From contig CAWBQK010000017.1 in NCBI GenBank assembly GCA_963791045.1, positions 64,001 through 128,000 of the forward strand: a stretch of DNA of 64,000 nucleotides, given 5' to 3'. Numbering within the stretch: position 1 is the first letter of the stretch; each line of letters begins with the position of its first letter. The notes under the pieces were generated by a model. That model had not been told where the DNA came from, did no database searches, and saw only the letters and a program-made list of their open reading frames with translations. Of the stretch, positions 1 through 64,000 are shown one piece after another. The translations under genes were made by a program, and so were the position numbers. The stretch is from Candidatus Latescibacterota bacterium. GTDB taxonomy: Bacteria; Krumholzibacteriota; Krumholzibacteriia; WVZY01.

Positions 1-556
1 CCGGGTGGAAATCAGCGCCACCAATGCGCACGCCTATATTGCCAATTTCCATGACCTCGCCGGTTGCCGGGTCGATTTCAACGAGCCTGGAGTCGGTACC
101 GAAGAGCCGGTCGTCTGGATGGAACGCCAGGGCCATCAACTGTCCCTGCGATTCGAGTCCCGCATTCACCGCAGTACCAAGCCCCGTGCAGGGATCGACG
201 GTGAGGAGGCGGCCATCGGGGACTGTGCTGTTGGGTTCTTCGCCTCTGTTTGAATTATTCCATACGTAGATTCCGCCGTTGCATGAACGGATCGCCATGG
301 CTATGGGCGTTATAAATATATTTGGATCGGGATCCAATGGTCCGACGAGCGTTGACACGCCGGTTGCCGGATCCAGGATTGACAGGGCGTCGCCACTTGA
401 ACTAACGCCGTAAAGAACATAGTCAACACTGGCGGAGACGGGCACCATGCCAGTGAAACCCGTTGAATTGTTCTGGGGTAAAGTCGTCGAATCCTGGCAG
501 CCAAAAAGAAAAACGCCAACCAATGTGGCGATTAGAAAAAACCGGAGTACGTTCAT
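1..556 (-). CDS. Lipoprotein with beta-propeller-like repeats (partial, runs off the window start)
   Basis: Not in the ORF track. My translation from ATG at 556 is open to position 1: MNVLRFFLIATLVGVFLFG-CQDST... (lipobox), with repeated xDPxTG motifs (ILDPATG, TVDPCTG, EIDPATG) and a purine-rich RBS upstream. Confidence 0.75.
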   Translation of the reverse strand, partial: MNVLRFFLIATLVGVFLFGCQDSTTLPQNNSTGFTGMVPVSASVDYVLYGVSSSGDALSILDPATGVSTLVGPLDPDPNIFITPIAMAIRSCNGGIYVWNNSNRGEEPNSTVPDGRLLTVDPCTGLGTAVNAGLESQGQLMALAFHPDDRLFGTDSRLVEIDPATGEVMEIGNIGVRIGGADFHP

Positions 557-704
557 CGTGTTCCCCCCTGTGGTTGCTATGCGGTGCCTGCCCGCCGCTT
601 CGTAGCAAGGAGCGGGAAAGAGCGTTAAGCATGTGGAATAGCACTGATTATAGCATGCCGACGGGGATTTTGCACGGTCTATCTATTGGCCGCCCGGTCG
701 AGAA

Positions 705-1295
705 TCATCTCGAGAATGATCCGATCCTGGCCCACCATGCATTGACATCCATGGACTGTGCGAGTTGCCACAGCGATTTCGCGCTTTTTGTTTTCAGATG
801 TTTGGGCGCCTTTGTCATAAAAAGCGCCGCGCCCTTGTGTCCGTGTTCGGTATATTCCTTTGCCTGGATGAGACACTCGAGGATGTCGCAGTCGCGGGCG
901 ATGATGCTCTCGGGTGAGTCCTGCTGCCGGTAATCGCCCCGAATATCTGTCATCTCGTCTTTGATGACTTTGGGTAACGGATCCATCTGGTGTTCGAACG
1001 ATGCGTCCTCTGCCGCTTCCGCGTCGATATAGCGCTGGGCCATTTTGTGCAAATCGGTGATGCGCGCTTCGTGGATGTCGTTGAATAGCGTCATGAGTAA
1101 AACACGATAGACCGACACGTTTTCCATGTGTGCAATCATGTAGCCGATCACAGCACACCTGAAACTGTGATCCGCGACGCTTTCGGGGCTGTCGATCCCA
1201 AGGACCGACCATCCCGACCTTGGGACGCGTTTGAGTGCGCCCGCTTCGAGTATGAACTCGACGACGCTCTTGTTCTTTTGGTTCGATTCCGGCAT
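705..1295 (-). CDS. HD-domain phosphohydrolase (YfbR/HDDC2-like 5'-deoxynucleotidase family)
   Basis: LKRVPRSGW...ESVADHSFR and ARITDL...DCDILE motifs. The HD dyad appears as ND (LFNDIHEA). Confidence 0.8.
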   Translation of the reverse strand: MPESNQKNKSVVEFILEAGALKRVPRSGWSVLGIDSPESVADHSFRCAVIGYMIAHMENVSVYRVLLMTLFNDIHEARITDLHKMAQRYIDAEAAEDASFEHQMDPLPKVIKDEMTDIRGDYRQQDSPESIIARDCDILECLIQAKEYTEHGHKGAALFMTKAPKHLKTKSAKSLWQLAQSMDVNAWWARIGSFSR

Positions 1296-1311
1296 AAGGG
1301 CTCCCGCGTGT

Positions 1312-2043
1312 TTATTGTTTCTGTCTTGTTATCTCGTGGCAGAAGATTGCGCAGGCCATGCTGACATTGAACGAGAGCGGCGCTCCCCGCATCGGTATTC
1401 GCGCCTGGATGTCGATCCGTTTCTGGAGCCCCTTTCGGATTCCCGTGCCTTCGGAACCCAGAACCACGCCCAGGGGGAAAGGGAAGGACACCTTCGTAAT
1501 ATCGTCTCCTTCTTCGTCGACGACGGCGCCGGCAATCCAATATCCAAGCTGCTTTGCTTTATCGATTGCGGGTGCGAGGTTGTTTGTCGTCGCCACTGGG
1601 ACGTAATTCTCGCCGCCTGAGGCCACGTGAAGAACTGTTTCGTTGACCTGGCAAGCCTCGCGGCTCGGAATGATCAGCGAAAACCCGCCAAAGCATGCGG
1701 ACAACCGAATTATCACACCCAGGTTGTGGGGATCGTTCACTCTGTCGAGGAAAATTATCGTTCGTTTCTCATCAAGGGCGTTTTGTATGAGATCTTCTGT
1801 GGGCGTGTACTCGTACATGTCGACCTTGGCCACGATGCCCTGGAGGTCCTTTTGGGGTCGCATCTTGTCAAGATCGGAAGACGGAAGGCGCTCACAGGCC
1901 ACTCCGTTTTGCCTTATTGCCTTCTCAAACGAGGGAAGGGAGAGCCCTTCTCTCAAGTAGATTTGTCTGATCGATTCCGGGTGGGCTTTTAAACGCTCCG
2001 CGATGGAATTTTTTCCGTAAAGATAGATGTGGTTTTTTGCCAT
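1312..2043 (-). CDS. rlmB: TrmH/SpoU-family RNA 2'-O-methyltransferase (RlmB-like)
   Basis: LDRVNDPHNLGVIIR, VLGSEGTGIR and IPMRGAPLSFNVSMA SPOUT motifs, plus an N-terminal L30-like substrate-binding domain. Confidence 0.8.
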   Translation of the reverse strand: MAKNHIYLYGKNSIAERLKAHPESIRQIYLREGLSLPSFEKAIRQNGVACERLPSSDLDKMRPQKDLQGIVAKVDMYEYTPTEDLIQNALDEKRTIIFLDRVNDPHNLGVIIRLSACFGGFSLIIPSREACQVNETVLHVASGGENYVPVATTNNLAPAIDKAKQLGYWIAGAVVDEEGDDITKVSFPFPLGVVLGSEGTGIRKGLQKRIDIQARIPMRGAPLSFNVSMACAIFCHEITRQKQ

Positions 2044-2182
2044 ATGTGTCCTTTCGCGATTATTGTATCACGTTTTATGGTTTGTGTCGTGCTGACGGAT
2101 GGCTGTGTAAAAAACGCATTCACAATGGGTTGTAATGCGGGCCGGTAAGGGTTCGATTTGGGCCGGGTAGCGGACGAGCCAC

Positions 2183-2211
2183 TTGATTTCACTCGACCGA
2201 TCCTGTATATT
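2183..2211 (+). promoter_or_regulatory. Candidate sigma70 promoter of greA
   Basis: TTGATT-17 nt-TATATT about 40 nt upstream of the greA start. Confidence 0.5.
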
Positions 2212-2251
2212 GGCAACTCTTTCCAAAATCAGACATAACCGGGAGACAATA

Positions 2252-2734
2252 GTGGAACATTATTACTTTACAGAAAAAGGCTACCGAAAAATCAAGGACG
2301 AGATCGACAAGCTCGAGAAGTTTATCAAGCAGGATATTGCGAAGGAAATTGGGACGGCGCGCGAGCACGGCGACATCAAAGAAAATGCCGAATATCACGC
2401 TGCAAAAGACAAACAGGCGAATTATATGGCGAAGTTGGGCCAGCTTCAGCAGCGATTTTCGAGGGCGAGAATCGTGCGCAAGGAAGAACTGGCGCCTGAT
2501 GTCGTTACATTGGGCAAGCGCGTGGAAATAAGAGACGTTGATACTGATGAATTGAAAGTTTACACAATTCTCGGCGAGGGAGAGACGGACATTAGCAAGG
2601 GAATCATCAGCTATCAGTCGCCTATGGCGAAGGCGCTTCTGAGCCACAAGGAAGGCGACGTCGTGGAGGTTCAGCTACCCCGAGGTATTAAAAAATTCGA
2701 GGTCCTATCGGTTGTGTTCTTTGAAGACGAATAA
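2252..2734 (+). CDS. greA: Transcription elongation factor GreA
   Basis: AREHGDIKENAEYHAAK and ISYQSPMAKALL motifs. GTG start at 2252 follows a GGAG RBS. Confidence 0.95.
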   Translation: MEHYYFTEKGYRKIKDEIDKLEKFIKQDIAKEIGTAREHGDIKENAEYHAAKDKQANYMAKLGQLQQRFSRARIVRKEELAPDVVTLGKRVEIRDVDTDELKVYTILGEGETDISKGIISYQSPMAKALLSHKEGDVVEVQLPRGIKKFEVLSVVFFEDE

Positions 2735-2771
2735 CATCCCCCCTGTGGCGCCGAACCGACGATAAACGAGA

Positions 2772-2810
2772 AAAAACCCCGGCTTGATTCGAAAACAAGC
2801 CGGGGTTTTT
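2772..2810. terminator. Bidirectional intrinsic terminator
   Basis: AAAAACCCCGGCTTG-loop-CAAGCCGGGGTTTTT between convergent genes. Confidence 0.85.
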
Positions 2811-2835
2811 GAATGTTCAGAATCAGGTCCGCGAC

Positions 2836-3342
2836 TTAAAAGAACGGCAAAACGACGCCGACATTTGCGCCGATTCCGCCCATATCCACGGATCCGCCAA
2901 TATCGTCATGCCCGTCGGCATCGAGAACAAGATAGCGGGCCTCCGCAAACGCACCCAACCCGAAGAGTGTAAACTCCGCTCCGGCAAGGATGGAAAAGCC
3001 GACAGTGTTTTTTGGCGAATAGTCACCGGACATTAAGTAATAGCCGAGACCGACGCCGCCGTAAAAGAGGCCGAGCTTAGCGCGGCCGACAGCCTCAAGC
3101 GGGAACATGTTGAGATCTCCCGCGTCTCCGTCGCTTCCATAGTTGAGCCACGATGCGCGGGCTTCAACGGCGACTATCGGGATGATCTGAAACTTGTGTT
3201 TGACGCCGAATCCGAAGCCGGAGTCTGCGTCTTTCGAATCCTGCCACTGCGCAAAGACACCGATCGCTTTCGCAGACGACACGCCGCCCGTCAGGACTCC
3301 GGCCATTATCATAACGGCCAACATAATTCGTAGGTTTTTCAA
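2836..3342 (-). CDS. Small outer-membrane beta-barrel protein
   Basis: Signal peptide, about 8 amphipathic beta strands, aromatic C-terminus (VGVVLPFF). Confidence 0.7.
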   Translation of the reverse strand: MKNLRIMLAVMIMAGVLTGGVSSAKAIGVFAQWQDSKDADSGFGFGVKHKFQIIPIVAVEARASWLNYGSDGDAGDLNMFPLEAVGRAKLGLFYGGVGLGYYLMSGDYSPKNTVGFSILAGAEFTLFGLGAFAEARYLVLDADGHDDIGGSVDMGGIGANVGVVLPFF

Positions 3343-3459
3343 AATCGATCTCCTTTTGTTACCGAAAGAGGACTATTCCGTGTTCGCCGAGCTAATACCA
3401 TTTGTGTCGGTTCGTCAAGTGTATTGAACCCTTACGAAGCCTGTGCGGCAAGACAAAAA

Positions 3460-4032
3460 TCACTCGAAATCAACCGCACCGCTCTCGAGGTGGTAGAACG
3501 CCGTGATGATCCGTACATCGTCGTGTTCAACGGCGTGTTTGATGATGTCAGACTCACTGGTCAACCTCTCGGCTGTGAGTCTGGCGTTGCGCCGGGCTGT
3601 GTCGTCGACATCCCCGCCGAAGGACGTGTCGATCGCCGCCTTTATGAGAGCGAGCAAATGATCCAGGTTGGCGCTGGGGGGAGGGCCTTCGAGCGCCGCC
3701 GTCACAGCTCCGCAGCTTTCGTGCGCGAGGACGACGACCAGTTTGGTCTTGAGGTGGGCGACGGCGTACTCAATGGTGGCAATTGTAGAAGTGTTGGCCA
3801 CATTGCCGGCCACCCGTATTACGAAGAGGTCGCCAATTCCCGTATCGAAAATGATTTCCGGCACGATCCGGCTGTCGGCGCAGCTCAGGATTGTCGCGAA
3901 CGGGAATTGTCCGTCAAGCAGCTCCCGCCGACGCGCCTCATCACGCCTCGCGGCTTTGATCCGGCCCGACTGGTTGCGTTTGTTTCCTTGTTTGAGCCTA
4001 TTGAGGGCCTCTTCCGCCGTCGGGACATCCAT
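3460..4032 (-). CDS. Beta-class carbonic anhydrase
   Basis: LSCADSR, DLFVIRVAGN and HESCGAV zinc-ligand motifs. Confidence 0.95.
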   Translation of the reverse strand: MDVPTAEEALNRLKQGNKRNQSGRIKAARRDEARRRELLDGQFPFATILSCADSRIVPEIIFDTGIGDLFVIRVAGNVANTSTIATIEYAVAHLKTKLVVVLAHESCGAVTAALEGPPPSANLDHLLALIKAAIDTSFGGDVDDTARRNARLTAERLTSESDIIKHAVEHDDVRIITAFYHLESGAVDFE

Positions 4033-4198
4033 GTCGCTGCACCCCTTGTTGATTTCGTGTTTGATTGCTCAAGATTCAATCTTATCAGGAGCTGAGTGGG
4101 ATGACAGGTGTTTTTTACAATGGATTGACACACAACCGGCAATTTTGGTAAAAGTCGAACAAGAGTCGTCAAACAAAGCCCAGCAGAAAGGACTCGAT

Positions 4199-4732
4199 AT
4201 GAAGGTTGTTTATTTTGTTTTATTGGCGATCGTTGTGGTCATCGCCTGCGCCCCTCCTGGTGTGTCAGCGCAGGAGACCAAGCCGATCAATCTCGCCCTG
4301 TGGGATCCCGTCCAGATTTACAACCACGATTACGTCATTCACGGTCTCCGTCTGAACATCTATGGGAATAATGCGGGTCTCAAAGGCGTGGATATCGGCA
4401 TCGCCAACTGGATCACAGGTGATGTCACGGGTATCCAATGGGGATTTGTCAACAAAACTGCCGGTAACTTTACCGGCTGGCAAAGTGCTCCCATCCAGAT
4501 GGTCGAGGGACACATGGCGGGGCTGCAGACGTCATGGCTGGTGTCGATGAACGGTAGCGGAGAGGGTCTGCAATGGGGTGGGGTGACGATTTCGGACGAT
4601 TTTACGGGAGTGCAAATCGGTATCGTGAACTATGCGATCGAGTTTCACGGTATCCAACTGGGTTTGATCAATATCATCAAAAAGGGTGGAATGCTACCGG
4701 TGTTCCCGTTTTTCAACTTCAGCTTTGACTAG
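4199..4732 (+). CDS. Exported glycine-rich beta-repeat protein (LA_2272/VC2662-like)
   Basis: ATG at 4199 after an AGGA RBS, signal peptide, and repeated G(I/L/V)Q(W/I/L)GxVN units. The longer 3668 ORF start is an antisense shadow of the carbonic anhydrase gene. Confidence 0.7.
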   Translation: MKVVYFVLLAIVVVIACAPPGVSAQETKPINLALWDPVQIYNHDYVIHGLRLNIYGNNAGLKGVDIGIANWITGDVTGIQWGFVNKTAGNFTGWQSAPIQMVEGHMAGLQTSWLVSMNGSGEGLQWGGVTISDDFTGVQIGIVNYAIEFHGIQLGLINIIKKGGMLPVFPFFNFSFD

Positions 4733-4754
4733 ACCTTGAACCGATACGATGAGT

Positions 4755-4795
4755 AAAGGAAAAGGGCATCCTCGATGAGGGCGCCCTTTTCCTTT
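4755..4795. terminator. Bidirectional intrinsic terminator
   Basis: AAAGGAAAAGGGCATCCTC-GAT-GAGGGCGCCCTTTTCCTTT inverted repeat between convergent genes. Confidence 0.8.
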
Positions 4796-4818
4796 GCTGG
4801 TTTATGAGGCAGTGTTCG

Positions 4819-5232
4819 TTAGTGCTTTCCCGGAGCCAGCGCGACGCCCCGGCGTTCGTAAGTGATGTAGGCCTCGATCGCAACCAAATCGGGATCATCA
4901 AGAGCCAGTGGCGCCCCTTCGAGGGGTTGCTGAAGGCACCAGTTGATCATTTCGCGAAGGGCGATAACACGTCCGAGCTGCTGTTGGAATTTCGGATAGG
5001 TTTCCGGGTGTGTGTTGGCGGCATTGGGATGGCACTGCGCGCACGCGACGCCGTTCGTTCCAAGCTCTCCGCTCACCCATAACGCACGTCCTTTTTCCAC
5101 GACGCTCATGTATTCGGACTCCCACCGTTGCAGGTCTTCTTTCGAGAATTCATCGGCCTTTATTGCTACATCACCGGCGATAGCCAGGAATATAACGAGA
5201 AGCAACAAAGTGCCCAAGATCTTCAAAGACAT
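4819..5232 (-). CDS. Monoheme cytochrome c with a SoxA/TsdA-like heme domain
   Basis: Signal peptide, CAQCH, then YPKF...LREMINWC...PL...LVAIEAYI, resembling the His/Cys-ligated SoxA/TsdA heme domain. Confidence 0.7.
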   Translation of the reverse strand: MSLKILGTLLLLVIFLAIAGDVAIKADEFSKEDLQRWESEYMSVVEKGRALWVSGELGTNGVACAQCHPNAANTHPETYPKFQQQLGRVIALREMINWCLQQPLEGAPLALDDPDLVAIEAYITYERRGVALAPGKH

Positions 5233-5244
5233 TGCGTCCTCCTC

Positions 5245-6321
5245 TTAATAGTGAATTTGAGGCTCGATCCTCCCAGCCTCATCCTGGAATTCCTTGTCTT
5301 CCGGATGTCCCTTATCCGGATTGTAGGCGACGGTGCGGTTGGTGTTGCTGTAGAGGTTGTACTCCATAGTGACCCGGCCGTTTTTCATGTCGATGAACTG
5401 CCAGCCCGTCGCATCCCGCTCAAAGAACGGATCGGCCCGATTCATGGGCACGGTCAGTTTCGGCAGGTGACTCTCGGCCTGGGCATAACTCTGGGGATAC
5501 GGCCACGGCCATGCGGTCGCCATCACTGCGTGAAAGCTGATATTGTCGATCTGGTTGTACTGGACCTGGTGGACGTGACCGTATACGACCGTTACGTCGG
5601 GGAAGGGCTTGAGGAGCGCCTGGACCTGTTCAGCGTCTTCCGTCCAGAAATTCCATCCTTTGTAGATTTTCTGAATCGGTGAGTGCGAAAAGAGCACGAT
5701 GGGTGTGTTCTTTTTCACCTTTTCGAGGTCCTTGCGAAGCCATTCGCGCTGCGCGTCGCCCACCATGAATGGCGATCCGTTCGGGTTGTCGAGGCCCGCC
5801 ATTTCGAGCATTCTCTGTTTGGCAGACGGCCACCTGTTGTGCGTCCACTCGTCGTACGTGAGAACGCTGTTGAGCGTGATGAAATGAACGCCTTTGTGGT
5901 CAAAGCTGTAGTGCTGAGGCCCAAAGAGCTTGGACCAGTACTCTCCGAGGTCAAAATAGTAATCGTGTTCGCCCATGACGCAGTGGGTCTTGTAGTCGAG
6001 CTTGGAAAGAATTTCTGCTCCGTGATCGAGTTCTTCCTTCGTCCCGAGCTGGGCGAGGTCGCCCCCGAACATAACGAAGTCGGGTTTGGGAACGAGAAGG
6101 TTCGTCTCCGCGACGGCGCGGATCAGTCCGCGGTCCCAGTTGCGAACAAACTTGCTGCCCCCAATGTGCTGGATGTGCGCGTCGGAAATATACGCAAACA
6201 TGAAATTCTTGCGCGTGTCTGCGAACGCGAGCTCCACCATGCTTAACGGCAGGCAGCTCACGGCGGCGAACGCGCCGGTCGTCTTGAGAAATTCGCGGCG
6301 GTTCATCTTGTTCGTGGACAT
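5245..6321 (-). CDS. Tat-exported metallophosphoesterase (calcineurin-like fold)
   Basis: MNRREFLK twin-arginine signal; motifs SDAH, GGDLAQ, GEHD (in place of GNHD), FSHSP and GHVH. Confidence 0.85.
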   Translation of the reverse strand: MSTNKMNRREFLKTTGAFAAVSCLPLSMVELAFADTRKNFMFAYISDAHIQHIGGSKFVRNWDRGLIRAVAETNLLVPKPDFVMFGGDLAQLGTKEELDHGAEILSKLDYKTHCVMGEHDYYFDLGEYWSKLFGPQHYSFDHKGVHFITLNSVLTYDEWTHNRWPSAKQRMLEMAGLDNPNGSPFMVGDAQREWLRKDLEKVKKNTPIVLFSHSPIQKIYKGWNFWTEDAEQVQALLKPFPDVTVVYGHVHQVQYNQIDNISFHAVMATAWPWPYPQSYAQAESHLPKLTVPMNRADPFFERDATGWQFIDMKNGRVTMEYNLYSNTNRTVAYNPDKGHPEDKEFQDEAGRIEPQIHY

Positions 6322-6332
6322 GTCTGCCTCCC

Positions 6333-7484
6333 TTACTTTGAATCGGAATTTGATTGGGCAAGGCCCTCGAATTCCGGACTTGTGAGTGCTTCCATAAACG
6401 CTACCAGAGCGTCGATCTCAGAGTCAGTGAGATTGAGCGGGCGGATACCTCCGCTCAAGAAATCATTGACGGGATCGCCCTCGTTGGTTACACCGCCATT
6501 GTTGTAATGGACGACGACTTCGCGAAGGGTTTTGATGCTTCCGTCGTGCATGTACGGAGCCGTGACGGCAATGTTGCGCAAGGTTGGTGTTTTGAAAGAG
6601 CCGAGATCGTCAAAGCCGCGTGTTACCGCGAAACGGCCGATCTCGGATGTTTTGGCATCGGAGAGCACCTTGAAGTCAACCTCTTTGAGCGTGTATGCCG
6701 CTTCGAGAAACGTACGGGCGAGTTCGGGGACTTCTTTCTGGATGTCGTTGATCCCAACACCAATGTTGTGAAACCGGTTGTCGGTAAAAAGAGCCTGCGT
6801 CTGTTCAATCCTGTGGCAGGATACGCACCGCCCTGTATTGACGAACAGGTCGAATCCCTGCTTCTGGAGCGAAGTCAGCGCGTCTTTATCTCCGCCGTAG
6901 AAAAACCGGTCGAATGCCGAGTTGCCGCTTATTTGAGTGCGTTCGAACGCGGCGATGGCCTTGGTTACTTCGTCCATCGTTATCGCGTCACCCGTTTTCC
7001 CGAACACCGCCTTGAATGCAGCCACATAATCGGGATCCGTTCGAACCACCTCGAGAATCGGTTGATGGTCCTTGAGGCCCATTTCAACTGGATTCAGAAA
7101 AGGGTGCAGGGCTTGATCTTCGAGACTGGGGGACCGCCCATCCCAAAACTGGGTCCGGAAATACAAAGCGTTGACCACGGTCGGGGCGTTTCGAGTGCCG
7201 GTGAGCTTGTTGATCCCTTCGGATACTTTCAGAGGACTGTCCGTGAAGGCTTTTTCAGCGTCGTGACACGTGGCGCAACTCACTTCGCCGTTGGAACTGA
7301 ATCTCTTATCGTGAAAGAGCTTGTCACCGAGCGCAATTTTTTCCGGAGTCTGGGGATTGTCCGGCGTGTCCGGCGGAGGGGGAAGTCCCAACGGGGGGGC
7401 TGTCGCGGCCTCCAAAGTAAGAACGGCGCCGAGCATGAAAACGAATACTCCGGCGAGAAACACACCAAAAAGAAATTTCTTCAT
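6333..7484 (-). CDS. Diheme cytochrome c peroxidase / MauG superfamily protein
   Basis: CATCH, RNAPTV, QFWDGRSPSLEDQA, NPVEMG, CVSCH and FKTPTLRNIAVTAPYMHDG. Confidence 0.92.
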   Translation of the reverse strand: MKKFLFGVFLAGVFVFMLGAVLTLEAATAPPLGLPPPPDTPDNPQTPEKIALGDKLFHDKRFSSNGEVSCATCHDAEKAFTDSPLKVSEGINKLTGTRNAPTVVNALYFRTQFWDGRSPSLEDQALHPFLNPVEMGLKDHQPILEVVRTDPDYVAAFKAVFGKTGDAITMDEVTKAIAAFERTQISGNSAFDRFFYGGDKDALTSLQKQGFDLFVNTGRCVSCHRIEQTQALFTDNRFHNIGVGINDIQKEVPELARTFLEAAYTLKEVDFKVLSDAKTSEIGRFAVTRGFDDLGSFKTPTLRNIAVTAPYMHDGSIKTLREVVVHYNNGGVTNEGDPVNDFLSGGIRPLNLTDSEIDALVAFMEALTSPEFEGLAQSNSDSK

Positions 7485-7809
7485 GGCTCCTCCTGTTCGT
7501 CGCGGTCAAAGCGCTTGCTTGGGCGATTTATAGTGGGAAATGTGTAATATGGGATTGGTCGACCGGAATCGACCTGCGGGAAACGGGCTGTTGTGAAGTG
7601 TTCATTCATGGTCACAAAATCGACCAGGACAAGTTTTGGGAAAAGACTTAGGGTTTACGGTAAATGAGACAAACCCAGAATGTCAAGTAATTCGTTCATT
7701 CAATTCGATCTGGCTGGAGTCGGGAAAGAATAGTATGATCGGGTTTAGATATCGATTGGACACTGGTTGCGAGAAGTGTGTGCTGTTCACGATTTATGGT
7801 ACGGAGCAA

Positions 7810-8331
7810 ATGGTGAAGGCTTCGATGAAAAACGTAAATGTCACCGCGGGTCCGGGGTGGTCCGTTCTGGTGTGCGCTCTTCTCTTGTGTGTGGGCCTGG
7901 TTCGCCTGGTATCCTATTCCAGGGGCGCATTCTCCAATTTGGTGTGTGGGTCTGCGATCGGTTTTCTGTGTTACGACCCGGCATCTCTCCTCAACGCGCA
8001 ATTCTTCAAAATTGTATCAACACCTACGATAATCGCAGGTATTTACTTCTTTTTCAGATGGCGAAACGCGGGACGGCCCGGGGGAAGGTTTGATGAGAGA
8101 CTTGATTTTAAATCGCCGTTGCTGAGGGGCATCCTGACCACCACGATAACACTCCACTGGTTTGCGTTGGAGTGGTGGAAGTTCAATGCGGAGCATTTTT
8201 ATCCCTGGTCTCCGTTGGAAGGCCGATGGGTGAACGTCGCCGTCCTCGTGGCCAGTCAGCTGCTTGCATTTTGGGGTATGAAATATCTGTCGTTCGATCC
8301 GATCTTCCGGGGTAAACAAGGTCGCAAATAA
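7810..8331 (+). CDS. Hypothetical membrane protein
   Basis: About 4 hydrophobic segments. The start is uncertain (7810 or 7825). Confidence 0.5.
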   Translation: MVKASMKNVNVTAGPGWSVLVCALLLCVGLVRLVSYSRGAFSNLVCGSAIGFLCYDPASLLNAQFFKIVSTPTIIAGIYFFFRWRNAGRPGGRFDERLDFKSPLLRGILTTTITLHWFALEWWKFNAEHFYPWSPLEGRWVNVAVLVASQLLAFWGMKYLSFDPIFRGKQGRK

Positions 8332-8379
8332 GCAAAGTTTGAACTCCGCAGGCGAAGACGCTCACGGGAAGGATGTTCA

Positions 8380-9294
8380 ATGGCATTTCAGCAAATCACA
8401 AGAGATGGGCGTGGAGACGATCTATTGGAGTTGTTGCTTGTGTTTGCGGTGGCCACGATACTCTGCATTCGGGGTTTTCTGGCAATGACCGGCTATCCGC
8501 AGCTTGGCGGGGGCGGCCTTCACATTGCCCACATGTTGTGGGGCGGCTTGGCGATGCTGGCGTCGATCGCACTGTTGCTCAGTTTTTGGAACATCGCCAT
8601 GCGGCAACTGGCGGCTGCGATCGGTGGAATCGGGTTTGGTTTTTTTGTCGACGAATTGGGAAAATTCATCACTTCTGATAACAACTACTTTTTTCAACCA
8701 ACGATTGCGCTTCTCTATATAATGTTTATCCTCCTGTTTCTTTTGGTTCGAGTTCTGAGGACGCGACCGTTGAGCCTCCGTGAGATAGAAGCGAACGAGG
8801 GTATAATAGCCGCCATGTCGGGCGAAGACGAGGATTCAAACGTGTATCGTGTGTACACACGGATCCAGCAAGCATTATCCGGCGGATACCGATATCTCGT
8901 GACACGAAGGTGGTTCGCCCCTGGATTGAGCGCGCTGTTTTTAGCCGTTGCGATCGGGCAGGCCGTTACAATAGTTTCATACTTGACCGGTTCGGAGGAT
9001 TTGGGGGCCACACGCAATATCCCTTTGTTCGAGCAGGGAGCATCGGTTGTGAGCGTGTTGTTGATGCTGATGGGTGTGATGAGGCTGCCAAAGTCTCGGC
9101 TGTCCGCGTACCTGTGGTTCCAGCGTTCAACCTTGGTTACGATATTTGTAACGCAGGTGTTCATGTTCTACTATTCGGAGCTTGCGGCCCTCGGTGGTTT
9201 GCTGATTCATTTGTTGTTGTACGTCGCGCTTCGAATTTTGATTTCCCAAGAGGAAGGGATTTCCACGAGCACGCCGGGGGCGCGCCGGGATTGA
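8380..9294 (+). CDS. Conserved integral membrane protein
   Basis: Multiple TM helices and a GGGGLHIAHMLWGG...GFGFFVDELGKFITSDNNYF motif. Confidence 0.75.
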   Translation: MAFQQITRDGRGDDLLELLLVFAVATILCIRGFLAMTGYPQLGGGGLHIAHMLWGGLAMLASIALLLSFWNIAMRQLAAAIGGIGFGFFVDELGKFITSDNNYFFQPTIALLYIMFILLFLLVRVLRTRPLSLREIEANEGIIAAMSGEDEDSNVYRVYTRIQQALSGGYRYLVTRRWFAPGLSALFLAVAIGQAVTIVSYLTGSEDLGATRNIPLFEQGASVVSVLLMLMGVMRLPKSRLSAYLWFQRSTLVTIFVTQVFMFYYSELAALGGLLIHLLLYVALRILISQEEGISTSTPGARRD

Positions 9295-9429
9295 TTAGAG
9301 AGTCGGAAGTAATCCAGGATGTGTTGATGAGAGTTTAAGTGGCCACCAATATCGCAAATGGATTTGACCCCAGGTCTGAGGAGATAAATGTCACTAATGG
9401 CTGTCATTCATTGTGGATGATCGCCCCGC

Positions 9430-10545
9430 CTATTCAAAATCCACAAAAAGAGTGAACTCGCCGGGCGTATCGCTCGAACTGTCGATGGCGATATAGTAGA
9501 CCCCCGCAAGGAGTTCCTTTGTCATTCTATTGTCCGCTTTCTCGAGGCAATTCGTTGCCAATAAAACCTCGTCGAGCACGTCGAGCGAGCCGAGGAGGTG
9601 AATGTCGTTGTTTATTCCCTCGTCCTTGATGTCGGAAACGATAATGGTGACCGCTCCCGCATTTTTCAATCTCAGCTCGTAAATAACCTCCGGGCCGGTC
9701 TGAATCGAACCTGGGTCCACGGAGTAGCGGTCGATCACCATGCTGACAACGTCGCGGGTGTTCCCGTCGTGGACGAAAGGAAACGCATCCGAGTCTATCG
9801 GGATCGGGTTGACGGTGGTTCCCGGGGGATCGGGGTCTTTCTCGATGTTGTGGTAACGGATGGCCTTGTATCCGGAGTCATTGAGGTATTCCCAGCTAAC
9901 TTCTCTGAACCGGACTCCTTCGATGGAAGAGTCGATGATACAAAGATTGCCGTCTCGGGTTTCGTAGACAAAAAGGATGGTGTGATACACGTTTATAAAG
10001 GCATCGCCTTTTTTGAGGTCGCCGGCGTCGTGATTCCCGAAGTCTATGTCGACGATGTCCTCAGAAATGTCACACAGTTTTCTGGGAATGTCGGGGTCCG
10101 CGTAACACAACGTGTATTTCTCCTTGAGATGCCACGCTCGCGATACGAGTCCGGTGCAAGAGACCCCGACGACACAGTCGATCGAATAGTTGTCGTAGGT
10201 GTTTGCGCCTCCACCCGTCCCGGTGCCGAACCCTTCGTCAATTTTCAAGAGGAAGTTCTCGATGTCCGTCCAGCCGCCCCATTTGTATCCCATCCCAATG
10301 CGGGTTCCTGTGGGGTAGTCACTCGAAAACCCTCCGCCGCAGGAAACCCCCGTCTGGTTTGTCGCCGACATCGTCCAGTGGAGCCTCGCGTACTCGTCGG
10401 CGGTGAGAATGATTTCGCTACGGGTGACAGGAGGGCCAACGTGGTCGCCGGTGCCGTTTGTGTCGACAACCGTGGCGCCGTCGTCCCCACAGGCGGGAGC
10501 AAAAGACAGCAGCGCTGCCAGGAAGATTATGGTGTGAATTCGCAT
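9430..10545 (-). CDS. Lipoprotein with an NlpC/P60-like cysteine-hydrolase domain and a C-terminal PPC-like beta domain
   Basis: Lipobox FAPA-CGDDG; YKWGG...GVSCTGLVSRAW...KGDAFINVYHTILF resembles the NlpC/P60 Cys/His core; C-terminal GPEVIYEL...GVYYIAID domain. Confidence 0.6.
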   Translation of the reverse strand: MRIHTIIFLAALLSFAPACGDDGATVVDTNGTGDHVGPPVTRSEIILTADEYARLHWTMSATNQTGVSCGGGFSSDYPTGTRIGMGYKWGGWTDIENFLLKIDEGFGTGTGGGANTYDNYSIDCVVGVSCTGLVSRAWHLKEKYTLCYADPDIPRKLCDISEDIVDIDFGNHDAGDLKKGDAFINVYHTILFVYETRDGNLCIIDSSIEGVRFREVSWEYLNDSGYKAIRYHNIEKDPDPPGTTVNPIPIDSDAFPFVHDGNTRDVVSMVIDRYSVDPGSIQTGPEVIYELRLKNAGAVTIIVSDIKDEGINNDIHLLGSLDVLDEVLLATNCLEKADNRMTKELLAGVYYIAIDSSSDTPGEFTLFVDFE

Positions 10546-10649
10546 CCAACCTCCGTATGCAATATAACTGACTAATGCGAATAATCAAATATGCGAATTG
10601 TGAGACGCTCGTGGCGTTGGTATTGCCGGCTGTGAACTTCGGGGCAAAG

Positions 10650-10678
10650 AAAAGGCCCGAGCTGAGCCCGGGCCTTTT
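10650..10678 (-). terminator. Intrinsic terminator after ahcY
   Basis: AAAAGGCCCG..GC..CGGGCCTTTT hairpin just past the ahcY stop. Confidence 0.75.
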
Positions 10679-10701
10679 GTCACGGTGTAATCAGCAGCTT
10701 T

Positions 10702-12192
10702 CTAGTAGCTGTAATGGTCGGGCTTGTACGGCCCATCAACCGGAATACCGAGATAGTCCGATTGTTCCTGGGTCAGGCGGGTGAGCTTGACGCCAAGGTG
10801 GTCGAGATGAAGCCGGGCGACTTCCTCGTCGAGCGATTTGGGCAGGCGATAGACTTTTTTCTCGTATTTTCCGCGGTTCTTGTACAGCTCGATCTGCGCG
10901 AGAACCTGGTTGGCAAACGACGTCGACATCACAAAACTCGGATGACCGGTCGCGCAACCGAGGTTCAAAAGACGGCCCTCAGCCAGCATGAGGACACTGT
11001 GGCCGTCGGGGAAATTCCACTGGTCGTACTGAGGTTTGATGTTCTCGACCACGGCGCCGTTCTTCTTCAGGCTCGCGATATCGATTTCATTGTCAAAGTG
11101 ACCGATGTTTCCGACAATCGCTTTGTCCTTCATCCTGTTCATCATCTCGAAGGTGATGACGTCTTTGTTGCCCGTAGCCGTCACGAATATGTCGGCTTGT
11201 TCGATGACATCCTCGATCGGTTTTACCTCGTAACCTTCCATGGCGGCCTGGAGGGCGCATATCGGATCGATCTCGGTCACGATAACACGGGCGCCCTGGC
11301 CCTTGAGCGACTGGGCGCAGCCTTTACCGACTTCGCCGTAACCGCAAACCACGGCGACCTTGCCGCCGATCATCACGTCACTGGCGCGGTTGAGTCCGTC
11401 GATGAGCGAATGACGGCAACCGTAGATGTTGTCAAATTTGTGTTTCGTGACAGAATCGTTGACGTTTATGGCGGGGAAGAGAAGTGATCCGGCCTCTTCC
11501 ATTTGAGAAAGGCGGATCACTCCGGTGGTTGTCTCCTCGGAAACGCCCTGGATAACCTCGGCCACATTGGTCCAGCGCTTCGGGTTCTTTGAGAGTTCTT
11601 CTCGTAGGACACCGAGGATGGATCCCCACTCTTCGGGGTCCTTATCCGCGTCGAACTCGGGGACCGCGCCGGCGTCTTCGAATTCTTTGCCTTTGTGTAC
11701 GAGCAGAGTCGCGTCGCCGCCATCGTCCACGATCAGATCGGGGCCGCTGCCATCGGGCCACATGATGGCCTCGTTTGTACACCACCAGTACTCGTCTAGC
11801 GTCTCGCCCTTCCAAGCAAAGACGGGTACGCCCTTCGGATCGTCAACGGTGCCGTTGGGACCGACAACCGCGGCGGCCGCCGCATGATCCTGCGTGGAGA
11901 AAATGTTACAGCTTACCCAGCGGACATCCGCGCCGAGATCGACGAGTGTCTCTATCAGAACGGCCGTCTGAATGGTCATGTGGAGGCTTCCCATGATCTT
12001 CGCCCCGGCAAGCGGTTTTTCGCCCGCGTATTTTTTGCGAACGGAAATCAAACCGGGCATCTCATGCTCGGCGAGTTCGATTTCTTTACGGCCGTGGGCC
12101 GCGAGTGAGAGATCCTTGACTTTGAAGGGCTCTCGGCCGGCCTTTTTTGCATCGTCGAATCCGGTCGATGAGTTGTTCACGTTGATACTCAT
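10702..12192 (-). CDS. ahcY: Adenosylhomocysteinase (SAH hydrolase)
   Basis: [57 protein letters not shown] and [12 protein letters not shown]. Confidence 0.98.
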
Positions 12193-13148
12193 TTCTTTTC
12201 GCTCCTTAATTGCGCCGAAACGGCGAACAGGTTTGGTCCTTTGGCTTCCGGGGCGGGCGGCAGGTTTTGAAAACGCACCGAATCAAACCCGGCGGCCAAA
12301 AGGTACTCTTCGATTTCATCCTCTGAAAAACCAAGCCACACGTGACCTTTGTCCAACCGGTATTCGGCGCGGTCGTGTGGCAGCATATCTACTATTAAAA
12401 TAAGTCCGCCGGGACGAAGACAGCGCGCTGCTTCGCGAATGGCGGCGTCGGGTCGTTCGAGATGGTGTAATACCAGAATCATCGTTGTGACGTCAACGTT
12501 ATTGTCATCGAGCGGGAGGGCCTCGAGCTCGGCGAGCCGAAGCTCCACGTTGTCAAATCTTTCGAGTCGTTGGCCGGCTAGCTCGAGCATTGGGGCCGAG
12601 GCATCGATGCCCACAACGCGTGTGACGAACGGAGCCAGCGCTTCGGCCACCGTTCCCGTACCGCAGCCCAAATCGGCGACCGACCACTCCGTCGGCAGCA
12701 GCCCCGGCAAGGCATACAAATAAAATTGACTCCCGTACAACTCATCCCGGATGACATCCCAACGATCGCTCGTGGCGTCAAAAAACTCCTGCGATCTGCT
12801 GCGGTGGCGGGCGAGTACGCTTCTGAGCCGCTCGAGGTCGAGGCGCCGAGTGGACGTTTTTTCGATCTCAGCCCGTGTCAACTGCCAAAGACTCTGCGCT
12901 GTTCCGTCCAGGTCGCGGATTGTCGCATGGTACAATCTCCTGGTCCCGTCGGGTCGTGAATCAACAAAACCTTTGTCCGCCAACGCTTTAAGGTGCCGGC
13001 TCACTGTGGACTGAGGGAGTTGAACGACGGCGCACAGATCGGACACCGTGAGCTCGTGGTCCTCCAGAATCGCGAGGGCGCGGCATCGCACACTCTCGGC
13101 GAGAAGAGCCATCTGATCGAGAATTATTGGATCGTTGTTATTTGTCAT
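12189..13148 (-). CDS. sahR: ArsR-HTH / SAM-binding methyltransferase-fold regulator of the SAM cycle (SahR type)
   Basis: N-terminal ArsR HTH ([13 protein letters not shown]) and C-terminal VADLGCGTG methyltransferase fold. It overlaps the ahcY start (ATGA). Confidence 0.85.
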
Positions 13149-13152
13149 CGCA

Positions 13153-13202
13153 ATATCCGTCCATCCGCATATAAAGATATACTACAATCTCGTGTTTTGC
13201 AA
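13153..13202 (-). promoter_or_regulatory. sahR-ahcY promoter with candidate SahR operator
   Basis: Minus strand TTGCAA-17 nt-TATCTT, followed by the imperfect 20-bp palindrome ATATCCGTCCATCCGCATAT (13153-13172) just before the start codon. Confidence 0.55.
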
Positions 13203-13360
13203 GAGGGAATTGCCACCATCTGAATTCCCGGCGCGACCGGTAGATATATTCTTGTAAGGGTTAACCGTTTTTAACTTTACACCCGCTGGGACCGGGTGTT
13301 AAATGATCGTCGAGGAGGGGATCGGGGAGTCGGACAACGGGCCACGAACAGGAAACAATC

Positions 13361-13942
13361 ATGGATATACTTTCTGTCTCAGTTACGCTTTTTCTTATCA
13401 TGGATCCTTTTGGGAATCTGCCTGTATTTTTGCCGATTCTCGAGAGGGTGCCGGAAAAGCGCCGCCGTGCTGTTCTCGTCCGTGAACTTCTTCTCGCACT
13501 TGTTGTCATCGCGATATTCATTTTTGGCGGCCGTTATCTTTTGGGATTCCTTGGAATCAAAGAGGATTCGGTGAGCATTGCCGGTGGGATCATCCTGTTC
13601 TTGATCGCGGTGAGAATGGTGTTTCCGCCGGAAAAGCGCACCGAAGCGGAGTTTGCCGGCGAACCGCTTCTCGTACCGATCGCGATACCCCTGACCGCCG
13701 GACCATCGCTTCTCGCCGTTCTGCTTCTGTTTTCGACGGGGCATCCGGAGAGGTTATTTGACCTTCTGCTTGCCGCGCTCATCGCCTGGGGTGCCACGTT
13801 TATCATACTTTTCAGCTCGACGTTTATCGTTCGATTTCTGAGGAAAAGGGGATTGATTGCCGTTGAAAGGCTTATGGGGATGGTGTTGGTTGCGCTTGCC
13901 GTGCAACTCTTCCTGGACGGTGTTACCGGGTACCTGGGGTAG
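13361..13942 (+). CDS. MarC family inner-membrane protein
   Basis: LFLIMDPFGN, IAGGIILFLIA, LVPIAIPLTAGP and ERLMGMVL motifs. Confidence 0.92.
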   Translation: MDILSVSVTLFLIMDPFGNLPVFLPILERVPEKRRRAVLVRELLLALVVIAIFIFGGRYLLGFLGIKEDSVSIAGGIILFLIAVRMVFPPEKRTEAEFAGEPLLVPIAIPLTAGPSLLAVLLLFSTGHPERLFDLLLAALIAWGATFIILFSSTFIVRFLRKRGLIAVERLMGMVLVALAVQLFLDGVTGYLG

Positions 13943-13957
13943 CGAGCGGGAATTCTG

Positions 13958-14557
13958 TCAGTTATCGCTGGCGAGCGATGTGTGTTTCCGGAGTCTCTCC
14001 AGTCCGTTATAAATCCTGTGTTTGACCAGCTTTTCGGGAATGTGGAGGACTTCCGCGATTTCCGCTCGTGATAAACCCTCTGTATAGCGGAGCAGCAACA
14101 CCTCACGCTGCTCGTTGGGGAGCGAGGCGAGGCGTTTTACCAGGAGCTCTCGCTTTTCAGTTTTGACGAGGCGGCTCAATTGCCCGGTCAACTGTCCGTT
14201 GATCATTGAGGATTCGGGGAGGGTCTGATCGTCGAGTCGGCGGTTTTGCGCCCGCAATCGATCGAGACATTTGTTTCGGCAGATCTCATACACCCATGGC
14301 CTGAACCGTCCGGGTACCGTCGGATTCTCCAAAACCTTGCAGAATACGTCCTGGACCACGTCCTGCGCGTCCTCCCAACGGCCGAGATAGCCGAGGCAGA
14401 ATCGCGTAAGACGAGGCCTGTATAACCTGTCGAGCAGCTTTCCCGCATCAGCACTACCCTCGCGTAGCTCCACAACCAGCGAGGGGGTCAGATCGGCGGG
14501 CGATTGCTCGCGGCTCTTCTCGTCCGACAATTCGGGTGGCCTCCTGTTTTCCATCAA
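13958..14557 (-). CDS. ECF RNA polymerase sigma factor
   Basis: Sigma2 (EDAQDVVQDVF...FRPWVYEICRNKCLD) and sigma4 (LPNEQREVLLLRYTEGLSRAEIAEVL) regions. Confidence 0.92.
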   Translation of the reverse strand: MMENRRPPELSDEKSREQSPADLTPSLVVELREGSADAGKLLDRLYRPRLTRFCLGYLGRWEDAQDVVQDVFCKVLENPTVPGRFRPWVYEICRNKCLDRLRAQNRRLDDQTLPESSMINGQLTGQLSRLVKTEKRELLVKRLASLPNEQREVLLLRYTEGLSRAEIAEVLHIPEKLVKHRIYNGLERLRKHTSLASDN

Positions 14558-14731
14558 CCCCTACATTGATAAGACGCCGGGAATCTGTTTTCGACGCTGA
14601 CAATTTGCGAAATCAGGGGGCTTTTGTGCCTCCAAACCGCAAGTCGAGGGCCTTGCCTCTTGTGCGGACTTAGGGTAAGATTATAACGCGTCGGGTGGTA
14701 TCTGCAACAGTGTGGTTTTCGGAGGACTGCA

Positions 14732-17098
14732 ATGGGCTGCGACATATCCGGTGAAAAGCTTTGGAGCATGATCGATCGGGATGCCCCAGAGCTGGAGGAG
14801 CATCTTGCCGTCTGTCCCGTCTGTCGGATGGAGGCAGCGAAAATCCGCGAAAGAATCGGATTCCTGGTCGACGATCCGGATCAGGAATTTCCCCTGCCAG
14901 ATAACATAGGTCCCTACAAAGTGTTAGGTGTTCTGGGTGAAGGCGGACAGGCCCTGGTATATGAAGCCCTGCAGTCCAAACCGAGCCGCCGCGTCGCCGT
15001 GAAGCTTTTGAAAGGTGGGCATTTTATTGAAAAGGCCCGCCTGCGACACTTCCGCCGGGAAACGCAAACACTCGCTCGGCTGAACCATCCTTACATAGCA
15101 ACTATTTACGAGGCCGACCGAACGCCCGAGGGTCTCTACTTTTTTGCCATGGAATTCATCGACGGCGAACCGTTGCACGTTTTCATCAAAAAAAGGAAAC
15201 CGTCGCAAAAGACGCTGGTAGCGTTCATGGCAAAGGTCTGCGGAGCGTTGGAATATGCTCACTCGCAGGGGGTTATTCACAGGGACCTCAAGCCTTCCAA
15301 CATAATGGTCGATTCAGCCGGCAACCCGAAAATTCTCGATTTCGGACTGGCAAGACTCGCGTATAACGAGGGTGAGCCCAGCTTCACCGCCACAAAGGAT
15401 GGACGCATCGAGGGGACCCCGCGCTATATGAGCCCCGAGCAAATCATTGGGCTTCAAAGCAAAATTGACGAGCGTTCGGACGTGTACGCGCTTGGTGTTA
15501 TTTTATATGAAATTATTACTGGGGCCCCACCCAACCGGGTAACCACCATTACACCGGACGCCGTGAAGATTATATGTGAAGATCTTCCGCGCAAGCCAAG
15601 TGACGTCGACCCGTCGGTCGATGAGGATCTTGACGCGATCGCGCTGAAGGCGCTTGAAAAGAACCCGAAGGATCGATACCAATCGGCCGGCGATCTGGGG
15701 AGCGACCTTGAAAACTTTGTCGACGGTGAACCGGTTTCGGTGAGACCCCCGAGCAAATTTTACTACGCAATGAAACGCGTCAAGAAACGCCACGCCATGG
15801 GGTGGATTGGCGCCATGGTTGTTATCTGCGTCGCCCTGGGATTATGGTTTTATCCGAGAGAGTCATTTGATAAACAAGCCGCCAGGTTAGAAGCTCTCGA
15901 CATCCGAATGTCTCTTTTGAAAGAAGGACCCCGGGACCTGGTTTATCACCGGGCCAGGGAAATTATCTATAAGTACCCCGAACTCGTTGAGGCCAACCTG
16001 GCCTGGGCCCAGGTGCAGAGTGAGCACCACGAACAAAACAACGCGATCAGCAGTTTGGTTCAAGGTGTGAGAGCTGATTCGACGGCGTGGTACTTCCGGA
16101 TTCTCCTTCATGATATTCGGACAATGAATAATCTCCCGAGCGACGATGGGGTGGGAGCGGCATATTGGCCTGAGAACGTGCCAACATCGGCCGATGCGTG
16201 GTTCGTTCGCTCGTTCTCGACACTCAAACCCGATAACGCTCTGAAATGGGCGAGGGAAGCGGTGTCACTCGAACCGGGAAATGAGTTATATCTCACCAAC
16301 CTTGCGTGTCTGGCGGAAATCGAAGAGGACTTCGAGACTGTCATTGACGTGGCCGGCAAACTGGCAGATAGCGGAGTTCGTGGAACTTACTGGCATCTTT
16401 ATCGAGCGAAAATATTCTGCAAGTTCGGGCGTTACGCCGAAGCGCTCGAAGAGGGTTACAAAATAATTGAAATTTCGCCGGATTCCTATTCCGGTTACAG
16501 CCTCTGTGGAAAAATCCACAGGCGGACAAAGAATTTTGAAGCGTCGGTGAGCGAGTTGACAACGGCCATCGAGAAGCAGGGCGTGGACAATCCCGCCACC
16601 GCGTGGCACTATTATCATCGCGGTACGGTTCGATGGTTGGCGGGCGACCGGGATGGAGCGATATCGGACTACAGGGTTGCCCACACGAGATTGACCTTCG
16701 CGAGCTTTGTGAATGCCCGTCTTTTTATTTTTCTGAATGAAATGAATCGTCCCGGTGAGGCCAACGAAGCCCTTGCGAATGCCCGCAGAAGTCCAAAGTA
16801 TAACGAGTGGATTCAGAACATTCTTTTCTGTCTGGCGGGTGACATCACGCCGGACGTTCTCGTCGAAATTGCCGAAAGGTCGGCAAATCCGGTCCATGCT
16901 TGCGAAGCCTACTATTATGCGGGAGAGGTTTCGTTGCTGCACGGAGAAGTGGAGAATTCTCGCGGCTGGTTTGAGAAGTGTGTCGGCTCCGGCGTTGAAT
17001 ACGAGGGCGAAAACTACCTCGACCCCATCAGCGAGGTCGAACTCGCCGAGTGGCGGCTCGGAGTGCATCAAGCAGCCCGGCTGGAAAACGCCAAATAG
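14732..17098 (+). CDS. Hanks-type Ser/Thr kinase with N-terminal ZAS-like zinc finger, one TM helix and extracytoplasmic TPR repeats
   Basis: HLAVCPVC (HxxxCxxC); GEGGQALVY, VAVK, HRDLKPSN, DFG and GTPRYMSPEQ; TM segment WIGAMVVICVALGLWF; TPR-like helical C-terminus. Confidence 0.92.
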   Translation: MGCDISGEKLWSMIDRDAPELEEHLAVCPVCRMEAAKIRERIGFLVDDPDQEFPLPDNIGPYKVLGVLGEGGQALVYEALQSKPSRRVAVKLLKGGHFIEKARLRHFRRETQTLARLNHPYIATIYEADRTPEGLYFFAMEFIDGEPLHVFIKKRKPSQKTLVAFMAKVCGALEYAHSQGVIHRDLKPSNIMVDSAGNPKILDFGLARLAYNEGEPSFTATKDGRIEGTPRYMSPEQIIGLQSKIDERSDVYALGVILYEIITGAPPNRVTTITPDAVKIICEDLPRKPSDVDPSVDEDLDAIALKALEKNPKDRYQSAGDLGSDLENFVDGEPVSVRPPSKFYYAMKRVKKRHAMGWIGAMVVICVALGLWFYPRESFDKQAARLEALDIRMSLLKEGPRDLVYHRAREIIYKYPELVEANLAWAQVQSEHHEQNNAISSLVQGVRADSTAWYFRILLHDIRTMNNLPSDDGVGAAYWPENVPTSADAWFVRSFSTLKPDNALKWAREAVSLEPGNELYLTNLACLAEIEEDFETVIDVAGKLADSGVRGTYWHLYRAKIFCKFGRYAEALEEGYKIIEISPDSYSGYSLCGKIHRRTKNFEASVSELTTAIEKQGVDNPATAWHYYHRGTVRWLAGDRDGAISDYRVAHTRLTFASFVNARLFIFLNEMNRPGEANEALANARRSPKYNEWIQNILFCLAGDITPDVLVEIAERSANPVHACEAYYYAGEVSLLHGEVENSRGWFEKCVGSGVEYEGENYLDPISEVELAEWRLGVHQAARLENAK

Positions 17099-17199
17099 CC
17101 ACGGATTGAGACACGCGATTCTGCCCATACCCACGCCATATTATTGCCATTGCAAAACATAGACACAGAGAACTCCGCATACGGACGGGCCAAAACAGT

Positions 17200-17228
17200 T
17201 TGACCAATCCGGGGGTTTCCGGTATAAT
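17200..17228 (+). promoter_or_regulatory. Sigma70 promoter
   Basis: TTGACC-17 nt-TATAAT upstream of the 17360 gene. Confidence 0.7.
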
Positions 17229-17359
17229 CGCTTTCCCAATTGTCCACCATCGTTGGGGTAGCGACTTAAAGCGATACAATTTTGGAAGTATTCTGCCGGC
17301 ACACATCGGGTGCACGGTAAGTTGCGTGTTTATAACGTATTACGTCAGGAGGCGTTGGT

Positions 17360-19086
17360 ATGTTGAAGTTACGTTTGGTCTTGCTGGTGGCGCTGTTGGC
17401 GCTGCCGCTGATTGGCGGCTGCTCCAGTGACGACGGCGATTCTCCGATGGATCAGGGGAGTTTTGTCGTCGGCTCGTCCGCGGCGCCCGTGAATATTGGT
17501 CCCAGTGACATCGTGTTTTGTGTCGATGTCTCGGACACCGTGTCCGCCGATCAGCTGAAGTCGATCGTCGACGCGCTCGGCGCCTGCCTTGCCGATCCTG
17601 ACTTGATCCCTCAGGACGGGACGATATTGATCGGCGCGTATGTGTACGGTGATACGGTCGCACAGCTTGTCGAACCGGGCACCGCCGTCGACGCGACGAG
17701 TTTGAAGGATGTTATTGGGCCGGCTTTCCAGGGGCTGCTCACCGACCGCATTGTTGGTGGAGGCGGAATCGACCTGGCCGGCGCGATGGGAATGGCGCGT
17801 ACCGCACTTGGTGCTGCGACGAACCTGGATCGCCATGTGTTGCTCATGGGCAGTGGCGAGGCCGACGATGAAGCAGGTGCCGAGAATGAATGTACCGAAC
17901 TTAAGAACATCGGCGTGATGGTGTCGGCAATCGGCACGGTTCCGGCAAGTGCCGGAGTCTTTCAATCATGTGCCGTTAATACCGGCGGCTTTCTTGGTTA
18001 CGGAGAGGGAAGCCTGAACGAGGTGTGCGCCGTGGCATTTGCCTACATGCTCCAGGTGGACATCGATCTCGAACCGGAAACAGCCGAATTAAAACGCGGC
18101 GAAATGCACGAAGTCATGGCGATGGTGTTTCGTGCTGGCGACGCTGAAAACTATCCCGAAGCCGGCAGCGACGTTACCTTTATGATCGTCGATGGTCCCA
18201 ACATGGGCGACTCGACCGCAACCGTGGTGACGGATACCACCGGTTTGGCGAAGTGGTCGTACACGGGCGACAGTGGGCCGGGAATCGATTATATCGTTGC
18301 GGAGACTATTCATCCCGGTACGGGAAACATGTTAACGGATACGGTCATGGTCAACTGGCTCAATGAGCCGCCGACCTGCGATGCAGGCGGACCTTATGAA
18401 GTTGTTGTCGACAGCGACAGTGCGTACGTGATGCTCGACGCGACGGCCTCGTCCGATCTCGACGGTGATTCGTTGACATTTCATTGGGCCGTGGATTGTT
18501 CGGACGGTGCGTACTTCGACGATGAGACCGCTGCGATGCCGGTTCTTATGCTCACCGGTGATTGTCTCTGTGTGGATTCGTTGACGGTAACGAGCTGACG
18601 GTCAGTGACGGGTTCGACGAGACGATGTGCGAAGCCGTTGTGAGTATTAATGACATGCGTCCTCCGGTGGTCACGCTTCGGGATGAGCCAATCCGTATGT
18701 GGCCGCCCAATCACAAGTATCACACGATCACGCCCGAGATGTTTGTCGAATCGATCGAGGACGCTTGCGGCCGCCCGCTCGAAATCGACGCATCGGTCAG
18801 GATCATGATCGTCTATAGCGACGAGCCGGAAGATGGTGCGGGCGACGGCAAGACCGTCAATGACATCATTGTCGAGTGTCCCAATGACGTTCAGCTACGC
18901 GCCGAGCGCATGGGTGGAATGATGGGTCGTGTGTATACCATCACCTACTATGCGACGGGAGAAAACGGCGCGAGTGCGGTTTTCGAAGGGGAAGTTGTTG
19001 TCCCACATGATATGTCCGGGCGCGACGTGATGCCCAATCCGTTCGGCGGATACTCGGTCACGCCGGACTGCGGCGACGCGGACTGA
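17360..19086 (+). CDS. vWA / Ig-like / PKD-like lipoprotein with a C-terminal WPPNHK...RAER...VPHD domain (one frameshift near 18590)
   Basis: Lipobox IGG-CSSDDG, MIDAS-like DVSDT, Ig-like and PKD-like (NEPPTCDAGGPY...SSDLDGDSLTFHW) segments. ORFs 17360-18598 and 18562-19086 join as ...LTVELTVSDG. Confidence 0.75.
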
Positions 19087-19147
19087 ACCGATCCTGGCCT
19101 CGATTCGTTCGGCTCAAAGCCGAGCGGAAAACAATGAAGGCCTCACG

Positions 19148-19180
19148 AAAAAGACCCCGGGGCGTTACGCCCCGGGGTCT
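19148..19180 (-). terminator. Intrinsic terminator of the cytochrome-rhodanese operon
   Basis: 13-bp stem AGACCCCGGGGCG/CGCCCCGGGGTCT with a T-tract on the minus strand. Confidence 0.85.
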
Positions 19181-19216
19181 CACATCATCCCAACCACACA
19201 CATTTACAAACGACTA

Positions 19217-21102
19217 CTACTGCATCGCGTAGACCGGGGTCGCCACGAGCGGGAAGTCGTTTTTCTGCGCGTCGGTCCACTTGTGGGCCGTCAAGTCGGT
19301 ATGGAACAGGTTGTTCGATCCGAACTTGAGACTGTAGGCCTCGTAGCCCAGCATGTTCAGGTACGCGGTGATCTGCGACGAATGCTGACCGGTCCAGCAG
19401 TAGACCACGATCGGCATGTCGGTCGGCAGGTTGGCGAGCATCTCACCCATGCCGAGACTCGCGTACGGGGTGAACTGGAAGGCGCCGGGGATGTGCCCGG
19501 GAACGCCGCTCGTGCCCGTGCCCAAGTAGTCGGCCTCACCGAAGTAGTTAATGACGAAGTAGTCATTCAGGTTGTCCTGGATGTCCGTGTACGAAATTCC
19601 CTTGAAGCCCGCGGCCAGCATGGCGTCGACGCGATCCTCCACGACCGTCGCCCGTTTTCGCCGGCGAGCGTCGGATACTGATGCCAGGCCAGGTTGCCGT
19701 TCTGGTTGGCCGTCTCGGCCACGTGAGATTGTCAGCCACGTTGTTAGTCCCAGGAACCAGCGAGGGTTGAGTTCCACGCGGACATGCCGAAGTTGAGCGA
19801 CTTGACATCTTCGTAGCCCATGAGCTCCAGGGCGATCTTGGCGTGGCCGGCAGCACTGGCCGGAGTAGCAGGCGATGACGATAGGCATGTCGTCGGGGAT
19901 CGTGCCGGTGCCGAGATCGTTAACGATCGTTGTAAGGGTGGAGTGATAGGCGCCGGCGATGTGGCCGGCGTCGTAGTCTGCGATTGCGCGAATGTCGATG
20001 ACCGTATAGTTGGCCAGGTTGTCGTGCAGGGCCGTGGCGGAGAGTACGCCGGGGCAGTCGGCCGTGTCGTTGATGTACGCAGCGCCTGCTGCGGCCATCG
20101 CTTCAAAAGCGGTGGTGCCACGGGGACCGGTTTCGAGCTCGAAGTCGTGCTGCGCATCGTCGGTCCACTTGTGGGCCGTCAGATCGGCATGGAACAGGTT
20201 GTTCGAACCAAACGAGAGGCTGTAGGCCTCGTAGCCGAGCATGTTCAGGTAGGCGGTGACCTGCGACGAGTGCTGGCCCGTCCAGCAGTAGACGATGACG
20301 GGCATGTCCGTCGGAATGTTCTTGAGCATCTGGTCATCGGCCAGGCTTGCGTAAGGCGTGAACTGGAAGCGCCGGGGATGTGACCCGGAACGCCGCTTCC
20401 GCCCGTGCCTTCGTAGTCGGCCTGGCCGAAGTAGTTGATGATGAAGTACTCAGACGAGGTTGTCTTTGATGGAATCGTAGGATTTGCCTTTGAAACCGGC
20501 GGCGAGCATCGCCGAAACCTGGGTGGCAACGATTGTGTTCGCGTCACCGGAAAGGGTCGGAAAGGCGTGATCCGTGAGATCACCGTTGTTGTTGGTGGTC
20601 TCGACGACAAGTAGTTTGTCATCGACATTGTTGTCCCAAGAGCCCGACAGTGATGAATTCCAAGAAGACATACCGAAGAGAAGCGAATACGTATCCTCGT
20701 AACCCATGAGTTCAAGGGCGATCTTTGCGTGACCGGCCGACTGTCCCGAGTAGCACGCGATGACGAACGGTTTGTTCGTCGGGATGGTCGTTCCGACATC
20801 CGTCAAAAGGGTCGCCAGTGTCGAATGATACGCGCCTGCAATATGTCCGTCCAGGTAGGCGCCTTCGGCGCGAATATCGATGACGGTGTAATCTTCGAGA
20901 TGGTCAAAGACGTCCTGCGCGTTGACCACGCCGGGACAGTCCGCGCTGTCATTAATGTAGGCCGAGCCGGCGTCGACCATTACTTCAAACGCCGTTCCCG
21001 TGGTGGGTGGTGTGGTCGTGCCGTTATCATCGTCATCCGAACAGCCGATAAAGGCCACCATCGCGATGGCCAACATGGCCACCAACATCCAGTGTTTCTC
21101 AT
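19217..21102 (-). CDS. Four-domain rhodanese (sulfurtransferase) lipoprotein, split by several frameshifts
   Basis: Reconstructed from ORFs 20450-21088, 20245-20799, 19744-20157, 19563-19856 and 19217-20329. Lipobox FIG-CSDDDD; active-site loops CYSGQS, CWTGQH, CYSGQ and CWTGQH; GHIAGA/GHIPGA motifs; ATG at 21102 after a GAAGGAG RBS. Confidence 0.85.
19240..21000 (-). repeat. Internal tandem duplication (about 0.89 kb unit) within the rhodanese gene
   Basis: For example 19273-19440 and 20161-20330 are visibly near-identical at DNA level. Both halves encode TAFExM..AGxAYINDxADCPGV...CYSGQ...CWTGQHSSQ...LTAHKWTD. Confidence 0.85.
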
Positions 21103-21212
21103 TCTATCTGCTCCTTCGCTATGGGCCGTTTGGCCCGGTTGTGGGGCGGTGAGCATCGCCCTCGTGACTTCTGAGGCCCGGCGGCGATCTTCGCCGCCGG
21201 GCATTCAAAGAA

Positions 21213-22614
21213 CTATCTTGCTGCGGGGAAATCCTCCTCGATTACCACACCGATGTTGGCATCATAATCCGGCAGTTTGGTCATTCCGTCCTCTTCATAG
21301 AGATCGGACTCTCTGAGGAGGAAGCCGTCCGGACCACTCTGGCGTGTAGTGGCACGCGTCAAAACACGCGGCGTCTCCGACAGTGGTCTGCGGTGTCCAA
21401 CGGAGGATGTTGTGCGGGGAGGCATAAAGCCAGGTCGGTTTGTCGAGGTAACCCGGCAGTGACAGTCCCCAACCGGAGTATGTATCCGGGTCGATCGGCA
21501 CGTGGCGTACGATCGAATAGTCATACTCGGCACGGTAGGGGCTGGCATTTTTCCCGATCTTCAACTGCACGACACTCGGATCGATTTCATAATCGGGCGT
21601 GTCGAAACCGTGACAGTTTGTGCAATTCTTGTAAGGCTGCGAATGACAGACTTGACACTGGAGCTTGGGACCGGAGCCGGTCACGTGGGCCTGATGGTAC
21701 GTGTTCCCCCCGGTTGTTCCGTGGCAGTCCTCGCAACGGGGCATCGTTTTGACCTCGTAGCGGTGGTTGTAATGATCGCCATCGGAGAGACCATCGCCGT
21801 GGATCTCCTCTTTGGTGTGACAGAACTCGCATTTGTAGCCGCGGGAGCGGTGAACGTCAGGCTGGTTGCCTTCGATTTCACCCTTGTAGTCCGTGCCGAT
21901 GCGGCTGCCGTGGCATGCCGTGCATTGTTCGTTCATGTCGGGTGATTGCGGAAACGGTGCGAGTAGTAGGACCCAATCTTCGGGAATCCGCCGCCCACGC
22001 TGTTCGGCCGGCTGATGTGGCACTGTCCACATGTCGTGTGACAGCCGCCGCATCTGCCGTTGTACTGTTCTTCAATTCCCGATCCATCGAAGGCCATACG
22101 CGCGCGAATTTCGATGGCGTTTTTTTAGCCCCACAGGTTCGAATGAAGACTGTTGGCGGTTGCTCGGGCTTCCCTGGTAGGCTGACAGGCCATCTCGCAT
22201 GCACCGAAGGCGCTCGGGTCAGGGACCATGTCGACATGCGCCTCTTCCATCGTGGTGAAGGTGCTGTCGGCCTGGCCGTTGTGACAGCTCTGACATGGCC
22301 CTCTTCCCGTGAACGCTGCTGAGGAAGATGTCACCGTTGTTTCCGGTGATGATGACTTTTTCCCAAGCTTCCAGCTCGGGTACGTCGCCGCCTCAGCCAT
22401 CGTCCATGGCGACAAGCCTGATCGGGGGCATCGATGAACTCCCAAGTGACGCCTTCAAGCTAGACTCACTCGAGTGACACCCCAAACAGGTCGCCGTGGA
22501 GGCGATCGGTGGATCAACCGGCGGGTTGGTCACCGAATCATCGTCGTCTGAGCATCCCCAGAACGCGATCGCCAAAAGAAGAGATAATGCGCTGAGAGCA
22601 AAAAGCTTCTTCAT
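21213..22614 (-). CDS. Multiheme (about 10-11 heme) c-type cytochrome lipoprotein, probable selenoprotein; additional indels present
   Basis: Lipobox FWG-CSDDDD. Heme motifs CLGCH, CQSCH, CGGCH, CGQCH, CTACH, CEFCH, CEDCH, CQVCH, CTNCH and CFDACH, plus a possibly damaged CEMAC(Q). The in-frame TGA at 22395-22393 is followed by coherent coding (GGDVPELEAWEKV). Reconstructed from ORFs 22393-22614, 22125-22445, 21295-22053 and 21213-21548. Confidence 0.85.
22362..22395 (-). promoter_or_regulatory. UGA codon plus candidate bacterial SECIS hairpin
   Basis: mRNA reads UGA-GGCGGCGACGUA-CCCGAGCU-GGA-AGCUUGGG: an 8-bp stem (one G-U pair) starting 12 nt after UGA, with a G-initiated apical loop. Confidence 0.7.
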
Positions 22615-23258
22615 GCACTCCTCCCTGGTTGCTGCCGACCGTTTCCGGGTGTCAGGTCAAGTCTGAGACCCTTCGCGAAGATCGGCACGTTGTTACAAAT
22701 CACATCGCCTGGATTAAACTCAAAATCTGAAATCTTACTCCATGTATCTACGGATAAGGCGCAGTCCATGACCATCCCAATAAAACAACGGCTGGTGATA
22801 AAAGGGTCGACTTCGATTACCTCTTGGGTCTCGATACGTCGTTCGAGTTCCCGTTGGAGATATGTGATGTAGGGAAGGCGGACTTCCCTGAAAAGAACAG
22901 CCGCGACTGGCCCACTTTCCAAAGAATTCACGTGCATGAGCCGCAATAGCTCCGGGTCGGTTTCGATGAAACCGAGAATGTGTTCGGCAACCGTCGTAAG
23001 AACATCTTCTAATTCGCCGCAGTCGCTGCATTTCTCAAGAAAGTCCGCGATGTCGTGCTGATCGGCCTTCCGGTGGATGACGGCCTCGTACAATGTGATC
23101 TTGCTGGGGAAGTGTCTGTAGATGGCCGCTTCGGTGATAGCGCACGCCTTCGCGATCGAACGGAGCGATGTTCCCGTGTACCCACTCTGGGCAAAGAGAC
23201 GCGTGGATTCGTGAAGAATCTGTTCGCGACGGTTTTTCGGTTTAGAAGCTGTGGCCAC
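22611..23258 (-). CDS. TetR/AcrR family transcriptional regulator
   Basis: FAQSGYTGTSLRSIAKACAITEAAIYRHFPSK HTH. Its stop overlaps the cytochrome ATG (ATGA). Confidence 0.93.
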   Translation of the reverse strand: MATASKPKNRREQILHESTRLFAQSGYTGTSLRSIAKACAITEAAIYRHFPSKITLYEAVIHRKADQHDIADFLEKCSDCGELEDVLTTVAEHILGFIETDPELLRLMHVNSLESGPVAAVLFREVRLPYITYLQRELERRIETQEVIEVDPFITSRCFIGMVMDCALSVDTWSKISDFEFNPGDVICNNVPIFAKGLRLDLTPGNGRQQPGRSA

Positions 23259-23277
23259 GTTGCACGTCCGAAAAAAA

Positions 23278-23297
23278 GTTAGTAAGCGATAACAAAC
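23278..23297. promoter_or_regulatory. Possible TetR operator
   Basis: Imperfect palindrome GTTAGTAAGC/GATAACAAAC (7 of 10 pairs) 20 nt upstream of tetR. Confidence 0.3.
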
Positions 23298-23418
23298 ATA
23301 CGCAAGATATCAGCTTGTGAAACATGGCGCAAGCACTTTATTCTATTGCTATTAAATCATTTATGGATTAGGATTGCCTATTAGTTCAGCTGTCTGTCAA
23401 GACAACTCAACCGGATCT

Positions 23419-23446
23419 TTGCCAGCGGGCGAAGGCACTGTATAAT
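23419..23446 (+). promoter_or_regulatory. Sigma70 promoter
   Basis: TTGCCA-16 nt-TATAAT upstream of the dehydrogenase gene. Confidence 0.6.
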
Positions 23447-23513
23447 GTGGTTCATTTTTGTGGGTGGTTGTGATGGTTGTTCGGAACTTGTATTGAACCA
23501 AAAGAGGTCTGAT

Positions 23514-24557
23514 TTGAGAGCGGTGCTATACGAGGATTTTGGAAAGCCGTTGAGAGTCGAAACGGTCGATGACCCCACGTCGGGCGAAGGCGACGTGATC
23601 GTCAAAGTAGAAGCGAGCGGCATATGCCGGAGCGATTGGCATGGCTGGCTCGGACATGATCCCGATATAGTAGAATTGCCTCATGTTCCGGGTCACGAAC
23701 TTGCCGGAACCGTTGAGGCGGTTGGCGCCGGCGTTGAACGATTTGCTCCGGGGGACCGCGTGACGGTGCCTTTCGTATCCGGATGCGGCGCCTGCCCGGA
23801 GTGCAAAACTGGAAATCATCAAGTATGTGATTACCAGTATCAACCTGGATTCACGGGGTGGGGTTCCTTCGCGGAATTTGTGTCGATCAAATATGCAGAC
23901 ACAAATCTTGTTCGACTGCCGGAAGAGATTGATTTTGTGACGGCGGCAAGTCTCGGATGCAGGTTCGGAACATCATATCGCGCTGTGACGGCGCAGGGCC
24001 GCGTTACCGAGGGGGATTGGGTCGCCGTTCACGGTTGTGGTGGTGTAGGGCTCTCCGCTGTAATGATCGCGAATGCGCTTGGCGCTCGTGTTATCGGTGT
24101 CGACATTGACAAGGGAGTTCTCGATCTCGCAAAGGCGCTTGGCGCCGATGAGACTATCGACGCATCGTCGGGTATCGATATCCCGGGCGCGATCCGCGAG
24201 CTAACGGGGCGTGGGGCCGATGTCTCCATCGATGCACTCGGCAGCTCGGTGACATGCGCGAATTCGATCCGGTGTCTGAGAAAGCGAGGACGTCATATTC
24301 AGGTTGGATTGCTCGCGGGGGAGGATTATCATCCGAGTCTGCCTATGGAATGGGTGATTGCCTGGGAACTCGAAATCGTCGGCAGCCACGGGATCCAGGC
24401 GGCAAAATACGAGACTATGTTTGAAATGATAGTTTCGGGCCTTGTCGACCCGCGCCGGTTGATAGGCGGAACCGTGTCTTTGGATGACGCGCCCAAAATA
24501 ATCGAGAATATGGGAAACTTCGGATCGGTTGGAATTATGGTAATCGATCGGTTTTGA
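23514..24557 (+). CDS. Zinc-dependent alcohol dehydrogenase (MDR family)
   Basis: [21 protein letters not shown]...C and HGCGGVG. TTG start at 23514 after a GAGG RBS. Confidence 0.93.
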
Positions 24558-24592
24558 ACTGACAACCATCGGAATAGCACCGGGAGTGCACA

Positions 24593-26773
24593 ATGATGAG
24601 TCAATCGAGTTCGATACAAGAATTGAAGACACCCGACTTTGCCGGCGTTGTTGCGCAAGAGTTGGGGCTCCGGAAACAATCGGTCGAAGCGGTGATCGCG
24701 CTTTTAGACGACGGCTGTACTGTCCCGTTCATCGCGCGTTACCGCAAGGAAGCCACCGGGGGCGTCGAGGATGTGGCGGTTTCCGGAATATCCGAACGTG
24801 TCGAGTTCCACAGGGACTTTTTCGACCGGAAAAAAGTTATTTTTGAAAGCATCCGCGACCAGGGAAAGTTGACGCCCGAGCTTCGGGATGCGATCGAGGC
24901 GGCCACGACGCGCACGGTACTCGAGGATCTCTATTTGCCGTATCGCCCGAAAAGAAGAACCCGGGCGACGATCGCGAAAGAAAGAGGACTTGAACCTCTT
25001 GCCGACCGCATGTGGGAACAGGAGGATACCAGGGGTTCCCCGGATGAGTTCGCCGCCGCGTTCGTCGATGCGGAGAAAGAAGTTGAGTCGTTGGATGATG
25101 CGCTCCAGGGAGCCCGTGATATCGTCGCTGAACGTATCGTCGAGACTGCGCAGTGGCGATCCGAGATCCGCGAGTTGACATGGAAGAAAGGTTTCTTTTA
25201 CGCCCAGGCGGCGCGGGGAAAAGCGGAGGAGAACAGCAAGTTCACCGACTACTATGATTTCAGCGAACCTGTGTCGAAGATACCGACGCATCGAGTTCTC
25301 GCGATCCTTCGCGGAGAAAAGGAAGGGTTCATCTCACAAAATATCATGCCCGATCCTGAGAGCGCGAAGGCGGTTCTCTGCCGTTATTCGGTGCGAAACG
25401 AGAATTCGATTTGGGCGAATCAGGTGAGAGTAGCGGCGGAGGATGCTTATGACAGGCTTTTGTGTCACCAGATCGCGACGGATATCCGCGGAGAATTGAA
25501 ATCGCAGGCGGACCTTGAGGCGATTGATGTGTTTGCTTCGAACTTGCGCGATTTATTGATGGCTCCACCGTTCGGGACGCGACCCGTCATGGCGATAGAT
25601 CCCGGTTTCCGTACGGGATGTAAAGTAGTCGTTCTCAATTCTACGGGACGTCTGCTCGAACAAGGCGTCGTATATCCCACTATCCCCAGGGAAGACATCA
25701 AGGGCACGAAGAAAGCATTTGATGGATGGTTCGGAAAGTATCCCGATATTGCCGCCGTCGCCGTAGGGAATGGGACGGGTGGAAGGGAAACGTTTGCCGT
25801 GGTCCGTGATTATTTGAAAAATCACGAGAGCGACGCGAAGGTCGTTCTCGTCAATGAGTCCGGAGCGTCCGTGTACTCGGCGTCGGAGGTGGCGCGCGAG
25901 GAACTTCCGGATTATGACGTGACCGTACGCGGAGCAGTGTCGATCGGACGGCGGCTACAGGACCCGTTGGCCGAGCTGGTCAAGATCGATCCGAAATCGA
26001 TAGGGGTCGGTCAGTACCAGCATGATGTCGATCAAAAACTACTCAAACAGAAGCTCGAAGACGTTGTCACGAGTTGCGTCAACCAGGTCGGGGTCGATCT
26101 CAATACGGCATCGGTTTCGCTGTTGGGTTTTGTTTCCGGATTGAGCGGGCGTCTCGCGAAGGAGATCGTTGCGCGCCGGGACCAGGATGGTGCCTTTGTA
26201 TCACGAGAACACCTCAAGAGTGTGCCGGGGCTGGGCAAGAAAACGTTCGAGCAGGCCGCTGGGTTTCTGCGCATCAAGGGGGGCAACCCACTGGACGACT
26301 CGGCCGTCCACCCGGAACGGTATACGCTCGTGGAAAAGATTGCGGGCGACGCCGGCTGCCGCGTAACGGATCTGGTCGGCAATGTCGAAGCTGTTCGCTC
26401 CGTTGATATCGGTCGATACGTCGACGAATCGGTGGGCGAGTATACGCTCAATGATATCCTGGCCGAGCTTGAAAAGCCGGGAAGAGACCCCCGCGAAGAT
26501 TTTGAGATCGTCGAGTTTCGGGAGGATATCCAGGATATCGGGGCACTGAGCGAGGGCATGAAACTCAACGGTGTTGTCACGAATGTGACGCACTTCGGAG
26601 CGTTCGTGGACATCGGCGTTCACCAGGACGGGCTCGTCCATGTGAGTCAAATAGCCGATCGTTTTGTGCGCGATCCGGCCGACGAGTTGAAGGTGGGACA
26701 AAAGGTAAGGGTGAAGGTGCTTGAGGTTGATGTCGAAAGGCGCAGGATCAGTCTGTCGATAAAAGACGCGTGA
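24593..26773 (+). CDS. tex: Tex family RNA-binding transcriptional accessory protein
   Basis: TVPFIARYRKEATG, DPGFRTGCK, ESGASVYSAS, DPKSIGVGQYQHDV and a C-terminal S1 domain. Confidence 0.96.
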   Translation: MMSQSSSIQELKTPDFAGVVAQELGLRKQSVEAVIALLDDGCTVPFIARYRKEATGGVEDVAVSGISERVEFHRDFFDRKKVIFESIRDQGKLTPELRDAIEAATTRTVLEDLYLPYRPKRRTRATIAKERGLEPLADRMWEQEDTRGSPDEFAAAFVDAEKEVESLDDALQGARDIVAERIVETAQWRSEIRELTWKKGFFYAQAARGKAEENSKFTDYYDFSEPVSKIPTHRVLAILRGEKEGFISQNIMPDPESAKAVLCRYSVRNENSIWANQVRVAAEDAYDRLLCHQIATDIRGELKSQADLEAIDVFASNLRDLLMAPPFGTRPVMAIDPGFRTGCKVVVLNSTGRLLEQGVVYPTIPREDIKGTKKAFDGWFGKYPDIAAVAVGNGTGGRETFAVVRDYLKNHESDAKVVLVNESGASVYSASEVAREELPDYDVTVRGAVSIGRRLQDPLAELVKIDPKSIGVGQYQHDVDQKLLKQKLEDVVTSCVNQVGVDLNTASVSLLGFVSGLSGRLAKEIVARRDQDGAFVSREHLKSVPGLGKKTFEQAAGFLRIKGGNPLDDSAVHPERYTLVEKIAGDAGCRVTDLVGNVEAVRSVDIGRYVDESVGEYTLNDILAELEKPGRDPREDFEIVEFREDIQDIGALSEGMKLNGVVTNVTHFGAFVDIGVHQDGLVHVSQIADRFVRDPADELKVGQKVRVKVLEVDVERRRISLSIKDA

Positions 26774-26790
26774 GAGTTGCTAAAAGCAAT

Positions 26791-26824
26791 AAAAAAGGCG
26801 GCGTGTATACACGCCGCCTTTTTT
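26791..26824. terminator. Bidirectional terminator (perfect 34-bp palindrome)
   Basis: AAAAAAGGCGGCGTGTA/TACACGCCGCCTTTTTT between convergent genes. Confidence 0.9.
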
Positions 26825-26843
26825 CGTTGCCTCGATCGAATTA

Positions 26844-27317
26844 TTAGTCGACGAGGGGAATCTGAGCGGCGAGGTCGTAATCGATGACCGCGCGGATCTT
26901 ATTTTCGAGCTGGTAATAACGGGCGGCCTTCTTCGCCGTGATGACTTTGGCGAACTTCGAGAAGTACTTATCCTGGAGCTTCAAGCGTTCGCCGCGGTTG
27001 GCCAAAGACTTTTTGGTGAGTTTCTCGGCGATCTCATCCGTCATGCTGTCCATATTCCAATTGGTGGCATATTCTTCGATGAGTTTGATGTCCGAGTCAT
27101 TGATGACCTTGAGGGCGCCCTGATACTCTTCATAGATCGGCCAGAAAGCTGTGGCTTCGCTCTCGGTCAGGGGCATGTTTTCGGCTATCAGGACCTTTTT
27201 CTGTGCGCGGAGCGCGTCACGGACGATATCCATGTTGTCGGCCGGCGTATCCTGTGCGATCGCGGGAACGGCGACGAGACAAATCATGATTACCGCGAGA
27301 ATTCGAAGTGTTGTCAT
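26844..27317 (-). CDS. Exported alpha-helical protein (Spy/CpxP-like architecture)
   Basis: Signal peptide; LTESEATAFWPIYEEY...KAARYYQLENKI pattern. Confidence 0.65.
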   Translation of the reverse strand: MTTLRILAVIMICLVAVPAIAQDTPADNMDIVRDALRAQKKVLIAENMPLTESEATAFWPIYEEYQGALKVINDSDIKLIEEYATNWNMDSMTDEIAEKLTKKSLANRGERLKLQDKYFSKFAKVITAKKAARYYQLENKIRAVIDYDLAAQIPLVD

Positions 27318-27770
27318 TACGAAACTCTCCAAGGGTTTGGGTTAAAAAGACCCCATCGACCGATTGTCCGGTCCATGCCTCTATGCGCTTAAAAGTGATG
27401 ATTCACAGTGGATGCTGCGCGAAACCGCTTTGGGTTCATTTAGGCGGCAGTTCGGGGCTTTTCAATAGCTATTGGCGACAAGTTACATCGTTCAGAGCTT
27501 CAATGCAACCACTATTTAAGCGAAATCGCCACATAGGGTTCCGTCCACGGCAATGCGGGGGAAAAAACGGGCAAACCACGTCTTATCCTTTAGTTCTTTC
27601 TCTTTGAGGGCGAGAAGTTGCTTGATTCTGTCCAGTTCGTCGAGATTCTACTATGTGCAAAGTAGAGGGTAAAAAAAAGATCGAGGGGATATTGCGATTA
27701 TGACTGAAATCCTTTATGTTTCTGCCAGTAAACAAATTACCATCTCTGGAACAAACGGAGGTATCTCACC

Positions 27771-28376
27771 ATGCGAGTGATCGCATGTTTGATGGGGTTT
27801 CTTATTGTCGTGGCTGCGGGGTGCTCGCGGCGGGACGATGTTAAGCGAATCATGGAATCGCCGATCACATACCAATCGCACGTGTCGCCGTGGGCGGATT
27901 TCGACAGCTATAAAACATGGGACTTTGTTCCTGCTCCCAGGACCAAGCCCGAAATGACCCGAACCGAAGACCCGGCGGTTGACGCGGTAATCAAAGAAGG
28001 GATCGCCAAGCAGCTCAACCTGAGGGGTTACAAACAAACAACGAGCGTTCCCGATTTCGTGGTGAACTACCATGTCGTCGTCGAAACAATCGATAAGGAC
28101 TACATAAAGAAGATGTACGACGGCAAGTATTACCCGGAGTACAGGATGGATTTCTCCGGTCCGAGGAGCGCCCGCAACAGGTGGGAGGAAGGCTCGCTCA
28201 TCGTTTTTGTTTTTGAGACCGTGTCGAGAAAGATCGTCTGGCGTGGAACGGCTCTGGCCGAGGTTGCCGATGACGCGCCTATTGAAATGCGGGAAACTCG
28301 GATTAACGAAGCGCTGAAATGGATGTTTACGAGTCTGCCGGGAAAACCAAGATGGGAAGACAAGATCATTCGTTGA
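27771..28376 (+). CDS. DUF4136-like lipoprotein
   Basis: Lipobox AAG-C; ADFDSYKTW, PDFVVNY, EEGSLIV and IVWRG motifs. Confidence 0.75.
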   Translation: MRVIACLMGFLIVVAAGCSRRDDVKRIMESPITYQSHVSPWADFDSYKTWDFVPAPRTKPEMTRTEDPAVDAVIKEGIAKQLNLRGYKQTTSVPDFVVNYHVVVETIDKDYIKKMYDGKYYPEYRMDFSGPRSARNRWEEGSLIVFVFETVSRKIVWRGTALAEVADDAPIEMRETRINEALKWMFTSLPGKPRWEDKIIR

Positions 28377-28401
28377 TATCGGAGGAAGGGTTCGGTTCGA
28401 T

Positions 28402-29430
28402 ATGAAAGCAATGGTGTTGAAAGAGCTATGCGCGATCGAAGAGAACCACACGCCGCTTGTGTTGATGGATATGCCCGACCCGACACCCGGCGAGGACGAC
28501 ATCCTGGTGCGCGTAACAGCGTGCGGCGTTTGTCACACCGAACTCGATGAAATCGAAGGGCGAACTCCGCCGCCGCAGCTGCCGGTGGTGCTCGGACACC
28601 AGGTCGTTGGCGTTGTCGAAGAGACGGCGCTCGGCGGCAGTCAATTTGAAACCGGTGATCGCGTGGGTATAGCCTGGGTCTACTCGGCGTGCGGAAAATG
28701 CAACTACTGCCTCACCGGTAACGAAAACCTCTGTCATGATTTCAAAGCGACGGGCAGGGACAGAGACGGGGGCTATGCGGAATTTATCGCCGTCCCCGAA
28801 AAGTTTGCCTATCGAATTCCCGACGTATATTCGGACACCGATGCGGCTCCGCTTTTGTGCGCCGGTGCGATCGGTTACCGATCCCTGCGGCTCACGGGCC
28901 TGGAAGACGGACAAAAGCTTGGGCTTACTGGTTTCGGAGCGTCCGCCCATCTCGTTCTCAAGATGGTCCGGCACAAGTATCCGTACACGGATGTTTATGT
29001 GTTCGCTAGAAGCGAGCCGGAGCGTGAGTTCGCGAAGGAACTCGGCGCCGTTTGGGCGGGCGACACCGCCGACAGGGCGCCGGACAAACTCGACTGCATA
29101 ATCGATACGACGCCCGCCTGGAAACCGATCGTCGAAGCGCTCGAAAATTTGGACGCCGGTGGTCGGCTGGTGATCAATGCGATCAGGAAAGAAGACAGGG
29201 ACAAGTCCGATCTCGCCAGGATTGATTACACGCGCCACCTGTGGATGGAAAAGGAAATCAAGAGCGTGGCAAATGTGAGCCGACGCGACGTGACGGAGTT
29301 TCTCGAGCTGGCCGCGGAAATACCCATAATACCCGAGACTGAAAAGTTCGCGCTCGAGGATGCGAACCGGGCGCTTGTCGAACTCAAGCAAAGGAAAATA
29401 CGGGGGGCGAAGGTTCTGGTGATTGGTTGA
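28402..29430 (+). CDS. Zinc-binding alcohol dehydrogenase family protein
   Basis: CGVCHTELD, GHQVVG, CGKCNYC...ENLC, APLLCAGAIGYRSL and GFGASAH. Confidence 0.92.
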   Translation: MKAMVLKELCAIEENHTPLVLMDMPDPTPGEDDILVRVTACGVCHTELDEIEGRTPPPQLPVVLGHQVVGVVEETALGGSQFETGDRVGIAWVYSACGKCNYCLTGNENLCHDFKATGRDRDGGYAEFIAVPEKFAYRIPDVYSDTDAAPLLCAGAIGYRSLRLTGLEDGQKLGLTGFGASAHLVLKMVRHKYPYTDVYVFARSEPEREFAKELGAVWAGDTADRAPDKLDCIIDTTPAWKPIVEALENLDAGGRLVINAIRKEDRDKSDLARIDYTRHLWMEKEIKSVANVSRRDVTEFLELAAEIPIIPETEKFALEDANRALVELKQRKIRGAKVLVIG

Positions 29431-29463
29431 CGTCAAGTCACGTTCTTTTGTGGAAGGGGCGGT

Positions 29464-30330
29464 GTGGAAGATACAAAACAATCGTCAGGCGGTCTCCGCT
29501 ACATGCTGGCGGCGGCGTTTTTTTTTAGTTTGATGAGCGTGATCGTCAAAATCGCGGGGCGGCGGCTTCCGACGGCAGAGATCGTTTTTGCCCGAAGTGT
29601 CGTCATGCTCGCGATATCGTTTGTGATGGTTCGCCGCCTGGGGCTTCCGTTGTGGGGGAATAGAAAGGCTCTGCTGATACTCCGGGGTGTATCCGGGTTT
29701 GGCGCGCTTTTTTGTTTCTTTTATGCGATAACGAAACTGCCGCTTGCCGATATCACCGTTATTCATTTTACCAACCCTGCTTTTACGGCCGTTTTCGCGG
29801 CCATCTTTCTCAAGGAATCGATGCGTCCGCTGGAAGTGTTGGGACTTTTAATCTGTCTCACCGGCGTAATCCTGGTCGCGCAACCTGACTTTATCTTTGG
29901 GGAGAACGCGAGGAGCCTGGATTTGTTCGCGGTCGGCGTGGGGATAACCGCATCGGTATTGTCTTCGATCGCGTACACAACAGTGCGCAAGCTCGGGGAA
30001 TCCGAACACCACATGGTTGTGATCTTCTATTTTCCGTTGATTTCCGTGGGGGCGGTGATTCCGTTCATGATGGGCGGGATGCTCACCCCGACACCGGTCG
30101 AGTGGCTGCTGTTGCTCGGTGTCGGCATCGTGACCCTCATCGCCCAGGTATTCCTGACGAAGGGGCTTTACAGGGAACGGGCCGGCCGGGCGATGTCCGT
30201 CAGTTACGTGCAAGTGATATTCGCGGCCGTGTGGGGAATTCTTTTCTTTAACGAGTCACCCAACTCGATTGCAGTGGCGGGTGCGCTCTTGATATTCGGA
30301 GGGACTTTGTTCGTGGCGCGGAGATCTTGA
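29464..30330 (+). CDS. DMT/EamA family transporter
   Basis: Ten TM helices in two EamA repeats (LILRG...P.F...A..FLKE). Confidence 0.9.
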   Translation: MEDTKQSSGGLRYMLAAAFFFSLMSVIVKIAGRRLPTAEIVFARSVVMLAISFVMVRRLGLPLWGNRKALLILRGVSGFGALFCFFYAITKLPLADITVIHFTNPAFTAVFAAIFLKESMRPLEVLGLLICLTGVILVAQPDFIFGENARSLDLFAVGVGITASVLSSIAYTTVRKLGESEHHMVVIFYFPLISVGAVIPFMMGGMLTPTPVEWLLLLGVGIVTLIAQVFLTKGLYRERAGRAMSVSYVQVIFAAVWGILFFNESPNSIAVAGALLIFGGTLFVARRS

Positions 30331-30426
30331 GACCGTCGTGGTGGTTTTCACTCTTATGCCTTGAAGAAAAGGGAAAATAGAGTGATAATGTCTACCGCGG
30401 AAAAGCCCTTTTGGAGGTAATTATAC

Positions 30427-32419
30427 ATGAGGTTCGAGTTTAAGCCATTTGGTGAGATGACGCCGGAGGACTACGACAAGATAGGCCTCAAGGCCGGTCT
30501 GGAAATCCACCAGCAACTCCTCACTGAGAAAAAGCTGTTTTGCCGTTGTCCGGCCGGCCACTACAGCAACGAGTACGACGCCGAGATACTCCGTCACATG
30601 CGCCCCACGCTATCGGAACTGGGCGAGTACGACGGGACGGCGCTCATGGAATTCAAGACAAAAAAAGAAATCATCTACCGAATCAAAAGCGAGACCGTTT
30701 GTACATACGAGATGGATGATACGCCCCCGTTTATGATCAACGAGCAGGCGCTTGATATCGCTGTTGAAGTCGCGCTCCTTCTCAATTTGAATTTGGTAAA
30801 TGAACTCCATATTGCCCGCAAACAATATCTCGACGGGAGCATCCCGACCGGTTTCCAGCGCACAACCATCCTTGGCGTCGATGGATGGATTCCGTACAAA
30901 GACAGAAAAATCGGGATCACTCAACTGGGTTTGAAGAGGACGCGTGCAGGGAAGTGTCTGATATCGGTCATGAGCGGATTTACCTGACGGATCGGCTCGG
31001 AATGCCGTTGATCGAACCGGTAACACAACCGGATATGCGAACACCCCAGGAAGTGGCGGAAGTCGGCGAAGATGTTGCGCAAACTCGTGAGGGCGACGGG
31101 CAAGGTTCGGACCGGTCATGGCGCCGGCCGGGAAGATGTCAATGTGAGATATGGAGGGTGGCCGAAGAGTCGAGATCAAGGGCGTCCCGAGCCTCGTCCG
31201 CGTGCCGTTCTTGATATACAACGAGGCGATGCGGCAGTGGAATCTTTTGAGGATCCGCGACATCCTTGCCGACCGCGGGATCACGACGGAGACATTTTCC
31301 TCCGCGAGTGAAAACGTTACGCGGGCGTTGTCCGGTGTTCAGTACGCGCCGATTGAACTGGCGCTGGAACGCGGCGAGGAAGCTTTTTGTGTCAAGCTCG
31401 AAGGGTACGCCGGAATACTGAACGAGAAGACGCAGACCGACACAACGTTCGCCAAAGAAATTTCGGACAGAATCCGGGTCATCGCCTGTTTGACGAGTTT
31501 GCCGAATATGGCCCATTCGGGTTTGGCGTCCGAAACGCTGGCGCCACCGCGGCCTGGAAAAAAATCCGGCAAAAGGTTCGTGCAACGGAACGCGATGCGG
31601 TCGTTCTGGTGTGGGGCCATCGGGTCGATGCCGAGTGCGCCTGTTTGGAGATCGTGTCGAGGGCGAAAGAGGCTCTCGAAGGTGTCCCAAGCGAGACCCG
31701 GCAAGCTCTCACCGATGGCACCAACGGGTTCGAACGGATTCTCCCCGGTCCGGACGGATGTATCCGGATACGGATCTCCCCCCGATGGCGCTCAGCAGTG
31801 AGCGCGTGGAAAAAGCGAGGGCATGCATGCCCAAACCACCGTGGGAGAGGGGTGTCAAAGTTACGAGTCGCGATTGGGCTTCCCGACGACATGATGGAAA
31901 CGTTGACGTGTCGCCGAGGGCCGTTTGTTCGATCGATTGACGAACGGACCTTGATGTGGCACGCCGGTTCTACCGCGGCCATGTTTAGCCAACACGCCAA
32001 GTCGCTCGAGCGGCAGGGCCTGAATCTTGGCCGGCTCTCCGATGAAGTGATATTCGGTGTATTCGAAGCGTACACCGAGGGCAGAATTTCGCGCGAGGGG
32101 ATTCTCCATGTCGTCCGGCATCTTCTCGAAGGTCGGAGGGGATGGTCGCCGGAAAGCAATCCATCGCGTATCGGGCAATGCCGAAGCGCTGATTCAAGGC
32201 CGCCATTTGACGACCTCGAGATTGACTGCCGATGTCGCAGGATGAGGCGAGACCGATTCGTGATCGAATATCGTCGAGCGGAGCGATCCCCGGTGGTCTC
32301 GATAACCGATGTAATAAGAGACACAAATATCTGATGGGGTTTTCATGGAGCAGTTCCTGGGCCGAATCGATGGCAAGATGGTTTCAGGGATGCTCGACGA
32401 GATTCTCGGTGCCGCATAG
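30427..32419 (+). CDS. gatE: Glu-tRNA(Gln) amidotransferase subunit E (archaeal type), multiple frameshifts
   Basis: GLKAGLEIHQQL..KKLFCRCP, RPTLSELGEYD, MDDTPP, RKQYLDGSIPTGFQRT, EEDACR, DRLGMPLIE, RVEIKGV, GVPSETR and RMYPDTDLPP spread over successive frames. The 3' end is approximate. Confidence 0.88.
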
Positions 32420-32486
32420 CGGTGTACAGGAAGCCACCGGGAAAGAAGACAAACACAGTGATCGAGGACAAATCGAACTTAACGAA

Positions 32487-33875
32487 ATGAACAAAACAAC
32501 ACACAAAGGATACAGTGGAAGGGGGCTGGCCGTGTTGAAAGAACACGGCGTAACGGTGTGGAGCGACGTGAAGGTACCGGGAAGAGCGGGCGAATTCCGC
32601 GGAATCATCCTGCCCAGATCTGAAACAGCGGATGCAAACCACATCGTTTTGAAGCTCAACAACGGCTACAATATCGGTCTTGATGCGGGTCCATCTATCG
32701 ATGGAAGAGAAAGGGAGACGGGAGGCGCACTACAAAATTCCTGAGAAAGAATTTCCCTTCGATCCCGGCAAAACCCAACGTGAAACTATTCGGGACGGGC
32801 GGTACGATCGCCAGCCGACTCGACTATCGGACGGGCGCGGTGATCCCCGCGTTTTCTCCGGGTGAATTGTATGGATCCGTTCCCGAACTTGCCGACATCT
32901 GCAATCTCGATACCGAAAAACTTTATGGCGTATTCAGTGAGAATATGGGACCCGGAGCAGTACATAGCGACGGCCAAGCGAATCGGCGAGGAAATCGAAA
33001 AAGGAACGGCCGGTATCGTGATCGGGCACGGCACCGATACGATGCACCACACGGCTGCAATATTGAGTTTTATGGTCCAGGACTCGCCGGTACCAATCGT
33101 GATGGTTGGGTCGCAGCGGTCGTCCGACCGTCCGTCGTCCGACGCGGCGATCAATTTGATCAACTCGGTAAAAGCGGCGGCCGAAGGCGATATTGCCGAG
33201 GTCATGGTCTGCATGTTTGGCCCGACATCCGATCAATACGGACTTCTTCACCGTGGAACCCGAGTGCGAAAAATGCATTCGAGCTACAGATCCACATTCA
33301 GAACCATCGGCGACATCCCGCTCGCGATGATCAGCCAGAAAAAGGGATTGATTCCTCTGAGGGATGACGTCAAGCGGCGCCGGTCGGACCGGAATGTGAA
33401 GATCAACACCGCGTTCGAGGAAAAAGTGACGATCTTGTACTACTATCCCAATATGCTGCCCGATATCGTTGACGCGTGTGTCGATAATGACTACAAGGGA
33501 ATCGTGATTGCGGGCACCGGACTGGGACATGTTAACAAACCGCTGTATCCGGCGCTCGAGCGGGCCGTCAAAAAAGGCGTACATATATACATGACCGTGC
33601 AGACGCTGTGGGGATACGTTCAGATGTATGTTTACGAAACCGGCCGTGAAATTATGCAACTCGGGGTCGTGCCCGGGTGCAATTTGTTGCCGGAAGTCGC
33701 GTACATGAAGCTCTGTTGGGCGCTCGGCCAGTCGGATGATCGTGATGAGGTTGCCGACATCATGCTGACGCCGGTGAACGGTGAGATCACCGAACGAGAG
33801 CCGTATAACGGGTATCTGATTTATCAGGGCGCGATCCCGGAAGTGCAGGAGTTTCTCAAGACTGTGAAACGATGA
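32487..33875 (+). CDS. gatD: Glu-tRNA(Gln) amidotransferase subunit D (asparaginase-like glutaminase), 2-3 frameshifts
   Basis: GatD-specific N-terminal domain (IVLKLNNGYNIG), TGGTIASRLDYRTGAV, HGTDTM, GSQRSSDRPSSD, RVRKMHSSYR, GTGLGHV and LPEVAYMKLCWALGQ. Confidence 0.92.
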
Positions 33876-33938
33876 GTTGTTCGATGTCAATCCCGGTCGT
33901 TCCGAAGCGGAACGACAACAGTTGAGGTTCAGATGTTT

Positions 33939-33972
33939 ACGGCCCGCTCAAGAAGAAACGGGCCGTTTTGTT
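33939..33972 (+). terminator. Intrinsic terminator after gatD
   Basis: ACGGCCCG...CGGGCCGT stem followed by TTTGTTTGTGTTTT. Confidence 0.6.
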
Positions 33973-33994
33973 TGTGTTTTAGAGGAGGTTTTCG

Positions 33995-34621
33995 ATGAAG
34001 ACGCTGATGTTGATTATCTTGTGCCTGGGTATTGCACTGCCCGCGGTTGCCGATGACATGATGGATGAAATTGTTGCCGAACGCGATGGCAGAAAGGCTT
34101 TACTTTTTAATTTCAACGGACTGAATTTGTCTTCGTTCGAAGGTGGAATCGGCACGAAGTGGTGGTTGTCGGGGTCAACGGCAATGGTTGGCAACCTGAT
34201 CCTGGCAAACCGCGGAACGCAGACGGATGCCAATGAGGATCGGTCGGGCCGCGAATCCACGGATTTGACAATTGGCGCCGCACTTGGCGTCGAGAAACAC
34301 CTCGCGCATTTTGGAAGATTCTCGCCTTATTTCGGCGTGAATCTGGGGTACAGGTATTCTTATTATCTGACGGAGAGCACGCCGCCAACAGGCGTGGAAC
34401 GTCGGACGCTCACAAACAAAAGAGAATCCAATGGTGTATCGCTTGGGATCGTGTTCGGTGTGGAATGTTTTGTCACGAAGCACGTCTCCGTTGGCGGACA
34501 ATACAAGCTCGCGGCGGAATACGCCGCCGGGCAAGAGGAATATAACGGGAATGTCCAGGACTTCACCGAACACAGGCTTGGCATAGGATCGTCTTATGTC
34601 AGTCTTGCAATCTATTTCTAG
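33995..34621 (+). CDS. Outer-membrane beta-barrel protein
   Basis: Signal peptide, alternating beta strands, C-terminal LAIYF. Confidence 0.75.
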   Translation: MKTLMLIILCLGIALPAVADDMMDEIVAERDGRKALLFNFNGLNLSSFEGGIGTKWWLSGSTAMVGNLILANRGTQTDANEDRSGRESTDLTIGAALGVEKHLAHFGRFSPYFGVNLGYRYSYYLTESTPPTGVERRTLTNKRESNGVSLGIVFGVECFVTKHVSVGGQYKLAAEYAAGQEEYNGNVQDFTEHRLGIGSSYVSLAIYF

Positions 34622-34656
34622 GTATTGCGTCAAAAGCAAATCGAAAACAAGAGGAG

Positions 34657-35421
34657 GTGATTAATTTGGGTGAGCCGTTTCTTGACCGATTGTTCTTTGA
34701 GATACACAAAGGCCTCGCCCGGGAAGGACCGGGAAGCGATGCGTGTACGGTTCGGGCGCTCGATATGTGCACGGGTCTGCCGGAGACACCGCGGGTTTTG
34801 GACGTTGGATGCGGGCCGGGCGCGCAGACGATCGCCCTTGCGAGACGCATTGGCGGCACTGTAGTTGCCGTGGATAATCACCCCCCGTTTCTCGGCCAGT
34901 TGGGCGCGCGGGCGGCTACGCTCAAACTCCGGGGCAGGATCACTTCCGTCGAAGGCGATATGAACGAGCTTGATTTCACTGACGAAGAGTTTGATCTCAT
35001 CTGGTCGGAGGGCGCGATATACATCATGGGTTTCGAGAACGGACTTCTATCGTGGAGGCGATTCTTGAAGCCAGGGGGCTACATGGCGGTGTCCGAATTG
35101 ACACGGCTTTCTACCGGCGCGCCGGAACAGGTTCGCGCGTTTTGGGAAGGGGAGTATCCGGCGATCCAGGACATAGAGGGCAATCTGTCTTTGGTTCGCA
35201 GCTCGGGATACGAGAGTTCGGGCGATTTTGTACTGCCCGAGTCGGCATGGTTCGATGAGTACTACAACCCCATCGAGCACAAGATCGCCGAATTGAGATT
35301 GATCCTCGAGAATGATGCGAATGCACAGGGCCTGCTCGACATCCATCAAAAAGAAATCGATATGTACCGGGAGGGCTCCCTGTTTTACGGGTATGTGTTC
35401 TATGTGGCGCGGCTTGTGTGA
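34657..35421 (+). CDS. Class I SAM-dependent methyltransferase
   Basis: REGPGS, VLDVGCGPG, FDLIWSEGAIY and LKPGG. Confidence 0.92.
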   Translation: MINLGEPFLDRLFFEIHKGLAREGPGSDACTVRALDMCTGLPETPRVLDVGCGPGAQTIALARRIGGTVVAVDNHPPFLGQLGARAATLKLRGRITSVEGDMNELDFTDEEFDLIWSEGAIYIMGFENGLLSWRRFLKPGGYMAVSELTRLSTGAPEQVRAFWEGEYPAIQDIEGNLSLVRSSGYESSGDFVLPESAWFDEYYNPIEHKIAELRLILENDANAQGLLDIHQKEIDMYREGSLFYGYVFYVARLV

Positions 35422-35539
35422 CATGTGAAGGAGGCCTTTCGTGAGAAAAATCGGTTCCGTATTCAGTGAGATGCGTTGTAATATGTGATCAGTTGCTCTC
35501 TTCATGTAACGGTGTCCGATATAACAATTCGAGGACGAG

Positions 35540-36199
35540 ATGCTGAGAATAGTCTTTATTATTAGCGTCATCATGGGGGCGCTTGCGCCGACGGGGTCGA
35601 ATGCCCAGACCCCGACGAACAAGACGGGATGGGATTTCCAAAAGCAGAAACACCGGCTCGAATTCACAGTGCTCGGCGGCAATGTATGGACCTCGTCGAG
35701 GGATGTCCGGTTGGGCGAGGCGCAGGGGGAGCTCGACATAGATAAGAGCGCCTTTATCGGAGTTGCGCTCGACGTCAATCTCGCGGAGAAGTATCAACTC
35801 GAGCTTCTGTACAACCGACAGGAAAGTGAATTCATATTCACGTCGTCGGATCAATCACCCGTCGTGGTTCCGATGTCGGTCGAGTATTTTCATATTGGAG
35901 CGATTGGCGGTATTCAAAAGGGAAACGTCTTGCCGTTCACCCAGTTTACATTGGGGGCCACCAGGTTTGCGGTTGACGGCGGCTCCGATCCTGACTGGAA
36001 ATTCTCGATGATGTTGGGAATGGGGGTCAAATTTTACCTGACGAAGTTTCTCGCCTTGAGACTCCAGGGGCGGCTACCATTTACGTTTGTAGGGAGCGAA
36101 TCACAGATCGGATGCGGCCCGCACGGATGTTTCACAATGCTCGGAGGCGTGGGCATCGCGCAGTACGACATCGCTATTGGTCTTGCGCTGCTCTTATAG
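35540..36199 (+). CDS. Outer-membrane beta-barrel protein
   Basis: Signal peptide and an 8-strand OmpA/OmpW-like amphipathic pattern. Confidence 0.7.
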   Translation: MLRIVFIISVIMGALAPTGSNAQTPTNKTGWDFQKQKHRLEFTVLGGNVWTSSRDVRLGEAQGELDIDKSAFIGVALDVNLAEKYQLELLYNRQESEFIFTSSDQSPVVVPMSVEYFHIGAIGGIQKGNVLPFTQFTLGATRFAVDGGSDPDWKFSMMLGMGVKFYLTKFLALRLQGRLPFTFVGSESQIGCGPHGCFTMLGGVGIAQYDIAIGLALLL

Positions 36200-36279
36200 T
36201 CAGCCAGACACATTGCGGCGAGCCTTCGAATCGAAAAAGGCCGAATAAGGAATCCGGCCCGTCGACAAAACTTATATGG

Positions 36280-36312
36280 ACTCCCCGGGCAATTCAGCCG
36301 GGGAGTTTTTAT
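36280..36312 (+). terminator. Intrinsic terminator between convergent genes
   Basis: ACTCCCCGG...CCGGGGAGT stem followed by TTTTATTT. Confidence 0.7.
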
Positions 36313-36732
36313 TTAATCTCCAACAAGAATGGGTGGTGTGAGGAGGGCCTTGGAACCGTACCCCTGGATGGTGTAACCACCGCCCGCCAGATTTGAAATC
36401 CCCATTTCTCCGGGCACGCCCGGCGCGGCGTTCCAAACCACAACGGCGATGGCGTTTGTGAATGGATTGCGGGGGTAGTTCGCCTGGGGCAGCAGGGCGA
36501 GAAGCTGTGCTTCGTCGGCCGGCTGCGGGTACACACCGAGTCGATCCACCGAAAACAACTCCATTCCCGTCTGGATCAGGTGCATGTTTTCGCGTACGAC
36601 GGCGTCTTTTGCCCGGTCCGCGAACTTAAGATAGTTTGGAATTATTATCGCCGCGAGAATGCCGATGATCATGACGACGATGGCAAGTTCGATCATGGTA
36701 AAACCGGCGTTTGAAATCTTTTTCTTTTCCAT
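36313..36732 (-). CDS. Type IV pilin / pseudopilin-like protein
   Basis: Class III signal MEKKKISNAG|FTMIELAIVVMIIGILAAIIIP with Glu at +5. Confidence 0.9.
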   Translation of the reverse strand: MEKKKISNAGFTMIELAIVVMIIGILAAIIIPNYLKFADRAKDAVVRENMHLIQTGMELFSVDRLGVYPQPADEAQLLALLPQANYPRNPFTNAIAVVVWNAAPGVPGEMGISNLAGGGYTIQGYGSKALLTPPILVGD

Positions 36733-36842
36733 TATTTACCGCCAACAGATTCTGGTGTCTATTAAACGCGGTTATGGGTTCACGTTCCTTCGCTCGGCGA
36801 GGAATGGAACACAAAACTTAGATGTACGGCCGCGCAAGTAAG

Positions 36843-36858
36843 TGAAAGAACCGTGCCA
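36843..36858 (-). promoter_or_regulatory. Possible sigma54 (-24/-12) promoter of the pilin gene
   Basis: TGGCACGGTTCTTTCA against consensus TGGCACG-N4-TTGCA. The -12 G is missing. Confidence 0.35.
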
Positions 36859-37258
36859 GAGCTTTTCGAACGTGACCATAGCGTATCTCGTTAATGTACA
36901 GCATGTTGCGATGTGTGCCGAGGAGTGACGGCTCTTTTGGCTCTTGCAAGGCGCTGAACGATTTGCGACGTGCAATATACACCGTGTCCGCCGGGCGCAG
37001 CCAGAGTGTGTCGGTGAATCCAAAACCGAAGAGTCGCAAAGTTGACGCTGCGGGTAACTTGAGGTGTATCAGCGTGTTAATCGGGTGTCCCGGGTGGGGC
37101 TCCGTCGATAGAAGATTGAATCGGTAAGCCAGAGTTGGAGGAGAACGAGTTGGTTCGGAACTTGCGATAACAGCCCGAGCGCCATGTCGGAATTGGCCGC
37201 AAAAGAATTTGTTACACGTCTCCGGCGACGTCATCAGGCGGGCCGTGAGGAGGAGTTT

Positions 37259-37939
37259 ATGAAATCCCCAAAATTCCCGAAAAAACGGTTCATCGTCGAC
37301 ACAATCCAGTACCGGATAATCGGCGTGAGTCTGCTGTATTTCTTCGCCATAATTATGGTTTTCGCGGGAGTGTTGTTTGTTCCGTTGATGTTTCAATTGA
37401 ACGGCGACTCGCTGTCCTCTCCAGCCGTTCAGCAAGCCGCGAATCAATTTCTCGTTCTTCACACGCGTTTGTGGCCGCCCGTTTTGGTTCTTATGGGGCT
37501 GCTGGTGATCCACAATGTCGTGGTTTCTCATCGTATCGCGGGTCCGCTTTTCAGAATCAGAAATGAACTGAAGAAAATCGGAGATGGCAATCTCTTCGTT
37601 CATATAAGACTACGGAACAACGACTATCTGGACAAAGAGGCGGATTCGATAAACCGCATGGTCGACGCCTTGAGAGGGAAGGTCCAGGGTATCGAGGAGA
37701 ATCATAAAAAAGCAAATTCGGTCCTCGTCGATCTTCAACGCGCGGTGATTCGTGGATCGGCCGATGAAATGAATAACAAGATAGACGAGTTGAATATGAC
37801 GCTCGACGCTTTGAGGGGGAATATCGACGAATTCCAGATCCCTCGTAAAACGAAGCGCCCAACGGAGAACACCGTCGAAAAGGAAATGAGTAAAGAGGAT
37901 CAAGAGCCGGTCGGCGCCGGGACTGCCCCGGTCGCCTAG
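37259..37939 (+). CDS. Membrane protein with HAMP domain and coiled coil
   Basis: Two TM helices and SHRIAGPLFRI...IGDGNL...LRNNDYL. ATG at 37259 after GAGGAGGAG. Confidence 0.8.
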   Translation: MKSPKFPKKRFIVDTIQYRIIGVSLLYFFAIIMVFAGVLFVPLMFQLNGDSLSSPAVQQAANQFLVLHTRLWPPVLVLMGLLVIHNVVVSHRIAGPLFRIRNELKKIGDGNLFVHIRLRNNDYLDKEADSINRMVDALRGKVQGIEENHKKANSVLVDLQRAVIRGSADEMNNKIDELNMTLDALRGNIDEFQIPRKTKRPTENTVEKEMSKEDQEPVGAGTAPVA

Positions 37940-37961
37940 CATTCGAATTCAAGCAAAAGAA

Positions 37962-38000
37962 AACAAAAGTCGCCCGTCTCCCCGACGGGCGATTTTTGTT
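37962..38000. terminator. Bidirectional intrinsic terminator
   Basis: AACAAAAGTCGCCCGTC...GACGGGCGATTTTTGTT. Confidence 0.8.
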
Positions 38001-38080
38001 ATGGACCATTTTCACCAACGGTTTGATGTCGATCACCGTGGAACCAAACGCTGGAAAGCGATGCGGGGTGATGCCTCGGG

Positions 38081-39244
38081 TCAGGAAGAGTGGTCGAGAG
38101 CGGATTCTTGACACTGGGGAAGAAAGACGTGATACGAAGTGCCGCGGCCCAGTCTGTTGTGGATTGTGAGCGCTCCACCACATTCCTCGACAATCTTGTT
38201 GACGACGGCGAGATTCAGTGACGCGTCATCGAGATTTGCTTTGTCGGCGGGGTGTGGTGAGAAAATCCGGGCCATGTTGTCCGGATCGAAACCGGCTCCT
38301 GAGTCCGTTATGCGCAGACGCGCCCACCGGCATCGTCCAATCGGCTCGCCGCGTTTGCTTTTGTGCTCGCCGATTTCGATAGACTCGAGGCAGACTTCAA
38401 TGACGCCGCCCGCATGGATCATTGAATCCCTGGCGTTGATGATGAGGTTCATTACAATCTGGTGAATCCGTATAGGATCGATGGAAACAACAATCGATTG
38501 AGGGGCGAGTTCCTGGCGAGCGATGATGCTCACGGGCAACGAAGCGCGTGCGAGCATTACGGCGTCATTGATTATAGGCTGCAACGAATTACGTTCAAGA
38601 GTGTGGGATCGAACATCACCGACATCGACGATTCTTTGAACGGTGCGTCGCGCCGTGTTGACGTCCTCGAAGGCTCTGTCCAGACAGCGCCTTTCGTTTG
38701 TCCGCTCTTCGGTGAAGTCCATCGCGACGCCGACGTTGCGGCCGATTCGGATCAACGAGTCATTGAGATTGTGTGCAAGCCGCACAGCAATCTTTCCGAC
38801 GGTACGCGTGCGGCACAGATCGACCAGTCTCGATTCCAGGGTTTCCCAGTTGGATTGAAGCCGCTTCTGCGTGGAAACGTCTCGGGCGGAAATCACGAAG
38901 TGGTCGACATGGTACTCGCTGGTCAAATGAGCGGTGACGGACAGCTGAACCGGAACATCGCTTTCATTGGCGGTTCGCAAAACAGTCTCGCGACGCATGC
39001 TGACGTTAGAAGGATCCACGAGATTGCCGTCACGAATAAAAGACCCCACCGACCACTCCGGAAAGAAATCATGGATGTGAGATTTGCTAAGAATGTCATT
39101 CTCGGTGAGGCCTGAAAGTCTGTAAGCCGCGGGATTCAAGAAAAGGAGGCGGCCTTCCTTGTCCGCGATTCCGATAAAATCGCCGGACTCACCAACAAGG
39201 TTGGAGAAGGCGCGGTTCAAAAGAGCATTCGGTTGGTTAGTCAT
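38081..39244 (-). CDS. PAS-domain histidine kinase-like protein with a degenerate ATP lid
   Basis: PAS domain, H box (LAHNLND), N box (MNLIINARDS) and G1 (DSGAG). The F/G2 boxes are eroded (IFSPHPADK...DASLNL). Confidence 0.8.
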   Translation of the reverse strand: MTNQPNALLNRAFSNLVGESGDFIGIADKEGRLLFLNPAAYRLSGLTENDILSKSHIHDFFPEWSVGSFIRDGNLVDPSNVSMRRETVLRTANESDVPVQLSVTAHLTSEYHVDHFVISARDVSTQKRLQSNWETLESRLVDLCRTRTVGKIAVRLAHNLNDSLIRIGRNVGVAMDFTEERTNERRCLDRAFEDVNTARRTVQRIVDVGDVRSHTLERNSLQPIINDAVMLARASLPVSIIARQELAPQSIVVSIDPIRIHQIVMNLIINARDSMIHAGGVIEVCLESIEIGEHKSKRGEPIGRCRWARLRITDSGAGFDPDNMARIFSPHPADKANLDDASLNLAVVNKIVEECGGALTIHNRLGRGTSYHVFLPQCQESALDHSS

Positions 39245-39475
39245 CTTTATTTCAAAAAAATCTCCATTAGGCGCGCTTCCAACCGATGCTTCCCCTGGTC
39301 GTAATTAATCTTGGCGGAAGCGCGCCCATGGATTTCCCAAACTGCCAATAGCTCGTTAAACCAGTTTTGCCCACCAGATAAATACACGGTTTACGAACTC
39401 TTGCGTTCGAGACAAAGATGTGACAAACGGAGTCCCCGTACAATAAGGCTATATTGGGTATGGATTGGGTATGCG

Positions 39476-40759
39476 TCAGGCGGGCCGGTCTTTCGACCTC
39501 AGGAAAGCAGCAAGATTTATATCTTTATTTGTGAGTTGGAGTTTGCGGCGAATGGTGCGGCGGTGTTTGTGGATGGTCTGTGTAGAGAGGCCAAGCTGGT
39601 CGGCCATTTCCTTCGAAGAGTGGCCCTGTTTGATCATCTGGCAGATATCGAATTCGCGGGGAGACAACTTCGCGAGATTATTCTCGAACGTGCTGAGATC
39701 CTCTTCGACAATGGTTTGAAGCGCTTCGTCCAGGCGCTGGATTTCGGCTGGAGGCATGTGCCCGCCGGTTTCCTTGAGCCTGTCCAGCAACGGCCTGAAC
39801 AGGTTCTCGACCCGCGCGCTAAGTTCGTGGCGGTAGTCGATCTTCTCCTTTTCGATGTGCGCGAGGATTTGCTCGAGAGCGATGTTCTTTTTGGCGAGGG
39901 TCTCGCGCTCGCCGCGGAGTTCGCGCGCGGTCTGTCTCAGTTGCTCTTCCGCACGCACCCAGTCGGTTATGTCGCTGGTAACCGCCAGGGTAAAAAGTTT
40001 CTGGTCGATTTCGATAACGTCCGCCGAGAACCTGCAGATGCGCGTGTCGCCATTCTTGACGCGAAACTCCGCTTTGTAATTGCGGATGGTTCCGGCCGCC
40101 TTCAGCCTGTCGACGATATCGTCGCGCTGCGCGGGGTCTTTCCACAGATTCAAATCGAATGAGGACTTTCCGACGATATCGTCTCGTTTGTAGCCACTTA
40201 GCTTTTCGAAACCAGCGTTTGCTTCGACGATCACACCATCTTCGAGTCGACTTATGGTTATCGAAGACGGGCACGAATGAAAAGCTTTGTAGAACCTCTC
40301 TTCGGATCGGGCCAGCGCGTATTGTGTCTCTCGTTGTTTCGTAACATCGTGATAGTTGAGAACGATTTCATCGACAAACGGAGGAGATGGAAGGGTCATG
40401 CCCACCAACTCGACTATTCTCAAGGCGCCGTCCTCGCGATAGGCCCTGAGCTCGACATCATACCGTTTGCCGGGGTCATTCGTGACAGTTTCGATAAATT
40501 GCCACGCCTTGTCTCGATCGTCCGGATGAACGTTGTTCATAGACGTTTCGCCGATGATATCATCGGGATCGACGCCCAGGATACTCGTGCACGATGGACT
40601 GACGTAGAGGGTGGTGGTTTCGGTGTCAATGACTTCGACGACATCGAAAGCGTTCTCGATCAAAGATTGGAAAAGCGTCGCAAGCTCGGATTCACGTCTG
40701 TTCTTGAAAATCCTCGGAGTGGTGTTCAGAGATTCGTTATCTTTGGGTGGCTTGCTCAT
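39476..40759 (-). CDS. PAS-PAS-LuxR HTH one-component regulator
   Basis: Two PAS domains and a C-terminal LSPREFDICQMIKQGHSSKEMADQLGLSTQTIHKHRRTIRRKL. Confidence 0.9.
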   Translation of the reverse strand: MSKPPKDNESLNTTPRIFKNRRESELATLFQSLIENAFDVVEVIDTETTTLYVSPSCTSILGVDPDDIIGETSMNNVHPDDRDKAWQFIETVTNDPGKRYDVELRAYREDGALRIVELVGMTLPSPPFVDEIVLNYHDVTKQRETQYALARSEERFYKAFHSCPSSITISRLEDGVIVEANAGFEKLSGYKRDDIVGKSSFDLNLWKDPAQRDDIVDRLKAAGTIRNYKAEFRVKNGDTRICRFSADVIEIDQKLFTLAVTSDITDWVRAEEQLRQTARELRGERETLAKKNIALEQILAHIEKEKIDYRHELSARVENLFRPLLDRLKETGGHMPPAEIQRLDEALQTIVEEDLSTFENNLAKLSPREFDICQMIKQGHSSKEMADQLGLSTQTIHKHRRTIRRKLQLTNKDINLAAFLRSKDRPA

Positions 40760-40936
40760 GGTATGCAGATAGAATACACGACCGTGAATTCAATTTCAAT
40801 GTTCGAGCCACTGGCACCTGGTAAAACTCAACGGCGAGATGTGGGTTGGGGGAAGGCCCATTTGGGCGGGACAATCCGGCCGGTTCCTGTTAAAGTCATT
40901 CGCCCAAACCTTGACCGAAAAAAGAAAGAGATCGAA

Positions 40937-42253
40937 ATGACCTACAATGTCAAAGAATTGCTGCGTCTCGAGGTTGTTCCGGCGCTTGGATGCACCGAGC
41001 CGGTTGCCGTGGCGCTCGGGGCGGCGGCCGCGCTGTCTCTGCTCCCAACCAGAGATTTCGATTTCATCGAAGTGTGGGTGGATCCGAATGTGTTCAAAAA
41101 CAGCGCCGCCGTGGGGATTCCCGGCACGGGCGGTATCACGGGGCTGGATATGGCCGCCGCTTTGGGAGCTATTGCCGGCGATCCGTCCCTGGGACTCGAG
41201 GTTTTGAAACCCGTCGAATTCGGGCACGTCGACCAGGCCAGGGTATTTGTGGAGGGCGGCAATACGAAGGTCAATATTTCCCCCGAAGGGTTTGGCCTGA
41301 GCATCATGATCGTGATCAGGTCAGGTGAACACACCGGCAAAGCCGTTATACGAAATCAACACGACAATCTCGTGGAGCTTTTGCTCGATGGGGAACGTGT
41401 CACCGAGCACCCGCTTCTCTCCCGCTCAAAGGAACAGGGACCCGACCGGGTGGCGGAAGTTGAGAATGCGCTAAAATCGCTCCCGTTCGAAACGCTGTTT
41501 TCACTTATTGAAGATCTCGACGACGAAGATCTGGCGTTCATGAAATCCGGTATCGACCACAACCTCGCGCTTGCCGAGCACGGTCTCGAAGAAGGACCCG
41601 GTCTCGCCGTCGGAAAAACACTAAAGGACCTGGTCGACAAAGGCCACATGAGCGAGGATATGGTGCTGACGGCTCGGATGCTCACGGCGGGGGCGGCGGA
41701 CGCGAGAATGTCCGGGGCAAAGCTCGCAGCGATGAGTTCCGCCGGAAGCGGGAACCAGGGTTTGACGGCGGTACTTCCGTTACAGGCCGTCCAGGATGTC
41801 GTGAAAGCGGACGAAACAGTATTCTTGAAAGCAATCGCGCTGAGTCATATCGTCACCGCATACATTAAAGCTCACACGGGCCGACTGTCTGCGCTGTGTG
41901 GGTGTTCGATCGCGGCCGGCGCCGGGGCGACGGCGGGTATTACCTATATGCTCGGCGGTGACGTCCATCAGGCGTCGGGAGCGATAAAAAACCAGATCGA
42001 GGACCTGGCGGGGGTCATCTGTGACGGGGCTAAGTGTGGGTGCGCATTGAAATTAGCCACCGCCGCGGGCAACGCCGTCCAGGCGGCGTTGTTCTCCATG
42101 GAGGGGCTGAGCGTTCAGGATACCGACGGAATCATCGGCGCTTCGCTCGAGCAAACCACCCAGAATGTCGGAGCGCTCAGTCACAAGGGGATGATCGAGG
42201 CCGACCGGACGATCCTCAAAATCATGCTGGACAAGCAGTTTTCGCGGTACTAA
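40937..42253 (+). CDS. cyuA: L-cysteine desulfidase CyuA/YhaM family (serine dehydratase alpha-like)
   Basis: PALGCTEP, DARMSG, MSSAGSGNQG, GRLSALCGC and ICDGAKCGCALK. True start is ATG 40937; the upstream part of the ORF is a shadow. Confidence 0.88.
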   Translation: MTYNVKELLRLEVVPALGCTEPVAVALGAAAALSLLPTRDFDFIEVWVDPNVFKNSAAVGIPGTGGITGLDMAAALGAIAGDPSLGLEVLKPVEFGHVDQARVFVEGGNTKVNISPEGFGLSIMIVIRSGEHTGKAVIRNQHDNLVELLLDGERVTEHPLLSRSKEQGPDRVAEVENALKSLPFETLFSLIEDLDDEDLAFMKSGIDHNLALAEHGLEEGPGLAVGKTLKDLVDKGHMSEDMVLTARMLTAGAADARMSGAKLAAMSSAGSGNQGLTAVLPLQAVQDVVKADETVFLKAIALSHIVTAYIKAHTGRLSALCGCSIAAGAGATAGITYMLGGDVHQASGAIKNQIEDLAGVICDGAKCGCALKLATAAGNAVQAALFSMEGLSVQDTDGIIGASLEQTTQNVGALSHKGMIEADRTILKIMLDKQFSRY

Positions 42254-42513
42254 GCCGAAGAATATTGCAGCCGGCGAGCGATTCGAGGGCGGGTTTCCCC
42301 GGATGTATTGAAGGTTTGCTTTATATCGCGTACTCGTGTATCTTCTTCTCAAATCACGGTGATAGCGTAATCAACCCAGTTTGTAGACCGCCTGACCCCA
42401 CATCGATTCGGTGATCCATACGGCGGGTATCGGATCGGTTGGCGATTTTTGAGTTAACCCGAGCCAACAGTGTCATTGTCCGCAGTCGATATGCAATCTT
42501 TGGAGGTTTTGCA

Positions 42514-43104
42514 ATGAGATTAGCGCGCTGCTTATTTGTCCTTTTGCTGGTCGCGATCGTCGCCGGCTGCACGAGTTCCGCCGAGAAAACCCAGCAGGCG
42601 ATCGATTCCCCGATGATCGTCAAATCAAAAACTGAGCCGGGTGTGGATTTCAATAAGTTTGAGACATGGGCATGGGTGCCGCTCCAGGCGGGCGCGCAGA
42701 TCGATCCCAAAATCGACAACCCCAAATTCAAGTCGATGATCGGTGACGCGGTCGAGCGTGAGATGTACACGCGAGGATACCGACGCGTGGAGCTCCAGGA
42801 CCAGCCCAGTCTTCTTGTGAACGCACACGTCGCAGTCAATAAAATCGATGCGGACTATATCAGTGAGCATTATAACGGCGAGTATTATCCGGAATATCGG
42901 ATGGAAATTGACGGGCAAAAGCTCGCCGAAGAATGGAATGAAGGGTCGATTATACTCATTCTATTCGATTCGAAGACGATGCAGGCCGTTTGGGGAGGGG
43001 GAGTGGCGACCGAAGCGTTTGAAGATCTGCCCGAAGACGCCGTGCGTCAGAGAGTCGACAAAGGAATCCGCAAAATTATGGAGAGTCTGCCCCGGCGGCA
43101 GTAA
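42514..43104 (+). CDS. DUF4136-like lipoprotein (paralog of 27771-28376)
   Basis: Lipobox VAG-C; VDFNKFETWAW, YYPEYRM, EGSIIL and VWGG. Confidence 0.75.
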   Translation: MRLARCLFVLLLVAIVAGCTSSAEKTQQAIDSPMIVKSKTEPGVDFNKFETWAWVPLQAGAQIDPKIDNPKFKSMIGDAVEREMYTRGYRRVELQDQPSLLVNAHVAVNKIDADYISEHYNGEYYPEYRMEIDGQKLAEEWNEGSIILILFDSKTMQAVWGGGVATEAFEDLPEDAVRQRVDKGIRKIMESLPRRQ

Positions 43105-43176
43105 TTCAGATCGGATAAGCGTTTCGGATTCCAATTTGACGGAACCGCGCATGTCCGGGCTCGATCGGATTAGGAA

Positions 43177-44487
43177 TTGAAAAGATCTGTCCACACACTT
43201 CTGGTGAGGCGGCTGGCCATAGCCGCCCTCATCATATGCGTCTTGCTCGCTTCCGCTGTGTATTTGGTCGAGGGGCGCAAGGTCGGTGACGCGGCAATAA
43301 ATCGGGCCACGCAGGCGGCACGCCTGTTTAGTGCTCATGCCTCGGATCTCATGGATGAGCCAGGGCTCACGGACCATGCGGGAATTCAGGGCGAGCTCGA
43401 AGCGTTTGCATCGGTGCAGATGGCCGAGCCCACGGGGAGATTTGTATTGGTACGACTCGTGAATCTCGCGGGAGACAAACTGGCCGACCTGACAGATCCT
43501 GCTTTTGAGCGCCTCGCCGCGGCAGAGAATGTTATGGCGTCAAGGCAGATTCCAGCGCACGCCGGGGTGACGGAAACGTGGAGGGAGTCCGTGTGGGTCG
43601 ATGGCGTACCGTATATTGTCGTGGCCGCGCCGTTATGGAATTCGGGTGGTGAGGTGGTCGGAAGTTTGCAGGGTGTGTTTGCAGTCTCAGCGGCAACCGT
43701 GAAAAACCTGAGGTCTCGTCTCGCCCGCAGCATTGCCGTCGTGGTGTTGATCGTGCTGGTGACGACGGGTTTGCTCTATCCGCTTATTACAACGCTCCTC
43801 CGTCGGATGTCGAAGTTGACATACAATCTGCTGGACTCGAACCTCGAAACACTCCGGGTGCTTGGAAGCGCAGTCGCAAAACGCGATAGCGATACGGATG
43901 CCCATAACTATCGAGTTACGATTATCTCGGTTCGTCTTGCGGAAAAGATCAACCTCGAAGCTGATTTTATGAAGGGGCTTATCAAAGGGGCGTTCCTTCA
44001 CGACGTGGGGAAAATCGGGGTGCGGGACAGTGTGCTGCTGAAACCCGGGCCGTTGTCGACCGATGAGTACAACGCAATGAAGACACATGTGATGCACGGG
44101 CTCGATATCGTTGGCCGCTCGGACTGGTTGAGTGACGCCATCGATGTGGTTGGATATCACCACGAAAAGTTTGACGGCAGCGGTTACAGGAACGGCCTGA
44201 GCGGAAAGACGATTCCGGTCGGCGCGAGAATCTTCGCGATTGCCGACGTGTTCGACGCGCTGACATCGCGGCGTCCGTACAAGGAACCTTTTACGCTTGA
44301 AGAGACAATGGCGATTCTCGATAAGGGCCGGGAGAGCCATTTCGATCCGGAGATCCTCGACGCTTTCGTTGAGATCGCCGAGGGGATATATCAGAATTTC
44401 GCGGACCGTGACGATGATCTCCTTCGAAAAGAAGTGGACGAGATCATCGAACGGTATTTCCAGAAGGAAACGGCGGTTTTACTCTAA
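43177..44487 (+). CDS. Membrane-anchored HD-GYP domain phosphodiesterase
   Basis: Two TM helices with a periplasmic domain; LHDVGKIG, HHEKFDGSGYR (GYP variant) and IADVFDALTSRRPYK. Confidence 0.9.
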   Translation: MKRSVHTLLVRRLAIAALIICVLLASAVYLVEGRKVGDAAINRATQAARLFSAHASDLMDEPGLTDHAGIQGELEAFASVQMAEPTGRFVLVRLVNLAGDKLADLTDPAFERLAAAENVMASRQIPAHAGVTETWRESVWVDGVPYIVVAAPLWNSGGEVVGSLQGVFAVSAATVKNLRSRLARSIAVVVLIVLVTTGLLYPLITTLLRRMSKLTYNLLDSNLETLRVLGSAVAKRDSDTDAHNYRVTIISVRLAEKINLEADFMKGLIKGAFLHDVGKIGVRDSVLLKPGPLSTDEYNAMKTHVMHGLDIVGRSDWLSDAIDVVGYHHEKFDGSGYRNGLSGKTIPVGARIFAIADVFDALTSRRPYKEPFTLEETMAILDKGRESHFDPEILDAFVEIAEGIYQNFADRDDDLLRKEVDEIIERYFQKETAVLL

Positions 44488-44499
44488 AGGAGTCGAGAT

Positions 44500-44979
44500 A
44501 TGATGAGATTGCTGGTGGTGTGTTTGAGCGTGATGCTCGTGGCCGGTGTTCTTGGATGCGGTTCGAAGGAAGAGGCCACAGAGTCGACGGAGACGGCGAG
44601 TGCGCCAAAGGAAGAACCTCAGCTCATAGCGGTCCAGCATATCCTTATTGCGTTCGACGGTTCCTTGCCCGGCCGGACCATTGGACGGACGAAGGAAGAG
44701 GCCAAGGTTCTCGCAGAATCAGTGTTCGAGCAGGCGAAGTCGGGCGCTGATTATGACACTCTGGTAAAGGAAAACACCGACGACGCTTATCCCGGAATTT
44801 ACAAGATGGCGAATTTCAATGCCCAGGCGGATATGGCCCAGGATGTATTTCCCAGAGCCAGAATGGTACCCGCTTTTGGAAACGTTGGCTTCGTCCTTGA
44901 TGTTGGCGAAATCGGCCTCGCGGAATTCGATCCGCAGAGCAGCCCTTACGGGTGGCATGTCATAAAGCGTGTGGAGTAG
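44500..44979 (+). CDS. Parvulin/PpiC-type peptidyl-prolyl isomerase lipoprotein
   Basis: Lipobox VLG-C; QHILI, MVPAF and SPYGWHVIKR. Confidence 0.88.
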   Translation: MMRLLVVCLSVMLVAGVLGCGSKEEATESTETASAPKEEPQLIAVQHILIAFDGSLPGRTIGRTKEEAKVLAESVFEQAKSGADYDTLVKENTDDAYPGIYKMANFNAQADMAQDVFPRARMVPAFGNVGFVLDVGEIGLAEFDPQSSPYGWHVIKRVE

Positions 44980-45029
44980 CTTTCAGTTGAAACGGTTTCG
45001 ACATGCGTGACCGGGCAAAAGAAGGAAAA

Positions 45030-45350
45030 ATGAGCGGCACGATGAAGAAAAGAATCCGGTTGTTCCTGGCCGCCGTATTTTTTGGATATTCGGCGTTCAA
45101 GACGGTCAAGGTGATCGGCGGGCTGATCTCGGGCGGGCATCATGGAAGCCATGCGCCTGTGGACGGAGACGTCCTTTCCATTTTGTATTACCTGGTTTTG
45201 TATCTCGCGCTGCCGCTCCATCTGACCTGCGTGGGGTTGCTCATGCAGCGCCCATATTTACCGGCGTTGTGGCGACGAACCGTGTTTTGGGCGGTGGTTT
45301 TCTCCGGTACATGGTTGGGAATTTCCTTCATCATCAGGAAGTTTGGATGA
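45030..45350 (+). CDS. Small hypothetical membrane protein
   Basis: Three hydrophobic segments, with an AAGGA RBS before ATG 45030. Confidence 0.55.
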   Translation: MSGTMKKRIRLFLAAVFFGYSAFKTVKVIGGLISGGHHGSHAPVDGDVLSILYYLVLYLALPLHLTCVGLLMQRPYLPALWRRTVFWAVVFSGTWLGISFIIRKFG

Positions 45351-45503
45351 AGGAAAAGGCGGCCGAGGTCGGGGTTGCGCTCGGACGGGCCGTGTGTTAA
45401 TTTGATTATCTAGCAGCGAGTATCATCCACGGAATACATAATGTTATTGGTTGTCAATTTGATCGTGACTTGATCTTCGGTTGCGGAGAAAAAGGAGGCC
45501 AAG

Positions 45504-45713
45504 ATGGCAGAGAGTGTTTATAAAGTCATTGAGCTTGTAGGAACCAGCACGGAATCCTGGGAAAAAGCCGCGAAGGCGGCGGTGGCCAAGGCCGCCAAAT
45601 CGATACGCGATCTGCGGATCGCCGAAGTCATTCAGCTCGACATGCAGCTGGTTGAAGGCAAGATTGAAGCCTACAGGGCAAAAATCAGAGTGTCTTTCAA
45701 GTACGAAGACTAG
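45504..45713 (+). CDS. Dodecin (flavin-binding) family protein
   Basis: VYKVIELVGTSTESWEKAA...AYRAKIRVSFKYE, strong AGGAGG RBS. Confidence 0.92.
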   Translation: MAESVYKVIELVGTSTESWEKAAKAAVAKAAKSIRDLRIAEVIQLDMQLVEGKIEAYRAKIRVSFKYED

Positions 45714-45846
45714 AACTCACGATTTGTTTCGAAAAGCGGGGGCCTTCCGTGGCGAGGATGGCCCCCGTGTATCATCAAGACGCGCGCTCATGGGTGCGTG
45801 TTCTTATATCGCCGTATAAAAACGAAACCAAGGAAAGGAGCTCGTA

Positions 45847-46446
45847 ATGAGTGTACTTGTTGCAAACCCGGCGCCGGACTTTACAGCGCCCGCCGTGATG
45901 CCCGATGGGACGATCAAAGACGACTTTAAACTATCCGATCTCAAAGGCAAGCATGTGGTGGTGTTCTTCTGGCCGTTGGACTACACCTTTGTGTGTCCGA
46001 CGGAGATCATCGCTCACGATCACCGAATGGAAGAGTTCAAGAAACGCGGGGTCGAGGTCGTCGGTGTTTCGATTGACTCGCAGTTTACGCATTTTGCGTG
46101 GCGGAACACTTCCGTCGAGACCGGCGGGATCGGGGCGGTTCAGTTCCCGATGGTCGCCGATGTCAAACACGAGATCACGCAATCGTTTGGAATAGAGCAT
46201 CCCGCGGGTGTCGCGCTGCGCGCGTCTTTCCTCATCGACAAGGAAGGAATCGTCCAGCATCAGGTCGTCAACAACCTGTCCCTGGGCCGAAATGTGGATG
46301 AGATGCTGCGCCTGATCGATGCCCTCCAGTTCACTGAAAAACACGGGGAAGTGTGCCCCGCGGGTTGGCAGGACGGCGACAGCGGAATGAAAGCGACGAC
46401 GGACGGAGTCGCCGACTACCTGTCCAAGAATTCGGATAATCTGTAG
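45847..46446 (+). CDS. ahpC: 2-Cys peroxiredoxin (AhpC/Prx1)
   Basis: PLDYTFVCPTE and GEVCPAGW. Confidence 0.93.
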   Translation: MSVLVANPAPDFTAPAVMPDGTIKDDFKLSDLKGKHVVVFFWPLDYTFVCPTEIIAHDHRMEEFKKRGVEVVGVSIDSQFTHFAWRNTSVETGGIGAVQFPMVADVKHEITQSFGIEHPAGVALRASFLIDKEGIVQHQVVNNLSLGRNVDEMLRLIDALQFTEKHGEVCPAGWQDGDSGMKATTDGVADYLSKNSDNL

Positions 46447-46662
46447 AACAAGAAGATTGCCTCGGGCCCGGTCCAGACGGGCTGATATCGAGACATAATC
46501 AAAGAAGGCGCCGCTGTCAACTGTGACGGTGGCGCCTTTCTTTAGGGCTTGCCATTTGTCGGGTTTACCTGCCACCATATAACATCCCGTCTGAGACCGG
46601 TGGGTGCTTTTAGTTGGCGCTCGCGGCAAGAGCGTGGTGGGTGATTTCAAAGGAGACAAAGG

Positions 46663-48114
46663 ATGCTGAGTAACCGGCGTTTGGCGGCAAATATTCTTGT
46701 AATTTTGTTCTGTTGCGGATTGTTGGCCGTCTCTTGCACGACCGACTATGTGACGGGCAAGAAAACCTTCTCGCTCGTGAGCGAATCGCAGGAAGTGGCG
46801 ATGGGGAAGGACGCCGATCCACAGATCGTGGCGCAATACGGTCTCTACGACGATCCGGATATGGGAGCATACATCGATGGTATCGGACAGGCCCTGGCCG
46901 GCAAATCGCACCGCCCGCAGCTCGAGTACACGTTTCGGGTGCTCGACAGTGAGATTGTCAATGCCTTCGCCCTCCCAGGCGGGTGGGTGTATGTGACGCG
47001 GGGGATTCTCGCGAACTTCAATTCCGAAGATGAACTTGCCGGCGTTCTGGGTCATGAAATCGGGCACGTGGTGGCGCGGCACGGCGCCGAGCAGATGTCC
47101 CGGCAACAAATCGCGTCACTCGGGGTGGGTCTGGGGTCGGTGCTGCTCGAGGATCTCGATGAAATCGTGCAGGCCGCCGGGTTTGGCGTGCAGCTGCTTC
47201 TGCTCAGGTACAGCCGGGCACAGGAATCCGAATCCGACCAACTCGGCGTCGAATACTCGACGAAGCTCGGTTACGATTCACACAAGATGGCGGGGTTTTT
47301 TGAAACCCTCGATAGAATGAGCGCGGAAAGTGGACAGAGTTTGCCGTCATTCATGTCGACGCACCCCGATCCGGGTGATCGGGAAGTGCGCGTGCATACG
47401 CTCACCGACGAGTGGCGTCAGAAGGTCAACTATGTTCCTTTGAACAAAGAGCCGGGGGATTATTTGAAACGACTGGATGGGATGGTATACGGCGCTGATC
47501 CGCGGCAGGGGTACGTGGATGGGCAGGTGTTCTACCACCCGACGTTGGCTTTCCAGTTTCCCGTTCCCCCGGAATGGCAGTTGATTAATACGATTACTGC
47601 CGTGTTTTTGCTCAGTCCGGACAAGAAAGCGATCGTGCGCATGACCCTGTCCGAGTCGGGGATGGCGGCGGACGCAGCGGCGGAATTTGTCGAGAAGAAC
47701 GGCGTGACGGTTACGAGTCGTCAAAGCAAAATGTTGAACGGATATCCCACCACGATATTGATTTCGGAACTAAAGGAGGAGGACGGGGTGCTCAAAATCC
47801 TGTCGTACTTCGTGGACAGGAACAGCACCGTATACGTGTTTCACGGCTACAGCGCCAGTGTGGATTTCGACACCTACAGCGCATCGTTCCGGTCGGTGAT
47901 GGAGGGCTTTAACAACGTGACGGACAGCGCGGTTTTGAATATACAGCCGATGCGCATTAAGATAAGACAGGCGCCGAGAAGCGGGTCGCTGTCATCGATT
48001 TTCGAATCCCTTGGGGTGGACAGGGATGACTTTGAAGAGTTGGCGGTCTTGAACGGCCGCCATCTGCAGGATTCGATCGACAAGGGTGCGACGATCAAAG
48101 TAATCGGGAAGTGA
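46663..48114 (+). CDS. M48 family zinc metalloprotease lipoprotein with a C-terminal extension
   Basis: NAFALPGG, GHEIGHV (HExxH), YSRAQESESD and STHP. Confidence 0.92.
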   Translation: MLSNRRLAANILVILFCCGLLAVSCTTDYVTGKKTFSLVSESQEVAMGKDADPQIVAQYGLYDDPDMGAYIDGIGQALAGKSHRPQLEYTFRVLDSEIVNAFALPGGWVYVTRGILANFNSEDELAGVLGHEIGHVVARHGAEQMSRQQIASLGVGLGSVLLEDLDEIVQAAGFGVQLLLLRYSRAQESESDQLGVEYSTKLGYDSHKMAGFFETLDRMSAESGQSLPSFMSTHPDPGDREVRVHTLTDEWRQKVNYVPLNKEPGDYLKRLDGMVYGADPRQGYVDGQVFYHPTLAFQFPVPPEWQLINTITAVFLLSPDKKAIVRMTLSESGMAADAAAEFVEKNGVTVTSRQSKMLNGYPTTILISELKEEDGVLKILSYFVDRNSTVYVFHGYSASVDFDTYSASFRSVMEGFNNVTDSAVLNIQPMRIKIRQAPRSGSLSSIFESLGVDRDDFEELAVLNGRHLQDSIDKGATIKVIGK

Positions 48115-48138
48115 CGATGTCCTCGGTTGGAAAATATA

Positions 48139-49759
48139 TCACGGATTGATGGAAAGCAGAGTCGGCACGACAGTTTCCTCGCCGTCGGCGAGACGAGCAA
48201 AATAACGCTGCCGTCCTTCAATTACCCAGTCGACGAGATATTCCCGGTGGTAGAAGTCCATCGCCCGGGCCTGGTATTCCGCAGCTTTCTCGTAGTGACC
48301 GCGCGATGCAAAAATTTCGGCGATCCGGGTCGAAGCAATCATCTGATAAGTGTGATCCCACCTCGGAGCCTCAATGTTTATTGTCTTATCGTAACTCTCG
48401 AGCGCCTCATCGAAGCGGCCCGCGAGAAGGTCGCATTCACCGACGTAAAACAGGGCGATGATCGAGTTATCGGATAGCGATTCGAAACGCGTGCGAATGG
48501 TCGCGAGGGAGTCGAGGTCCGAGGAATATACCTGGGCGATCCATTGGTCCATGATCATTGGGTCGGGTTGTTCAGGATAATCCGTGAAGTTCTCGATATC
48601 TTCGATCGACTTTTTGGCCTCCTCACGGAGGTGATCAAACGAGCCCCCGCTCGGCAACAGATTCAAACAACTCCATCGCCGTTTTCCGGTCTCCGCGGGA
48701 CGCATCCAGCTGCCCGAGTTCAATCCGCGCATAACCCTCGAGCCAATCGGGGTGACGGGGGGATTCGTGGATGATGCTTCGCAAACGGGCACGTGTCATT
48801 CCGGGACTGTTTACATACCTGTCCCCGTAAGCACGGTACATTTGAACCAGGTAGAGGACACTCCAGTCGACTTCACGGTGAGGCGCGCTGTACATGCTGT
48901 TGATCGCGTTTTCGACCAGTTCGTTGTTTTTTGCTATAAATCTGGGTACGAAGGGCCTTGAGATCGCAAGAGGAACTGCGCCCGTACCGAATTCCGGATA
49001 CTCGCCGCAGAATTCCTGAAGTCCGGCGAGGCCTTCCTCATATCGTCCCTCGAAATAAAAATAGACACTGTAGAGAATGAGACGCCAGTCGTTCCTCAAG
49101 AGTCCATCGTTTTCGATCGCGTAATTCAGGTACTTCAGTCCTTTGTCCCTGTCGCCGGTGGGCAAAAGGAGAAGCTTTGAAATAAACTTGTACGCGCTCG
49201 GCACCGTGTCGGCGAAATATAAGAAGGACCCGAGAAGGCCCCGCGCCGTCGCGTCATCGGGGTGAACCTCGAGGTACTTGTTAAGATCGTTCTTGCCACG
49301 TTTGGCCTCACGGCCGGCGGTGAAGAGATTCTTTGTCATGGACCTGACGTAGGCTTTGGCCATCCACGCCCATCCACGATAGAAGTAGTAGTTGATATCG
49401 GGATCGTCGTCATCGATTCGCTTCTTACACAAATCGATACACTTGTCCAGTTCCTCAAGCGAAGGTTCGGAGACGTCGCGGCCGTAATCGGTGTTCGCAT
49501 CGTGCATCGGAATAAACTGCTGGTAGCACCTCGCGCGGACGATATGGAAGAGGGGAGTCCCGTCGCACTCGACGGCGAGCGAATCCGCCATGGCGAGCGC
49601 CGTTCGGGGTCTGCCCTGGAATATCTGGCCGAGGATCTCCTGGGCCTCGTCGTAGGTCAGATCTCGCGAGGGGATGGTTTCGTCTGTGGCAGCGCCCGAG
49701 ATGGGAATTACGGCAAATAGTGACAGGGTTGTAACTAGTGTTGCAATAAAGTGTTTCAT
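48139..49759 (-). CDS. Exported TPR-repeat protein (one frameshift near 48645)
   Basis: Signal peptide MKHFIATLV... and TPR-like helices. The two ORFs join at a G5 run (AERG/SFDHLREE). Confidence 0.7.
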
Positions 49760-49973
49760 TTGTTTGTTAATGTTGTGTGTCAGGTTGTTGCCGTCAAAAC
49801 AGGGTGTCCGGAGTGCTGGCTGGCGGCGCTGGAAGTCGTGCATTCTCAGTACCACCACGACAGTTGCCGGTCCAATCATATCTTGTCCAGCCGACGTCCG
49901 ATATGGAAATCTAGCGGAGATCGGGCGTTGGCGCAATGTCAAAAGGCGGGAGTAAGTCAGGGCTGCGCGGCGC

Positions 49974-51113
49974 CTATTCGTAACGAAACGCCTTCGAGGC
50001 CAGCACAAGAAGAATCACGGCCGCGAACGCCATTCCCAGGACGTGCGGAAGCACGTCCTGAGGGGGTGCGGCGAAACTGATGATCTTGTGGAGGGCGTCC
50101 ATCGCCCAGCCTGTCGGGAGAAAGAGCTGTATTCTTTGCATCCACGCAGGTGTCACTTCGATCGGCCACCAGCAGCCGCCGAGTGCCGCGAGAATATTCG
50201 CCGATACCACGCCGATCGCCGCCGCCTGACCCTCCGTTCTCGCCAGGCTGCCGAGAAGCATCCCGATCGACGCCATCAAGGCTCCGTAAACGATCATCAC
50301 GGCAATAACGACGGCCAGGTTTGGGCCCCAATCCATTTTGAAAAGAACCGTGCCCGAAATCATCGCGAAGGCTATCTGCACGAGGCCCAGGGTCCACTTT
50401 CCACCCCATTTGCCCACGGTCACGCCAAGGCGTGTGATCGGCGTGTATGCCAGGCGTCGAAGGAGCCCCTGGCGCCTTTCGGTGACCAGCAGGATCGCAC
50501 CGCTCGTTACCATGACCAGAAGCGTGAACATAACCATCATCCCAGGAATTGCCTGTTCAAAACCCGATGGGATCGTTTTTCTTCTTCCGGCCGGTTTGAT
50601 ATCGAGCGTAACCGTGCGGGGAAGTTTGTTGAGTTGTTCGATGTTTTCCAATGTCGGTGAGCCAAAATTCTGAGACGTAACGATTATGTCGGCGAGAATT
50701 GTGTAGATCGCGCGTTTAATTCGAATGGAATCATAGTCGAATCCAACACCGCCGGCGGCGCGGGCGAATTCAATCTTGACGGGTGTTCCGACGAGTACCG
50801 AATCCGTAAATCCTGAAGGGATCGATATACGGCGTCCATATGCCGCGAACAGCGAGTCACTCTCGGGGTAAACGATTTTATATCCGCGGTCAGCCAGGCG
50901 GCGCGAGAGCTGATCGGCGAGGAATCCGGAATTTTCCCCGGATTGGATCGCGAGTGTCTCGGTGCTGGATCTGGGGGGGGAGTACCCGCCGGTGATTTTC
51001 CCAATGAAAAAGAAAAACACAATTGGCATCACAAACACCCAGATAATCGTCTCCTTTGCACGGAGCATATACTTGAGATCTTTGCGTGCGATGAACAGGG
51101 CGTCTTTCAGCAT
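49974..51113 (-). CDS. ABC-2 type transporter permease
   Basis: N-terminal TM, extracytoplasmic loop, ERRQGLLRRL and LGGCWWP. Confidence 0.88.
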   Translation of the reverse strand: MLKDALFIARKDLKYMLRAKETIIWVFVMPIVFFFFIGKITGGYSPPRSSTETLAIQSGENSGFLADQLSRRLADRGYKIVYPESDSLFAAYGRRISIPSGFTDSVLVGTPVKIEFARAAGGVGFDYDSIRIKRAIYTILADIIVTSQNFGSPTLENIEQLNKLPRTVTLDIKPAGRRKTIPSGFEQAIPGMMVMFTLLVMVTSGAILLVTERRQGLLRRLAYTPITRLGVTVGKWGGKWTLGLVQIAFAMISGTVLFKMDWGPNLAVVIAVMIVYGALMASIGMLLGSLARTEGQAAAIGVVSANILAALGGCWWPIEVTPAWMQRIQLFLPTGWAMDALHKIISFAAPPQDVLPHVLGMAFAAVILLVLASKAFRYE

Positions 51114-51117
51114 TGCC

Positions 51118-52365
51118 TCATCCTTGCGCAAATCCGCGCCGCAAACGCTGAGCGCAAACGGCGAATAGAACCGCCACCATCGACAACAGGGCGGCAAAAA
51201 CAATCAACAACGTCATCGGATCCGTCCGCTGGAGGATAATATTCTTAAGCTGCTGAAGCGCCCACCCGTTTGGCGTGAGTTTGCCTATCGCCGCCATCCA
51301 GTCGGGCATGGCCTCGAACGGAAAGAAACTCCCTCCGATCATCATTAACGGGAACATGACGGCCATGGTGAAAATATTGCCCGCCCGCCTTGTTGAACAA
51401 AACAACTGAAGGGTTGTCATGAGTGTCATCAGCATGGTCCCCGAAAATGTCGCCCACACGAGCGCGAGAGGGAGCGAAACGGGGTTGACGCCGATGTACG
51501 TATACCCGATCCCGAGCGCGACGAGTGCGACAACGAAGAAGAGCCCCGCCGCCCCCAACAGTTTGCCCGCCAGAAACAGCGCGACCGGCTGAGGTGAGCA
51601 CACAATGCGTCTGAGGGTGTGTTGCGTCCGTTCGGTCCAGATATCCTCGCTCAACCCCTGGGCCATGAACAACAGGGCCATGAACATGATCGTTGAAATC
51701 AGCAAAAACGCCAGGGGAGGATCGTCGTCACCGCCTTGTTCGGTCTTATCGGTGGATGTTTCGAGCTGAATCAAAAGCGGCGATAAATAAGAGTCGAGAC
51801 CGCCCATCAGAGTATTGATCTTTATGCCCAGCGCGGAGATATCCGAGTTGGGGAATGTGGATGCGCCAACGGGAGGTCCTAGTGCGATTGTTTTTAGTTC
51901 GTCACCGATCATCCGATGTAAATAAAATGTTCCGTCGGCCAACATGCTCAGGCCTTCCTCGACGATGCCGGGAAGAAACCTCTGTGATGGATTTGTAACG
52001 AGTTGAAGCGTGGTTGCTTGTTCCTGGAGAAAGGCGTCGCCAAAACCGTCGGGGATTATTATGAGCGCGGTGGCATCCCCATTATCCATTCGCCGCCGGC
52101 CGTCTTCGCTTTGGACTTCCTCGGCCACAATCATCCCATCCTCGACCCTCTGCTGCATCGCTCCCATGAGCAGGGCGCTGACAAAACTCGCGTCCTCGTC
52201 CGCGACAAGGAGATGAATTTGAGGTTTGGGTCCTCCCTCGCCGCCAAACGCCAAAACGATAAGGAGGCCGATAACAAGAGGAATGCCGATCCACATGAGG
52301 AGCTCCAGCGGGTTCCTGCGATGGCTCCGCCAGTCCTTCATTGCCGTGACCCAGGCAAATCTCAT
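51118..52365 (-). CDS. ABC-2 type transporter permease
   Basis: ERTQHTLRRI and IGGSFFPFEAMPDWM, six TM helices. Confidence 0.88.
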   Translation of the reverse strand: MRFAWVTAMKDWRSHRRNPLELLMWIGIPLVIGLLIVLAFGGEGGPKPQIHLLVADEDASFVSALLMGAMQQRVEDGMIVAEEVQSEDGRRRMDNGDATALIIIPDGFGDAFLQEQATTLQLVTNPSQRFLPGIVEEGLSMLADGTFYLHRMIGDELKTIALGPPVGASTFPNSDISALGIKINTLMGGLDSYLSPLLIQLETSTDKTEQGGDDDPPLAFLLISTIMFMALLFMAQGLSEDIWTERTQHTLRRIVCSPQPVALFLAGKLLGAAGLFFVVALVALGIGYTYIGVNPVSLPLALVWATFSGTMLMTLMTTLQLFCSTRRAGNIFTMAVMFPLMMIGGSFFPFEAMPDWMAAIGKLTPNGWALQQLKNIILQRTDPMTLLIVFAALLSMVAVLFAVCAQRLRRGFAQG

Positions 52366-52398
52366 TGATCGTCTCCACGGGCGTTGAGATAGCTCATA

Positions 52399-53328
52399 CT
52401 ACTCCCGAAGTTCCTTGCCGGTGAGCTTGATGAAAAGGCTCTCGAGGCTTGGCTGGGTCAGCGTGGTATCGCGGACGGTAAAACCGGCGTTTGTCAGCCC
52501 CTCGAGTACCTGTGAGAGTTTCTCGGAACCACGCGGTGTCGCCAGGGTGATTATTGTATCTTCGGATTGGACGATTTCGATGTCATCGACACTTCGCAAC
52601 GCCTCACCCACACGGGCCGGTTCGAATGCTCCGGTGACGCGCAGCACATCCCGTTCGCCGAGGATCGCCCGCAGTTCGCTCAGTGTTCCTTCGGCAATAA
52701 TCTTGCCGTGGTCGATGATCGCCAGGTTGTCACAGAGGTTCTGGGCTTCCTCCATATAGTGCGTTGTGTAAAGAACGGTTGCTCCGCGTTCCGCGAGCGC
52801 GCGGACGAGGTCGAGCAGGTGAACGCGGCTTTGGGGATCGACTCCGACAGTGGGTTCATCGAGGAGGAGAACATCCGGAGTGTGGACGACTCCGCAAGCG
52901 AAGTTCAATCGGCGCTTGAGGCCGCCGCTCAAGGTTCCGGCCCTAGAACCGGCCCTGTCGATAAGTCCGGTGATTTCGAGCGCGTCGTCCGTTTTCTTCT
53001 TCAACTCGGCGCCCCGGAGCCCGTATGCGGCGCCCCAGTACATTATGTTCTCTCGAGCGGAAAGGTCCTCGTAGAGGGCGAGTTCCTGCGGCACAACTCC
53101 AACATTGCGGCGCGATGCGGGCCCCTCGGTTACGACGTTGTATCCGAGAACACGCACGGATCCGGCGCCCGGTTTGATGAGTCCGGATATGCAGCCGATG
53201 GTTGTGGATTTGCCCGCTCCGTTTGGTCCGAGCAGGCCAAATACGGCGCCAGGGTGTGCGGTAAAACTCACGTCGTCGACGGCAAGTATTTCTCCGTACT
53301 GTTTTCGGAGTCCGTTGACCTCGATCAA
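52399..53328 (-). CDS. ABC transporter ATP-binding protein
   Basis: GPNGAGKST, LSGG, LLLDEPT and TTHYMEEA. TTG start at 53328 after GGAGG. Confidence 0.93.
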   Translation of the reverse strand: MIEVNGLRKQYGEILAVDDVSFTAHPGAVFGLLGPNGAGKSTTIGCISGLIKPGAGSVRVLGYNVVTEGPASRRNVGVVPQELALYEDLSARENIMYWGAAYGLRGAELKKKTDDALEITGLIDRAGSRAGTLSGGLKRRLNFACGVVHTPDVLLLDEPTVGVDPQSRVHLLDLVRALAERGATVLYTTHYMEEAQNLCDNLAIIDHGKIIAEGTLSELRAILGERDVLRVTGAFEPARVGEALRSVDDIEIVQSEDTIITLATPRGSEKLSQVLEGLTNAGFTVRDTTLTQPSLESLFIKLTGKELRE

Positions 53329-53557
53329 ATGAATCCTCCAGAAAATTGGGGTTGCACGCTCGTCAAGAGCGCCCGTGAATCTAACACGTTCCGGGGATGA
53401 TCGCAATCCGAGGAATTGGTCCCACGGGCCGAGAATGGGGTGTTATTGGGGCGAAGTCATTGCCGTATGGCAGCAAGCTGTGGTAGCATGCGTTATTACA
53501 CAAGGAAGCGGAGTGACCCGCTAAAAAAACGGCTTTTTCAACAGGGAAATAGAAACC

Positions 53558-55313
53558 GTGAACAATAACGACGACACTTCGAAATTGGGGAATGACGGGG
53601 GACTTCCGGAAAACGAAAAAAGCGATTCGTCCCCGGGTCTTGATTTCATTCGCACTCGTATCGTTGAAGACAATACGACGGGTAAGCACAAGGGCCGCGT
53701 ACATACGAGGTTTCCGCCGGAGCCCAATGGGTATTTCCACATCGGGCATGCGAAATCGATTTGTCTGAATTTCGGACTCGCCCAGGAGTTCAACGGACTT
53801 TGCAATCTTCGCATGGATGATACGGATCCGAGCAAAGAGAGCATGGAGTATGTCGAGTCGATAAAGACGGATATTCGGTGGCTCGGGTTCGATTGGGAGG
53901 ATCGGATGTATTTTGCGTCGGATTATTTCGATCAGCTTTACGAATGGGCGATAAAGCTCATCAAGGACGGCAAGGCGTACGTGTGCAGCCTCAGACGACG
54001 AAGAGATTCGTAAGTACAGGGGGACGGTAACCGAGCCGGGTAAGCCAAGTCCCTACCGAGACCGCCCGGTCGAGGAGAATCTGGATCTTTTCAACGAGAT
54101 GAAGAACGGGGAGTTTGAAGACGGCGAGCGAGTGCTCCGGGCCAAGATCGACATGGCGTCGCCGAATATGAAGATGCGCGACCCGCTCATGTACCGGATA
54201 CGGCACATGAGTCATTACCGGACGGGTGACAAATGGTGTATCTATCCGATGTACGATTTTACGCACGGTCAGTCGGATTCGATCGAAAGCATCACCCACT
54301 CGATTTGCACGCTCGAGTTTGAAAACAACCGCGCGCTTTACGACTGGTTCCTCGATGAACTGGACATCTTCCATCCGCAGCAGATCGAGTTTGCCCGGCT
54401 CAACCTGAGCCACACGGTGATGAGCAAGCGACGGCTTCTGGAACTGGTCGAAGAGGGGCGGGTCATCTGGGTGGGACGATCCGCGGATGCCGACGATTTC
54501 GGGGCTGCGCCGACGCGGATACAGCCCGGAGGCGATCCGTGCGTTTTGTGACCGCATCGGTGTGGCCAAAGTGCGAAGCACGGTTGACATCGCTCTTCTC
54601 GAGCATTGTCTTCGCGAGGATCTGAACAGGCGGGCCACGCGGGTTATGGCGGTGCTGCGATCCGCTTCGTGTGGTGATCGAGAACTACCCGGAAGATCAG
54701 GTCGAGGAACTCGATGCGATCAACAACCCGGAGGATCCGAACGCGGGGACGCGGAAGATTCCGTTCTCGCGGGTGATCTACATCGAGCGTGATGATTTTC
54801 AGCGAGGATCCGCCGAAGAAATTTTTCCGGCTGGCGCCCGGGCGCGAGGTGCGGCTCAAGCTACGCGTACTTCATCACCTGCAAGGAGGTGATCAAGGAC
54901 GAACGACGGGCGAAATCGTCGAGCTTCGGTGCACGTACGATCCCGAGACCAAGAGCGGGTCGGCGCCCGACGGGCGCAAGGTGAAGGGGACACTCCACTG
55001 GGTATCCGCCGAGCACGCGATCGATGCCGAGGTGCGGTTGTACGAACCGTTGTTCGACTCGGCGAATCCGTTGGCCGAAGGCGGAGAGGATTACAAGAGA
55101 CTTATCAACCCCAACTCTCTTGAGGTTCTAAGCGGTTGCAAAGTCGAATCGAGTCTGCGTGACGCAGCGCCGGGCGATTACTATCAGTTCTTACGTCAGG
55201 GATACTTCTCGATCGACCCGGTCGATTCGGGCCCGGATGGCCTGGTGTTCAATCGGTCTGTTGGGTTGCGGGATTCGTGGGCCAAAATCGAGAAATCACA
55301 GAAAAAACCATAG
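53558..55313 (+). CDS. glnS: Glutamine--tRNA ligase, several frameshifts
   Basis: [70 protein letters not shown] and QFLRQGYF across frames. Confidence 0.93.
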
Positions 55314-55322
55314 AGGCAAATT

Positions 55323-55899
55323 ATGTCCCGTGTAATAAGCTCGTGTTTGAAGTGGGCCACCCTCACGGCGTTTTGTGTTTTCGTTTTCGGGGTGACGGGG
55401 TGCGGCGGTGGAAGCGAAACCGTTGGCGACGCGGATATAGAGCGGGCTCGAGAGGCGTTAAAGCCCTTCAAGGGGGAACTCAAGGCTGCCCTCAAGGAAG
55501 GCCTGCAGGAGGGACCGGAAAACGCGATATGGGTGTGCCGTGATAAAGCGCCTGAGATCGCCGCGGGGTTGAAGCACTGACGGGATAGAAGTAGGGTCGG
55601 ACGAGCCACCGGGTAAGGAACCCCGAAAATGCTCCGGAGCCGTGGATGGAGCCTCGCTCCTCGCCGAATACGTCAGGCTTGGAGACGACCGGACGCACCG
55701 TGCCGTGCGTTTGGAGGACGGATCGATCGGGTACGTCGAGCCCATTTACGTCCAGCCGCTCTGTCTCAAGTGCCATGGTGACGATATCCCGGCGCCCGTT
55801 CAGGCCAAGGTCACGGAACTGTACCCGACGGACGCCGCAACGGGGTTTGCGTCGGGGGATTTTCGCGGTCTTTTTTGGGTGCGAATATCAGACCAGTAG
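55323..55899 (+). CDS. DUF3365 / Tll0287-like monoheme c-type cytochrome lipoprotein (frameshifted)
   Basis: Lipobox; AIWVC, GRTSHRVRNPENAP (in an intermediate frame), CLKCHG and YPTDAATGFASGDFRG. Confidence 0.8.
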
Positions 55900-55971
55900 T
55901 CGCCGCACGTGGCGATGTGTCGCATCGCGCGGGTGGCAAAGTCGTCAGGGAGGGGTGACCACGAGAAGGTT

Positions 55972-56973
55972 ATGAGCAGGAACCCAATTCGATGGATCGC
56001 CGCCGCAAGTGTATTTCTCGTTGGCGCATTCTTTTTTTTCTACGCAATCATGCCCTTGTCTCAACACCCGACTCCGTCCTCGATCCCGCCCTTTCCCGAA
56101 AACGCGGCCCTTCGAGCGAACCTCGTAGGCCATGTTGGAGTTCTCGCTGCCGATATAGGTGAAAGAAACATCTGGCGCCCCGCCGCGCTTGCGGATGCGG
56201 CCAAATATATCAGAGATGGTTTTCGATCTATGGGCTTTGCCGTCGCCTCGCAGTCATACGACACGGAAGGCGTGACTGTCGAAAATCTTGAAATTGAAAT
56301 TGAGGGGAAGGGAAGACCCGACGAGATTGTGATTCTAGGGGCGCACTACGATTCAGTTGTTGATTGCCCCGGAGCGAACGACAACGGAACCGGTGTTGCG
56401 GCGCTGATGGAAATCGCGCGATGGGCTGTGGCGCTTCGGCCGGAAAGAACCCTGCGTTTGGTCGCTTTTGTCAACGAAGAGCCGCCGTTTTTTCAGACGG
56501 ACCAGATGGGCAGCCGCGTGTACGCGAGACGTTGCCGGGAGCGCGGCGAAAATGTCGTGGCGATGCTTTCGCTCGAAACCATCGGTTACTACACGGATGA
56601 AGAAAAAAGCCAGGATTATCCCTTTCCTATGAATCTGTTTTATCCGAGCGAAGGAAACTTTGTTGGGTTCGTGGGAAATGTGTCTTCGAGGGGGCTGGTT
56701 CGCAAGGCCAAGGCTTATTTCAAAAAGCACTCGTCGTTTCCGTGTGAGGCGGGGGCTGTGCCGGGAGCGATTCCCGGGGTGGGTTGGTCGGATCACTGGT
56801 CGTTCTGGGAGGAAGGTTATCAGGCCGCCATGGTGACCGACACGGCGCTCTTCCGATACGACGAGTACCATACCCGCGCGGACACGCCGGACAGGATAGA
56901 GTTTGATGGATTCACCCGGGTGGTCAAAGGTCTGATGGGCGTAACCGCTGAGCTGGTAGGCGGAGGAGAATAG
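55972..56973 (+). CDS. M28 family metallopeptidase
   Basis: GAHYDS, PGANDNGTG, NEEPP and WSDHWSF. Confidence 0.9.
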   Translation: MSRNPIRWIAAASVFLVGAFFFFYAIMPLSQHPTPSSIPPFPENAALRANLVGHVGVLAADIGERNIWRPAALADAAKYIRDGFRSMGFAVASQSYDTEGVTVENLEIEIEGKGRPDEIVILGAHYDSVVDCPGANDNGTGVAALMEIARWAVALRPERTLRLVAFVNEEPPFFQTDQMGSRVYARRCRERGENVVAMLSLETIGYYTDEEKSQDYPFPMNLFYPSEGNFVGFVGNVSSRGLVRKAKAYFKKHSSFPCEAGAVPGAIPGVGWSDHWSFWEEGYQAAMVTDTALFRYDEYHTRADTPDRIEFDGFTRVVKGLMGVTAELVGGGE

Positions 56974-56996
56974 CTTCGTGTGACGAGATTGCCGGC

Positions 56997-57908
56997 CTAT
57001 TCTTCCGAAGGCACGAATACGCTCAGCGCCTGGGGAACCGACTTGATCTCGATACTCGTTTCTTCCATCGTGAATACCTCGCCGTCGACTTCATACCGGA
57101 CCGGTTCCTCGCATGTCACCGTAAATCTGGATGACTGGGAAATCCCGACCTTCTCATGTCCGCGGTGCTTGCCCTTCGCAACCCTGGAGAAGAGTCGCAC
57201 GCGATTTATGGGACCGACATTGTAGATCGAAACCGCGTCGAGCATGCCGTCGTCGAGGCGGGCGTCGGGAGCAATGTGGAAAGAGCCGCCGAAGAAGTTA
57301 CCGTTGGATATTGTGAGCATCAGATGGGCCTGTTTGGTTTTCCGCCCGTCGCTGTCTGTCAGTTCGATCGGTATGCCACGAAACTTGAATAGCTGCCTCA
57401 GCGCGCAGAACTGGTAGAGCGCGTCACCCTGCAGAACGGGGAAATGCTCGGCGTCATCGATGACGGCGATGTCGAATCCAAACCCCACGACGTTGAGGAA
57501 ATACCTGTCGCCTACGCGTCCGACGTCGATCGTACGGCGCCGTCCGTCCGCGATTCCTTTTATAACCGCTTCCACACGGTCAGCGCGAACTCCAATTGAT
57601 TTTCCGAAATCGTTGCCCGTGCCGGCGGGGAGGAGCCCGAGGGTGACGTCGTGTCGCCCGGCGCGGGCAATGCGGTCCGAAACGCTGCTCCACGTTCCGT
57701 CACCGCCGACGGCTACGATTGCCGGGTAGCCGGCGTCCAACGCGCGATCGGTCAATTCAGCTTCGTCTCCGGGATGTGTGGTGACGACATGATCGTAATT
57801 ACCGAGATAACGGTCGAGAAGCGGTCGGTATATATCGATGAGTTTGCGGCCGCGGCCGCGACCGGCGGATGGATTGAAGATCACATAGTGGGAACGAGCC
57901 GATGGCAT
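56997..57908 (-). CDS. Diacylglycerol/sphingosine/ceramide kinase family lipid kinase
   Basis: NPSAG, GGDGT, PAGTGNDF, FFGGSF and VDGE motifs. Confidence 0.92.
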   Translation of the reverse strand: MPSARSHYVIFNPSAGRGRGRKLIDIYRPLLDRYLGNYDHVVTTHPGDEAELTDRALDAGYPAIVAVGGDGTWSSVSDRIARAGRHDVTLGLLPAGTGNDFGKSIGVRADRVEAVIKGIADGRRRTIDVGRVGDRYFLNVVGFGFDIAVIDDAEHFPVLQGDALYQFCALRQLFKFRGIPIELTDSDGRKTKQAHLMLTISNGNFFGGSFHIAPDARLDDGMLDAVSIYNVGPINRVRLFSRVAKGKHRGHEKVGISQSSRFTVTCEEPVRYEVDGEVFTMEETSIEIKSVPQALSVFVPSEE

Positions 57909-57944
57909 CGGTTGGATATTTGAGGTTGGGGTTTAAGGTTGCCG

Positions 57945-58607
57945 TCAGATGGGTTCGAGTTCTTCGAACGTTTGAACGCCGTCCTTCATCCACATTTCTC
58001 TGAATGGATACGTTGCGATTTCATCGATGCGGAGCTTCTCGCACATCGGATGGTCGTGAAGGATTAGCTCGCCGGTTTCCTCTTCGTGCTGGGAGAACTT
58101 GCCGTCGAAATAAACGTTAACTTTGAACTGCTCCGACTCGCTATTCATGAAAGACTGGTAGAGTTCGTGGGTGTCGACCCATGTGTGCTCGCTGATTTTA
58201 ATCTCGACGATCGGGTTGTCGTTTTCGTGGACGCGGACGGACAGGCGTCCTTCGGCGTTTTTGAAGTCGACGGCGATGTCCTTCATGTAATGGGGCAGAT
58301 GCCAGCGCTCGATCGCGTGCTCGCGCGCGGCTTCGGTGCTGGTCGCAACAAGAAATGGATAAAATGCCGATTTTGGCAGCTGCTCACCCGATTTGACCAC
58401 GGGTGGGACGATAACGGCAAGGACGACTTCGGTGTAGGGGCCGACCATGCTTTCATTGAAATCAAACGCGGTGACGGCGAAGACACCCTGTCCGTGACGT
58501 ATCTCCATCGGGTGGAGATGAGGCGGAAGCAACTCCCGCGCGTTATCACTGGGCATTGCGAAGAAAGCATTGGCCGCGATTTTAAAACCGTATTTTGTCA
58601 GTGGCAT
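57945..58607 (-). CDS. Acetoacetate decarboxylase-like (ADC superfamily) protein
   Basis: ARELLPPHLHP, SMVGPYTEV and AIERWHLP pattern of the ADC fold. Confidence 0.6.
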   Translation of the reverse strand: MPLTKYGFKIAANAFFAMPSDNARELLPPHLHPMEIRHGQGVFAVTAFDFNESMVGPYTEVVLAVIVPPVVKSGEQLPKSAFYPFLVATSTEAAREHAIERWHLPHYMKDIAVDFKNAEGRLSVRVHENDNPIVEIKISEHTWVDTHELYQSFMNSESEQFKVNVYFDGKFSQHEEETGELILHDHPMCEKLRIDEIATYPFREMWMKDGVQTFEELEPI

Positions 58608-59968
58608 AGTCCGTATCTCTCCAGGACACGTTTGATGATATCGGCGCCTTCGGCCAGATCTTCTTTGGAATGGCCGGCCGTGACGGAGATCCGGAAGCGT
58701 GACCGGTGCTTGCCGACGGCGGGGTAACGAACGGGGTTGAGGTAGACGCCTTCGTGAATAATGTCTTCCGCTATTTTGAAGATCCTGTCATCGTCACGCA
58801 CCATGATCGGGATGACTTGTGACTCGGAGTCCCCGATATCGACACCCGCTTTACGCAGGCGATCCTGCATGAACGCGACGTTGTCCCACAATTTGGTTCT
58901 GAGTTCGGGTTCGTTCTGAACGATTTCAAGGGCCTTAAGTATGCCGGCCGTGACGCCGGGCGGGAGCGCGCAAGAGAACACTCTGGAGCGGGCAAATCCC
59001 TTCAGATATGTGATGAGGGTCTCGGATCCGGCCACGAATCCGCCGATGCCGCCAAGAGTCTTCGAGAACGTGCCGAAGTGGATATCCACCTCGTCGTCCA
59101 GACCGAAGTGCTCGGCCACTCCTCGACCGTTCTTGCCAAAGAGAAACGTCGAATGGGCTTCGTCGATCATAATGCGGGCGCCGTGACGTTTGCATACTTC
59201 CACGATCTCGGGAAGTTTTGCGAGGTCGCCGTCCATCGAGTAGACACCCTCGACGATTACGAGCTTTTTACCCTTGAAACCTTTGAGCTTGCGATCAAGA
59301 TCGCCGACGCTGTTGTGTCGGAAGTAACGCACGCTGGCTTTCGACAAAATGATGCCGTCGATGATGCTGGCATGCGCGTACTGATCGGTGACGACGAGGT
59401 CGCCGGATCGCATGAGACCGGATATGACACCGAGGTTGGCGCTGTAGCCCGAAGGGAAAAGCAATGCATGTTGTTTGTTTTTGAAAACTGCGATTTTGTG
59501 GGCGAGTTCGTCATGAAGATCTATCGTGCCGCTTAGAATCGGGGAACCGGAGGCCCCGGAGCCGTATTTCCGCGTGGCTTCGATTATCGCCTCAATGATC
59601 TCGGGCCGGTAGGACAGGCCCAGGTAATTGTATGAGGCAAGATTGATCCGGTTTTTCAGTTCCTTGTTGGTTTTCGTCTCGACAATATCGATCCGTGTAC
59701 CGGGGCCGGTCTTCATGGGAAGGCCGAAAAGGTAATATCCGGCCGGTCGGGCATCCTTGAACCATTCTTCGAAAGGCTCGAAGATATCGAAGACATCATC
59801 GCCGGCGCCCCAAAAGAAGTTACTGTAATCGTAGTCGAGCGTACTGTCGGTGGTATGGGCATCCACTGGCGCGTTTGTCTCAGCGGCCGATTCCTGGGTG
59901 TCGGCGGCTTTATCCGCGGCTGCCTCATCGGCGGCTCGTTTTTGTGCTTGTTGTCTTGACGAATCCAC
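58598..59968 (-). CDS. PLP-dependent alpha-oxoamine synthase, serine palmitoyltransferase-like
   Basis: NLASYNYLG, SGYSAN, HASIIDG, EGVYSMDGD, DEAHS and the PLP-Lys motif GTFSKTLG. Lipid-gene context. Confidence 0.8.
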   Translation of the reverse strand: MDSSRQQAQKRAADEAAADKAADTQESAAETNAPVDAHTTDSTLDYDYSNFFWGAGDDVFDIFEPFEEWFKDARPAGYYLFGLPMKTGPGTRIDIVETKTNKELKNRINLASYNYLGLSYRPEIIEAIIEATRKYGSGASGSPILSGTIDLHDELAHKIAVFKNKQHALLFPSGYSANLGVISGLMRSGDLVVTDQYAHASIIDGIILSKASVRYFRHNSVGDLDRKLKGFKGKKLVIVEGVYSMDGDLAKLPEIVEVCKRHGARIMIDEAHSTFLFGKNGRGVAEHFGLDDEVDIHFGTFSKTLGGIGGFVAGSETLITYLKGFARSRVFSCALPPGVTAGILKALEIVQNEPELRTKLWDNVAFMQDRLRKAGVDIGDSESQVIPIMVRDDDRIFKIAEDIIHEGVYLNPVRYPAVGKHRSRFRISVTAGHSKEDLAEGADIIKRVLERYGLCH

Positions 59969-60090
59969 GTTACTCGGTTTAGGTTAAGGGTGTTACTCCA
60001 CTTTGTGCCAATAATCTGTGAATGTCAAGAGTCGAAAAGGCACGGCTTCGGCCAGCACATTGATAACATAACGGGATTCCGGAGGAAAGC

Positions 60091-60873
60091 ATTTTTTTTA
60101 AGCGCCTGAGGGGCTATATCACGATAACGATAGCCGGGCTCGCCTTCTTGATGTGCGACCTTATACAACGAACGTTAATTGTTGTGTTAATTAAAGTTAT
60201 GCCGTCAAAGAAGGAGAAGGTGAAGATATGGTGGATGGAAGTGTGCGCTGAAGTGGCGCTTGGATCCCTCAAGTGGATTGGCGGTGCACGGTTTGACATC
60301 CGCGGCCATATCGCGGCGCGCCCGGGCGTGCTTCTTCTAATGAACCATCAGTCCCTCATAGATATACCGGTGTTGGGCAAGGTCGTTACCGGCAGCTATC
60401 CGAGCGTGATCGCACGCGCGCGTTATGCTCGAGGCATCCCTCTGATTTCACACATGATTCGGTTGTATAACCACATAACGGTCACCCCGGGCGATCGGGA
60501 TCGGGGTCAGCTGAGGGAAATCCGAAGACGGGCAATGGTGATTGAGCAGCCTCTTGGAGTGTATGCCGAGGGGACACGCTCAAGAGACGGCGAGTTGCAA
60601 CCATTCCGGACATCGGGTTTGAGGACGATTCTGACGTGCCGGAAATGGGAGGTTTACATCGTGGTTGTCGATGGGTTGTGGAAGGCAGGGCGGTTCAACG
60701 ACCTGGTGTCCAATGTCAGTTCGATCGATGCCGTCGCCGATGTGGTTGGGCCGTTCGAGTTTTTGCCCGAAAGGGACAATGCAAGGGAATTTATTCTGGA
60801 TATGGAACGACGGATGGGTGATAAACTCGCACAAATGCGTCACGGGAATAGTAACGTGCCGGATGGAGCCTAG
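60091..60873 (+). CDS. Lysophospholipid acyltransferase (PlsC family)
   Basis: NHQSLID and YAEGTRS motifs. The start is uncertain: ATT at 60091 after GGAGG, or TTG/ATG at 60148/60151. Confidence 0.85.
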   Translation: MFFKRLRGYITITIAGLAFLMCDLIQRTLIVVLIKVMPSKKEKVKIWWMEVCAEVALGSLKWIGGARFDIRGHIAARPGVLLLMNHQSLIDIPVLGKVVTGSYPSVIARARYARGIPLISHMIRLYNHITVTPGDRDRGQLREIRRRAMVIEQPLGVYAEGTRSRDGELQPFRTSGLRTILTCRKWEVYIVVVDGLWKAGRFNDLVSNVSSIDAVADVVGPFEFLPERDNAREFILDMERRMGDKLAQMRHGNSNVPDGA

Positions 60874-60894
60874 GTAGTTTTTCAAAGCGATTTA

Positions 60895-61986
60895 ATGACG
60901 GACGAAACCAGAAATATGACAACCCATGGAGGCGGGAACGAACGCAAGAGTGTCGTTCATGCTCTTCGGCCCGACGCACCCGGCGGACAGCGATCGGCGG
61001 CGAGGGACGTTGCACCGCAGGTGGTGGAGAGCCTGAAGATTATCGGCGATGCCTGTGGGTCCAATCTGGCCGCCGTGATTTTCTTCGGATCGGTTCTTGT
61101 CGCAACGTCACCGAGCAAAGACAGCGCGGCCGACCTGTTTGTGGTCGTGGAAGATTACGAACGGTTCTATCGGGATATCGGATCGCGATTGCCTCAGGCT
61201 CGACGCGCGAGCATCATGGCCGCGCTCAACAGAATGCTTCCACCCAACGTAATTTATCTCAAGGATCCGGGGGCGTTGCGCGCCGGGGCGAAGTGTTTCG
61301 TGATTAGTCGCAAGGATCTCTCCGTCGGACTCTCGAGGGAGGCGAAGGATCATTTTTGCCGGGGACGGCTCGTGCAGCGGATTCAAATCGTGTACTCGCG
61401 GGATCCGCAGGTACGTGAGGAAATCGAGATGGGGCTCGAAACGGCCCGGCGGGTAGCCCTTGAATGGGTCCCGCTGTATTTGCGGGGATCGTTTACCGTG
61501 CTCGAATTTTGCCTTCGAATGTTGGAAGTGTCTTATGCCGGCGAGATCCGGCCGGAGTCGAAATCGAGGGTGCTCGAAGTTTGCAATGCCCAGAAATCCT
61601 ACTTCCGATTGATGTACGGGCGTTTGCTTGGGGAGGCGGCAAGTGAGGGGTACCTCGAGAAGGAAGAGGATACATACAGGAGGCACAAACCGCCGACGTT
61701 TCGCGAGAAGTTCGAATGGCGGTTGTTTTTTGTGCAGTCAAAGATGCGTGCGACGCTGCGATGGTTCAAATATATGCTCACGTTTGATGATTGGCTCGAT
61801 TACATCGCGCGTAAGGCGGAGCGGCGCACGGGCGTCCGTGTCGAGTTGACGAAATCGGAGCGTCGTTTTCCAGCGCTCCTGCTCTGGCCCAAGCTATTTC
61901 GAGTCCTGAAAGCGATGGGTTTGAGCGAGCGGGTTGACACTCGACGCGACGGTGGAACAACCGAAGAGAATGGTGATCAAAAATGA
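60895..61986 (+). CDS. Nucleotidyltransferase-fold protein, possibly a Tam41-like lipid cytidylyltransferase
   Basis: FFGS...DLFVVVEDY (pol-beta-type hGS...D motif), LPPNV, GRLVQ and SYAGEIR. Coupled to the CDP-alcohol transferase gene. Confidence 0.55.
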   Translation: MTDETRNMTTHGGGNERKSVVHALRPDAPGGQRSAARDVAPQVVESLKIIGDACGSNLAAVIFFGSVLVATSPSKDSAADLFVVVEDYERFYRDIGSRLPQARRASIMAALNRMLPPNVIYLKDPGALRAGAKCFVISRKDLSVGLSREAKDHFCRGRLVQRIQIVYSRDPQVREEIEMGLETARRVALEWVPLYLRGSFTVLEFCLRMLEVSYAGEIRPESKSRVLEVCNAQKSYFRLMYGRLLGEAASEGYLEKEEDTYRRHKPPTFREKFEWRLFFVQSKMRATLRWFKYMLTFDDWLDYIARKAERRTGVRVELTKSERRFPALLLWPKLFRVLKAMGLSERVDTRRDGGTTEENGDQK

Positions 61987-62720
61987 GAAGCGAACTCCTG
62001 GTTCTCGTTCTGGCCCTGGGGACGATTGTTTTCTCGATGGTTGTGTTTCTCATGACTCCCGCTGGAAGAATCGGACAGGACCGCACCGGTCGCGGCGGAA
62101 GTTTTTTTATGGGTTTCTGGGTGAGGAACTGGTTTTACTGGTTTATCGCGCCGGTTACGCGGGTGTCGCTTGCGTTGCGACTGTCTCCGTTTGTTTACAA
62201 CGTTCTTGCCGTACTGTTTGGGATCGCGAGCATGGTGTTTTACATTCGCGGTCAACTCCCGTGGGCCGGCTGGATGATTTTGCTCAGCGGTTTTGCCGAC
62301 GTGATGGATGGGGAAGTAGCGCGCGGTAGAAATATGGCCAATGCGGCGGGCGCTTTTCTCGATTCTACGTTGGACAGGTTCAGTGAGTTCGCCGCGTTTA
62401 TCGGTCTTGCTGTTTTCTACGGGTCGGGCGCTTCCGGCGTCTGGGTCTTGATTGCGCTTGGGGGTTCGCTCCTTGTCAGCTACACCCGTGCGCGTGGGGA
62501 GAGTCTCGGGGTTCTTTGCAAGGCGGGGTTGATGCAGCGCGCTGAAAGAATGCTGATTCTTGGTTTGGGTTCGATCCTTGATCCGTCGATTTCGAGCGCG
62601 TTCGGACGTCAGCAGGGATTCGTGTTGTTGATTTTGATAATCGTGATCGCGGTTGGGACCGTGGGTACGGCTATTTACCGGACGGCGTGGATCTCGCGGA
62701 AGCTCGAGGGGAAGCAGTAA
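61983..62720 (+). CDS. CDP-alcohol phosphatidyltransferase
   Basis: DVMDGEVAR...GAFLDSTLD signature and SYTRARGE. Confidence 0.93.
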   Translation: MRSELLVLVLALGTIVFSMVVFLMTPAGRIGQDRTGRGGSFFMGFWVRNWFYWFIAPVTRVSLALRLSPFVYNVLAVLFGIASMVFYIRGQLPWAGWMILLSGFADVMDGEVARGRNMANAAGAFLDSTLDRFSEFAAFIGLAVFYGSGASGVWVLIALGGSLLVSYTRARGESLGVLCKAGLMQRAERMLILGLGSILDPSISSAFGRQQGFVLLILIIVIAVGTVGTAIYRTAWISRKLEGKQ

Positions 62721-63378
62721 CCGGCTCGTCGCCAGTCTGTTGGACGTCTTCATCAACGCCCGCCTCATTCGATTTCTTTTTCCTGTCATCCAAACGGCTT
62801 TTTACAATCGTCACAGCAAGAAGTGCGAGCGCGAGAGCCACGAGACTCCAGTTGGGGAGTCTGAGCATGTGGCCGAGGTAGGCGATCGCCCAGTAGCGGG
62901 GTGTGCGCCCCACAACCAGCGCGAGGAGATAACGTTTGAGGGGATACTTGTCGCCAAAACTCAGGAATTTGATCGGATAGAATGGAATTGGCGTGAGACC
63001 TACGACAACAAGGGCCCAAAAAGGAGATTTTCGGAACAGGACGACCGAACGTTGATAAAGGCTAAAGCTGGCATACTTGGAACGGATCCTCGGGTGGTGC
63101 ATCAGGGGGATAAAAAGCCAGTAATCCCAAATGCCGGCGATCAAGCACCCAATGACCGACGCGATGGCGCAGGCGGTCGCAGAATAATATTTGGCAAAAT
63201 ACAAGAGGACGGGTTCGTGCGAGAAGGGGGAGATAAACATGTGCGAGGGAATTGTGTAAAGCCCAAGCCACAACAACCCTCGTTCGGCGGGATACATAAG
63301 GGCGAAGAGGAGAGACGCAACCGCAAGGATCACGGCGCTTACTCCAAAACTGATCCAGCTATTTTTGCTTGATATCAC
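62671..63378 (-). CDS. VTT/DedA (SNARE-associated) family membrane protein
   Basis: HEPVLL, GLTPIPFYP and VVGRTPRY re-entrant motifs. The GTG start overlaps the radical SAM gene end. Confidence 0.75.
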   Translation of the reverse strand: MISSKNSWISFGVSAVILAVASLLFALMYPAERGLLWLGLYTIPSHMFISPFSHEPVLLYFAKYYSATACAIASVIGCLIAGIWDYWLFIPLMHHPRIRSKYASFSLYQRSVVLFRKSPFWALVVVGLTPIPFYPIKFLSFGDKYPLKRYLLALVVGRTPRYWAIAYLGHMLRLPNWSLVALALALLAVTIVKSRLDDRKKKSNEAGVDEDVQQTGDEPVTASPRASARSTPSGK

Positions 63379-64000
63379 CGTTCGATTCCGTTGAAGGTTG
63401 GGTTGCGCGACGGCCGCCATTTCGTTTGGAGAATGGCAGGTGAACGGTGTTGTTCTTGATGCTTTTCAGAACGGCCTTCGCAACCGATGGGAAATCATTG
63501 TCGACTTTGGACGCGCGGTAAACGCAGAATACCGAACATCCTTTTTCGCACCCTTTCTTCAGATTTCTCTGCTCTTCGATGTCCGCCCGCGTGTATTCGA
63601 GGATCGGCTTGTTGAGTCGTCCGCGCTGTGACGCGCAGTACTGAGCCATGCCGAACTCGTCGATATAGATGTGACGAGCGCCCGCGCGGCAGTGCCAGTC
63701 GGGTGTTTTTCCCTCGAGAAGATCCTTCCCGTATTCGTACTCGATATACGAAATGACCTTCGAATTGTCATGGTGGTAGTCCCACAGATCGATATATTCC
63801 TGGCCGGAAATCACGGTCTCTCCCCGGTCGTCGTGGAGCAGGTTGACCGTGACGGGAATGTCCATGTTCTTTAGCTCGGTGACGATTTCCTTGAATTCCG
63901 GTTTTGATTCGTCGCAGAGAACGATGTTTGCGTGGACGCTGAAATCAGCTCGCCGCAGAAGGAGTTCGACCTTTTTCTGGACCGTCTTGAGCGATTTCTG
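63359..64000 (-). CDS. C-terminal part of a probable radical SAM protein with a SPASM/twitch-like domain (partial)
   Basis: The frame is open to the window edge. WHCRAGARHIYIDEFGMAQYC...KGCEKGCSVFC Cys pattern. The CxxxCxxC motif would lie beyond the window. Confidence 0.65.
   Translation of the reverse strand, partial: QKSLKTVQKKVELLLRRADFSVHANIVLCDESKPEFKEIVTELKNMDIPVTVNLLHDDRGETVISGQEYIDLWDYHHDNSKVISYIEYEYGKDLLEGKTPDWHCRAGARHIYIDEFGMAQYCASQRGRLNKPILEYTRADIEEQRNLKKGCEKGCSVFCVYRASKVDNDFPSVAKAVLKSIKNNTVHLPFSKRNGGRRATQPSTESNGDIKQK

Follow-up and report, generated by a model that had tools for sequence, protein, structure and literature searches.

Three genes lie in the same orientation on the minus strand of the window, the whole stretch of 64,000 nucleotides that was analyzed. 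They encode a TetR-family regulator, a multiheme cytochrome c that is a predicted lipoprotein, and a four-domain rhodanese that is also a predicted lipoprotein (Table 1). The TGA stop of tetR shares an ATGA with the ATG of the cytochrome gene at 22611–22614. This overlap, the common orientation and a strong terminator had all been reported in a preliminary description of the locus, and each is present, the terminator as a hairpin followed by a run of T. A consensus terminator scan listed only a weaker site beside 19148–19180. As had also been stated, neither a porin nor a quinol oxidase is encoded within the operon; an electron donor is likewise missing from it.

Table 1. Features of the tetR–cytochrome–rhodanese operon, in window coordinates
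Feature	Position	Strand	Basis
TetR-family regulator gene, 215 aa, intact open reading frame	22611..23258	-	Pfam TetR_N PF00440, 53.5 bits
Lipoprotein multiheme cytochrome c gene	21213..22614	-	three-frame reading, tblastn, frameshift-aware alignment to an intact ortholog, 54-sequence alignment A2
In-frame TGA, very probably read as selenocysteine, motif G-D/E-G-U-G-G	22393..22395	-	codon identity; conserved position
SECIS-like hairpin, 8-bp stem, GGA loop, beginning 15 nt past the TGA	22362..22380	-	folds and covariation
+1 frameshift in the cytochrome gene, approximate site	22296	-	frameshift-aware alignment
Spoiled third heme motif, reading CEMACQ where CxxCH is invariant	22174..22191	-	invariant A2 columns C145, C148, H149
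TAA at a Glu position of the G016 ortholog (LWGEK), adjoining a run of A	22125..22127	-	alignment to ortholog
-1 frameshift in the cytochrome gene, approximate site	21946..21947	-	frameshift-aware alignment
+1 frameshift in the cytochrome gene, approximate site	21336	-	frameshift-aware alignment
Four-domain rhodanese lipoprotein gene	19217..21088	-	Pfam Rhodanese on open pieces; frameshift-aware alignment to the L047 ortholog
Intrinsic terminator, G+C-rich 13-bp stem, TAA loop, T-run	19148..19180	-	read from sequence

By inspection, the cytochrome and the rhodanese both have a signal peptide that ends in a lipobox Cys (...AFWGC and ...AFIGC), and this Cys is invariant in the cytochrome alignment (A2) and in the rhodanese alignment (A4). 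When the TetR product was compared with NCBIfam, no equivalog model exceeded its own cut-off, and a search for an operator between 23230 and 23460 turned up no inverted repeats with a length of at least 10 bases.

Breaks in the cytochrome and rhodanese genes

The cytochrome and rhodanese had been described simply as genes. Their presence holds; however, neither is an open frame in the window, a point that was overlooked. The two can be followed only by allowing for nine frameshifts, each of a single base, together with a TAA codon and a damaged heme motif. Two of the three frames are needed to read the cytochrome, which retains 10 intact heme motifs compared to 11 in its orthologs; approximately 10–11 hemes had first been proposed. 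Six of the shifts fall in the rhodanese gene, near 20455, 20369, 19855, 19746, 19720 and 19655, as judged from alignment to the ortholog of locus L047.

These breaks are most likely errors of assembly and not gene decay, since in the same assembly rpoB is found in nine pieces and rpoC in seven, with alternating frames and internal stops. A further gene in the window also lies in pieces in three frames, and the orthologs of both the cytochrome and the rhodanese are intact. A decaying pseudogene cluster in this organism would account for the nine frameshifts, the nonsense codon and the lost heme motif within 3.4 kb, as well as for the intact state of tetR and of the flanking genes for proteins of 788 and 726 aa. 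Such decay is nonetheless very unlikely: rpoB and rpoC cannot be dispensable and show the same pattern, every shift is of one base in either direction, nothing larger has been deleted, the conserved residues are retained elsewhere, and the assembly is 80.9% complete in only 21 contigs. Programmed frameshifting was rejected because the orthologs run in a single frame. The practical lesson for the window is that what looks like gene decay most likely belongs to the assembly.

Public sequence data were also searched for the locus. A sampled-word search of public sequencing runs found it in none, with a best share of 0.06. Several short contigs from three public runs are 100% identical over tetR and the N-terminus of the rhodanese. 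A related contig, approximately 93% alike, carries a single additional base at 19652, the site of a -1 shift, which is suggestive only. Being substitutions or 3-nt changes, the TAA and CEMACQ are less typical of indel-type error and, in this respect, speak against an assembly error.

Selenocysteine in the cytochrome

The in-frame TGA of the cytochrome gene is conserved: of 80 loci drawn from several phyla, 76 have it in the corresponding place. Among the 33 full-length representatives that were fetched, 13 have Cys in this column and 20 have neither Sec nor Cys, with other residues or a gap in its place. The hairpin that follows the TGA is paired in 91.2% of cells, compared to 23–53% when its position is slid. 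RNAalifold retains six of its eight pairs, and pair 20–30 is fully compensatory, being C-G in 28 sequences and A-U in 27. The genome encodes the necessary machinery in the form of tRNA-Sec and of SelB (373.7 bits), SelD and SelA, the three proteins each scoring over their cut-offs. Given the conserved TGA, the covarying hairpin, the Cys forms and the Sec machinery, the cytochrome is concluded to be a selenoprotein, as had been suggested at the outset; on this comparative evidence, the TGA of the window very probably encodes selenocysteine.

That the TGA is instead a true or leaky stop is extremely unlikely. This reading could draw on the Trp that occupies the position in three of the 33 full-length representatives, and in locus L037 as well, and on the majority of database entries, which begin directly past the TGA. 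However, the part of the cytochrome encoded 3' of the TGA holds ten heme motifs and lacks its own signal peptide, and the hairpin covariation, the existing Cys forms and the full Sec machinery all argue against a stop. An alternative genetic code with TGA as a sense codon was ruled out: TGA is the terminal stop of 18 of 51 orthologous cytochrome genes and of tetR in the window, and thus it also serves as an ordinary stop.

A conserved cytochrome–rhodanese pair

Intact orthologs of the cytochrome are approximately 475 aa in length, with 11 heme motifs and Sec at residue 80 (intact ortholog P0001; alignment A2). Across the 54 sequences of this alignment, only ten His residues outside the motifs are conserved, compared to 11 heme motifs, and no further Cys is conserved besides those of the motifs, which gives a hint as to the active site. 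A model of an ortholog had one outstanding structural match, the octaheme tetrathionate reductase (OTR) of Shewanella oneidensis (PDB: 1sp3, RMSD: 4.3 Å, 270 residues), with a Z score of 8.3 that falls in the range called common by the structure-comparison tool; the next-best structure scored 3.1. The 1sp3 match fits other sulfur substrates equally well. Like the cytochrome in its proposed role, OTR is a multiheme enzyme that acts on a sulfur compound. Its active-site heme is Lys-ligated. The two proteins differ in that OTR has 8 hemes and the window family 11, and the aligned range (ortholog residues 105–475) leaves the N-terminal heme and the Sec loop without a counterpart. The OTR family model TIGR04315 gave no match at E ≤ 0.01. 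Foldseek returned nothing from the PDB at E ≤ 0.001, the OTR fold appearing at E = 0.75, in a PDB copy that reaches April 2026 and probably lacks the MccSep entries 9WT8–9WTC. A PDB sequence search produced no relevant match.

The rhodanese orthologs are 610–645 aa in length and consist of two tandem two-domain units. In the window, each of the four rhodanese units presents a C-x-x-G-x-x-[SA] loop, in agreement with the earlier observation that all four domains keep a catalytic Cys. The Pfam model PF00581 matches the pieces in the window and scores 92.7 bits on an ortholog. Among 61 complete partner genes, 33 have an intact reading frame with four domains, and across 47 partner sequences the lipobox Cys and the catalytic C115 and C269 are invariant. 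The best NCBIfam matches, to models of the GlpE and PspE types, fall short of the cut-offs.

A comparison of gene neighborhoods had been suggested as a check on whether cytochrome, rhodanese and TetR recur together, and they do. Of 74 assessable loci from several phyla, 68 have the rhodanese downstream of the cytochrome and two more have it upstream; two of 13 long representatives examined (P0170 and P0180) are cytochrome–rhodanese fusions. The pairing is therefore strongly conserved, as an association. In 44 of 73 assessable loci the cytochrome gene is preceded by a TetR homolog. The downstream rhodanese is missing from all three assessable loci that have no Sec, compared to three of the 71 that have it. 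The fusion P0180 has Tyr at the Sec position, and thus the link to the rhodanese does not strictly require Sec.

The family is large, with relatives in at least 553 species genomes and 204 clusters (50% identity, E ≤ 1e-30), and it occurs mainly in lineages labelled Krumholzibacteria and in other uncultured lineages. Public databases hold the protein mostly as an N-terminally truncated hypothetical protein, and some entries are misnamed "thiosulfate/3-mercaptopyruvate sulfurtransferase". A search of the full-text literature found no description of the family, which agrees with the view that the module is not a described system, and the passages of a 2026 selenoprotein review that contain the word "cytochrome" do not list it. 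Apparently, then, the family is widespread yet undescribed.

Related systems and proposed function

The exported rhodanese of the pair may be likened to Sud, the polysulfide-sulfur transferase, an exported periplasmic rhodanese thought to deliver polysulfide sulfur to its reductase. Compared to Sud as generally described, the window rhodanese is a four-domain lipoprotein whose genetic tie is to a cytochrome and not to a molybdoenzyme.

According to a 2026 paper, MccSep of Geobacter sulfurreducens (ExtKL, GSU2937-2936) is a Sec-containing multiheme polysulfide reductase that also turns over selenite less efficiently; it has 5 hemes, carries its Sec in a C-terminal Ig-like domain beside the heme-ligating C239, and is distributed among Desulfobacterota and Nitrospirota (PMC13510729). 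MccSep/ExtKL together with the rhodanese-like lipoprotein ExtH is by analogy the closest known system, and the parallel drawn earlier with Geobacter ext is apt. The general concept of a heme-selenium enzyme that reduces polysulfide without molybdenum had already been published for MccSep (PMC13510729). In each case an exported multiheme c-type cytochrome becomes complete only when an in-frame UGA is translated as Sec, a SECIS-like hairpin follows the UGA, and the Sec lies in a D-G-U tripeptide. Each cytochrome also has a rhodanese gene nearby, needs no molybdenum subunit and is split or truncated in databases. The two differ in that the window family has 11 heme motifs and not 5, its Sec is near the N-terminus approximately 30 residues past the first heme and not C-terminal, it has no conserved non-motif Cys corresponding to C239, and most of its occurrences are in uncultured lineages, among them those labelled Krumholzibacteria.

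Sequence models likewise separate the two systems. The ExtKL model NF040886 (cut-off 250 bits) did not match the ortholog at E ≤ 0.01 and found nothing in the operon of the window even at E ≤ 1; its best score elsewhere in the genome was 33.1 bits, and in three other genomes that hold the family it reached 42.4 bits, below the cut-off. The ExtH model NF040901 (cut-off 200 bits) gave the rhodanese partner 22.5 bits over an N-terminal stretch only. With the ExtI porin of Geobacter ext also missing from the locus, the preliminary description was right that the architecture, with neither a porin nor a quinol-oxidising subunit, departs from ext.

Taken as a whole, the locus is rather more probably than otherwise a TetR-controlled pair of lipoproteins, an 11-heme Sec cytochrome and a four-domain rhodanese, that work together on sulfur and whose breaks in the window are assembly errors. 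Speaking against this account are the 20 of 33 full-length representatives with neither Sec nor Cys, the Tyr of P0180, the missing electron donor in the operon and a structural match that suits other sulfur substrates just as well. The likely function is periplasmic redox chemistry of sulfane sulfur or polysulfide. The family probably reduces sulfur compounds, the direction, reduction as opposed to oxidation, being offered as a proposal. In such a mechanism, the rhodanese would bind sulfane sulfur as a persulfide or polysulfide and offer it to the cytochrome, the selenolate of which would attack the S-S bond. The resulting Se-S adduct would then be reduced to sulfide by electrons passing along the heme chain. 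These electrons would come from a quinol-oxidising module encoded elsewhere in the genome, one that may adjoin the pair in some other lineages.

A bolder and more tentative proposal is that the family could constitute a second class of heme-selenium chalcogen reductase, with no detectable sequence kinship to MccSep. Sec alone would be the catalytic nucleophile, perhaps as sixth ligand at the heme that has no conserved distal His, with no helper Cys, and a dedicated multi-domain rhodanese would feed it sulfur. It would thereby support a so far unrecognised, molybdenum-free sulfur respiration in Krumholzibacteria-like and other uncultured lineages. If sulfane sulfur is indeed reduced, the family would represent a second way in which heme and selenium together cleave S-S bonds, a respiratory trait could be assigned to phyla without cultured members, and selenium supply would be relevant to the sulfur cycling of those phyla.

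The same proteins might instead form an OTR-like enzyme for a different sulfur substrate, reducing or oxidising tetrathionate or thiosulfate, and the rhodanese would then handle the thiosulfate. The standout match to 1sp3 and the GlpE- and PspE-type matches of the partner point in this direction; rhodaneses are classically thiosulfate sulfurtransferases. This is unlikely, however, given the commonplace Z score and the failure of both TIGR04315 and Foldseek at their thresholds. Reduction or detoxification of selenite or tellurite, as proposed for Geobacter ext, is quite unlikely to be the role in place of sulfur respiration. It would be in keeping with the selenite turnover of MccSep (PMC13510729), with the NCBIfam name of ExtH (selenite/tellurite reduction operon rhodanese) and with TetR control, which would suit an inducible stress response. 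Against it are the low ExtH score of the partner and the missing ExtI-like porin. The neighbors of the pair also speak against it: in three of 22 other loci examined (L057, L091 and L083) they include a respiratory-looking protein in which a multiheme cytochrome c is fused to cytochrome b561. At L070 a comparable large multiheme cytochrome is downstream, with no b561 match reported, and in two of the 22 loci (L041 and L050) the pair is adjoined by ArsR-rhodanese regulators.

Operon organization and interrupted reading frames

The preliminary description proposed a three-gene operon closed by a terminator. The genes for TetR, the cytochrome and the rhodanese are all present; however, the two downstream genes are open only across what we read as assembly errors, and neither forms a single open frame. 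The TGA stop of tetR overlaps the ATG at 22614 of the cytochrome frame, which begins with a lipoprotein signal followed by the first CxxCH. The third heme motif is spoiled in the window and reads CEMACQ. Once read through with a frameshift-aware alignment, the rhodanese is a two-domain unit in two tandem copies. The loop C-x-x-G-x-x-[SA] is kept in all four domains, in agreement with the earlier claim of four domains with a catalytic Cys.

Features of the operon in window coordinates
Feature	Position	Strand	Remarks
tetR	22611–23258	minus	intact, 215 aa; Pfam TetR_N 53.5 bits
Multiheme cytochrome gene	22614–21213	minus	three-frame reading, tblastn with intact orthologs, frameshift-aware alignment
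In-frame TGA in cytochrome	22393–22395	minus	
Cytochrome frameshifts	near 22296 (+1), 21946 (-1), 21336 (+1)	minus	frameshift-aware alignment
TAA in cytochrome	22125–22127	minus	Glu at the same place in the ortholog from the same-order genome G016
Rhodanese gene	21088–19217	minus	shifts near 20455, 20369, 19855, 19746, 19720, 19655
Terminator	19148–19180		as in the preliminary description

In the window the operon is isolated, flanked by a VWA-domain lipoprotein gene on one side and a zinc alcohol dehydrogenase gene on the other. The former (17360–19086, plus strand) is read as two ORFs of 412 and 174 aa that overlap; it converges on the terminator of the operon and may be one frameshifted gene. 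Upstream of tetR there is a short imperfect palindrome with 5-bp arms, TGTCT/AGACA, around TGAC (23395–23409, minus strand), which is below the minimum length of the repeat finder.

The interpretation of the breaks as assembly errors draws on the source genome as a whole, which is only 80.9% complete despite spanning 3.66 Mb in 21 contigs. Its rpoB and rpoC genes, which cannot be pseudogenes, are equally fragmented: they match in nine and seven pieces, respectively, which alternate between frames, contain internal stops and all fall below the family-model cut-off (contig C5, 40912–48769). Within the window, a GatD/asparaginase-like gene (32232–33875, plus strand) is likewise broken into three overlapping frames, which carry GatD_N, the N-terminal part of Asparaginase, and the remainder with Asparaginase_C, probably owing to further assembly indels. 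Neither the TAA nor the spoiled heme motif is an indel, which leaves some room for a real defect of the operon in this strain; nevertheless, such a defect is improbable given the state of rpoB and rpoC, the single-base size of all nine frameshifts at the locus, and the orthologs of the cytochrome and rhodanese in related genomes, each of which is in one frame. These same observations support assembly error. One related contig has an extra base at 19652, coinciding with a -1 site of the rhodanese, and no public sequencing run was found to contain the locus. With many indel errors in this assembly, any pseudogene call made from it should be treated with caution.

Selenocysteine and heme motifs of the cytochrome

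As first proposed, the cytochrome of the operon is very probably a selenoprotein, based on the position of its TGA, a paired hairpin, Cys forms among relatives and the Sec machinery of the genome. In G016 (loci L003/L013) the row is intact: TetR is accompanied by a cytochrome of 475 aa, whose gene contains a single in-frame TGA, and by a rhodanese of 321 aa. When each species was scanned through one genome, at least 598 pattern matches were obtained, and at least 553 of these encode a relative. The best 80 loci were retained and are labeled mostly as Krumholzibacteria, with Eisenbacteria, Phycisphaerae, Calditrichota, Gemmatimonadota, Chloroflexi and more also represented. In 76 of these 80 the TGA lies at the same position within a G-D/E-G-U-G-G motif (46 loci by the strict pattern and 30 of the remaining 34); the others are L037 (Trp), L049 (Gln), L072 and L073. 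TGA also serves as an ordinary stop: tetR in the window ends in it, as do 18 of 51 cytochrome genes of this family. A hairpin of 8 bp, 15 bases past the TGA, is kept in 64 distinct sequences with 91.2% pairing, compared to 23–53% after the partner column is shifted out of register. At one pair, 28 sequences carry C-G and 27 carry A-U; RNAalifold retains six pairs, and in the folds of some distant sequences the hairpin is one codon earlier. Searching a 50%-identity library with the cytochrome profile identified 204 representatives at a threshold of E ≤ 1e-30 and 627 when this was relaxed to E ≤ 1e-10. Among 33 full-length representatives that were retrieved, Cys occupies the Sec column in 13, within an unchanged Gly-rich context, while 20 have another residue or a gap. 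The source genome encodes tRNA-Sec, SelB, SelD and SelA. Since its SelD match (contig C6, 361456–362382; 373 bits) contains one in-frame TGA, SelD is probably a selenoprotein itself.

An alignment of 54 full-length cytochromes presents eleven invariant heme motifs, ten CxxCH and one CxxxCH, the first Cys of the latter being only nearly invariant. Ten further His are fully or almost fully conserved, and conservation of the Sec column reaches at least 90%; no additional conserved Cys was identified outside the motifs in this alignment. One of the eleven hemes is therefore without a conserved distal His and may be a candidate active site. An AlphaFold2 model of the G016 ortholog (mean pLDDT = 81.7) had no Foldseek match in the PDB at E ≤ 0.001. 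A wide structure search produced a single outstanding match, the octaheme tetrathionate reductase of Shewanella (PDB: 1sp3, Z: 8.3, RMSD: 4.3 Å over 270 residues, model aa. 105–475), with a runner-up at Z = 3.1.

The rhodanese partner and gene neighborhoods

A rhodanese gene lies directly downstream of the cytochrome in 68 of 74 assessable loci; in L076 and L078, which are among the six exceptions, it is upstream instead. Cytochrome–rhodanese fusions account for two of 13 long representatives (P0170, P0180). The recurrence of this pairing, and of an upstream TetR gene at 44 of 73 assessable loci, upholds the preliminary description. All three Sec-less assessable loci (L049, L072, L073) are without a downstream rhodanese compared to three of 71 Sec loci, though these cases are few and related; a strict link between Sec and the rhodanese is opposed by fusion P0180, which has Tyr at the Sec column. 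Four-domain proteins make up 33 of 61 complete partner ORFs, 26 of which have all four active-site loops under a strict pattern, and 47 partners share, without exception, the lipobox Cys and the two catalytic Cys. Several N-terminally truncated cytochrome members (e.g. P0004, P0007, P0014) are named "thiosulfate/3-mercaptopyruvate sulfurtransferase" by JGI with only cytochrome domains recorded, a name that may have been carried over from the fusions.

Flanking genes were inspected at 22 loci, chiefly those without TetR. At L057, L091 and L083, the pair is adjoined by a multiheme cytochrome–cytochrome b561 fusion that resembles a quinol oxidase; L070 has a large multiheme cytochrome of comparable kind downstream, with no b561 match reported. 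In two distant genomes, ArsR-type HTH–rhodanese fusions directly upstream of the pair (L041:2318-3142, L050:4053-4823) are candidate sulfane-sulfur sensors. A sigma-54 activator with PAS domains is found in the flanks of L061, L071, L080 and L069. Within the L014–L021 clade (e.g. L014:8578-9177), another TetR homolog lies downstream of the four-domain rhodanese gene, and the pair is thus bracketed by two tetR genes.

Comparison with known systems and putative function

The identification of the products as an 11-heme lipoprotein cytochrome that contains Sec and a rhodanese dedicated to it, with TetR as the regulator, is well supported. Among known systems, MccSep (ExtKL) of Geobacter sulfurreducens comes closest. 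According to the passages on MccSep in PMC13510729, this pentaheme Sec cytochrome was shown in 2026 to be the polysulfide reductase of sulfur respiration, Sec325 is in a D-G-U-P loop beside the heme-ligating Cys239, and its gene cluster also includes the rhodanese-like lipoprotein ExtH. While the parts list is shared, sequence models indicate that the present family is not a member of the MccSep/ExtKL family, because the ExtKL model NF040886 matched neither the G016 ortholog nor the window locus, the rhodanese partner reached 22.5 bits against the ExtH model (cut-off 200), and the heme number, Sec position and missing helper Cys differ from MccSep as presented in those passages. The cytochrome passages of a 2026 review of prokaryotic selenoproteins (PMC13188914) have three entries, ExtKL, the GSU2204 family and the OTR family; the G016 ortholog matched none of their models. 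Searches of open-access full texts found no paper on a family of Sec multiheme cytochromes with a rhodanese.

By analogy, the conserved gene pairing and the MccSep precedent suggest that the proteins would perform periplasmic sulfane-sulfur or polysulfide redox chemistry with Sec as the nucleophile. The main rivals are tetrathionate/thiosulfate chemistry and selenite chemistry.

Elsewhere in the source genome, a cluster of multiheme cytochrome frames (contig C9, 59275–61911) matches ExtKL/MccSep weakly (best 33.1 bits, cut-off 250), and one of its pieces contains two in-frame TGA that are either Sec codons or assembly errors.

Follow-up and report, generated by a model that had tools for sequence, protein, structure and literature searches.

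A predicted family of selenocysteine-containing eleven-heme lipoprotein cytochromes c encoded beside rhodanese genes

The minus strand between 21213 and 22614 of the window (by which we mean the whole stretch analysed, 64,000 nt, positions 64,001-128,000 of the forward strand of contig CAWBQK010000017.1 in assembly GCA_963791045.1 of Candidatus Latescibacterota bacterium, Krumholzibacteriota) very likely constitutes one gene, in which UGA codon 74 is read as selenocysteine (Sec) and whose product is an exported and lipid-anchored cytochrome c with 11 covalent heme sites; the breaks in the reading frame are probable assembly errors, and the protein probably acts on polysulfide or related sulfur compounds. 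As judged by sequence comparison, this UGA is decoded as Sec with the help of a downstream hairpin, and the cytochrome gene forms a unit with an upstream gene for a TetR-family regulator and a downstream gene for a lipoprotein with four rhodanese domains (Table 1). The predicted protein belongs to a family that is distinct and apparently uncatalogued, and that is of the multiheme-cytochrome-plus-rhodanese selenoprotein kind.

Table 1. Coordinates of the cytochrome gene, its predicted signals and breaks, and its two neighbours in the window.
Feature	Position	Strand	Basis and remarks
Gene for a predicted Sec-containing 11-heme lipoprotein cytochrome c	21213-22614	-	About 467 codons; three-frame translation and tblastn
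Predicted Sec codon UGA, residue 74, loop D-G-U-G-G	22393-22395	-	77 of the best 80 loci carry TGA in the aligned position; Sec machinery
SECIS-like hairpin CCCGAGCU-GGA-AGCUUGGG	22362-22380	-	Starts 12 nt past the UGA; fold energy and covariation
Predicted lipoprotein signal peptide, lipobox Cys21 (..AFWGC), then acidic SDDDD	22552-22614	-	Translation; Cys21 invariant in 70 of 70 relatives
Frame break 1: one base extra compared with relatives, directly 5' of heme site 2 (CQSCH)	22303-22310	-	tblastn frame change at 22303/22307
CAG (Gln) in place of the His of heme site 3; site reads C-E-M-A-C-Q	22182-22184	-	tblastn; His149 invariant in 70 of 70
In-frame TAA; relatives have Glu or Tyr (NLWG-E-K)	22125-22127	-	Three-frame translation, tblastn, relative P0002
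Frame break 2: one base lost from an A run; relatives read RFRKSPDM	21945-21948	-	Three-frame translation, tblastn, relative P0002
Frame break 3: one base extra, about 40 codons 5' of the stop	21334-21338	-	Three-frame translation, tblastn, relative P0002
Gene for a lipoprotein with four rhodanese domains, about 620 aa	19217-21088	-	Four indels leave two patches out of frame; both ORF pieces match Pfam Rhodanese
Gene for a TetR-family regulator	22611-23258	-	Pfam TetR_N, E 2e-14; stop overlaps the cytochrome start (ATGA)

The starting point was an earlier note made from the letters of the window, which described a 73-aa ORF at 22393-22614 on the minus strand and proposed that the TGA closing it specifies Sec. 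The ORF reads as described: it opens with a methionine at 22614, continues as MKKLF...AFWGC...CLGCH...VAMDDG and meets the TGA at 22395-22393. Past this codon the same frame goes on as GGDVPELEAWEKVIITGNNGDIFLSSVHGK, and CQSCH follows after a 1-nt change near 22303-22310; the peptide spanning the predicted Sec would be DG-x-GGDVPELEAWEK, where x is the residue at the UGA. When the first 104 residues were used as a query against 60 related genomes, ten strong matches were obtained (E 1e-12 to 2e-31), the other matches being weak ones to the signal peptide. Each of these ten relatives contains exactly one internal TGA, which aligns within (D/E)-G-TGA-G-G, and the frame read through it spans 446-518 codons and encodes an intact lipoprotein, 442-501 aa long, with 9-11 CxxCH sites. 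Within a phylum set of 208 genomes, the source genome included, 72 genomes gave matches at E <= 1e-20; the site was spanned in 71 of them, and a TGA lay inside the match in 69 and was absent in two. Of 41 rows of this set that were checked codon by codon, 39 have TGA (37 distinct genomes), while the site is CAA (Gln) in genome G146 and TGG (Trp) in genome G196. In the species-representative collection, whose best 80 loci overlap the phylum set so that the two sets of counts are not independent, TGA occupied the site in 77 of these 80 loci, and TGT (Cys, locus L154), TGG and CAA occurred once each. The protein database yielded P0155 (..GG-C-GG..) as another Cys form; homologs with G-C-GG at this position, which the earlier note had mentioned, do exist, though they are rare. 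The relatives have a TGA at this site rather than an end of the protein or a random residue. The assembly contains many errors, and the earlier note had cautioned that the TGA might be one of them, but a base-calling error for TGC, TGT or TGG is hardly credible when the same codon is TGA in 77 of the best 80 independent assemblies; the caution was well placed for the frame shifts and misplaced for the TGA.

The machinery for Sec insertion is present in the source genome. The searches for selB (374 bits), selA (460 bits), selD (373 bits) and tRNA-Sec (66 bits) all scored above the curated cut-offs, and ARAGORN reported a tRNA-SeC with the anticodon tca. The selD gene of this genome itself has one in-frame TGA. 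Together with the aligned TGA of the relatives and the conserved hairpin described below, these genes bear out the reading of the UGA as a Sec codon. With regard to the remainder of the genome, TGA ends 554 of 1255 open frames of at least 400 codons and is the commonest ordinary stop, so a reassignment of the code was ruled out. A loss of the Sec trait as the background of the Gln and Trp forms was likewise ruled out, since G146 and G196 both retain selB and tRNA-Sec.

When 70 complete proteins of several phyla were aligned, the predicted Sec lay in the loop between heme 1 and heme 2, (D/E)-G-U-G-G, and was present in 67 of the 70; the flanking glycines G79, G81 and G82 recur in 68-70 of the aligned proteins. 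Gene callers nevertheless divide the gene at this codon, as had been anticipated, and 14 of 16 database entries inspected start after the TGA. Such annotation would correspond to a UGA that terminates translation and leaves two genes, one for a 73-aa monoheme lipoprotein and one for a separate 10-heme protein. We regard this as very improbable, because heme attachment requires export and yet the part after the codon lacks a signal peptide, because near-invariant residues flank the codon on both of its sides, because L154 and P0155 have Cys at this site and form one continuous protein, and because the hairpin behind the codon is conserved.

Bacterial SECIS elements are hairpins close to the 3' side of the UGA with a G early in a small apical loop, and an apical loop of 3 nt, as found here, is at the small end of their range. 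The hairpin that had been noticed in the window, at 22380-22362, proved to be the core of the minimum-energy structure. A 71-nt segment folds at -26.7 kcal/mol compared with a mean of -16.8 for shuffled sequences (z -3.44), and one of 200 shuffles folds as well. The selD hairpin was examined as a comparison: its stem-loop, 13 nt past the UGA, folds no better than shuffles (z -0.42). An Rfam scan of 22250-22500 returned chance matches alone (E >= 2) and no matching family. Across the cytochrome family the hairpin starts 9-12 nt past the UGA, and the apical loops (GGA, GGC, GUU and GGU) all start with G. Two registers of the hairpin were seen, the loop being placed 3 nt further upstream in the second one, which occurs in other clades. 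Rows were assigned to the registers by their inner-stem pattern before counting, which inflates the percentage of paired cells but cannot produce covariation of the outer pairs; counted in this way, the eight pairs of the first register were formed in 93.2% of cells (38 phylum sequences, 33 of them distinct) and those of the second register in 91.8% (23 rows). The corresponding shuffles gave 87.6 +/- 1.0 and 81.9 +/- 1.4, respectively, with none of 500 as high in either case, and slid partners in the first register reached at most 49.6%. Pair 29-39 of the first register alternates between CG (17) and AU (13), a switch that exchanges Glu for Ala, Thr or Pro on the side of the 5' arm while remaining synonymous on that of the 3' arm. 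In the second register four pairs are altered on both sides, one of them occurring as C-G (8), G-C (8), A-U (5) and U-A (1). This covariation indicates that the hairpin is maintained through compensatory changes.

Seen from the family, the copy in the window is broken in several places (Table 1). The orthologues, 442-503 aa in length, are intact once the TGA is read through, and residues 1-475 of the intact orthologue from genome G016 align by tblastn from 22614 to 21216 with alternating frames. At frame break 1 the context is GGG/CC, and the protein resumes in the next frame as G(R)GPCQSCH, where P0002, a relative 86% identical to the window protein and intact over its 370 aa, has HGKRSCQSCH; at heme site 3 P0002 has CDGCH. 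Orthologues of the rhodanese with four domains cover 21100-19232 in tblastn, across the patches of the neighbouring gene. We consider the frame shifts, the TAA and the His-to-Gln change to be probable assembly errors, because the essential genes rpoB and rpoC of the same assembly are broken likewise, rpoB into at least eight and rpoC into at least six consecutive pieces with alternating frames, and lepA, too, is split across three frames. Since essential genes cannot be pseudogenes, the assembly (21 contigs, completeness 80.9%) must contain patches dense in indel errors.

It is also conceivable, though unlikely, that the selenoprotein family is genuine and that the cytochrome-rhodanese operon is a real pseudogene that is decaying in this organism. 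The approximately nine disruptions in 3.4 kb are clustered, the neighbouring ORFs for TetR, an alcohol dehydrogenase, Tex and a kinase being open, and they include two substitutions (the TAA and the change of His to Gln) in addition to homopolymer indels. Furthermore, the search detected the gene in none of the 12 further genomes belonging to the source organism's own family, which would fit an ongoing loss. On the other hand, rpoB, rpoC and lepA are equally densely broken in this assembly, the close relative P0002 is intact, and the TGA and the hairpin are unharmed; on our reading of the alignment, of the residues invariant among the orthologues the window copy loses one, His149, and no more. 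Neither of two further measures separated error from decay: the coverage by long open frames, as a local measure of errors, placed the locus at the 15th percentile and was uninformative, and GC content at codon positions gave no discrimination.

The protein can be described from the family alignment. Across the 70 proteins, conservation extends to the Cys of the lipobox, to eleven heme sites (ten CxxCH and one CxxxCH), to the G-U-G-G loop and to several arginines. The earlier note had counted 9-10 hemes in addition to the first one; the multiheme nature holds, while the number becomes 10 sites after heme 1 (nine CxxCH and one CxxxCH), one of which has Gln for His in the window copy. Outside the heme motifs there are ten invariant histidines, whereas no free Cys or Met is invariant in the 70 proteins and no Cys beyond the heme sites and the lipobox is kept at >= 95%. 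Eleven hemes thus face ten candidate distal histidines, leaving one heme with no obvious sixth ligand, as a matter of counting and not of structure. The acidic residues that follow the lipid-anchor Cys of both the cytochrome and the rhodanese resemble what we take to be surface-export signals of related phyla. An AlphaFold2 model computed with the hemes omitted was of moderate confidence (pLDDT 67.7), with low confidence in the Sec loop. A Foldseek search with this model against a copy of the PDB that possibly lacks the structures of MccSep (see below) gave nothing at E <= 0.001, the best fold match being a non-significant one to octaheme tetrathionate reductase (1sp3, E 0.9, TM 0.21). A sequence profile run against PDB sequences found no solved relative (the best match, E 0.0048, was to an unrelated reaction-centre cytochrome), and Pfam and NCBIfam returned generic matches to cytochrome c7, c3 and MtrC domains and nothing else, so that no model in these two collections covers the family.

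The association with a rhodanese is nearly constant. In 66 of 75 loci Pfam identified the ORF on the 3' side of the cytochrome gene as a rhodanese, with either two or four domains, and tblastn revealed the rhodanese in six further loci where ORF picking had missed it, which brings the count to 72 of the best 80 loci. In six of the eight remaining loci the sequence breaks off less than 250 nt past the cytochrome gene. Only two are truly devoid of a rhodanese, namely L112, a Gln form with no Sec, and L148, in which a pyridine nucleotide-disulfide oxidoreductase is found instead. The active-site Cys is invariant in both rhodanese domains, and in four proteins of 637-654 aa (P0150-P0153) the cytochrome is fused to C-terminal rhodanese domains. 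In 41 of the best 80 loci the cytochrome gene is immediately preceded by a TetR-like gene of the same orientation.

The closest characterised counterpart is MccSep/ExtKL (GSU2937-2936; NCBIfam NF040886) of Geobacter sulfurreducens. Its description (PMC13510729) presents a cytochrome with five hemes, one of which, the catalytic heme, is His/Cys-ligated, and with an Ig-like domain at the C-terminus that bears Sec325 in a D-G-U-P loop; the enzyme has polysulfide reductase activity and also reduces selenite, and it is encoded in a cluster with a rhodanese-like lipoprotein, ExtH (NF040901). The two families are alike in being exported multiheme cytochromes c with a single Sec specified by an in-frame UGA plus hairpin, in having this Sec in a Gly-containing loop after Asp-Gly (D-G-U), in adjoining a gene for a rhodanese lipoprotein and in being routinely split by gene callers (PMC13510729). 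They differ in that the new family has 11 heme sites compared with five, has its predicted Sec between the first two hemes (residue 67-80) and not in an Ig-like domain at the C-terminus (residue 325), and is a lipoprotein, whereas MccSep is described as soluble and periplasmic (PMC13510729). In addition, no heme-ligating free Cys is invariant among the 70 proteins of the new family. The NF040886 model was matched neither by three orthologues at E <= 0.1 nor by four more at E <= 0.01; the view of the earlier note that the family is not ExtKL is thereby upheld, heme number and Sec position differing as well. The ExtH model NF040901 gave 22.5 bits with the partner rhodanese (cut-off 200), in a match confined to the N-terminal signal region. 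The predicted proteins of the new family have none of the defining features of MccSep that were tested (family model, heme count and Ig-like domain, ligating Cys). No sequence or fold similarity to MccSep was detected in the copies searched, which possibly lack its structures, and a heme-ligating free Cys is not conserved, so that the mechanism of MccSep is not simply transferable.

The selenoprotein table of a 2026 review (PMC13188914) includes three cytochrome-related Sec families, ExtKL (NF040886), GSU2204 (NF041027) and an octaheme family (TIGR04315), and none of the three models was matched by the seven orthologues scanned. The tetrathionate reductase family octaheme cytochromes c (TIGR04315) share with the new family that they are multiheme, are concerned with sulfur compounds and have Sec-containing members according to the same table (PMC13188914), but there is no HMM match at E <= 0.1 and the heme count differs. 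TsdA and SoxAX are similar in carrying out sulfur chemistry at a heme with a chalcogen side chain as the sixth ligand (PMC13510729); they differ in that the candidate residue here is Sec and its heme contact is putative, and the best SoxA match had an E of 0.025. A description of a Sec-containing 11-heme cytochrome family was not found in the literature searched, although the supplementary tables (PMC13510729, BSepDB), which were outside the search, may list members.

On the basis of the analogy with MccSep/ExtKL and the pairing with a rhodanese, the protein most likely reduces polysulfide or another form of sulfane sulfur in a selenium-dependent manner. The selenol, carried by the flexible G-U-G-G loop, would attack the sulfane sulfur of polysulfide or of a rhodanese persulfide, or possibly selenite, and electrons from the heme chain would then reduce the Se-S adduct, releasing sulfide. 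The rhodanese would serve as substrate carrier, shuttling a poorly soluble substrate. In the Sud-Psr system of Wolinella succinogenes, a periplasmic protein of the rhodanese type carries polysulfide sulfur to a terminal reductase, which is a molybdoenzyme, unlike the heme selenoprotein considered here.

The same selenoprotein might have a different task, either oxidising sulfide, thiosulfate or polysulfide, with electrons passing into the heme chain, or serving at the cell surface as the terminal reductase of selenite, tellurite or metals. We find this less likely, in as much as the closest characterised analogue is reductive on polysulfide, even if our own data do not separate one direction from the other. 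Rhodaneses are also used in oxidative sulfur pathways, the best fold match, non-significant as it is, is a tetrathionate reductase, locus L148 has a pyridine nucleotide-disulfide oxidoreductase where the rhodanese normally stands, and MccSep is described as reducing selenite too (PMC13510729).

The count of ligands allows a more speculative proposal. With ten invariant histidines for 11 hemes and no invariant free Cys or Met, Sec may pair with the remaining heme. It is possible, though as a whole quite unlikely, that the Sec is the sixth ligand of, or lies directly over, a heme with no His partner, that it acts there on sulfane sulfur delivered by the rhodanese, possibly at the cell surface, and that this arrangement arose independently of MccSep. 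To our knowledge, no natural His/Sec heme centre was known before.

MccSep (2026) is the sole characterised multiheme selenoenzyme that we found, and the new family would be a second, apparently independent case. If this is true, its 11 hemes, its lack of a Cys partner and its fixed rhodanese companion would make selenium-heme chemistry on sulfur a recurrent design, and the family is a clear target for expression, structure determination and assay. The copy in the window is a poor representative of the family on account of its probable assembly errors. The public protein entries for relatives are C-terminal fragments that are named 'hypothetical protein' or, at JGI, 'thiosulfate/3-mercaptopyruvate sulfurtransferase'. 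As a consequence of this misannotation, selenoproteins are under-counted in these uncultured lineages of sediment and soil, and a probable respiratory enzyme for sulfur or selenium goes unnoticed when their metabolism is reconstructed. In one-genome-per-species collections we found at least 557 stretches encoding a relative, and the record titles of the relatives name Krumholzibacteriota, Eisenbacteria, Gemmatimonadota, Latescibacterota, Calditrichia and others.

Two relatives of the selenocysteine (Sec)-containing multiheme cytochrome carry another residue at the Sec site (see the table). The genome encoding the Gln form (G146) has kept selB and tRNA-Sec despite this replacement, and no rhodanese gene was found within 2.5 kb downstream of the cytochrome gene. 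In G146, as a single case, the loss of Sec is accompanied by that of the rhodanese partner. For the Trp form, the contig (G196:C80) ends close downstream of the gene, before the region where a rhodanese gene would be visible. Next to one Sec-containing member, the place of the rhodanese gene is occupied by a pyridine nucleotide-disulfide oxidoreductase gene.

In the assembly that contains the window (G000), another multiheme cytochrome locus weakly matched the N-terminal part of the Sec cytochrome with an E-value of 0.003 and the C-terminal part with 1.5e-12 (38% identity). This locus lacks an in-frame TGA and may represent a Sec-free paralogue. JGI names the C-terminal cytochrome fragments P0002, P0003 and P0005-P0007, among others, 'thiosulfate/3-mercaptopyruvate sulfurtransferase', a name probably inherited from fused cytochrome-rhodanese forms.

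The selD gene of G000 itself encodes a selenoprotein. A GC-rich stem-loop begins 13 nt 3' of its UGA, and its predicted folding was no better than that of shuffled sequences.

From the fragmentation of rpoB and rpoC it follows that indel errors are densely clustered in parts of G000, a probable explanation for its completeness of 80.9%. A Sec codon in lepA was rejected, since the flagged 'TGA' arises from out-of-frame reading.

Both the cytochrome and the rhodanese carry an Asp run directly after the lipid-anchor Cys, which presumably resembles the lipoprotein surface-export signals described for Bacteroidota; the corresponding stretch in relatives reads CDNDTSN or CENDTSN.

Location and character of the loci and sites discussed
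Feature	Location	Character
Second multiheme cytochrome	G000:C15:254372-256849	Weak likeness to N- and C-terminal parts of Sec cytochrome
L072/L112	G146:C1:1093573-1095111	13 hemes; Gln (CAA) replaces Sec
L073/L096	G196:C80	D-A-W-V-G (TGG) instead of D-G-U-G-G
Oxidoreductase gene	L148 3728-5077	
selD UGA	L010 1531-1533, G000:C6	..YASCAG-U-AAKF..
rpoB and rpoC	G000:C5:40912-48769, outside the window	Many consecutive pieces, reading frames alternating
lepA (EF4)	L006 1471-3359, G000:C18, ~700 nt downstream of tRNA-Sec	Split over three frames
Asp run (GCSDDDD), cytochrome	window 22540-22551, minus strand	
Asp run (GCSDDDD), rhodanese	window 21025-21040, minus strand

Follow-up and report, generated by a model that had tools for sequence, protein, structure and literature searches.

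The closest described relatives of the gene pair analyzed here are the archaeal Glu-tRNA(Gln) amidotransferase GatDE, known from Methanothermobacter thermautotrophicus (PDB 2D6F) and Pyrococcus abyssi (PDB 1ZQ1), and bacterial GatCAB, which has the same reaction chemistry and whose GatB subunit shares its catalytic and YqeY-like tail domains with GatE. In the portions of the literature that deal with tRNA recognition, archaeal GatDE is described as reading the A1-U72 pair and the D-loop (PMC2330236, PMC9499178), and bacterial GatCAB as reading U1-A72 (PMC2330236). A review, in its account of these enzymes, calls GatDE archaea-only and places GlnRS in no archaeon (PMC9499178). We analyzed a stretch of 64,000 nucleotides from a Candidatus Latescibacterota genome (the window) that carries a gatE-gatD pair. 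Via its intact same-family orthologues, the pair aligns with both subunits of archaeal GatDE over their full length, and it has in common with them the GatD_N domain, the asparaginase-type motifs, the GatB_N-type catalytic domain and the adjacency of the two genes. Unlike archaeal GatDE, the pair sits in a bacterial host with a U1-A72 tRNA-Gln, and bacterial pairs co-exist with GlnRS; bacterial GatD forms its own clade, about 34-50% identical to archaeal cluster representatives. Unlike GatCAB, the enzyme would obtain its ammonia from the asparaginase-type GatD and not from the amidase GatA, and GatC is absent; the pair that GatCAB reads, U1-A72, is the one present in the tRNA-Gln genes of the GatDE bacteria examined. 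Other bacterial GatDE loci have the same gatE-gatD order; the window copy has 14-16 frame breaks as assembled, against none in 14 full-length relatives.

The pair begins with the ATG at 30427, which starts the gatE reading, and ends with the gatD stop codon at 33873-33875, exactly the interval 30427-33875 proposed in an earlier reading made from the letters alone (the sequence-only reading). The two genes are adjacent in the order gatE, gatD, the gatE alignment ending at 32477 and gatD starting at 32487; frame shifts in the C-terminal tail hide the true stop of gatE. The sequence-only reading had also described a setting of bacterial genes (tex, an outer-membrane barrel), and Pfam matches to Tex, EamA and OMP_b-brl do flank the pair (Table 1). 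Methyltransferase and histidine kinase genes are further bacterial-type neighbors.

Table 1. Features of the gatE-gatD locus and related genes, in window coordinates.
Feature	Position	Strand	Description
Tex	24593-26773		Bacterial-type gene, upstream of gatE-gatD
EamA-family transporter	29464..30330	+	Upstream neighbor; Pfam PF00892; frame intact
gatE	30427..32477	+	Subunit E of the Glu-tRNA(Gln) amidotransferase, about 680 codons; read through 11-13 frame changes in the assembly
Patch of poor sequence	30933..32952	+	Holds all 16 gatE-gatD frame changes
gatD	32487..33875	+	Subunit D, asparaginase-type glutaminase with GatD_N domain, 461 codons; 3 frame changes
OMP_b-brl	33995..34621	+	Small outer-membrane beta-barrel protein, downstream neighbor; Pfam PF13505, 28.8 bits (cut-off 28.7)
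glnS	53699..55286	+	Glutaminyl-tRNA synthetase; TIGR00440 pieces; 20 kb downstream of gatE-gatD

The family assignment is carried by profile and structure comparisons. In the NCBIfam profile search, the first gatE piece matched positions 4-161 of the GatE profile NF003107 (E = 2.4e-54), and further pieces covered positions 157-209, 232-339 and 361-550. As frame changes divide the gene, each piece stays below the cut-off of 456 bits (184.8, 45.6, 67.4 and 75.2 bits). In all of the pieces GatE models outscored GatB models (185 versus 48 bits for the first). Pfam GatB_N also matches gatE, and the GatE proteins of intact relatives reach 386-484 bits on TIGR00134 (cut-off 319.55). The C-terminal piece of gatD alone scores 374.2 bits on TIGR02153 (cut-off 324), compared with 311.6 bits on the type I asparaginase model; gatD further matches PF00710, PF17763 and the GatD_N domain PF18195 (49.9 bits, cut-off 25.7). 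The motifs GTGGT and HGTDT, which we take to be the asparaginase-type catalytic threonine motifs of GatD, are seen in the gatD frame pieces 32684-33367 and 32844-33875 and are invariant in six bacterial GatD sequences. When the intact orthologues were compared with known structures, GatE aligned in full length with the archaeal GatE chains 1zq1_C (364.5 bits) and 2d6f_C (316.9 bits), whereas GatB chains gave at most 95.5 bits; for GatD, the archaeal GatD chains gave 398.9 and 389.9 bits and asparaginases at most 138.6. With archaeal GatE and GatD so far ahead, the pair is GatDE and not GatB beside a plain asparaginase, and the earlier call of gatE followed by a gatD with its specific N-terminal domain is borne out by the NCBIfam equivalogs and PF18195.

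Bacterial GatDE makes up a large clade, and the window pair is an unremarkable member of it. Where the sequence-only reading had offered either horizontal acquisition from archaea or a little-studied bacterial clade, the latter describes the situation accurately: GatD relatives are encoded at no fewer than 584 loci in species-representative genomes of bacteria, and the open-access literature searched still treats GatDE as archaea-only. The best 80 of these loci are all bacterial, in a scan of species-representative genomes that returned bacteria only; the archaeal labels come from eight cluster names among the 20 clusters looked up. GatD is 66-90% identical within the class and 74-80% identical across phyla, levels that point to strong constraint, and relatives at 74-90% identity come from Latescibacterota, Planctomycetota, Aminicenantes, Calditrichota, Ignavibacteriota, Bacteroidota, Zixibacteria, Fermentibacterota and other members. 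Among the best 80 loci, nearly all of those with enough sequence ahead of gatD show the gatE-gatD order; across the best 80 we found no conserved neighbors beyond the pair and no linked tRNA gene, the single tRNA present being an unrelated tRNA-Ser. Apparent GatE-GatD fusions in some Aminicenantes loci contained no GatE motif and were dismissed as stop-to-stop read-through in GC-rich DNA. The GatD and GatE labels of the bacterial clade are already in public annotation. Among the papers listed in a search of the open-access literature, none is titled on a bacterial GatDE, none combines GatDE with any of six bacterial phyla, and no measured activity of a bacterial GatDE was found. The clade contradicts the archaea-only statement that stands in the review's treatment of GatDE (PMC9499178), and the window itself adds little to this, being one more badly assembled copy of an already-labeled gene pair.

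As for acquisition from archaea, the support is for a deep origin, which does not make this locus a recent import. In trees built from GatD only, the bacterial sequences form one well-supported clade that falls within the archaeal diversity of GatD and has an Asgard sequence next to it, and the window GatD groups with those of the same-family genomes G007, G010 and G012 (SH-aLRT 99). We tentatively consider a scenario, possible although we would not favor it, of one ancient Asgard-like transfer, a switch of tRNA identity from A1-U72 to U1-A72, a stand-alone replacement of GatCAB in bacteria that also have GlnRS and AsnRS, and joint gain and loss of GatDE and GlnRS. If this is true, Gln-tRNA(Gln) would be made in these bacteria by the direct and the indirect route in parallel.

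The hosts of this clade are mostly equipped with the direct enzymes. In a set of 50 bacterial genomes with GatD, 43 encode GlnRS and 44 AsnRS, which removes the classical need for GatDE; GatB was found in 24 of the 50, and AsnB-family genes in 33, with no pattern. GlnRS was also found in 14 of the 15 GatE-bearing relatives of the window genome. GatDE does not replace GlnRS, as these counts and the glnS gene of the window itself show. The 1-72 pair of tRNA-Gln, which the sequence-only reading had singled out for inspection, proved to be of the bacterial type: the genome's own tRNA-Gln(UUG) carries U1-A72 and not the archaeal A1-U72, and U1-A72 is likewise present in all five tRNA-Gln genes called by ARAGORN in four GatE-bearing relatives for which no GatB was found. 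The tRNA-Asn of this genome also has U1-A72, so that, unlike for the archaeal enzyme, the first base pair cannot separate the two tRNAs. A separate intact gatB lies on another contig of this genome (C21). GatE, GlnRS and AsnRS are all present in G001, G004, G016 and G036, the four relatives of at least 95% completeness for which the search did not find GatB. Among the 41 relatives, GluRS copy number showed no clear link to GatE.

Reasoning from the family, GatD would release ammonia from glutamine or asparagine, and GatE would phosphorylate the side-chain carboxyl of the glutamate borne by tRNA(Gln) and then amidate it to give Gln-tRNA(Gln). The substrate tRNA would have U1-A72 in place of the archaeal A1-U72, and the enzyme would act alongside GlnRS and AsnRS. 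In several lineages GatDE appears to have replaced GatCAB as the sole tRNA-dependent amidotransferase, and its likely role there would be to clear Glu-tRNA(Gln) formed by a non-discriminating GluRS.

Neither gene is an open frame as assembled, gatE being spread over at least four frame pieces and gatD over three. Frame changes in the locus and in the background were both counted with a frameshift-aware aligner that we wrote because plain tblastn undercounts frame changes; plain tblastn reads gatD as a single stretch. Run against the intact orthologues of G010, a genome of the same family, the aligner placed 13 frame changes in gatE (30933, 31072, 31148, 31543, 31755, 31862, 31873, 31911, 31925, 31975, 32226, 32336 and 32418) and 3 in gatD (near 32698, 32765 and 32952). 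The final two gatE calls belong to the variable C-terminal tail, a region in which the aligner miscalls intact relatives too. All 16 events fall within 2019 of 3448 bases and cross the gene border (P = 0.002 under uniform placement), with none in the first 500 bases of gatE or the last 920 of gatD. In eight intact relatives used as controls, GatD had 0 frame changes and GatE 0-2, all but one pair of them past residue 630. No in-frame stop was found across the about 1140 codons of gatE and gatD in the frameshift-aware alignment. After frame correction, GatE and GatD are 68% and 86% identical to G010 and keep 180 of 182 and 257 of 259 invariant columns, respectively (nine intact relatives for GatE); when intact relatives are omitted one at a time, the omitted sequence differs at 0-32 (GatE) and 1-43 (GatD) columns. 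The glnS gene has 6 frame changes in its matched core and no in-frame stop; it is 82% identical to the G010 GlnRS and, frame-corrected, keeps 205 of 208 invariant columns. Across the background of 123 orthologue pairs (187.9 kb) we counted 112 frame changes, ~0.6 per kb. They break 49 of the 123 genes, including dnaX (5), alaS (3) and fumA (6), and 8 genes have at least 5 breaks. Background events are patchy, with a median nearest-neighbor distance of 85 nt and 6-16 events per kb within patches. Apparent pseudogenes in this genome should accordingly not be taken at face value.

Taken as a whole, the locus is best explained as a resident GatDE with error-caused breaks that performs canonical tRNA-Gln amidation, an explanation we regard as reasonably probable, although its parts differ in strength. 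For the function alone we lean towards canonical Glu-tRNA(Gln) amidation as the job of bacterial GatDE. Conservation of the catalytic motifs and of the full GatE domain span speaks for it; the GlnRS and AsnRS of most hosts, a tRNA-Gln lacking A1-U72 and a GluRS copy number with no clear link to GatE speak against it. The genes might instead be intact and working at a job other than supplying Gln-tRNA(Gln) for translation, such as Asp-tRNA(Asn) amidation, service to one tRNA isoacceptor, a back-up route insensitive to GlnRS or GatCAB inhibitors, or a substrate outside translation. We consider such a job unlikely, though well worth keeping in mind: the frequencies of GlnRS, AsnRS and GatB given above, the shared U1-A72 of tRNA-Gln and tRNA-Asn, and the movement of the pair across phyla without conserved neighbors would all suit it, but every domain and catalytic motif of the tRNA-dependent enzyme is kept and very highly conserved, and the presence of GatE in all four near-complete relatives in which GatB was not found fits GatDE in the role of GatCAB. 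Moreover, with AsnRS nearly always present and AsnB showing no pattern, there is no sign that these bacteria need to make asparagine on tRNA. That GatDE is under strong constraint, though most of its hosts have GlnRS and AsnRS and about half lack GatCAB, makes its role a testable question.

We are nearly certain that the window holds a genuine resident bacterial GatDE. The genome's status as a metagenome bin with 5.8% estimated contamination, together with the textbook view of GatDE as archaeal, might suggest archaeal DNA misjoined or misbinned into a bacterial genome, the chimeric contig against which the sequence-only reading had cautioned. Yet the pair is embedded in a contig of 378 kb and flanked to either side by bacterial genes; EamA, gatE, gatD and about 12 kb of genes downstream keep their order in the complete Candidatus Latescibacterota chromosome G010 (CP070677.1), whose EamA orthologue is 73% identical to that of the window with 0 frame changes; GC content is flat over the locus (0.54-0.56); and the window GatD falls inside the bacterial clade, beside same-family genomes. 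Misjoining or misbinning thus retains next to no probability. Of 41 genomes that share the family, order or class of the window genome, 14 contain full-length gatE, above cut-off and free of stops and frame breaks, and in a 15th gatE-bearing relative (G030) gatE is split over two contigs.

The frame breaks, for their part, are very probably assembly indel errors in genes that are probably intact in the organism, and would stem from an error-prone, probably long-read, metagenome assembly. We read them in this way because patches across the genome also hit dnaX and alaS and because the invariant columns are kept. The contrary reading is that gatE-gatD and glnS are truly decaying, on the way to the GatCAB-only state of related genera that have neither. 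In its favor, none of the other genes examined, about 150 in all, is broken as densely as gatE (5.4-6.4 breaks per kb, against 4.6 in the gene that follows), and the functionally linked glnS is among the worst affected, a coincidence that would fit real co-decay. GatE and GlnRS also tend to occur together (of 40 relatives, 14 have both, 22 neither found, 1 GatE alone and 3 GlnRS alone), this genome has its intact gatB, and 10 of the 13 gatE indels are deletions, opposite to the background, where 75 of 112 are insertions. Decay is nevertheless improbable given the lack of in-frame stops and the retention of 437 of 441 invariant columns in GatE and GatD, as in intact controls, with glnS similarly preserved; 16 neutral indels would be expected to come with many more substitutions. 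The confinement of the breaks to one 2-kb patch regardless of gene borders, and the same type of patch in dnaX and alaS, which are normally indispensable to bacteria (if single-copy), also argue for error.

Public reads bear on few of the breaks. A marine sediment metagenome run (X1) shares 6% of sampled words with the genome and covers the locus only with short contigs of related populations, leaving 12 of 30 bins empty, including all of 31416-32655, and covering 1 of the 16 breaks, a coverage that counts against the error reading. At that break, the first in gatE, a low-depth contig of a related population has an extra G behind 30932, which restores the frame.

The sequence-only reading had called 30427-33875 a gatE followed by a gatD with its GatD_N domain, and both the order and the borders proved correct to the base (ATG at 30427, stop at 33873-33875). 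An ORF listing of 30300-34000 returned no long open frame, and overlapping plus-strand pieces in differing frames form a chain. These pieces matched the GatE and GatD equivalogs of NCBIfam segment by segment (table; best E-value 7.9e-111, and 6.6e-112 for a second GatD model, TIGR02153), together with the Pfam families GatB_N, GatD_N, Asparaginase and Asparaginase_C. Every piece scored higher with GatE than with GatB models, or with GatD than with asparaginase models, the opposite of a clustering with GatB and plain asparaginase. The open literature agrees that GatDE is classically described as archaeal: where searchable, it regards the enzyme as archaea-only, lacks the phrase 'bacterial GatDE', and yielded, among the papers listed, no report joining GatDE with bacterial phyla of this clade. 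Public annotation already names bacterial proteins of the clade GatD and GatE, and the window pair is thus a further, badly assembled copy of a known bacterial gene pair.

When the intact proteins of G010, a same-family relative, were aligned to the window by tblastn (~70% identity), closely spaced shifts were blurred, so a protein-to-DNA aligner was written in which the frame may move by 1 or 2 bases (BLOSUM62; penalties: shift 14, gap 6). With the same reference, this frameshift-aware alignment gave 13 frame changes in gatE (68% identity) and 3 in gatD (86% identity), and no in-frame stop in either. Eight intact relatives served as controls: GatD gave no frame change in any of them, and GatE gave 0-2 calls, all but one pair of which lie past residue 630 in the variable tail. 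Because intact controls give few or no calls, 14-16 of the window events are genuine features of the sequence as assembled. All 16 fall at 30933-32952, within 2019 of the 3448 bases, and none lies in the first 500 bases of gatE or the last 920 of gatD; uniformly placed events would be confined to a range this narrow with a probability of 0.002. Contigs of a related population from one public run cover the first of the 16 breaks, where a 151-nt contig carries an extra G behind 30932 that restores the frame.

Locations of the gene pair and of other genes with frame changes (window positions unless a contig of the genome is named)
Feature	Location	Strand	Details
gatE	30427-32477	+	GatE equivalog NF003107, profile 4-161, 157-209, 232-339, 361-550, in this order
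gatD	32487-33875	+	GatD equivalog NF003217, profile 6-45, 68-136, 134-416, in this order
glnS (GlnRS)	53699-55286	+	6 frame changes in core
gene after glnS	55353-55896		3 frame changes
dnaX	C7:60238-62054		5 frame changes
alaS	C7:68537-71254		3 frame changes
fumA, class I fumarate hydratase	C6:283177-284778		6 frame changes
RND pump and adaptor	C11:189252-194318		8 and 6 frame changes

The coding content of gatE-gatD is not degraded. Frame-corrected GatE keeps 180 of the 182 columns that do not vary among nine intact GatE sequences (one of the two exceptions falls at a break), and GatD keeps 257 of the 259 invariant in six intact GatD sequences; left out in turn, intact relatives deviate at 0-32 (GatE) and 1-43 (GatD) such columns. 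Of about 180 columns past its last break with at least 95% conservation among 67 bacterial sequences, GatD deviates at 1. We infer that decay would not look like this, with 16 neutral indels but neither substitutions nor stops alongside them. Co-decay of real pseudogenes was worth testing because glnS, functionally linked to gatDE, is also broken (as is the next gene), and because relatives tend either to have both GatE and GlnRS or to yield neither. However, glnS also lacks in-frame stops, and 205 of its 208 invariant columns are kept (controls deviate at 2-22). The gatDE reading is likewise free of stops and conserved at its invariant columns, and we consider real pseudogenes very improbable and assembly errors the likely cause of the breaks. 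Together, glnS and the following gene are a second probable error patch in the window.

The same aligner was applied to a background set drawn from 20 stretches of 20 kb, spaced evenly along G010: of 207 long ORFs, 123 have a distinct orthologue-like match in the genome under study. These 123 genes (187.9 kb) contain 112 frame changes (0.6 per kb), with at least one in 49 of them; the genes affected include dnaX, alaS, fumA and an RND pump with its adaptor (table). Background events are strongly clustered (median nearest-neighbour distance 85 nt; patches of 0.3-1 kb with 6-16 events per kb), and the gatDE events are clustered in the same way. Frame changes across the genome probably also account for the low completeness estimate of the assembly, a metagenome bin of 3.66 Mb in 21 contigs (80.9% complete, 5.8% contamination) in which the window lies on a 378-kb contig.

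As the sequence-only reading had noted from tex and outer-membrane barrels, the neighbours are bacterial-type (two alcohol-dehydrogenase-like genes, Tex, EamA, an outer-membrane barrel, a methyltransferase and a histidine kinase), and GC content across the locus is flat. On the complete chromosome of G010 (CP070677.1, titled Candidatus Latescibacterota bacterium), EamA-gatE-gatD and a series of genes downstream follow one another as they do in the window, which excludes a chimeric archaeal contig. Full-length gatE over the model cut-off and without internal stops occurs in 14 of 40 relatives of the same family, order or class, and in a fifteenth it is divided between two contigs.

In a scan that took a single genome for each prokaryote species, at least 584 stretches coded for a GatD relative. 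The best 80 of these all come from bacterial bins, are 74-80% identical apart from one at 100%, and carry the labels Latescibacterota, Phycisphaerae and other Planctomycetota, Aminicenantes, Calditrichota, Ignavibacteriota, Bacteroidota, KSB1, Zixibacteria, Fermentibacterota, Krumholzibacteriota, Cloacimonadota, Marinimicrobia and others, although some submitter labels may be unreliable. Nearly all of these 80 loci that extend sufficiently upstream retain the gatE-gatD order; their flanks show no conservation and no linked tRNA gene. Among 1.84 billion cluster representatives, 452 GatD-like clusters were found at E up to 1e-30; one representative, P0002 (943 aa, GatD match at residues 487-938), could reflect a fusion or an error in gene calling. 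We built GatD trees with FastTree (190 rows) and a quick IQ-TREE search (LG+G4, 115 rows), rooted on the genome's own asparaginase. In both, the window GatD and all named bacterial GatD form one clade (SH-aLRT 97; 100 with three unnamed representatives), whose sister group (support 97) includes a sequence of the Asgard archaeon Candidatus Sigynarchaeota. Of 20 surrounding clusters looked up, 8 have an organism name on record, all archaeal (Thermococcus, Nitrososphaerota, Bathyarchaeia twice, Ranarchaeia, Desulfurococcaceae, Thermoproteus, Sigynarchaeota). Branching inside the bacterial clade does not track phyla. Between the two origins first proposed, a little-studied bacterial clade is borne out, and the branching fits a single old transfer out of archaea followed by spread through bacterial phyla, as seen in trees of GatD only, rooted with one long outgroup after a brief tree search and with some backbone supports of 85-92.

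In archaea, where the mechanism is established, GatD frees ammonia, and GatE phosphorylates and amidates the glutamate carried by tRNA(Gln), recognizing A1-U72 and the D-loop (PMC2330236, PMC9499178); in contrast to this archaeal pair, tRNA-Gln of the bacterial host has U1-A72. The same pair occurs in all five ARAGORN-called tRNA-Gln genes of four relatives with GatE in which GatB was not detected. Among 40 relatives, 14 have GatE and GlnRS, 1 GatE alone, 3 GlnRS alone, and in 22 (17 from one genus) neither was found; AsnRS is present in 40 of 41 genomes. Of 50 genomes with GatD, spread over many phyla, 43 have GlnRS, 44 AsnRS, 24 GatB and 33 AsnB-family genes. GatDE is not filling the gap of a missing synthetase. 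No GatB turned up in 11 of 41 relatives; the four of them with a completeness of at least 95% (G001, G004, G016 and G036, 95-100%) all have GatE, GlnRS, AsnRS and tRNA-Gln with U1-A72. Gene content suggests that GatDE may have replaced GatCAB in these four and could stand in for it, a pattern drawn from non-independent relatives and incomplete bins. We lean towards a canonical role, in which GatDE would amidate Glu-tRNA(Gln) on a U1-A72 tRNA and so remove the product of a non-discriminating GluRS; a bacterial GatDE with changed function is the less likely reading. In the genome under study (G000), the regular tRNA-Glu lies at C17:58115-58192; an 89-base 'tRNA-Glu' that ARAGORN called at C1:160842-160930 (minus strand; mismatched acceptor stem, long extra arm) is probably spurious. 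A stretch 86% identical to tRNA-Gln (G010:C1:248219-248292) was not called a tRNA by ARAGORN, and the G010 assembly may have local errors too. On contig C28 of G001, tRNA-Gln(CUG) is followed 6 bases on by tRNA-Glu(CUC).
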